The position numbers and the translations under genes are program-made. The notes below the pieces were generated by a model, which was not told the origin of the DNA, searched no databases, and saw only the letters and a list, made by a program, of their open reading frames with translations. This document shows positions 1 through 25,277 of a stretch of DNA of 25,277 nucleotides, piece after piece. How positions within the stretch are numbered: position 1 is the stretch's first letter; the number at the start of each line of letters is the position of its first letter. Origin of the DNA: Nitrososphaerota archaeon (GTDB taxonomy: Archaea; Thermoproteota; Nitrososphaeria_A; Caldarchaeales; Calditenuaceae); assembly GCA_038845265.1 (NCBI GenBank), contig JAWBQR010000013.1, positions 1-25,277 of the forward strand. The letters run 5' to 3'.

Positions 1-83
1 TCAGAAAAAGATGCTCAAACTTTTAAGTCAAAAGCTAGCTGCAGAGTAGAAATCCTAAAACCAGAAGAATAGGTGAGATTTAA

Positions 84-545
84 TTGAACTGTACTAGTCA
101 CAACATGATTTATGAAGGGATAGTCAACATATTCAATGGCGATATCCTTATCGAGGTAGTCGAGATGTGGAAATGTAAAAAATGCGGTGCAACACGTGTA
201 AGCATTAGGGGACCAGGAATCACTGGAACTAATGAAGGAGTTCTCGGAGCCATAGACCCATCTGATGGGAGACGCTGGATGCTTATAATTAGTAAAGGAA
301 TGGGTTCATTACCGCCTCAACTTTATGTCATTCCAGCCATGCCTGGGGAGACTGTGATGTTAAATATTCCTAACGAGACAGAACGCGAGCTTATTATTAA
401 TGCAGAGTATAATCTCATAACTAAGCAAAGCATGTCCAAACCAAGATATGTAGTATCATATCTACTTGAAGACGTAATCAGAGGGAGTATCGACTTATCA
501 AGCTGGCCACCTTCTGTCCTTTCACTTAAAAATCAATCAAGATAA
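84..545 (+). CDS. hypothetical protein (153 aa) with a single CxxC (WKCKKCG)
   Basis: Only long ORF here. A GGTGA SD-like motif at 73-77 lies 6 nt upstream of TTG 84, with an alternative ATG at 105. No family motif recognised. The 3' end overlaps the convergent RNase Z 3' end by 13 nt. Confidence 0.45.
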   Translation: MNCTSHNMIYEGIVNIFNGDILIEVVEMWKCKKCGATRVSIRGPGITGTNEGVLGAIDPSDGRRWMLIISKGMGSLPPQLYVIPAMPGETVMLNIPNETERELIINAEYNLITKQSMSKPRYVVSYLLEDVIRGSIDLSSWPPSVLSLKNQSR

Positions 546-1512
546 GGGACCTCTACTTTATCTAAATCATGAGGTAAATACGATCTTTGAAATATTTTTT
601 TCGCCTCTGATAAGAGTTTTTCTTCATTATCTTGATATCTCGGACTGATATGAAATAAATATAGTTCTCTTACGTTGGCTTTTAATGCAATTTCAGCGGC
701 CTGCTCAGCAGTTGAGTGTCCATCCTCCATTGCCTTTTTCAAATGCTCTGAGCTAAAGGTTGCATCATGTATCAGAACATCTGCATTTTTCGAAAAGTCA
801 TCAAATGCTCTGAGCTAAAGGTTGCATCATGTATCAGAACATCTGCATTTTTCGAAAAGTCAATTAGCCGGTCGACTGGTCTCGTATCTCCTGTGTAAAC
901 AATAGTGCGTCCCGGCCTAGGCGGACCGACTGCTTTTGCGGGGTCGATTATCTGTCCCTTATGCTCTACAGGCACTCCTCTTTGCAATAACCCCCACTTG
1001 GGTCCCCTCTCAAGTCCTATTGACTCCAAATATTCAACATTCATTCGGCCAGGTCTGTCGTTCTCCTTTAACCTGTATGCATATGCCTCTACACTGTGAT
1101 CAACGGCCATTGTATCTATTGTGAAGCCTCTACTCCGATATATGATGCCCTCGCTAATCTCACTTATTCTTACTACGAATGGCAGTTCTACGCGACAAGC
1201 ACCGAGGAGCATTTCTACTACTTCTCTCAATCCATGCGGTCCATGAATCGTTATGGGCGCATCACGACCAAGCATACCAAGAGTAAATAGAAGGCCAGGT
1301 ATACCAAGGAAATGATCAGCATGTAGGTGAGTCACAAATACATTGATATTTCTCGGCAATCCCAAGCCCGAGACCAGTAATTGTCTCTGAGTTGATTCTC
1401 CACAATCAAAGATCAACAGTTCGCCAGCATATCTTACCGCTATTGATGGCAGTCCCCTTTCCTTAGTGGGCATACTGCCCCCGGTGCCAAGGAATACAAC
1501 GAGCATCTGCAT
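533..1512 (-). pseudogene. rnz: Ribonuclease Z (tRNA 3' endonuclease, metallo-beta-lactamase fold), frameshifted by an internal 62-bp tandem duplication
   Basis: ORF 772..1512 has the FLGTGGS start and the HxHxDH motif (VTHLHADHFLG). ORF 533..742 has the C-terminal RNase Z blocks GHSTAEQAAEIA and LFHISPRY. Deleting one 62-bp copy joins them in frame (..HDATFSSEHL|KKAMEDGHST..) into one ORF of about 305 aa. The TATA-like TTTAAATA (minus strand, 1526-1533) is so close to the start that the second ATG (1506) may be the leaderless start. Confidence 0.85.
739..862. repeat. Perfect head-to-tail tandem duplication, 2 x 62 bp (739-800 = 801-862)
   Basis: Direct base-by-base comparison: both copies read tcaaatgctctgagctaaaggttgcatcatgtatcagaacatctgcatttttcgaaaagtca. 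The flanking bases 738/800 and 801/863 differ, which fixes the boundaries. Confidence 0.95.
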
Positions 1513-1650
1513 CAGTTTTTCACACTATTTAAACATCAAAGCAATCTTTAAAGTTAGAGAATGCTTCCCTCACAAAAATAAAATCTATCAAACTACCTTA
1601 CTATTCATTCGATTACCAGGACATTCTGTATCCTTTTATATGAATATGAA

Positions 1651-2409
1651 TTAGCTCAAACGATTAAGCCAATAGAGTTTTTTCCTACTCCAAAGCTCAA
1701 GCCCATCTTCTAACCCATATGGTATTATGAAATCCTTAACGAAACATATGTGTTCTCTTATTGAGTTAAGAATTTCTTGTTGATCTACATTCTTAATACT
1801 CATTCGTCTGGTCAATGCTTCTATCGGTGGAAGATGAAATGGCAGACCAGTATATTTAATCTGCGATTTACAGTATCTGCTTAACTGCCTCTTAAGAAAT
1901 GATCCGTCGTATCCAGTGATACATACCGCCTTACCGTATTTCGAGGCCTCTGTAGCTATATATTCTGCCTCTTCTCTGATCCATTTCTCAAAATCACAGG
2001 TTCTTGTCGAAAGAATATTCAGCCATCTATCAATACTTATTCTGTTTGTTATAATATCATGTAATGTAAGCTGAGCTGATAGGAAGGCGAACTCTATCTC
2101 TAATTTGCTCTTTAAAACAGAGCCATAACAGTACACTTCTCTGCCACGAGATAGGGAGCATAAAGCCATTAAAAGCTCTTCGTAGCCTCTTATTGAAGAT
2201 ATTGGAAATGTCTCACTGGGCATTATTTCTAAAATCTGTTTGATGAAGAGATCGAAATTTTTATGCTTCAAATATTCAGAGACGTAACATTCAAATTCTC
2301 TTGGCAGGTCTATGAATACTGAATCGAATTCTAACTCTTTGAGTAATTTAATAGTCTCTATCGTTGCCCTCTTAGTCGGTGGCTTTACAATGACATAAAC
2401 TGCGCACAT
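1651..2409 (-). CDS. hypothetical protein (252 aa)
   Basis: Long ORF, co-directional with and 38 nt downstream of the M50 protease gene. No family recognised by eye. Confidence 0.5.
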   Translation of the reverse strand: MCAVYVIVKPPTKRATIETIKLLKELEFDSVFIDLPREFECYVSEYLKHKNFDLFIKQILEIMPSETFPISSIRGYEELLMALCSLSRGREVYCYGSVLKSKLEIEFAFLSAQLTLHDIITNRISIDRWLNILSTRTCDFEKWIREEAEYIATEASKYGKAVCITGYDGSFLKRQLSRYCKSQIKYTGLPFHLPPIEALTRRMSIKNVDQQEILNSIREHICFVKDFIIPYGLEDGLELWSRKKLYWLNRLS

Positions 2410-2447
2410 CTGATACTAATTATGGATTTTAAAGTTTATTTTTATTT

Positions 2448-3731
2448 TTAAGCCAGGAGAGCGAGATAGGGTACCATGATAAGAGAGAAGATCAACCCTA
2501 CCAATACTAAGGTCACTGAGACTGATAAGTAAAATGCTGACTTTTCACCTAGTTTCTTACCTATCGTTATTGAGAAAAGTTTTCGTAAAGCCTGGCCTCC
2601 GTCAAGTGGATATATTGGAAGGGCATTGAATATTGCTACGTTTATATTTACGAACCATATCCAAAAAAGAAGGTTCGCTATGATATAATAATTTTGTCCA
2701 AATAATGGATGAATGTATAGTGATTTGACGTCGAAGCAGGCTGTTGTCGTTGACTGATTCGTTGTTGAACAGATCATCCTATCAGAATAAGGATGCAAAA
2801 CTGTCGGATACGAAGGTGGCACAAGGTGAATTATTGGATTTTTTAATGCAACATTTTTGTAGGAATCCAAATATTGCACAGACCACTCTAAAATGTCGCT
2901 ATTGGCAATTTTTACTCCTATCATGGGATGCCCGCCTCCTAGATCCCTTAACTCTACGTTAAATTTCTTAACCTCTTTTACATCCTTTCTAAGCACGCTG
3001 ACGGTTACGTATTCCCCGAATTTCTTAGATTCAAGAATCTTTCTCAACTCTGTTAGAGAGCTTATTTGTTTGTCGTCGATCGCTATAATCTCGTCTCCAG
3101 GCATTATGCCAACTTCACTTGCTGAAGAGCTAGGCAGTACTTCAGACACGATGATTCCTAGTGCTGGCTGTAGTCCTGTGATTATTATTAATAATCCCAC
3201 TAGGCACAGGGTCGCAACAGCAACATTAGATATTGGGCCGCCTGATAACACACGTGCAACATCACGAGTTTTACCGGACTTTAGTTCCTCCTCGTTTATT
3301 TCTACAAAGGCGCCGATAGGTATTCCTAAAAACAATATCATTCCAGTCGTTTTCACTTGATAGCCAACCATTCTAGCGATTATGCCATGCATAGATTCAT
3401 GAGCTATTATCGCGACCAAGATTCCTATCCAGCCATAAATAATCGGTAGGTAGGGATTAATCCCGGGGATTAAAAGTAAAGACTGAGGGCCAGCCTCTCT
3501 CTGTGCCTCCTGAACCTCAGGTCTTGTAAGAACTAGCATTACAGAATTAACAAGCAGTAAGATTCCTCCGGCTGCTACGAATGGTAATAAAAAAATTGAT
3601 ATCCAGCTGAAAACTCTCGTTAACCTAGTTCCAGCGACTTTCTCATAGAACTTAAGCAGTCTATCTGTCTTCAATAAAATAAATGGAAGCTTGACCTCTA
3701 TTGCCAAGTCTCTATATGATTTACTAACCAT
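2448..3731 (-). CDS. Site-2 protease, peptidase M50 family, polytopic membrane protein with an inserted PDZ domain
   Basis: HExxH (AHESMHG) sits in a hydrophobic segment. The second M50 motif NALPIYPLDGGQ is present. A PDZ-like segment (GIMPGDEIIAIDDKQISSLTEL) lies between them, and there are multiple hydrophobic helices. Confidence 0.85.
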   Translation of the reverse strand: MVSKSYRDLAIEVKLPFILLKTDRLLKFYEKVAGTRLTRVFSWISIFLLPFVAAGGILLLVNSVMLVLTRPEVQEAQREAGPQSLLLIPGINPYLPIIYGWIGILVAIIAHESMHGIIARMVGYQVKTTGMILFLGIPIGAFVEINEEELKSGKTRDVARVLSGGPISNVAVATLCLVGLLIIITGLQPALGIIVSEVLPSSSASEVGIMPGDEIIAIDDKQISSLTELRKILESKKFGEYVTVSVLRKDVKEVKKFNVELRDLGGGHPMIGVKIANSDILEWSVQYLDSYKNVALKNPIIHLVPPSYPTVLHPYSDRMICSTTNQSTTTACFDVKSLYIHPLFGQNYYIIANLLFWIWFVNINVAIFNALPIYPLDGGQALRKLFSITIGKKLGEKSAFYLSVSVTLVLVGLIFSLIMVPYLALLA

Positions 3732-3751
3732 CTACCATTAATCCGCAAACC

Positions 3752-3759
3752 TATTTAAT
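3752..3759 (-). promoter_or_regulatory. TATA-like box (ATTAAATA on minus strand) for the M50 protease gene
   Basis: Centred about 24 nt upstream of ATG 3731, which implies a leaderless or near-leaderless mRNA. Confidence 0.35.
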
Positions 3760-3909
3760 AACGATTTAGAACGTACTTCTTGATTCCAAAAATGACTTCA
3801 TTAAATTAAGTAATTTTTGTAGGAGTAATACTCTAAGAATATGCAATAAAAGGAAAATAAAAATGATTAAATAAGAGATAAAATTTATCCCACAGACGAG
3901 GCCGGAAAA

Positions 3910-4100
3910 GGAGAAGGGGGAATCGCTCAAATCTACGACTTAACCCGGGGTAAGCCCTGGTTTAAGTAGTAGATTAATGCGAGCCCCCCATCGGATTCGA
4001 GGTGATAATGCCCTAAGAATCCGTTGGACCAATCTTCGGGGAAAGGCGGGGCGAACACCAGCCGTCCCCGGAGTAAGTCCTCCTCCGAAAGCCCCTTAAT
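3910..4100 (+). ncRNA. Unclassified GC-rich structured RNA of about 190 nt with a four-way-junction (giant cloverleaf-like) fold; strand tentative
   Basis: Hand count gives about 56% G+C over 3901-4095 versus about 21% over 3781-3880. Closing stem 3910-3915/4081-4086. Hairpin 3916-3989 has about 28 bp and a UAAG loop. Hairpin 3992-4023 has 7 bp and an 18-nt loop GAGGUGAUAAUGCCCUAA. Hairpin 4026-4080 is branched and GC-rich. Linkers are only 2 nt. An AAATTTAT box at 3881-3888 predicts a TSS near G3910, and a T4 run lies at 4103-4106. Three G.U pairs (3947.3958, 4046.4065, 4071.4036) work only on the + strand and two other positions only on the - strand. No ORF is present. Confidence 0.6.
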
Positions 4101-4118
4101 CATTTTAAAGTATCATTT

Positions 4119-4757
4119 CTATGTTATCGATAGAAATTTTTGAAAATATTGGTCTGGAGATAATTCATTCACTTCAAAATCATCGATATTCAGTATAAAC
4201 ACTGAATGTAATCTACATCTTTTAAGTTCATCATAAGTTATCGGTGGATTAGAATAATATTTGTCACAGAGAATCTTGAGTTTGTTTAATTCTTGTTCTT
4301 CACGGAATCTGGGCGGTTTCAGAAGTTCCGCAGGAATTTCAAGGATATTGTGCCTTGGAGTTGCTAAGCAGAACTTATTCGCAAATATGCTATATCTAGC
4401 TACTTTGCTTACAATTCTCGCCTGAAGATACATCAATGGATCTAATGCATGGTCAGGCGGTGTAAAACCAGTCTCCACCTCAACTATAACTACACCCTCA
4501 CCCTTTACTCCATAAACATCACAAACAAGTAAGTCTGAAAGCATACGCTCAACATCAACCGAATATCCTCTCAAGACTAAATATGCTGCACATATCATTT
4601 CCATTATAGAGTGATTTATCTTTACTAGTTTCTGTCTATATAGTTCTGAAAGCTTTATCAATAATTTCTTAAGTTCTCTCTCAACCATTACGCCATATCT
4701 ATCAATAAGCTTCTTGAAAACTATCTCCAAATCATTATCGAATTTCTCCATGTTCAT
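4119..4757 (-). CDS. hypothetical protein (212 aa) with a possible PD-(D/E)xK (restriction-endonuclease-like / Hjc-like) core
   Basis: The segment SIMEMICAAYLVLRGYSVDVER..LLVCDVYGVKGEGVVIVEVETG follows the helix-E / strand-D / strand-ExK layout of Hjc-type nucleases, but reads E-V-E instead of E-x-K. It starts 13 nt downstream of the mtaC-like stop on the same strand. Confidence 0.5.
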   Translation of the reverse strand: MNMEKFDNDLEIVFKKLIDRYGVMVERELKKLLIKLSELYRQKLVKINHSIMEMICAAYLVLRGYSVDVERMLSDLLVCDVYGVKGEGVVIVEVETGFTPPDHALDPLMYLQARIVSKVARYSIFANKFCLATPRHNILEIPAELLKPPRFREEQELNKLKILCDKYYSNPPITYDELKRCRLHSVFILNIDDFEVNELSPDQYFQKFLSIT

Positions 4758-4770
4758 ATTATTTCATGAG

Positions 4771-5418
4771 TTACTTGACCCATAATTTACATATTTTTAC
4801 TCCTTCAAATGCATTCTCTCCATATCCATCGGCACCTATTTCTTCTGCGTATTCTTTAGTTAGGGGGGCGCCGCCAACTATAATCTTCACTCTGTCTCTA
4901 ACATTTGCTTTCTTGAGTTCCTCTATAACAATTCTCATCTCTGGCATTGTAACTGTTAAGAGTGCTGAGAGAGCTACAATATTAGCTTCATTCCTGATTA
5001 CAGCGTCTACGAATTTTTCAGGGGCTACGTCTGCGCCTAGATCAATAACCTCAAATCCAGCTGTCTCAAGCAGCATTGCTACAATGTTCTTACCGATGTC
5101 ATGAATATCTCCCCTGACAGTGCCGATAACTACTTTTCCCAATTTTTTAGCTGGGACGCCACTGGCCTTTAGAATCGGGTTGAGGATGCTTATTATTTGT
5201 TTACTTATCTCGCCTGCAGCTATTAATTCTGATAGGAAGTATTCTCCTTTTTCAAATTTTTCTCCAACGATCTCTAACCCTTTAACTATAGAATTTGAAA
5301 TTATTTCTTGTGGATTCACTCCAGCATTTATGGCTTCTTTTGTGTACTCTAATGCTAAATCATTCTGAATATTAATTATAGCCTCTTTAATCTTTTCAAT
5401 TAGCTCCTCTTTCTGCAT
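4771..5418 (-). CDS. mtaC: Corrinoid (cobalamin-binding) methyltransferase protein, MtaC/MtbC family
   Basis: N-terminal helical cap followed by a Rossmann-like B12-binding domain. It carries the DxHxxG motif (GDIHDIGKNIV), SxL (LSALLT) and GG (IIVGGAPL). Confidence 0.85.
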   Translation of the reverse strand: MQKEELIEKIKEAIINIQNDLALEYTKEAINAGVNPQEIISNSIVKGLEIVGEKFEKGEYFLSELIAAGEISKQIISILNPILKASGVPAKKLGKVVIGTVRGDIHDIGKNIVAMLLETAGFEVIDLGADVAPEKFVDAVIRNEANIVALSALLTVTMPEMRIVIEELKKANVRDRVKIIVGGAPLTKEYAEEIGADGYGENAFEGVKICKLWVK

Positions 5419-5505
5419 GTTTTTCAGTTAAATAATTATGTCTGGAATAAAAATATTTTTCGAGGACTAAAATAATCATTTTTAGAGAGGAAACTTTACA
5501 AATTT

Positions 5506-7386
5506 ATGAGTAAAGTGAATGGAAAGAATCTACATAGACTCAAAACAATAATAAATGATAGAGAAATTGAACTATGGATTAACCCTAGTGAAACATTACT
5601 AGAGAACTTAATTCATCATGGAATAGAAATAGATAATCTATGTGGAGGAAGAGGAATATGTGGAAAATGTTCAGTGAAAATCCTAGAAGGAAAACTATCA
5701 CAACCATCAGATATTGAAAAAAAGTGGTTGAATATTCTTGGAAAAGATATGAGGCTGAGTTGTCAGGCAAAAACCCTCACAGACTCCGTAATAAAAATTG
5801 AAAGAATCAGTAGCGCCAGCGATGGAAAGATACTTACGTGGCGGAGAAGGAGGGACATAGGACTAAAGCCCAGAATCACCGTTAAAACTATCAAACTCGA
5901 AATTCCAGCGATATTTGATGGAAGAGGAGACCTAGAAAGACTTTTGGATGCCTCTCACATACAGAATTACGACCCTTTAATAGTAAAATATGTCTCAAGT
6001 GTCATTAGAGAAGTTGGTAACGAAGTTAGAGTAGTTCTGTATGATGGAGAAATTATTGACTTGATTCCCAGTAAGAGTATGTGTAGACTAATGGGCGCCG
6101 CAGTCGATATAGGGACGACGACTGTAGTGCTTTCTATATATGACTTGCTGACAGGCGATGTCGTTGCAACCGAGTCATCATATAATCAACAAATAATGTT
6201 CGGAGAAGACGTTATAACTAGAGTTGATTATGCTTCAAGAAATATAACGAATGTTGATGAATTAAGGAACGCAATCATTAATACAATAAATGATTTATTC
6301 AATAATGTGTTTAAAAACAATAACCTAGAAAATCGATATTTATATGAAGTAGTATGTTCAGGGAATACAACTATGCTCTCATTTTTGTTTGGTAATAATT
6401 TTTATTACTCTACCAGGGCTCCCTTCATTCCTCCATTTACTTCATCTATTAAAGTTAAGGCAAGAGATTTAGGAATAAAAATAAATTCTAATGGATACAT
6501 AAGAACGCTGCCATCCATCTCTTCATACATAGGAGGCGACGTAGTTGCCGATATACTATCCTCTGGGCTTCATGAATATGAAGGAATAGCAGTGCTTTTA
6601 GACATTGGCACTAATGGCGAAATCGTGCTAAAGTCCCGTTCAGGAGAGTTATTAGCAACTTCATGTGCAGCTGGCCCAGCTTTAGAGGGTTACGGGATAA
6701 AGCATGGGATGAGAGCAACTAAAGGAGCAATAGAATCGATTATTATAGACGAGGAAGGAAGGAGCTACTATAGAGTCATCGGCAATACTAAACCGATTGG
6801 AATTTGTGGCTCTGGAGTAGTAGAAGCAGTAGCTTGGATGTGGATAAGAGGGATTATCGATGATTCTGGGAGAATGCTTAAAAACACGTATAGGTTGTTT
6901 TCTATGAGTGGAGACGAGCTCCAATATATACTCGTTCCAGCAAATGAGGCAAGTAACTTAAAAGAAATTACCATAACTCAAAGCGATATCCGTAAGATTC
7001 AACTAGCAAAGGCCGCCATATTCAGCGCATTTATAACTCTTCTACGCATTGCAAAAATAAGTATCGAAGACATCGAGAGAGTATTCGTGGCAGGGGCATT
7101 TGGCAATTATTTAGACATTTTCGCGGCTCAAATACTAGGCATGCTCCCAGACATTCCACGAGACCGATTCTCCTTCATAGGGAATGGCTCCCTAGCTGGA
7201 GCAGAGATGATGCTGCTCTCAAAAGATATCGAGGACCAACTACAGGAGATAATTAAAAAAACTAAAGTAATTGAGCTAAACATAGTGAAAGATTTTCAGA
7301 AGGAATTCATCGATGCCACCCAAATTCCACATGCAAGAAAAGAGCTATTCAGAAACGTTATAAACGAAGCTGTCTCTCTAAGATAG
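5506..7386 (+). CDS. Reductive activator of corrinoid enzymes (RACE/RACo-type): N-terminal plant-type [2Fe-2S] ferredoxin domain plus ASKHA-fold ATPase (DUF4445-like)
   Basis: Cys pattern CGGRGICGKCSV...LSCQA in the first 90 aa. ASKHA phosphate motifs AVDIGTTTVV and LLDIGTNGEIVL are present. The length of 626 aa is typical of the family. Confidence 0.8.
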   Translation: MSKVNGKNLHRLKTIINDREIELWINPSETLLENLIHHGIEIDNLCGGRGICGKCSVKILEGKLSQPSDIEKKWLNILGKDMRLSCQAKTLTDSVIKIERISSASDGKILTWRRRRDIGLKPRITVKTIKLEIPAIFDGRGDLERLLDASHIQNYDPLIVKYVSSVIREVGNEVRVVLYDGEIIDLIPSKSMCRLMGAAVDIGTTTVVLSIYDLLTGDVVATESSYNQQIMFGEDVITRVDYASRNITNVDELRNAIINTINDLFNNVFKNNNLENRYLYEVVCSGNTTMLSFLFGNNFYYSTRAPFIPPFTSSIKVKARDLGIKINSNGYIRTLPSISSYIGGDVVADILSSGLHEYEGIAVLLDIGTNGEIVLKSRSGELLATSCAAGPALEGYGIKHGMRATKGAIESIIIDEEGRSYYRVIGNTKPIGICGSGVVEAVAWMWIRGIIDDSGRMLKNTYRLFSMSGDELQYILVPANEASNLKEITITQSDIRKIQLAKAAIFSAFITLLRIAKISIEDIERVFVAGAFGNYLDIFAAQILGMLPDIPRDRFSFIGNGSLAGAEMMLLSKDIEDQLQEIIKKTKVIELNIVKDFQKEFIDATQIPHARKELFRNVINEAVSLR

Positions 7387-7388
7387 TT

Positions 7389-8738
7389 TTAGACTTCTAA
7401 ATAATCTTTAACTTTCAGCTTTTCAACTCTACCCTCAAAAGAAACGAGGGCTTCTTCAATTTTTTTGTGAGCATTATCTAATAAGTTTTCAAGCGATTTT
7501 CTAATCATTTCTAAAATTCTAGTTTCACTGGGTGATAATTTTAATTTGTCTTCTTTTGCGATTAAGTTAAGGGCCTTAAGTCCAGCGGCCATAGTTCTCT
7601 CAAGCTCGTCTTCATGACTTACTAATTCATAGGCAATTTCTTGAGCTACTTTAGGAGCAAGTACATATGCCTGCGGATCAGAATATATATCAGACTCGAC
7701 AAGTAAATCTCTTAACTCTTTCTGCCATCCGAGTTCAATTGCCTTGTTCAATAGTTTTGTATCATAGTATAATATTTCAAGAAAGACTTGCGGGCCATAT
7801 CCACCGAATAGTTTAACATTTTCGATCTGCTCATTTGACCAGAGATCAGCGGCAGCTTGAGAAATATTTCCTAAAAGGCTTGAGTGGGCTGATGCGGAAC
7901 TTTTTCCTTCCATCGAGATTGGATACCCAGTTATAGACTTTATAATTATGTTCTCATAACCACAATCTTTTCCAGGACCAATTGCTCCCATCTCATATGC
8001 AACCAAACTTCTACTAGCTGACATTGCCCTGATAATTGCTGCTAAGGTGTGAGGTATGACGCGGTCTTTGAATCCGCCTGCTAGTTTCATGGCTGTATTG
8101 GCAAAGCCACAAGCAGTATCCCCGCCCGGAATTACGTTGTTGGTTCTAGCAATACTGACGATTTCTTTCCAAATTTTTTTCATGTCAAGTATAGCTAGGT
8201 ATCCCAGCGAGGCGGTTATACCTACTAAGTCTTGTCTTATAACTGCATAGTTGAATAACTCTTTTCCACCAAGAGATTCTATTGATAATACATCCGCACC
8301 ATTTTTAGACACCTCTTCAAATGTTTCAAGCATTTTGTTGAGAGACTCTTCATCGTTTTTAGGTTTCGCGAAGTCACGAATGTCAGCCACAGTTACGCGG
8401 AACCCTATCCTTAAATCATGTTCCTTTGAATATTTTTCAATAATCTCTCTTTGCTTATTAATTATCTCTCCGGCAAGTTTTGGCTGCGTGGTCTCGATGT
8501 ATGTCAGCTCCGTCTCCAACTGCAGGTCCATTATTCCTAAATCTAACGCCCTCTTCAAAACATCTTCCGTGATTTTTATGTATTCATCCTTAAGGTCCTT
8601 ATCAGCTCTCGGAAAATATTTTATCTCAGGGATTACTTTGCCTATCCCAACTTCTAGGCCAGTACCATATCTTAATGGATGCTTTGAATATCCAAAAACT
8701 AATTCGTCAGCACTCATCTCCAATGACTTGAACCTCAT
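7389..8738 (-). CDS. mtaB: Methanol:corrinoid methyltransferase, MtaB family
   Basis: These blocks match my recollection of Methanosarcina MtaB: ELVFGYSKHP, IPEIKYFPR, NGADVLSIESLGGKELFNYAV, GGDTACGFANTAM, RSLVAYEMGAIGPGKDCGYENIIIKSITGYPISMEGKSSASAHS. The Zn-ligand positions (E in ESxGGKE, C in DTAC, C in KDCGYE) are conserved. Confidence 0.85.
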   Translation of the reverse strand: MRFKSLEMSADELVFGYSKHPLRYGTGLEVGIGKVIPEIKYFPRADKDLKDEYIKITEDVLKRALDLGIMDLQLETELTYIETTQPKLAGEIINKQREIIEKYSKEHDLRIGFRVTVADIRDFAKPKNDEESLNKMLETFEEVSKNGADVLSIESLGGKELFNYAVIRQDLVGITASLGYLAILDMKKIWKEIVSIARTNNVIPGGDTACGFANTAMKLAGGFKDRVIPHTLAAIIRAMSASRSLVAYEMGAIGPGKDCGYENIIIKSITGYPISMEGKSSASAHSSLLGNISQAAADLWSNEQIENVKLFGGYGPQVFLEILYYDTKLLNKAIELGWQKELRDLLVESDIYSDPQAYVLAPKVAQEIAYELVSHEDELERTMAAGLKALNLIAKEDKLKLSPSETRILEMIRKSLENLLDNAHKKIEEALVSFEGRVEKLKVKDYLEV

Positions 8739-8900
8739 TTAATAATTCACCTTAGCTACGTATCTCAGAAAATACTACTCTCCAAAAATATAAGCATTAA
8801 TATCTCGATGAGCAATAAATTAAATTGTTTAAGATACTCTAAGCTTTTTACTTTAATTAAACTTTTATAATTGACTACCGAATATTTACTTGCTTAGGCC

Positions 8901-10037
8901 TTGGTAGAACCTATAGAACGCGTATTATCAGTTCTCAATCATAAGGAGCCACCCGACAGAATTCCAATTGATTTTGGAAGTCCAATAAATGGTATTCACC
9001 ACATTGCTTTAAGGAGGCTCTTATCTTTTATTGGAGCAGAAAACTACCCAGTGATTATATTTGATAAGATGCAAGGACTTGCAGAAGTTCCTGAATTTTT
9101 GCTACGGCATTTCGGCGTAGATTTTAGACACGTAAGAATTAATCCTCCACTCGTAAGTGAGGTCAGATACATATCCCAAGACAGCTTCGTAGACGAGTTT
9201 GGAATAACATTTGAGAGACGTGGATATTATTTTGAGATGGTTGAGGATAAAAAACCTCTGTACAACGCGAAGACTCTGCAGGACGTAGAGAAATATATTC
9301 CTCCAAAAGCTCATGAAGGTAGGGTCAGAGGGCTTAGAAAAATTGCTAAGCATTATAACGAGGACGGCTACGCAGTTGCGATGAACTGGTTCACTGGTGG
9401 ATTATGGGAATTAACTCAGTGGCTTCACGGTATCTCAAACTCTTTGAGAGATATAGTCCTGAATCCAGAATTGATGAATGCAATTCTTGACAAAGTATTA
9501 GAGATACATATGAATTTTATTGAAATTATATTGAACGAAGTAGGGGATTATATCCACATTATGCGGTACGGCGATGATTACGGAACCCAGCTAGGTCCTC
9601 AAATGTCCCCTAAGGCATGGGAATACTTCATTTATCCTAGACTAAAAAAATTTGTTTCATATATTAAGAATAATGCCAAGGTTAAAGTCCTATTACATTC
9701 CTGCGGAGGAATCAGGCCATTAATACCTAAATTCATCGATGCAGGAATAGATATATTGAATCCACTACAACCAAGAGCGAAAGGAATGGACAGAAAGGAG
9801 CTTAAAAAAGAATTCGGAGGCAAATTAATTTTCCATGGAGGACTAGACGAGCAATATGTTTTGCCAAGAGGTACAATTGAAGAAATAGAAACAGAAGTAA
9901 AAGATGTAATACAGACCTTCTCTCCTGGAGGAGAGTATATCTTCTCACCTGCACACAATATACAGCCAGATGTCCCACCTCAAAACATATTGACTGCTTA
10001 TACAGCGGCTTTATGGTATGGAACATATACAAAATAA
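8901..10037 (+). CDS. Uroporphyrinogen-decarboxylase (URO-D) superfamily methyltransferase, MtaA/MT2-like
   Basis: The N-terminus (VLNHKEPPDRIPIDFG) and the C-terminal blocks (LLHSCGG, DILNPLQP, IFSPAHNIQPDVPPQN) are typical of the URO-D/MtaA/CmuA family. The only in-frame start before these blocks is TTG 8901. It is divergent from mtaB. Confidence 0.7.
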   Translation: MVEPIERVLSVLNHKEPPDRIPIDFGSPINGIHHIALRRLLSFIGAENYPVIIFDKMQGLAEVPEFLLRHFGVDFRHVRINPPLVSEVRYISQDSFVDEFGITFERRGYYFEMVEDKKPLYNAKTLQDVEKYIPPKAHEGRVRGLRKIAKHYNEDGYAVAMNWFTGGLWELTQWLHGISNSLRDIVLNPELMNAILDKVLEIHMNFIEIILNEVGDYIHIMRYGDDYGTQLGPQMSPKAWEYFIYPRLKKFVSYIKNNAKVKVLLHSCGGIRPLIPKFIDAGIDILNPLQPRAKGMDRKELKKEFGGKLIFHGGLDEQYVLPRGTIEEIETEVKDVIQTFSPGGEYIFSPAHNIQPDVPPQNILTAYTAALWYGTYTK

Positions 10038-10052
10038 TATATTATTATGAAT

Positions 10053-10832
10053 TTATATCTTGGATAAAATATCTTGGTATTTCTCATTTCTCGTTATGTC
10101 TCCTTCAGATTGAATAAGCCACGTCATCCAACAAAGTTCAATCGGCCTATAGTTGCATAATTTAGCGACTTCTTCGACTTTCTTAATAAATAATACATCA
10201 TCATTTATTGGTCTAAGACCTGCTTTAATAAAAATCTCGTTTATGACCCTTTTAACAACTTTATCTGGCATAATAGTATCTACTCCACCCATCATTCTAA
10301 GGTATTGATATGTGATCAACCCGACCCCCCTAATCTTGCCAATTGGGTCTCCTTTCCATAAGTCTAGTTTTGAATTTGCAGCCCAAGTCCTTAATGCCAT
10401 CCTATCATTCTGATGAATAGAAGATAGGTACTGTGCTATCTGTTTTGCAACAAACCATGATCTTTTATTTCTCCATATAGTTCTTAACTCTTCTAACTCA
10501 ATGATTCCAAGATCTCTCAGACTTTTTACTCTCCCATTATAAACAAATTTCTCAGCAAACTCTAAGACCTTAGGAACAACTGTTTTAAAATAGTTTAAGC
10601 CAATTGACGTAAAAGCTGCATCTATTACCATCAAGACCACATTTCCATCCCATCTCTCTGTTCTAAGACATCTATCACAAAACTCAGAAAGTCCACTAGT
10701 CTTCTCCATATAACCATCAATAATTTTCTTCAGCAGAGAAAGTTGGTCCCTCATGTTAAAAAGAGACTCTGAAGCCCTTACACGCATCTCCTGTATCTTT
10801 GCCAAGTTTCCTCCTAAATTCTTAATAATCAT
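10053..10832 (-). CDS. hypothetical protein (259 aa) with a helix-hairpin-helix / GPD-like motif; possible divergent HhH-GPD DNA glycosylase
   Basis: IRGVGLITYQYLRMMGGVDTIMPDKVVKRV aligns by eye with the EndoIII block [29 protein letters not shown]. The Asp falls 22 versus 23 residues after GVG. The EndoIII Lys position is Ile. Confidence 0.45.
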   Translation of the reverse strand: MIIKNLGGNLAKIQEMRVRASESLFNMRDQLSLLKKIIDGYMEKTSGLSEFCDRCLRTERWDGNVVLMVIDAAFTSIGLNYFKTVVPKVLEFAEKFVYNGRVKSLRDLGIIELEELRTIWRNKRSWFVAKQIAQYLSSIHQNDRMALRTWAANSKLDLWKGDPIGKIRGVGLITYQYLRMMGGVDTIMPDKVVKRVINEIFIKAGLRPINDDVLFIKKVEEVAKLCNYRPIELCWMTWLIQSEGDITRNEKYQDILSKI

Positions 10833-10930
10833 TATTAATTATATTAATACCTATACTAAACTAAAACCTACTTGAGAATAAGTTACTACTCCTCCTCAAA
10901 ACTAAAAATAGTCAGCTACCTTTCAGAAGA

Positions 10931-11779
10931 TTAATATAGTATTGACGCGTCTGCATCACCTGAAAAACATTCAACACTTTCTTTAATTATTTCTGATGCT
11001 AATTTACAAAACTTTGCTTCAAACCCTATTTCATTAGCCATAGAAAACGCCAACTTAAGGTCTTTTAACATTATTTCCAGTTTAACGCCTAAGGACTCAT
11101 TTTTTAATATTGACTTTATCCAATTTGTCCACATCCAACTCTGACCTGTGCTATTATCTATTATTTCATGGAGCATCAGTAGATCGATTGCTGATTTTCT
11201 AGCTATTTTTAACCCTTCTAACGCAACTAGTAGATTTATATTTGCAATCAAACTATTAATTAATTTAATTTTCTCTCCGTTTCCTAACTCACCCACATGA
11301 TAGATTCTCTGCGCAATAGCTTGAAAAATTGGTAAACATTTATTAAAAACTTCTTTTTTTCCTCCCACCATTATAGTTAATGTTCCTTCCTCTGCTCTCT
11401 TCCGACCACCAGAAATCGGAGCGTCTAATACTTCAACGCCATGATGAACTGCCACCTCTCCGATTTTTCTTATTAATGATGCTGGCACAGTGCTCAATTC
11501 AACGATTACTGAGCCTTCCTTCATTGAGTTTAGTACACCATTTTCACCTAAGATCACTTCTTCAGAAGCGGCAGGGCTTGGGAGACATGTCATAACTACA
11601 TCTGCATTACTTCCTATTTCTTTAAGTGACTTTAATAAAGTTCCGCCTTTTTCAACAACTTTTTTAACGTTTTCTGTATCGGATCTTCTAGCGTATATTT
11701 TTACTGAAAATCCCTTCTTCAGTAAATTCAATACAATTGGTGTCCCCATAGTTCCTACTCCAATAAACCCGATAATCAT
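10931..11779 (-). CDS. NAD(P)-dependent beta-hydroxyacid dehydrogenase (3-hydroxyisobutyrate / tartronate-semialdehyde reductase family)
   Basis: N-terminal Rossmann motif IGFIGVGTMGTPIV. The length of about 282 aa fits. SGG at DAPISGGRKRAEEGTLTIMVGG is typical of the 6PGDH-like NAD-binding family. It lies 19 nt downstream of the aldolase gene. Confidence 0.8.
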   Translation of the reverse strand: MIIGFIGVGTMGTPIVLNLLKKGFSVKIYARRSDTENVKKVVEKGGTLLKSLKEIGSNADVVMTCLPSPAASEEVILGENGVLNSMKEGSVIVELSTVPASLIRKIGEVAVHHGVEVLDAPISGGRKRAEEGTLTIMVGGKKEVFNKCLPIFQAIAQRIYHVGELGNGEKIKLINSLIANINLLVALEGLKIARKSAIDLLMLHEIIDNSTGQSWMWTNWIKSILKNESLGVKLEIMLKDLKLAFSMANEIGFEAKFCKLASEIIKESVECFSGDADASILY

Positions 11780-11798
11780 TTCGAGTTCACTTACATAA

Positions 11799-12710
11799 TC
11801 ATTTATCCAAGAGGTTAAGCGTCTTTAAATAGTGTAATATTTGATTTTTCTCATCAACACCAGTCGGTAACAAAGGAGGTCTTACATATGAATTGCTTAG
11901 TACATTACGAACAACTAATCCTTCTTTAATTCTTGCACTGTTTTGACAAGCAGGATGCCCAAATATTAAATTAGCGAATTTTTCTACAATATTATTAATT
12001 GATATAGCTTTTCTTAAATCTCCACTTTTTACAGCAATGAATAATTCGTTAACTTTCTCAGGTACCAAAGCAGCGAATCCTAGTAGTGCCCCATCTATTC
12101 CTAACGAAAATACTGATAGCAAAATTGTGTCATTACCAGTTAATTTTGATATTTTTCTATCTGTAGCATCAAGTGCTTCAAAATCTGCTCTGCATGTCTC
12201 GAAATCCCATGAAACGTCTTTAATTCCAATAATGTTTTCTATTTTTGTTAATTTTTGAAGCAAGATTGGTGAATAATTGTACGGTCTTGGATGCTGATAA
12301 ATAATTAATGGAAAATTAACTTTATTTGAAATTTCATTGTAGAAATGAAGAATATGTTCCTCAGAGAAACCAAAAAGTATTGAGTAAGGAATCATTATTA
12401 AAGCAGCCTTGGCTCCTAGAGATTTTGCTGTATTTAATTGCTCGATAGTATCCCATAAAGCACCTCCCCTAATACCGGCGATAATTGGTGTTTGTTCACC
12501 TACTTCATTTACTGCTATTTCTATAATTTTTTTTCTTTCATGTAAAGAAAGTGATGATACTTCTCCTACTTCCCCATTTAACAGAAGTGCTGTTACTCCT
12601 TCTTTGTTTACGATCCAATTAATTAATTGCTTAAGCTGAGATTCATCAATTTCTAGATCTGATTTAAATGGAGTGGGTAAAGCTGGGATAATGCCATTAG
12701 GTATGAACAA
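11799..12710 (-). CDS. DHDPS/N-acetylneuraminate-lyase family class I aldolase (KDG-aldolase-like)
   Basis: Family layout: LLLNGEVGEVSSLSLHERKK (GTTGE-like block), IIYQHP (YNxP-like block) and IIGIKDVS (Schiff-base Lys block). 303 aa. Confidence 0.75.
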   Translation of the reverse strand: MFIPNGIIPALPTPFKSDLEIDESQLKQLINWIVNKEGVTALLLNGEVGEVSSLSLHERKKIIEIAVNEVGEQTPIIAGIRGGALWDTIEQLNTAKSLGAKAALIMIPYSILFGFSEEHILHFYNEISNKVNFPLIIYQHPRPYNYSPILLQKLTKIENIIGIKDVSWDFETCRADFEALDATDRKISKLTGNDTILLSVFSLGIDGALLGFAALVPEKVNELFIAVKSGDLRKAISINNIVEKFANLIFGHPACQNSARIKEGLVVRNVLSNSYVRPPLLPTGVDEKNQILHYLKTLNLLDK

Positions 12711-12782
12711 TTCTAATCGTGTATAAATTGAATGAAGGCATTATTTAAACATAATACTTATATTGATCTTTAAAGAAAAAAG

Positions 12783-13610
12783 TTGCGAATGACTTTGAGG
12801 ATTGGATTATCAACTGCACCCTTTATGTGGAGCTATACGTTATTTGAAGCAATCAATATCGTACGTGAGCTAGGATATTCTGGAATATCTTTACGGACTG
12901 GGGAACCTCATGCATGGCCCTTCAATATGTCAGCTGAGGATAGAAGGCGTTTAAGTTTAGCTCTTGAGGAAAAAGGGCTAGAACCAATGTTGATCTGCCC
13001 CTCATGGGGCGATATTAACCTTGCAAGTCCTGAGCCCGATGCGAGAGAGTTTTCTATAAAGGTTGTTAAGGAGAATATTGTGTTGGCTCAAAACTTAGGT
13101 TTTAAAGTAGTCTCACTTATTGCTGGAAGAAGATACTACTTTACAACCCCGCCGTTTGAAAAATCATGGAAATGGTCAGCAGAGAGTTTAAACGAATTAG
13201 CCTACATTGCTGAAAAGTTAAATGTAATGTTGGCGCTAGAACCACTACCAGGCACAAATCTTGTTGAAGAACCTAAACAAGTAATTGAGCTTTTAAAAGA
13301 AGTAAATTCAAAAAATCTCAAGGCACAGTTCGATACAGTCAAAGCTAATGTAATAAAATCGAAAATACCTATAGAGGAGCAAATAGACATTTTAAAAAAC
13401 CACCTAGTATCAGTTTGTTTAGGGGATAATGATGGAACAAAGCTTGATCACTTACCTTTAGGACATGGAACGGTTAACTTTAAAGTAGTAATAAATAAAT
13501 TAAAAGAAATAGGATATAACGATTTTCTAATAGTAGATTTATGGTATCCACAAAATCCGAAAGAAGGAGCAAAAATAAGTATGGATTTTCTAAAAAGAAT
13601 AATTATATAA
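12783..13610 (+). CDS. Sugar phosphate isomerase/epimerase, xylose-isomerase-like TIM barrel (AP_endonuc_2 family)
   Basis: Size and pattern fit the family: ..GYSGISLRT.., LALEPLPGTN, DTVKAN, and DHLPLGHGTVNF near the C-terminus. The track start is TTG 12783; ATG 12789 is more likely. Confidence 0.65.
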   Translation: MRMTLRIGLSTAPFMWSYTLFEAINIVRELGYSGISLRTGEPHAWPFNMSAEDRRRLSLALEEKGLEPMLICPSWGDINLASPEPDAREFSIKVVKENIVLAQNLGFKVVSLIAGRRYYFTTPPFEKSWKWSAESLNELAYIAEKLNVMLALEPLPGTNLVEEPKQVIELLKEVNSKNLKAQFDTVKANVIKSKIPIEEQIDILKNHLVSVCLGDNDGTKLDHLPLGHGTVNFKVVINKLKEIGYNDFLIVDLWYPQNPKEGAKISMDFLKRIII

Positions 13611-13623
13611 ACAACGAAATATT

Positions 13624-14553
13624 TTATATTGTATTTTTACTTTTTGTTAATAATTCAATAGTTTCTATAAGTCTCATTTCGTCCATAATGTTTAACAATT
13701 TAGTTTTGTATTCTCTATTACCTAGTAAGCTTTCTATAAACAATTTGATAAAATTAGATATATTGTTTTCCAGCCAGGGAACTCTTTCTATTTTATTTTT
13801 AGTCTGAAGAAAAACTATGTTCTCAGACGGTCTTGAAATTATAATTCCATCAGTACCTATAACATCAATGAAGACGTCGTCTCTCTTATTTTCATCATTT
13901 ATGATATGTGACACTGAAAGATTTATATTTGCAATCGTATTATTTTTAAATGACAAATTTATAACACTATAGTTCTTATCTAATGTAGTTGATGAATGCA
14001 CCTCAATAGCCTCACTGTTAAAGACCTTCCTTGCAAAATGAATAGCCCCAGTCAAAAGATATAGCAAATCTATGTTTTCTTTTATCCACACAGACCTTTT
14101 AAAATTAATTGAGACGGGAAGACCTATCTCATTTTCATAAATATAACTGAGCATGTCGAGCAATACTGGATGATAATAGATATCATTTATTGGGACAACT
14201 AAAATGTTGTCAATATTATTTAAAATTTTTTTAAAATCGTATATCTCATTTGTATTTAGAGTTAATGGTTCTTCAAACATAACATTTAATTTACTATCAA
14301 TAGCATTTTTAACAATTCTATAACGTGTCTCTAATATTGAACAAACGGATAATATGTTGGGATCCTCATTTTCGATTAATGAATCAAGGTCTTTGTATAT
14401 TAAAACTCCCTTATCATAAATGGCCTTTTCGTTGTCTTTAGCTATCTCGGTAGCACCAACTACTTTTACAAATGTGTATCTAGATAATGCATTAATAATT
14501 TTTTCTTGCAAATGATCGTAACCAACTATGCCGATTCTTAATTCATTAATCAC
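13624..14553 (-). CDS. Gfo/Idh/MocA-like protein with degenerate dinucleotide and catalytic motifs
   Basis: It aligns by eye with the upstream paralogue, but GxGxxG reads IGIVGYDH and the EKP motif reads FEEPL (Lys replaced by Glu). GTG start 14553 is preceded by a strong SD GAGGTGA (14561-14567, 7-nt spacer) directly after the stop of the upstream gene. Confidence 0.6.
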   Translation of the reverse strand: MINELRIGIVGYDHLQEKIINALSRYTFVKVVGATEIAKDNEKAIYDKGVLIYKDLDSLIENEDPNILSVCSILETRYRIVKNAIDSKLNVMFEEPLTLNTNEIYDFKKILNNIDNILVVPINDIYYHPVLLDMLSYIYENEIGLPVSINFKRSVWIKENIDLLYLLTGAIHFARKVFNSEAIEVHSSTTLDKNYSVINLSFKNNTIANINLSVSHIINDENKRDDVFIDVIGTDGIIISRPSENIVFLQTKNKIERVPWLENNISNFIKLFIESLLGNREYKTKLLNIMDEMRLIETIELLTKSKNTI

Positions 14554-14569
14554 GTGATGGTCACCTCTC

Positions 14570-15571
14570 TTATAGTTCTACTGGTTTTCCAGTTTCAGCC
14601 GACTTAACTGCGGCCCAGCTGATTTCCAGTGCCTTTTTTGCGTCTTCTGCGCTAATGCAGGGTTCTTTATTTTCGATTATACAGTCAATAAAATGTCGAA
14701 GCTCCTGCAAATATCCGTGATTAACATTATAATAATCCTGATTTCTTATGTAGATTCCTTTGACATTGTATATTAAAGAATCTATGTTATATGAGTCATA
14801 GTACATGATAGATCCTTCGGTACCTTCTACTTGGACACCATGGTAAAATGGATAATTTCCTGGAATGACGGTTCTGTTCACTTCATATGATCCTATTGAA
14901 TTTCCATTAAATTCTAATGTGATATATATTAAATCTGGCACTTCTAATCCAAAATGAACTTTACGCGCTAAAGCGTATATAGCAGAAGGTTCTTCTCCTA
15001 AGTACCATCGTAGTAGGTCTATTCCATGAATTCCCACTTCAACAATCGGTCCACCACTTTCTTTTTTAATTGTCCACCTCGTCCAAGCGCCCTTCCACCA
15101 AAACCATCCACGGTGCATAAGCATCGCTAACTTTGGACGACCTATTTTGCCCTCATCTATCAATCTTTTTACTTCGTGATAAAACGGCCAGAATCTCATA
15201 TTATGGGCTACCATAAATTTAACTTTCGATTTTTTTACAAGATCAACTATGTCTTCTGCTTCTGCGACTGTTTGGGCTATTGGTTTTTCAACTATTACGT
15301 GTTTCTCAGAATTTAATGCCTCCATTACTACTTTATGATGAAGCTCAGTTGGTAAAAGTATATCGACCATATCGATTTCCTTGTCTTTAAGAATCATTTT
15401 ATAGTCAGTATAATATTTTTCTATTCCATATTTTAAAGCGACTTCTTTTGCTCTATCTTCTATAATGTCGCTAACTGCAATTATTTTTGCCTCGGGAATC
15501 ATATTAAGAGATTTTAGATGTACATCACTGATCCAACCACATCCTATGACACCTACATTTACTTGTCTCAT
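14570..15571 (-). CDS. Gfo/Idh/MocA family NAD(P)-dependent oxidoreductase
   Basis: Canonical N-terminus VGVIGCGWISDVH and the EKP motif (VIVEKPIAQT). 333 aa. Confidence 0.85.
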   Translation of the reverse strand: MRQVNVGVIGCGWISDVHLKSLNMIPEAKIIAVSDIIEDRAKEVALKYGIEKYYTDYKMILKDKEIDMVDILLPTELHHKVVMEALNSEKHVIVEKPIAQTVAEAEDIVDLVKKSKVKFMVAHNMRFWPFYHEVKRLIDEGKIGRPKLAMLMHRGWFWWKGAWTRWTIKKESGGPIVEVGIHGIDLLRWYLGEEPSAIYALARKVHFGLEVPDLIYITLEFNGNSIGSYEVNRTVIPGNYPFYHGVQVEGTEGSIMYYDSYNIDSLIYNVKGIYIRNQDYYNVNHGYLQELRHFIDCIIENKEPCISAEDAKKALEISWAAVKSAETGKPVEL

Positions 15572-15703
15572 TTTATTATTCCTGTCAATTTGTCACAAGT
15601 GCTGTAATTTAAATTTTAATAATAACTAATATGATTTTCAAGAATTAGAAATCTTTATTGATAGAGAAGCAAAAGTAAAATAATAGAATTAAGTGGTAAA
15701 TAA

Positions 15704-16876
15704 TTGTTAAGTATGGGAGGACCATTAGATAACATTGTTGTAATAGATAATACGCACGTTATGGCTGGGCCTTTTGCTGGAAGACTTCTAGGAGAGCTGG
15801 GAGCATATGTGATTAAGGTTGAGCCTCCTTATGGAGAAATGGGAAGACGGCTAGGGAACCATTGGTTTTCATCAGTGAATGCAAATAAAAAATTTATTGC
15901 AATTAATCTCAAAGACGGGGAAGGAAGAAAAATATTATATGAACTAGTTAAAAAAGCAGATGTTTTTCTAACTAACTATGCATTTTCAACAATTGTAAAA
16001 TTAGGATTATCATACGATGAGCTTAAAAAAATTAACCCTAAAATTATTTACCTACATTTGACTGGTTTTGGCACTCAGGGGCCTTATAAAGATATACCAG
16101 CACATGACATTATTCTCCAAAGTCTATCGGGCATGGCATATACAAATGGATTTCCAGAAGACCCTCCAATTAGATGCGGGCCTCCCGTAATAGACATTGC
16201 AGCAGGTTTATGCGCTGCATTATCGATAGTTTCGGCATTATATTATAGAGAAAAAAGTGGGGAAGGGCAATTTATAGATATAGCTCTATATGACGCTGCT
16301 ATAATGCTAATGATTGAGCATTTAGCATATTATTTTATGGGTTATCCTGAAAGATTAGGAAACGCAAACCCGATGCAAACTGTGTATAACATATTCAAGG
16401 CAAAAGATGGATATGTAGCAGTTGTAACAGGAGAGGATGCTCAATGGAATGCGTTATTAAAAATAATGGGACGCGAAGATTTAAAAGATGATCCACGATT
16501 TAAAACACTGCCTGATAGGTCAAAGAATAGAATTATTATTGACGATATGGTGAATGAGTGGACCAAAACTATATCTACAAAAGAAGCAGAAAAGCTAATG
16601 ACATCAGTCGATTTTCCAATAGCGCCAGTACGTCATTTACAGGATATTTTAAATGATCCACAAGTTAAAACACGCCAAATGATAGTAAAATTATCACATC
16701 CTACTTTAGGAGAGGTACAAATTCCTGGTTCTACCTTAAAACTTTCGAAAACACCAGGTAAGGTAGAATCACCAGGATTCCCAATTGGATATCACACAAA
16801 TGAAGTACTTGCATCATTACTTAACTATGACGAGGACAAGATAGAAAATCTTAGAAAAAGAGGCATAATAGTATAA
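15704..16876 (+). CDS. Family III CoA-transferase (CaiB/BaiF/Frc family)
   Basis: N-terminal signature VIDNTHVMAGPFAGRLLGELGAYVIKVEPP and the central PPVIDIAAGL block containing the catalytic-Asp position. The track start is TTG 15704; ATG 15713 is equally plausible. Confidence 0.85.
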   Translation: MLSMGGPLDNIVVIDNTHVMAGPFAGRLLGELGAYVIKVEPPYGEMGRRLGNHWFSSVNANKKFIAINLKDGEGRKILYELVKKADVFLTNYAFSTIVKLGLSYDELKKINPKIIYLHLTGFGTQGPYKDIPAHDIILQSLSGMAYTNGFPEDPPIRCGPPVIDIAAGLCAALSIVSALYYREKSGEGQFIDIALYDAAIMLMIEHLAYYFMGYPERLGNANPMQTVYNIFKAKDGYVAVVTGEDAQWNALLKIMGREDLKDDPRFKTLPDRSKNRIIIDDMVNEWTKTISTKEAEKLMTSVDFPIAPVRHLQDILNDPQVKTRQMIVKLSHPTLGEVQIPGSTLKLSKTPGKVESPGFPIGYHTNEVLASLLNYDEDKIENLRKRGIIV

Positions 16877-17135
16877 TATTTATTTTATTAAATTAATATT
16901 GTTAAAGTTTTCTACTGTTTTAATAAGAGATGAGCATTCATTAACATTTATTTCATAAGTAAGATTATCTGATTCCTCATAACTATGTGCATGTTTGAAA
17001 GGTTTACTTTAATATTAAAAATTTGATGAAACACGATACTCAAATTTAAAATTAATGAAAAGGTTCTACATGTATGCGTTATTTACTTAAAATCTAAAAA
17101 TAAATTTAAATACTATGATTTAATTAACCTTAATC

Positions 17136-18299
17136 ATGAGTAACAATTTCGAATCTGGGCAACCTCGTAAAATAGTGTTTGGAAGAGGTTCAATCTATAA
17201 TTTACCTAATGTGCTTTCAAGTTTGGGGTTAAAAGGGAATGCATTGATAGTCACAGGAAAGAGATTCGCTAAACAATCTGGGTACTTGGACTTACTTATC
17301 ACCTCTCTAAAAAATAAAGGTGATAGGCCATTCGTTTTTGATGACGTCGAGCCAAATCCTTCAACCGATACAGTTAGCAAAGGAGCCAAGCTAGCAATGG
17401 ATAATGATATAAATTTTATAATTGCATTTGGTGGAGGGAGTGTAATAGATGCTGCGAAAGCCATCTCAATATTGCCGTTGCAGGGTGGATCGATTGAGGA
17501 TTATTTTTATGACTTAACTCATAAATCAGTACAGCCGCCTACTCTGCCTGTTGTAGCCATACCAACCACCTGCGGAACAGGAAGCGAAGTAACAAAATAC
17601 GCAGTAATAACTAAAGGCAAAAATAAATATACTGTTTTAGGTGACCAAATAATTCCCATAGCCGCAATCCTCGACGGAGAAACTTTAAAACTTTTACCTC
17701 CTGATCAATTTGCCATTGTTGGTATGGATGCAATTTCTCATGCCATTGAATCATACTTTAACAAAGAATCTAATATCTATTCTGAAATGCTTGCAGTAAA
17801 TGCGTTAAAAATTTTAATAAATAATTTTATTAAAGGATATGATAATGAAATAGAAGCAAGAGAAGCCATGCTTTACGGTAGTATGTTAGCTGGAATGGCT
17901 ATAAACATGACAGGAACTACTGTAGTTCACGCTTTGAGTGCATATATCACACCTCAATATAACATTCCTCATGGCTTATCCAACAGCCTGTTTATTGATA
18001 TATATCTGAAGAAAATTAGTAACGCTTTACCAATGATGACTTTAAAACTAGCTAAAGCTTTAGGATTTAGTTCAGATAATCCTGATGAAGCTCAAAATAT
18101 ACTATTTACGACTATCGTAAATCTAAAAAGACACTCAAAAATAATGACTGGGCTTAAGAATTTAAATATCCCTAAAACTGAACTTACAAAAATAGCTGAG
18201 GAGGGATATAATTTTAAAAGATTGATTGAAAAAATCCCTGTAAAAATTAAATTTGAAGATGTACTTGAAATAGTCAACGAGGCTTACATTAGAATGTGA
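17136..18299 (+). CDS. Iron-containing (group III) alcohol dehydrogenase
   Basis: GGGSVIDAAKAI nucleotide-binding block. Metal-ligand His blocks DAISHAIESY, VVHALSAY and IPHGLSNS. 387 aa. Confidence 0.85.
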   Translation: MSNNFESGQPRKIVFGRGSIYNLPNVLSSLGLKGNALIVTGKRFAKQSGYLDLLITSLKNKGDRPFVFDDVEPNPSTDTVSKGAKLAMDNDINFIIAFGGGSVIDAAKAISILPLQGGSIEDYFYDLTHKSVQPPTLPVVAIPTTCGTGSEVTKYAVITKGKNKYTVLGDQIIPIAAILDGETLKLLPPDQFAIVGMDAISHAIESYFNKESNIYSEMLAVNALKILINNFIKGYDNEIEAREAMLYGSMLAGMAINMTGTTVVHALSAYITPQYNIPHGLSNSLFIDIYLKKISNALPMMTLKLAKALGFSSDNPDEAQNILFTTIVNLKRHSKIMTGLKNLNIPKTELTKIAEEGYNFKRLIEKIPVKIKFEDVLEIVNEAYIRM

Positions 18300-18380
18300 A
18301 TGAATTAGGATTGTTCATTTATGATTTAAGACTGAATACCATTTAATAAAACATTTTTTAGGAGGCATAGTTTTCGAATT

Positions 18381-19517
18381 ATGAATTATGACTTGAGACG
18401 ATATCAAGCATGGCTAATTGTTTTCTCGTCCTTCACAATTTATGCATACATAGTCTCTACGATTGGTCCTATGATTCCAAAAATATTTTCTGATTTTCCA
18501 ACAAAGTATGAACTTCAGGGTTTCATAATTAGCCTTTATTCTCTAATGGGTTTCGCTGCGATCTTTGGTGGACATATCTATGACAGATTTGGACCTCGGA
18601 CCAATTCCTTAGCACTTATGCTACTAGGGATTGGAATGATTATATTATTAACGTCTAGCAACATAGTATTCATTGGTATTTCATTAATAATTCTTGGGCT
18701 AGGCGCAGCAGTAATTGAAGCAGCATCGAGCGCTATTTCAGTGGACATCTATCAAGAGAGAAGGGGGATGTCATTGAATTTGCTGCATTTTGCATGGAAC
18801 GTTGGATCAACAATAGGTCCACCAACAGCAGTAACTATTGTGATTTATTCGAATAGTTGGAGAAATGTTTACATTACGCCCTTGATCATAGTAAGTTTAT
18901 TATCAGTGCTATCCTACAAATTTTTTGCAGACAATAAACCCATCATTAATGCGAAATCTAAAATTTTCATAAATATCAGAAAAACACTTCAAGTTACGAT
19001 AGTAGCTATGTTTATTGTTTCTCTTGAACGTGCAATAGGGTTATGGCTTCCTACATTATTGAGTGTTATTGGCATTGAGACCATTACCATGGGATTAACC
19101 ATGGGACTATATTGGGCGTTAATGGGCGTCGGAAGAATTTTTTGGAGCATATTTACAGATAGACTTGGATATGGTAGAACAATCTTACTGACAGTTGTTA
19201 TCGCAACCCTAATATTGAGTATAACAGCAGTATCCTCGTCTATTGAAATTAAATTATTCTTTTGGCCTCTAACTGGATTTTTCTTAGCTCCAATTTATCC
19301 AAATATAATTGCATGGATTACTAAGAATCAATTAGCTTCTAGTGGTTATGCATCAGGATTAACTTTTACCATGGGAAGCGTAGGCTCACTTTTTATTACA
19401 AACGTGATTGGGCTTTCTATGAGTTTATGGGGAATTGAAAGCATTCAATTTATATATCCGGTTCTCAGTTTATTAGCTTCTCTTTACACACTATGCATTT
19501 ATTTAAAACACAAATAA
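18381..19517 (+). CDS. Major facilitator superfamily transporter
   Basis: About 12 hydrophobic segments. An MFS loop-2/3-like motif (GGHIYDRFGPR) and a central hydrophilic loop are present. Confidence 0.75.
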   Translation: MNYDLRRYQAWLIVFSSFTIYAYIVSTIGPMIPKIFSDFPTKYELQGFIISLYSLMGFAAIFGGHIYDRFGPRTNSLALMLLGIGMIILLTSSNIVFIGISLIILGLGAAVIEAASSAISVDIYQERRGMSLNLLHFAWNVGSTIGPPTAVTIVIYSNSWRNVYITPLIIVSLLSVLSYKFFADNKPIINAKSKIFINIRKTLQVTIVAMFIVSLERAIGLWLPTLLSVIGIETITMGLTMGLYWALMGVGRIFWSIFTDRLGYGRTILLTVVIATLILSITAVSSSIEIKLFFWPLTGFFLAPIYPNIIAWITKNQLASSGYASGLTFTMGSVGSLFITNVIGLSMSLWGIESIQFIYPVLSLLASLYTLCIYLKHK

Positions 19518-19541
19518 ATTACCTAAAGGAAATTTAGTAAT

Positions 19542-21230
19542 TCATTTGGTGGAATTAATTCTTATTGGCAATCCTGCTCCTTTATCTGCCTGATTTGCCA
19601 ATAAATTGTATAGTGTTAGAATTGAGTTATTAAATCGTGGTTTTGGTCTTTCCCAATATTTCTTTCTTCTTTTAAGTTCACTTTCACTTATATCCACATT
19701 TAATTTTTTATTAACAATATCGATCTCGACCAAATCTCCATTTTCTACTAAAGCAATAGTTCCACCTATCGCTGCCTCTGGCACAACTTGACACACGAAT
19801 GGGCCTCTAGCAAATCCAGATACTTTTCCGTCAGTTACCACTGCTACTGTCGTATCTATTTTTTTACCGACTATTGACAACACAATTGGAAATATATCTG
19901 TGAGTCCTGGGCCTCCTCTTGGTCCTTCGTATCTTACTATTAAAACGGACTTTTCTTGTATTTCTTTATTCATAATAAACTTTATAGCATCTTCCTGAGA
20001 ATCAAAAACTATTGCCGGAGCTTTGAAATACCATAATTCTTTCTTTATCGCTAAAACTCTTACTACAGAGCTATTAGCGAGGTTACCTCTAAGAACAGCC
20101 AAGCCCCCATGCTCATAAACAGGTTCTGAGATTTTGTATATAACATCTCTTCTCTTAACATATGCTTTGCTTGCTATCTCGCCAACTTTTTCACCAGAAA
20201 CTGTCATTTGCTGGGTATCGATTAGGCCTCCAAGTTCTTTTATTAACGCGGGAATTCCTCCAGCCTCATGGAAGTCTATTAAGTCATAGGGCCCAATAGG
20301 TTTAATAGGTGTTAAACAAGGCGTATTCTGACTTATACTCTCAATCAAATCCAAATTTATTATGTCCTCAAGTCCAAGCTCATATGCAAGTGCCAATATA
20401 TGAATTATTGCGTTTGTAGAACCCCCTAATGCCATTAAGACAACACACATATTCTTTAAAGCATTTTCAGTTAATATCTCCCTTGCAGTAACGTTTTTCT
20501 TAACTAGTTCTACTACTGTTTTACCACTTTGTTTAGCTATTCTTAGTTTCATAGCTGAAATCGCTGGAGTCGTAGATGAGTATGGTAATGCTAAACCCAC
20601 AGCTTCTGATAGACATTGCATAGTGTTCGCAGTACCCATAACCGGACAGGCTCCAGGCGTTGGGCATACTGCGTCTTCTAAAACTCTCACCTTGTTTGCA
20701 AGCTCTGGGTCTATTTTGATACCGCCAAAAACAAATTCATCCAAATCTGAGAGGTAATATTTTTTCCCCTCAAAAAATCCTGGAAGCATTGGTCCCCCTG
20801 GGATTATTATCGTTGGCAAATTCAATCTTGCTGCCGCTAAAAGGGCAGCTGGAACATTTTTATCACAAGTCGTTAATATTGCAATGCCATCGAGTTCGTG
20901 GATCTTGGCTCCTATCTCTATCTCGGCAGCGATTATATCTCTTGATGGGGTATCAAATCTCATTTCTGGTTGTCCAGCGCATATTGCTGCGCATTGTGAA
21001 AGAACATTAAATTCGACAGGTGTTCCGCCCGCTTGCCAAATCCCGGCTTTTACAGCCTCTGCTAGTGCTCTTAAATGTATATGCCCTGGGCATACTTCGC
21101 TCCAACTATTCACTACTCCAATAATGGGTCTATCGAAATCGCTATCTTCGAATCCTAACGTTTTTAAAACTGCACGAGCATAAGAAATATTAACATCGTC
21201 AGAACTCCATCTAAATGATCTTTTTGACAT
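19542..21230 (-). CDS. IlvD/Edd family dehydratase (dihydroxy-acid / sugar-acid dehydratase)
   Basis: Family blocks: NSWSEVCPGHIHL, TTCDKNVPAALLAAARLNLPTIIIPGGPM, PGACPVMGTANTM, LMALGGSTNAIIH, IVRYEGPRGGPG. The active-site block reads VVTDGKVSGFARG rather than the usual TDGRFSGG. Confidence 0.9.
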   Translation of the reverse strand: MSKRSFRWSSDDVNISYARAVLKTLGFEDSDFDRPIIGVVNSWSEVCPGHIHLRALAEAVKAGIWQAGGTPVEFNVLSQCAAICAGQPEMRFDTPSRDIIAAEIEIGAKIHELDGIAILTTCDKNVPAALLAAARLNLPTIIIPGGPMLPGFFEGKKYYLSDLDEFVFGGIKIDPELANKVRVLEDAVCPTPGACPVMGTANTMQCLSEAVGLALPYSSTTPAISAMKLRIAKQSGKTVVELVKKNVTAREILTENALKNMCVVLMALGGSTNAIIHILALAYELGLEDIINLDLIESISQNTPCLTPIKPIGPYDLIDFHEAGGIPALIKELGGLIDTQQMTVSGEKVGEIASKAYVKRRDVIYKISEPVYEHGGLAVLRGNLANSSVVRVLAIKKELWYFKAPAIVFDSQEDAIKFIMNKEIQEKSVLIVRYEGPRGGPGLTDIFPIVLSIVGKKIDTTVAVVTDGKVSGFARGPFVCQVVPEAAIGGTIALVENGDLVEIDIVNKKLNVDISESELKRRKKYWERPKPRFNNSILTLYNLLANQADKGAGLPIRINSTK

Positions 21231-21252
21231 GATATTTTACTAAGGTTGCTAT

Positions 21253-21260
21253 TATATAAA
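21253..21260 (-). promoter_or_regulatory. TATA box (TTTATATA on minus strand) for the dehydratase gene
   Basis: Centred about 26 nt upstream of ATG 21230, which implies a leaderless transcript separate from the upstream ABC/cupin unit. Confidence 0.4.
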
Positions 21261-21305
21261 TCATTTTTTGTTAAAAAATGCAAAATTTGATTTTGATAAA
21301 TTTAT

Positions 21306-21689
21306 CTATCTTGATGGCAATTCAGTTGGCGGACTGTAGACAGCAAAAAGGACTAATTCCTCTTCTCCTGTATTCTTGTATTGATGTGGCACTCCTGGGG
21401 GTGTATATATTAGTGAGCCTGGACCTATATTGTATACCTTATCATTTATATAAACTTCTCCTTTTCCCTTAATTACCAGAACTACTTCTTCTGAATTTTC
21501 ATGTACATGTTTTGATCCTGCTTGTTTTCCTGGAAATATACCTACGTGGATTCGCATATGTTTACTCGATAATACTACTTTTATTCTTCTTAAGGTATTG
21601 TTCTCGATTTCGCCAAGCCAGTAAAATGGTACATCATCAATATTGATGACCTTGCTTTCCATTTTCTCACTCATACAGCCTATTAACAA
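21306..21689 (-). CDS. Cupin-domain protein (metal-binding cupin_2 type)
   Basis: Both cupin motifs are present: GSKHVHENSEEVVLVIKG and GSLIYTPPGVPHQYKN. The track start is TTG 21689; ATG 21674 is a likely alternative. Confidence 0.75.
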   Translation of the reverse strand: MLIGCMSEKMESKVINIDDVPFYWLGEIENNTLRRIKVVLSSKHMRIHVGIFPGKQAGSKHVHENSEEVVLVIKGKGEVYINDKVYNIGPGSLIYTPPGVPHQYKNTGEEELVLFAVYSPPTELPSR

Positions 21690-21734
21690 ATTTTGTTTTT
21701 ATTTATACTTATCGGAAAAATCAATATTCTGTCT

Positions 21735-22565
21735 TTATCCCTTGACAGCCCCCATTCCCCATCCTCTGATAAGGAACTTCTGGATGGCGACGAAGAATGC
21801 TAGTGCTGGTAAAACTGATACTAATGAGAGTGCCATTAGTAGTCCCCAATCAGTCACCACTGCTTCATATACATCCATAATGCCAAGTGGCAGTGTTTTT
21901 AGGCTTTCAGAAGAAATAATAATTCTTGCAAATAGATAGTCATTATAAGCTGTTACAAATGTGAAAATTGATGTAGCTATTATTCCAGGTAAAGCTGTGG
22001 GAAAAACTACACTAAACAATGTTCTTAGCCGAGACGCGCCATCTATCAATGCTGATTCTTCAATTTGTATTGGAACTGTCTGGAAATATGCCCATAAGAG
22101 CCATAGGGAGAATGGAAGGGATATTGATGTATAAGTTATTGTTAATCCTAATAATGTGTCATTCAATCCTAAGTATCTGAAAATTATGTGAAACGGAATT
22201 GCTAACACTACGGGTGGAAACATGTAGGTCATCAATATTGAGTTTGCAAAAATTGATTTGCCTGGAAATTTGAACCGGGCTAAACTATATCCTCCTAACG
22301 ATGCAACAAATAATACTAGGACAATAGATGAAACTGTGGCAACTAGCGAGTTGCGGAGAAATGCGAAGAATTGAGTTCCGAAGACTGCATTATATATATG
22401 TTTTAATGTAGGATTTAGTGTAATAATTGAGGGTGGCCACGTAACTATTTCTCTGTCGGGCTTGATAGAAGTTATAAACATCCAGTAGAGAGGAAATCCT
22501 GCCCATAATACTACAAGTGCTACACAAATGTATAACACTACCCTCTCTTTTTTAATTTTTATCAT
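21735..22565 (-). CDS. Carbohydrate ABC transporter permease (CUT1, MalG-like)
   Basis: Six hydrophobic segments and the EAA loop (EESALIDGASRLRTLFSVVFPTALPG). Its start overlaps the upstream permease stop by 4 nt (ATGA). Confidence 0.85.
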   Translation of the reverse strand: MIKIKKERVVLYICVALVVLWAGFPLYWMFITSIKPDREIVTWPPSIITLNPTLKHIYNAVFGTQFFAFLRNSLVATVSSIVLVLFVASLGGYSLARFKFPGKSIFANSILMTYMFPPVVLAIPFHIIFRYLGLNDTLLGLTITYTSISLPFSLWLLWAYFQTVPIQIEESALIDGASRLRTLFSVVFPTALPGIIATSIFTFVTAYNDYLFARIIISSESLKTLPLGIMDVYEAVVTDWGLLMALSLVSVLPALAFFVAIQKFLIRGWGMGAVKG

Positions 22566-23449
22566 TTAGTTAACACCTCGTATATTTTTTGAGACACAGT
22601 TACAACTATGGCTAAAATTATTATCAATATTATGCATATTGTTGCGCCATAACCCGCATTTAGAACACCAAAAGTCGTCTCGAAGGCATATACCGGCAAA
22701 TTTTCAATGTATTTACCGGCTCCACCTGTCGCCGCTAATAAGTAAGGTACATCAAACTTTGTAAACATCCAGAGTGTTCTTAAGATTACTACGACGAAAA
22801 TTACTTCTCTTAATGCTGGAAGAGTCACATGTCTAAACCGACTCAATTTTCCTGCACCATCCACCTTTGCTGAATCGTATAATGATTGGTCAATTGTCTG
22901 AAGTCTTGCCAATACACTGACAGTAACAAAAGGAGTAAATATCCATACGCTTATTATTATCAATGTTAACATGATATATTCTTTGCCTAGCCATGGTACG
23001 GGTTTTCCACCTGTTGAAACGATTAGGTAGTTTACAAAGCCATAAACAGGTTCAAGTAACCACCTGAATACAAGTATACCGATTACAAATGGTATTACGT
23101 ATGGCAAGAGTGAGAGGCCTCGCACTAGGCTCCTTCCCTTGAATTCCTCATTTAATACTAATGCTATACCGATTCCTAGCCCCAACTGTAGAACTACAGA
23201 ACCTATCCCATATATTACTCCTTGATAAAAAAACTGTGTAAAAAACTGGTCATTAAAAAATGCTTTGATATAGTTATCTATGCCCACGAAGGATAATTCG
23301 AGATGAAATGTATCGGCATAATGAAAGCTAAGATATGCTGCAAAAGCCACGGGAAATACAATTATTCCTAAAAAGAATATTATTGAGGGAAGCGCTAATA
23401 AAAAACCAAACCTAGATTCACTTTGTTCTAGACTTTTGTACTTCCTCAT
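22562..23449 (-). CDS. Carbohydrate ABC transporter permease (CUT1, MalF-like)
   Basis: Hydrophobic profile fits, and the EAA loop is present (YDSAKVDGAGKLSRFRHVTLPAL). Confidence 0.85.
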   Translation of the reverse strand: MRKYKSLEQSESRFGFLLALPSIIFFLGIIVFPVAFAAYLSFHYADTFHLELSFVGIDNYIKAFFNDQFFTQFFYQGVIYGIGSVVLQLGLGIGIALVLNEEFKGRSLVRGLSLLPYVIPFVIGILVFRWLLEPVYGFVNYLIVSTGGKPVPWLGKEYIMLTLIIISVWIFTPFVTVSVLARLQTIDQSLYDSAKVDGAGKLSRFRHVTLPALREVIFVVVILRTLWMFTKFDVPYLLAATGGAGKYIENLPVYAFETTFGVLNAGYGATICIILIIILAIVVTVSQKIYEVLTK

Positions 23450-23469
23450 TTCCGATCTTCCATTTTTCT

Positions 23470-25056
23470 TTAAGGTACATAGTCTTGATATCCTTTTGAC
23501 ACAAGTAGCTCAACTGCTCTTTTCTGAGCATCACGCGCAGCATCCTGAGGAGATTTACGCCCCAATGCAACATCCATCGCCATGTCAGCTATAATTCCCG
23601 ACTCTCTTAACTCAAAGACGTATGGTAGCAAATAGTCCCACATGAGTTCACCCTTTACTCTTATTTTTCTGAAACCCATAGTAGGTAATGCTGCACCTCT
23701 ATCTATATAGTATTGTTGGCAATCGAGCCAACTCCCCCACTTATTGAAATAATCGGCACGTACCTGCTTAAGTAGATTTAGCGCAGATTTTCGTATAGGC
23801 ATTAGATGAATAGGCACGTCCTTACACCATTCTACATAGTTCTCTGGCTCCATGAAGAATTTTAGCCATTCCTTTCCGAGGTCTGGATTCTTACTGTTTG
23901 AGAATACGTGCCAAGTATTGTCGTCTATCTGTGTAAAGTCTCTACCACCTGGGGGAACTGGTTTCAGTATAACGCCGAAGGTGTCTTGATTTGCTAACTC
24001 GGCAGGGGCATATTGTTCAATGTATCCAATTGCTCTGGGCCATCCATATGCGGCTGCGACCCTACCCGTAACTAGTGAGCTAAAGGTGTCTAGATAATCT
24101 CTACCCTCCCAACCAGGCGGACAGTGCTTTGTTAATTCAGCGTAATATTCTAATCCTTGAATTACTTTATCATTGTCAAAATCTACCCTACCTTGATCGT
24201 CATACCAGGCACCGCCAGTAGCTCCTATGGACATCCACGTATCTTCATCTATGAAGTATCTTGTTTTTCCTGCAAGATCTAATCCCCAAATTCCTTTTTC
24301 AGGTCGTGTTAGTTGGTCAAGAGCTGTTAACCACTCATTCCATGAAAGTCGCTTTTGTAATCCCGGCCATGGCATATCTACATACTCTTCCCAGTAGTCT
24401 TTCCTAACAACTAGGACATCTGTAGCAATAGTACAATGTACAGCATAGTAATGCCCTTTATAATAGCACATGTCTGCTGAAGCCTCAAACACATCGTTAC
24501 CCCAATAGTTGTATAAGTCGTCCAATGGCAATTCGACCCCCATATCTGCAAACTTAGATATCCATGAAAATGTACCCATTGCTACTTCGGGCGGTGCTCC
24601 GGCAGCCAATGCTGATGATATTTTTGGTCCAACATCCGCCCAGGCAAGGACACTTATATCTACGGAGCTTCCGGGATACTTTTGTGCAAATTTGTCAGCT
24701 AGCCTAACAAAGGCCTTGGCAGTAGGGTCGTAAGACTCACAGTGCCAGAACGTTATTTTTCCAGGCTTAATAGTAGGGGTTGGAGTAGTTACAACTGTTG
24801 TAGGTGTAGTTACTACAGTAGTTGGAGATGGTGTAGTTACAACTGTTGTGGGACCACCGACAGTGACAGTCTGTGTCACTGTCTCCTTTGCAGTTACCGT
24901 CGTGGCTGGTCCTGTAACAGTCGACGTCACAGTTTTCTCTATCAATTCTGCTGGTTTAGCCAAATAACCAATAGCTGCACCTATAACTAAACCTCCCACC
25001 GCGCTGCCTACAACTTTAATGGCATCTCTTCTACCAGATTTTCTTTCCCCGCTCAT
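23470..25056 (-). CDS. Extracellular solute-binding protein of a carbohydrate ABC transporter, with N-terminal membrane anchor and Thr-rich linker
   Basis: First gene of the permease operon. It has an RR-containing N-region (SGRRDAIKV), then a hydrophobic helix, a T/V/P-rich linker, and an SBP-like body of about 430 aa rich in W/Y/D. Confidence 0.8.
   Translation of the reverse strand: MSGERKSGRRDAIKVVGSAVGGLVIGAAIGYLAKPAELIEKTVTSTVTGPATTVTAKETVTQTVTVGGPTTVVTTPSPTTVVTTPTTVVTTPTPTIKPGKITFWHCESYDPTAKAFVRLADKFAQKYPGSSVDISVLAWADVGPKISSALAAGAPPEVAMGTFSWISKFADMGVELPLDDLYNYWGNDVFEASADMCYYKGHYYAVHCTIATDVLVVRKDYWEEYVDMPWPGLQKRLSWNEWLTALDQLTRPEKGIWGLDLAGKTRYFIDEDTWMSIGATGGAWYDDQGRVDFDNDKVIQGLEYYAELTKHCPPGWEGRDYLDTFSSLVTGRVAAAYGWPRAIGYIEQYAPAELANQDTFGVILKPVPPGGRDFTQIDDNTWHVFSNSKNPDLGKEWLKFFMEPENYVEWCKDVPIHLMPIRKSALNLLKQVRADYFNKWGSWLDCQQYYIDRGAALPTMGFRKIRVKGELMWDYLLPYVFELRESGIIADMAMDVALGRKSPQDAARDAQKRAVELLVSKGYQDYVP
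24772..24933 (-). repeat. Low-complexity coding repeat encoding the Thr/Val/Pro linker (..TTVVTTPSPTTVVTTPTTVVTTPTPT..)
   Basis: The 17-mer GTAGTTACAACTGTTGT occurs at 24785-24801 and 24833-24849 (48-nt period) within a longer ACN/GTN-biased tract. Confidence 0.8.
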
Positions 25057-25084
25057 ATTCTCGATTAAAAAAGACTTTCACTCA

Positions 25085-25092
25085 TATATAAA
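25085..25092 (-). promoter_or_regulatory. TATA box (TTTATATA on minus strand) for the binding-protein/permease operon
   Basis: Centred about 32 nt upstream of ATG 25056, which implies a very short 5' UTR. Confidence 0.4.
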
Positions 25093-25105
25093 CTATGTGT
25101 TGTAA

Positions 25106-25149
25106 ATTAAAATTCTTCAGCATAATGAAATTATAAAAAGAATTTTAAT
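25106..25149. promoter_or_regulatory. 12-bp perfect inverted repeat (ATTAAAATTCTT - 20 nt - AAGAATTTTAAT) just upstream of the transporter TATA box; candidate regulator site
   Basis: Arms at 25106-25117 and 25138-25149 are exact reverse complements by eye. The position relative to the TATA box fits an operator or activator site. Confidence 0.3.
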
Positions 25150-25277
25150 GATAAAAATCATCAGTAATTATTTGTTAAGAAGAAATATTTTTCATAGTAG
25201 AGTAATTCCCTTTCTTTCCAACAAATAACGCATGGTCTGCCTCCATCACAACTTCGTCTCGCTGATTTTTCATAGTA

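Follow-up and report, generated by a model that had tools for sequence, protein, structure and literature searches.

The window, that is, the whole stretch of 25,277 nt of DNA analysed in the present study, contains a single copy of a G+C-rich element in the intergenic DNA between two minus-strand genes. The genes at this locus are as follows.

2448-3731, minus strand: gene for an M50/PDZ site-2 protease of 427 aa
3898-4095, plus strand: gene for a structured RNA of about 195-198 nt with 56% G+C, given from the first to the last base of its closing stem, P1
4119-4757, minus strand: gene for a 212-aa protein with no Pfam family, convergent with the RNA
4771-8738: genes for MtaC, MtaB and the corrinoid activator RACo, the corrinoid genes neighbouring the RNA locus

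The G+C content was 56.1% over positions 3898-4095, compared with 25.9% and 13% in the two flanks (3732-3897 and 4096-4118, respectively), and both neighbouring genes (2448-3731 and 4119-4757) lie on the minus strand, in agreement with an earlier sequence-only reading that described a G+C-rich island between two minus-strand genes. The same reading stated that the island holds no ORF, and this point needs correction: an antisense ATG ORF of 56 codons (3933-4103) and a TTG ORF of 54 codons (3766-3930) are present. The possibility that the 427-aa neighbour is a nuclease of the IscB or TnpB type, served by a guide RNA encoded upstream of it, was rejected, the protein being an M50/PDZ site-2 protease.

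The minimum free energy (MFE) of the plus strand was -96.8 kcal/mol, compared with a mean of -68.5 (sd 5.1) in shuffled sequences (z = -5.6), and none of 200 shuffles was as stable. In the overall architecture, the closing stem P1 leads through a 7x4 purine-rich internal loop to a second helix, P2, and from there to three hairpins joined by linkers of only 2-3 nt. The parts of the predicted RNA and its flanking signals are listed below.

3866-3873, plus strand: probable TATA box ATTAAATA, 24 nt before P1, with an A-rich, BRE-like stretch ahead of it
3898-3902, plus strand: 5' strand of P1 (GaGGC), paired with 4091-4095 (GCCcC)
3903-3909, plus strand: 5' side of the internal loop, CGGAAAA (consensus CGGRANA)
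3910-3915, plus strand: 5' strand of P2 (GGAGaa), paired with 4081-4086 (uCCUCC)
3916-3989, plus strand: hairpin A, 28 bp in the MFE fold, with 13 compensatory pairs (helices 3-5)
3992-4023, plus strand: hairpin B, with a covarying 7-bp stem (helix 6) and the 18-nt loop GAGGUGAUAAUGCCCUAA
4001-4004 and 4009-4014, plus strand: loop segments GGUG and UGCCCU of hairpin B, paired with the loop of hairpin C
4026-4080, plus strand: hairpin C, unbranched, with 6 compensatory pairs (helices 7-8)
4048-4053 and 4056-4059, plus strand: apical segments GGGGCG and CACC of hairpin C, paired with the loop of hairpin B
4081-4095, plus strand: 3' strands of P2 (4081-4086), of the internal loop (GAAA, consensus GAMR, at 4087-4090, opposite 3903-3909) and of P1 (4091-4095)
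4103-4106, plus strand: T-run, a probable archaeal transcription stop, 8 nt past P1

A closing stem and three hairpins with 2-nt linkers had previously been drawn by eye, and the fold computed for the plus strand was the same, including the 28-bp hairpin at 3916-3989 and the hairpin at 3992-4023 with its 7-bp stem and 18-nt loop. The branching previously suggested for the hairpin at 4026-4080 was not recovered in either the MFE fold or the consensus. P1 contains one A.C mismatch in this genome and comprises 6-12 bp in relatives. Hairpin A, whose apex reads GGGG-UAAG-CCC (3947-3957), is the most variable arm, and its apex loops are GNRA in the third of the clades described below. The internal loop is the most conserved part of the family, near-identical in all 13 homologues from three clades, and might act as a protein-binding platform. 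A K-turn in this loop was rejected after inspection by hand, as no register with tandem G.A/A.G pairs was found. With both termini paired, no free, variable segment resembling a guide is apparent in the RNA.

Homologues of the RNA, all of one shape and 176-220 nt in length, were observed in three deeply diverged clades of Nitrososphaeria, namely clade 1 (the window together with L004, L007-L010, L013, L015, L017 and L018), clade 2 (L012 and L014) and clade 3 (L028-L030 and L055-L059), with L058 and L059 recognised via the motif, by eye and with RNAalifold rather than with the covariance model. Thirteen distinct RNA sequences were available for comparison. Compensatory changes were found in 25 of the 69 pairs in clade 1, compared with 12.3 in shuffles (0 of 500 reached 25) and 4-8 pairs changed on both sides in slid controls, and paired cells reached 86.9% compared with 79.3% in the shuffles. 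Clade 3 on its own showed 11 compensatory pairs. P1 contains three compensatory pairs within the clade of the window and also covaries between clades (GCAGGC/GCCUGC, GGGCUGGC/GCCAGCCC and GGGGCGCC/GGCGCCCC), while P2 changes from GGAG:CUCC in clades 1 and 2 to GGGG:CCCC in clade 3, replacing an A-U with a G-C pair, and is extended to 8 bp in clade 2 in two different registers. One result counts against the consensus, as RNAalifold favours an alternative pairing, CGGG:CCCG, around the internal loop in clade 3. Taken together, the conservation and covariation proposed in advance as a check on the RNA call were both found, the latter strongly. A further candidate from the metagenome scan, L016, was rejected as a chance match within coding-like DNA, and the RNA was absent from viral contigs, in which all 24 matches to a loose motif arose by chance and none scored with the covariance model.

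Pairing between the loop of hairpin B and that of hairpin C creates a two-part kissing duplex of 10-12 bp; in the window, 4001-4004 pairs with 4056-4059 and 4009-4014 with 4048-4053. An SD-like sequence in the large loop of hairpin B had been suggested to pair with another loop, and the loop of hairpin C is this partner. The kissing duplex was present in 12 of the 12 homologues tested (an equal duplex was reached in 0-113 of 2000 shuffles), and each clade uses its own of three unrelated sequence solutions. An 11-nt tetraloop receptor (CCUAAG, hairpin B) was rejected in favour of this duplex, because the duplex is what clades 2 and 3 retain.

Several observations concern the strand and its transcription. 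The forward strand was more stable than the reverse complement in all 13 homologues, by 3.6-27.9 kcal/mol, and 40 G-U pairs were counted against 18 A.C mismatches. When 11 homologues were aligned on P1, all of them carried AAAG-(A/C)TT(T)AWWA with its 3' edge 21-25 nt upstream of P1, and every homologue had 4-6 consecutive T residues 5-12 nt past P1. The usual TATA spacing of archaeal promoters was used to read the upstream box, and ATTAAATA is probably the promoter by this geometry; likewise, the T-run probably marks the transcription stop. The exact ends of the RNA are predicted from the promoter spacing and the T-run. Thus, the plus-strand assignment made earlier agrees with the stability of the forward strand and with the conserved promoter-like box and T-run, and the T-run expected after the 3' end lies at 4103-4106. 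The TATA box, in contrast, had been placed at 3881-3888, which ends only 9 nt before the closing stem and is therefore too close for a TATA box; the homologues conserve 3866-3873 instead.

The RNA of the window and two distant homologues (L014 and L029) were searched against Rfam 15, both at gathering scores and at E<=10. For these three divergent members, the gathering scores yielded no match and the E<=10 search nothing beyond noise, and no match was obtained with the models for RNase P RNA (RNaseP_arch, RNaseP-T and related models), archaeal SRP RNA (Archaea_SRP, RF01857), cobalamin riboswitches or self-cleaving ribozymes; as a positive control, RF01857 scored 117.9 bits on the Nitrososphaerota SRP RNA in L006. 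That canonical SRP RNA, of 314 nt, lies near an M50 homologue, with another gene between the two, and its sequence is unrelated; its position is treated here as a coincidence. The P4 pseudoknot of RNase P RNA is built from the conserved strands CR-I (GGAAAGUCC) and CR-V (ACAGAA...GGCUUA). Among the 13 homologues, the RNase P hallmarks GGAAAGUC and ACAGRA were found in none and GGCUWA in one, the SRP helix-8 motifs CYGGAAGR and GGAAGRNAGCA in one and none, respectively, and the C box (RUGAUGA) in none; an ACA near the 3' end occurs in four at inconsistent positions, and the hairpins lack large conserved pockets. ARAGORN identified no tRNA or tmRNA gene in the window, and no similarity to the HgcC, HgcE, HgcF and HgcG models in Rfam was found. 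With respect to omega and bridge RNAs, the neighbours are the M50 protease and a PD-(D/E)xK-like protein, without TnpB, IscB or IS110. The sequence-only reading of a functional, structured RNA of about 190 nt, which fits neither SRP RNA nor type A RNase P RNA nor tRNA, lacks C/D and H/ACA boxes and could be assigned to no known family, is supported by all of these searches and by the conservation and covariation. In full-text literature of limited coverage, no description of either the RNA or the 212-aa protein was found.

The gene for the 212-aa protein was convergent with the RNA at 23 of 23 RNA loci, with the 3' ends 12-42 nt apart; in the window, 23 nt separate its stop codon from the RNA. 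Six of these 23 loci were found by the RNA motif alone, without use of the protein. All remaining neighbours differ between clades, and the Mta genes adjoin the RNA in clade 1 only. The partner protein shares 48% identity with the protein encoded beside the distant RNA homologue in L014, and identity between clades is 45-57%; therefore the pairing of RNA and protein has outlived deep divergence. The protein family comprises 1501 homologues (249 representatives at 50% identity), with about 50% identity across Nitrososphaerota, Aigarchaeota and Bathyarchaeia, and in four of seven sampled subfamilies (those of Nitrosopumilaceae, Aigarchaeota, Bathyarchaeota and L025-L027) no RNA was found within 1.3-2.5 kb of the gene. 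In these organisms, the protein may work without the RNA, or an RNA gene elsewhere in the genome may have been missed.

No family was assigned to the partner protein by Pfam, NCBIfam or PADLOC, and a sequence-profile search of Pfam and PDB gave no match; the only NCBIfam match, to YraN, fell below threshold, with E = 0.008 and 16.5 bits where 124 are required. An origin from a defence system or phage was rejected on account of the missing PADLOC match. In the AlphaFold model (pLDDT 92.8), the order of elements matches the alpha-beta-beta-beta-alpha-beta core of restriction-endonuclease-like proteins. Foldseek returned only weak matches (best E = 1e-3, TM <= 0.36), almost all of them PD-(D/E)xK nucleases, with CdiA-CT, SfsA, Can2, NucS and Bax1 among the top-ranked. 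Strands 2 and 3 carry the invariant residues D80, E93 and E95, but the motif reads ExE; the canonical lysine of (D/E)xK is replaced, and the invariant K85 and K118 are candidate relocated lysines. The modelled protein resembles PD-(D/E)xK nucleases and is a putative nuclease.

The analysis shows a real RNA gene, together with its strand, its fold, the covariation and the conserved gene pairing. Herein, we propose, with somewhat less than even confidence, that it represents a new family of stand-alone RNAs of about 195 nt that works as a putative ribonucleoprotein with the adjacent protein. In this proposal, the plus strand would be transcribed from its own TATA-type promoter, with a stop at the T-run. 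The RNA forms a four-way junction: its ends are paired as P1, the internal loop and P2 connect P1 to three hairpins, and the two-part kissing duplex of 10-12 bp locks hairpins two and three together through their loops. The rigid body of the RNA might serve as a scaffold, and the invariant internal loop and P2, near the termini, as a putative protein-binding platform. The most likely partner would be the PD-(D/E)xK-like protein encoded tail-to-tail, and the RNA might be a cofactor, a regulator or a substrate of this putative nuclease within the ribonucleoprotein. The partnership itself, including binding of the RNA to the product of its neighbour, is suggested by the fixed adjacency.

Other explanations of the same element differ in strand, in product or in the role of the neighbour. 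If the minus strand were the functional one, providing the 212-aa gene with a structured 3' UTR or terminator, or the M50 protease gene with a 5' leader, the fixed adjacency would be explained trivially; the element begins 23 nt past the end of the 212-aa reading frame, and a stable fold is predicted for the minus strand as well (MFE -93.5 kcal/mol, z = -4.5). However, the forward strand is the more stable one in every homologue, by up to 27.9 kcal/mol, G-U pairs outnumber A.C mismatches, the G-U pairs of the kissing helices would turn into A.C on the minus strand, and the TATA-like box and T-run flank the plus-strand unit in all clades, including the G+C-richer ones, which makes this explanation very improbable. 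Even less credence, almost none, is given to the encoding of a small protein. The antisense ATG ORF of 56 codons exists, and a 73-aa gene is called over the RNA in L028 and L029, but the reading frame is not kept among relatives (the longest stop-free stretch is 37-42 codons in L007, L008 and L009, and 37 codons in L008), the length differences among homologues are not multiples of three, the substitutions in helices are compensatory, and no 73-aa gene is called in L030, whose RNA match is identical in coordinates and score.

The type T RNase P RNA of Thermoproteaceae comprises about 200 nt, and the size of the present RNA would match an extremely reduced or diverged universal RNA, either a minimal, type T-like RNase P RNA or an Alu-only SRP RNA. 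The nested shape is reminiscent of the catalytic domain of RNase P RNA without its specificity domain, with a P6-like contact, and the contact between the loops of hairpins 2 and 3 is reminiscent of the kissing helices 3 and 4 of the Alu domain; moreover, the 5' loop CGGAAAAGG faintly resembles CR-I. Nevertheless, none of the RNase P or SRP models scored at E<=10 on three divergent members, despite the ability of the SRP model to detect Nitrososphaerota SRP RNA (118 bits), the motifs of CR-I, CR-V and SRP helix 8 are absent from all or nearly all of the 13 homologues, and linkers of 2-3 nt leave no strands for the P4 pseudoknot, so that a universal RNA is improbable. A trans-acting ligand sensor or ribozyme, with the junction and kissing loops as a pocket or active site, is scarcely better placed. 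The fold is complex, compact and pseudoknot-closed with a few invariant unpaired purines, and the corrinoid methyltransferase genes adjoining in this genome (MtaC, MtaB and RACo at 4771-8738) make cobalamin a candidate ligand, yet the cobalamin and self-cleaving ribozyme models were silent at E<=10, and outside clade 1 the Mta genes do not adjoin the RNA. No gene follows on the strand of the RNA, which therefore cannot be a cis riboswitch; a cobalamin riboswitch, prompted by mtaC, mtaB and RACo, was rejected on model scores, strand and the lack of synteny beyond clade 1. Far more weight is due to a genuine new structured RNA that is independent of the neighbouring protein. Such an RNA could, for instance, scaffold some other protein, sequester proteins as a sponge, or serve in processing or regulation, and the pairing would reflect ancestral gene order or a common zone of termination. 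Each of the two genes has a promoter of its own, on opposite strands, the protein family is far wider than the loci with an adjacent RNA (four of seven subfamilies without it), and a tail-to-tail pair can persist without shared function, e.g. through shared termination. Against this, the pairing is complete (23 of 23), is kept in three clades despite changes in all other neighbours and holds for the six loci found without the protein. We consider an independent RNA less likely than not.

In a bolder form of the ribonucleoprotein proposal, which we regard as rather unlikely, the kissing-locked RNA would be an obligatory subunit of the putative nuclease, forming a previously unknown archaeal ribonucleoprotein with the PD-(D/E)xK-like protein, and would act as a cofactor, a specificity element or an allosteric regulator. 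If true, this would add a novel type of RNA-dependent nuclease, with no relation to RNase P, CRISPR effectors or OMEGA systems, in a ribonucleoprotein that would be chromosomal and vertically inherited in Nitrososphaeria. In nearly all known cases, complex-folded RNAs with tertiary contacts and invariant cores have proved to be ribozymes, to sense ligands or to form the core of RNA-protein machines, and archaea have very few known orphan RNAs of this type. The small, well-folded, nuclease-like fixed partner offers a concrete handle, and both RNA and protein are directly testable. In addition, gene callers at times annotate the RNA as a hypothetical protein, which a covariance model would correct. 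What is called new here is the RNA family and its pairing with the protein gene.

Several known systems share features with the present RNA. The minimal, type T RNase P RNA of the archaeal family Thermoproteaceae (RF02357) is likewise G+C-rich, stand-alone and about 200 nt long, with paired ends, three hairpins from a central junction and a long-range contact in which the third hairpin takes part through its loop, whereas the present RNA lacks the P4-building linkers as well as CR-I, CR-IV and CR-V, and its conserved core is an internal loop between two nested helices. The Alu domain of SRP RNA (RF01857) also has two adjoining hairpins with pairing loops beside a closing helix; however, the present RNA measures about 195 nt against about 310 nt for SRP RNA, has no helices 5, 6 and 8 and no GGAA/AGCA motif, and its kissing duplex is of 10-12 bp and in two parts. 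The Hgc non-coding RNAs, reportedly described by Klein, Misulovin and Eddy in 2002 as G+C-rich islands in AT-rich hyperthermophilic archaea, resemble the present RNA as stand-alone genes of unassigned function that form G+C islands in AT-rich intergenic DNA, but the present RNA occurs in Nitrososphaeria, has a larger and more complex fold and has a fixed protein-gene partner. Orphan complex RNAs with a fixed protein neighbour include HEARO (the omega RNA of IscB), OLE with OapA, and bacterial Y RNA (YrlA) with Ro60/Rsr. In these systems, as in the present one, the RNA has a complex, covarying fold and the conserved adjacent gene is the best functional clue, and in Y RNA, the paired termini also bear a conserved internal loop, a possible protein holder. 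In contrast to HEARO, OLE and YrlA, the present RNA shows no variable guide segment and is convergent with its partner rather than upstream on the same strand, and this partner is a family-less PD-(D/E)xK-like protein instead of IscB, TnpB, OapA or a TROVE protein.

The GC-rich RNA gene (3898-4095, plus strand) is composed of 56.1% G+C, compared with 25.9% at 3732-3897 and 13% at 4096-4118, with a mean of 36.6% for the window, and both flanking genes are encoded on the minus strand. The same contig has also been deposited in GenBank as JAWCAN010000016 (assembly GCA_038864975.1), and the closest outgroup proteins are from Caldarchaeales/Aigarchaeota. The features considered are listed below.

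Features of the RNA gene and its surroundings
2448-3731, minus: M50/PDZ site-2 protease, flanking the RNA
3866-3873, plus: TATA-like box ATTAAATA, 24 nt before G3898
3903-3909 and 4087-4090, plus: internal loop, CGGAAAA and GAAA
3916-3989, plus: hairpin A, 28 bp
3933-4103, minus: antisense ORF of 56 codons overlapping the RNA, not conserved
3992-4023, plus: hairpin B, 7-bp stem and 18-nt loop
4026-4080, plus: hairpin C, unbranched
4103-4106, plus: TTTT run, 3' of the fold
4119-4757, minus: 212-aa protein without any Pfam family, flanking the RNA
4771-5418, minus: MtaC-like B12-binding protein
5506-7386, plus: corrinoid activator RACo/RamA
7389-8738, minus: MtaB
8901-10037, plus: URO-D/MtaA-like protein (URO-D-like methyltransferase)

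The contig proteins carry the label "Nitrososphaerota archaeon", and the methyltransferase set at 4771-10037 is of the methanol/corrinoid type, which is unusual for this class; no mcr genes were observed within the window. Directly downstream of the protease, a 252-aa protein without a Pfam family (1651-2409, minus) keeps its position in every clade-1 locus extending beyond the protease (L001-L003, L008, L009).

The minimum free energy of the plus strand is -96.8 kcal/mol, compared with -68.5 +/- 5.1 for dinucleotide shuffles (z = -5.6), and 0 of 200 shuffles were equally stable. The closing stem and three hairpins joined by 2-nt linkers, drawn by eye in the sequence-only reading, were recovered, except that its third hairpin was described as branched and hairpin C is unbranched. 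The closing stem P1 of the window (3898-3902/4091-4095; GaGGC/GCCcC) contains an A.C mismatch and is weaker than the 6-12 uninterrupted pairs of its relatives; the near-identical contigs L001-L003 score an equally weak P1.

Homologues sorted into three clades were obtained by several routes. Relatives of the M50 protease, 74-82% identical to that of the window, led to syntenic clade-1 loci with a diverged RNA copy (L004, L007, L008, L009/L010). A scan of metagenome contigs with two invariant end motifs (GGCCGGRAAAGGAG and CCTYCGANNGCC, 148-178 nt apart) returned at least seven stretches, including four of clade 1 (L013, L015, L017, L018; 142-176 bits with the covariance model R1) and two distant ones, L014 (40.8 bits, E = 1.5e-9) and L012 (36.6 bits), which constitute clade 2 and whose proteins are labelled as Nitrososphaeria or Thaumarchaeota MAGs. 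Another stretch, L016, was rejected as a chance match inside coding-like DNA. Clade 3 was reached through homologues of the 212-aa protein: R1 scored L028-L030 at 32.6 bits (E = 2e-7) and L055-L057 at 18.9 bits and missed L058/L059, which were recognised via the motif, by eye and with RNAalifold. The folds of L014 (-132 kcal/mol, z = -8.2) and L029 (-112.8 kcal/mol, z = -8.4) are likewise stable. In L028 and L029, a called 73-aa "protein" (3215-3436, minus) covers two-thirds of the RNA homologue from its 5' side, and L030 carries no such call despite an RNA match with identical coordinates and score; this RNA is thus at times mislabelled as a hypothetical protein in public annotation.

One architecture is common to all 13 distinct RNA sequences. 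In clade 1 (MAFFT alignment of five sequences, RNAalifold consensus), compensatory changes were observed in 25 of 69 consensus pairs, compared with 12.3 +/- 2.5 in shuffles (0/500 reaching 25), and 86.9% of cells were paired against 79.3% in shuffles; sliding the partners by 1-3 columns left 4-8 double-change pairs. Clade 3 alone contributed 11 compensatory pairs. Between clades, the P1 sequence has been fully replaced with pairing kept (GCAGGC/GCCUGC, GGGCUGGC/GCCAGCCC, GGGGCGCC/GGCGCCCC), and the short helix P2 changes from GGAG:CUCC to GGGG:CCCC. What stays unchanged is the internal loop flanked by P1 and P2, which reads CGGRANA in its 5' strand and GAMR in its 3' strand; no K-turn register could be fitted to it by hand.

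Hairpin B, through its 18-nt loop, can pair with the apical loop of hairpin C along two collinear stretches, K1 and K2. For the Shine-Dalgarno-like GAGGUGA, pairing with either the anti-SD or another loop had been suggested, and it does find its partner in the loop of hairpin C.

Kissing segments between hairpins B and C
Window: K1 GGUG (4001-4004) with CACC (4056-4059); K2 UGCCCU (4009-4014) with GGGGCG (4048-4053)
Remaining clade 1: K1 GGUGG with CCACC; K2 GCCCK with KGGGC
Clade 2: K1 CGUGAGC with GCUCACG; K2 CCCGA with UCGGG
Clade 3: K1 URGACYC with GGGUCUA; K2 UGGGC with GCCUA

This duplex of 10-12 bp, with the same topology, was observed in 12/12 sequences tested (an RNAduplex version was also run), and shuffled loops reached 10-12 bp in 0-113 of 2000 trials. 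That one two-part duplex recurs with three unrelated sequences is good evidence for a kissing complex tying arms B and C together. The window RNA has lost the fifth K1 pair (A.A). In clade 3, a local hairpin is also possible within each kissing loop, and RNAalifold proposes a different pairing for the region of the internal loop. The sequence comparisons show an RNA built as a four-way junction, with a kissing duplex that covaries and an internal loop, invariant in sequence, close to the paired ends.

Several observations concern the transcription unit. In each of the 13 homologues, the forward strand folds more stably than the reverse complement, with margins of 3.6-27.9 kcal/mol, and consensus helices contain 40 G-U pairs versus 18 A.C mismatches. 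Upstream, AAAG-(A/C)TT(T)AWWA is found in all clades, ending 21-25 nt before P1, and homologues carry a run of 4-6 T 5-12 nt past P1. The TATA box had previously been placed at 3881-3888, which ends just 9 nt from the stem; the conserved box is that at 3866-3873. Archaeal TATA boxes are usually centred near -26, and with this spacing a start at or just before P1 is predicted. Together, strand stability, the G-U excess, the upstream box and the T-run point to an independent plus-strand gene, predicted to be neither the 3' UTR of the 212-aa gene nor the leader of the protease gene. A minus-strand UTR element is contradicted by these tests and is very unlikely. The island had been described as free of ORFs and does hold the antisense ORF; no conserved reading frame was found across the RNA homologues, and the chance that a small protein is encoded is close to nil. 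The RNA gene proposed from sequence is almost certainly real.

Among the loci found, the RNA always adjoins one protein family. By tblastn, the 212-aa gene is convergent with the RNA in 23/23 RNA loci, six of them found through the RNA motif alone, with 3' ends 12-42 nt apart, and the protein is 48% identical (E = 1e-70) to that adjoining the distant RNA in L014. All other surroundings differ between clades.

Neighbours of the pair
Clade 1: M50 protease, mtaC
Clade 2: 649-aa protein, THUMP methyltransferase, 16S rRNA gene
Clade 3: PCNA or enolase-rps2, with molybdopterin dehydrogenase on the opposite side

In clade 3, the partner gene comes after PCNA (L028-L030) or 28-74 nt after the ribosomal protein S2 gene, itself after enolase (L055-L059: 829-2181); such information-processing neighbours are consistent with a housekeeping role in nucleic-acid metabolism. 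The clade-2 partner ORF is about 27 codons longer than that of other clades (...RAGCRRHVAYEHPAT; L014:2565-2654, L012:988-1077) and extends antisense into the 3' part of the RNA gene; this tail may be translated or may be an artefact of a stop-poor, G+C-rich RNA gene.

The 212-aa protein gave no family-threshold match in Pfam, NCBIfam, PADLOC or PDB sequences, its sole match being a sub-threshold YraN (E = 0.008). Its confident AlphaFold model (pLDDT 92.8, pTM 0.90) gave only weak Foldseek matches to the PDB (best E = 1e-3, TM <= 0.36), of which the top-ranked are almost all PD-(D/E)xK nucleases (CdiA-CT tRNase, SfsA, Can2, NucS, AF1548 and Bax1); invariant residues include E53, D80, E93, E95, K85, K118, R121, R152 and R182. 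Herein, we tentatively propose an RNA-protein partnership, in which the invariant internal loop and P2 would form a protein-binding platform, the adjacent nuclease-like protein would bind it, and both would work as a ribonucleoprotein. The main alternative is a minority possibility of some weight: the RNA would work on its own, and its position beside the protein gene would stem from gene order passed down by descent or from a termination zone that both genes share. The protein family is wider than the RNA (1501 homologues, 249 representatives at 50% identity, including Nitrosopumilaceae, Nitrosotalea, Aigarchaeota and Bathyarchaeia), and in four sampled subfamilies no RNA was found within the 1.3-2.5 kb flank of the protein gene. 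A ligand sensor or ribozyme was contradicted by specific tests and is improbable.

The earlier view that the RNA fits no known family also stands. Rfam 15 gave no match at gathering thresholds for the whole window, only noise, e.g. lncRNA and miRNA models, at E<=10 for 3700-4300, and was no more informative for the two most divergent homologues, L014 and L029; ARAGORN detected no tRNA or tmRNA in the window. RNase P CR-I/CR-V, the SRP helix-8 apex, C/D boxes and an ACA box were absent or unconserved in the 13 homologues, and a reduced RNase P-like or SRP-like RNA, contradicted by such tests, is quite unlikely. No description of the RNA or the 212-aa protein was found in open-access text, and the family is very probably new to the literature. 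From sequence evidence, we regard it as a real structured RNA, conserved and transcribed on its own, whose family is missing from Rfam 15. That library is not blind to the phylum, since the canonical 314-nt SRP RNA of the Nitrososphaerota contig L006 scored 117.9 bits. There, the SRP RNA (2599-2912, minus) is divergent from a distant M50 protease homologue and about 1 kb upstream of it, mimicking the placement of RNA and protease in the window; this likeness is treated as a coincidence, because a gene intervenes and the SRP RNA is not similar to the RNA of the window.
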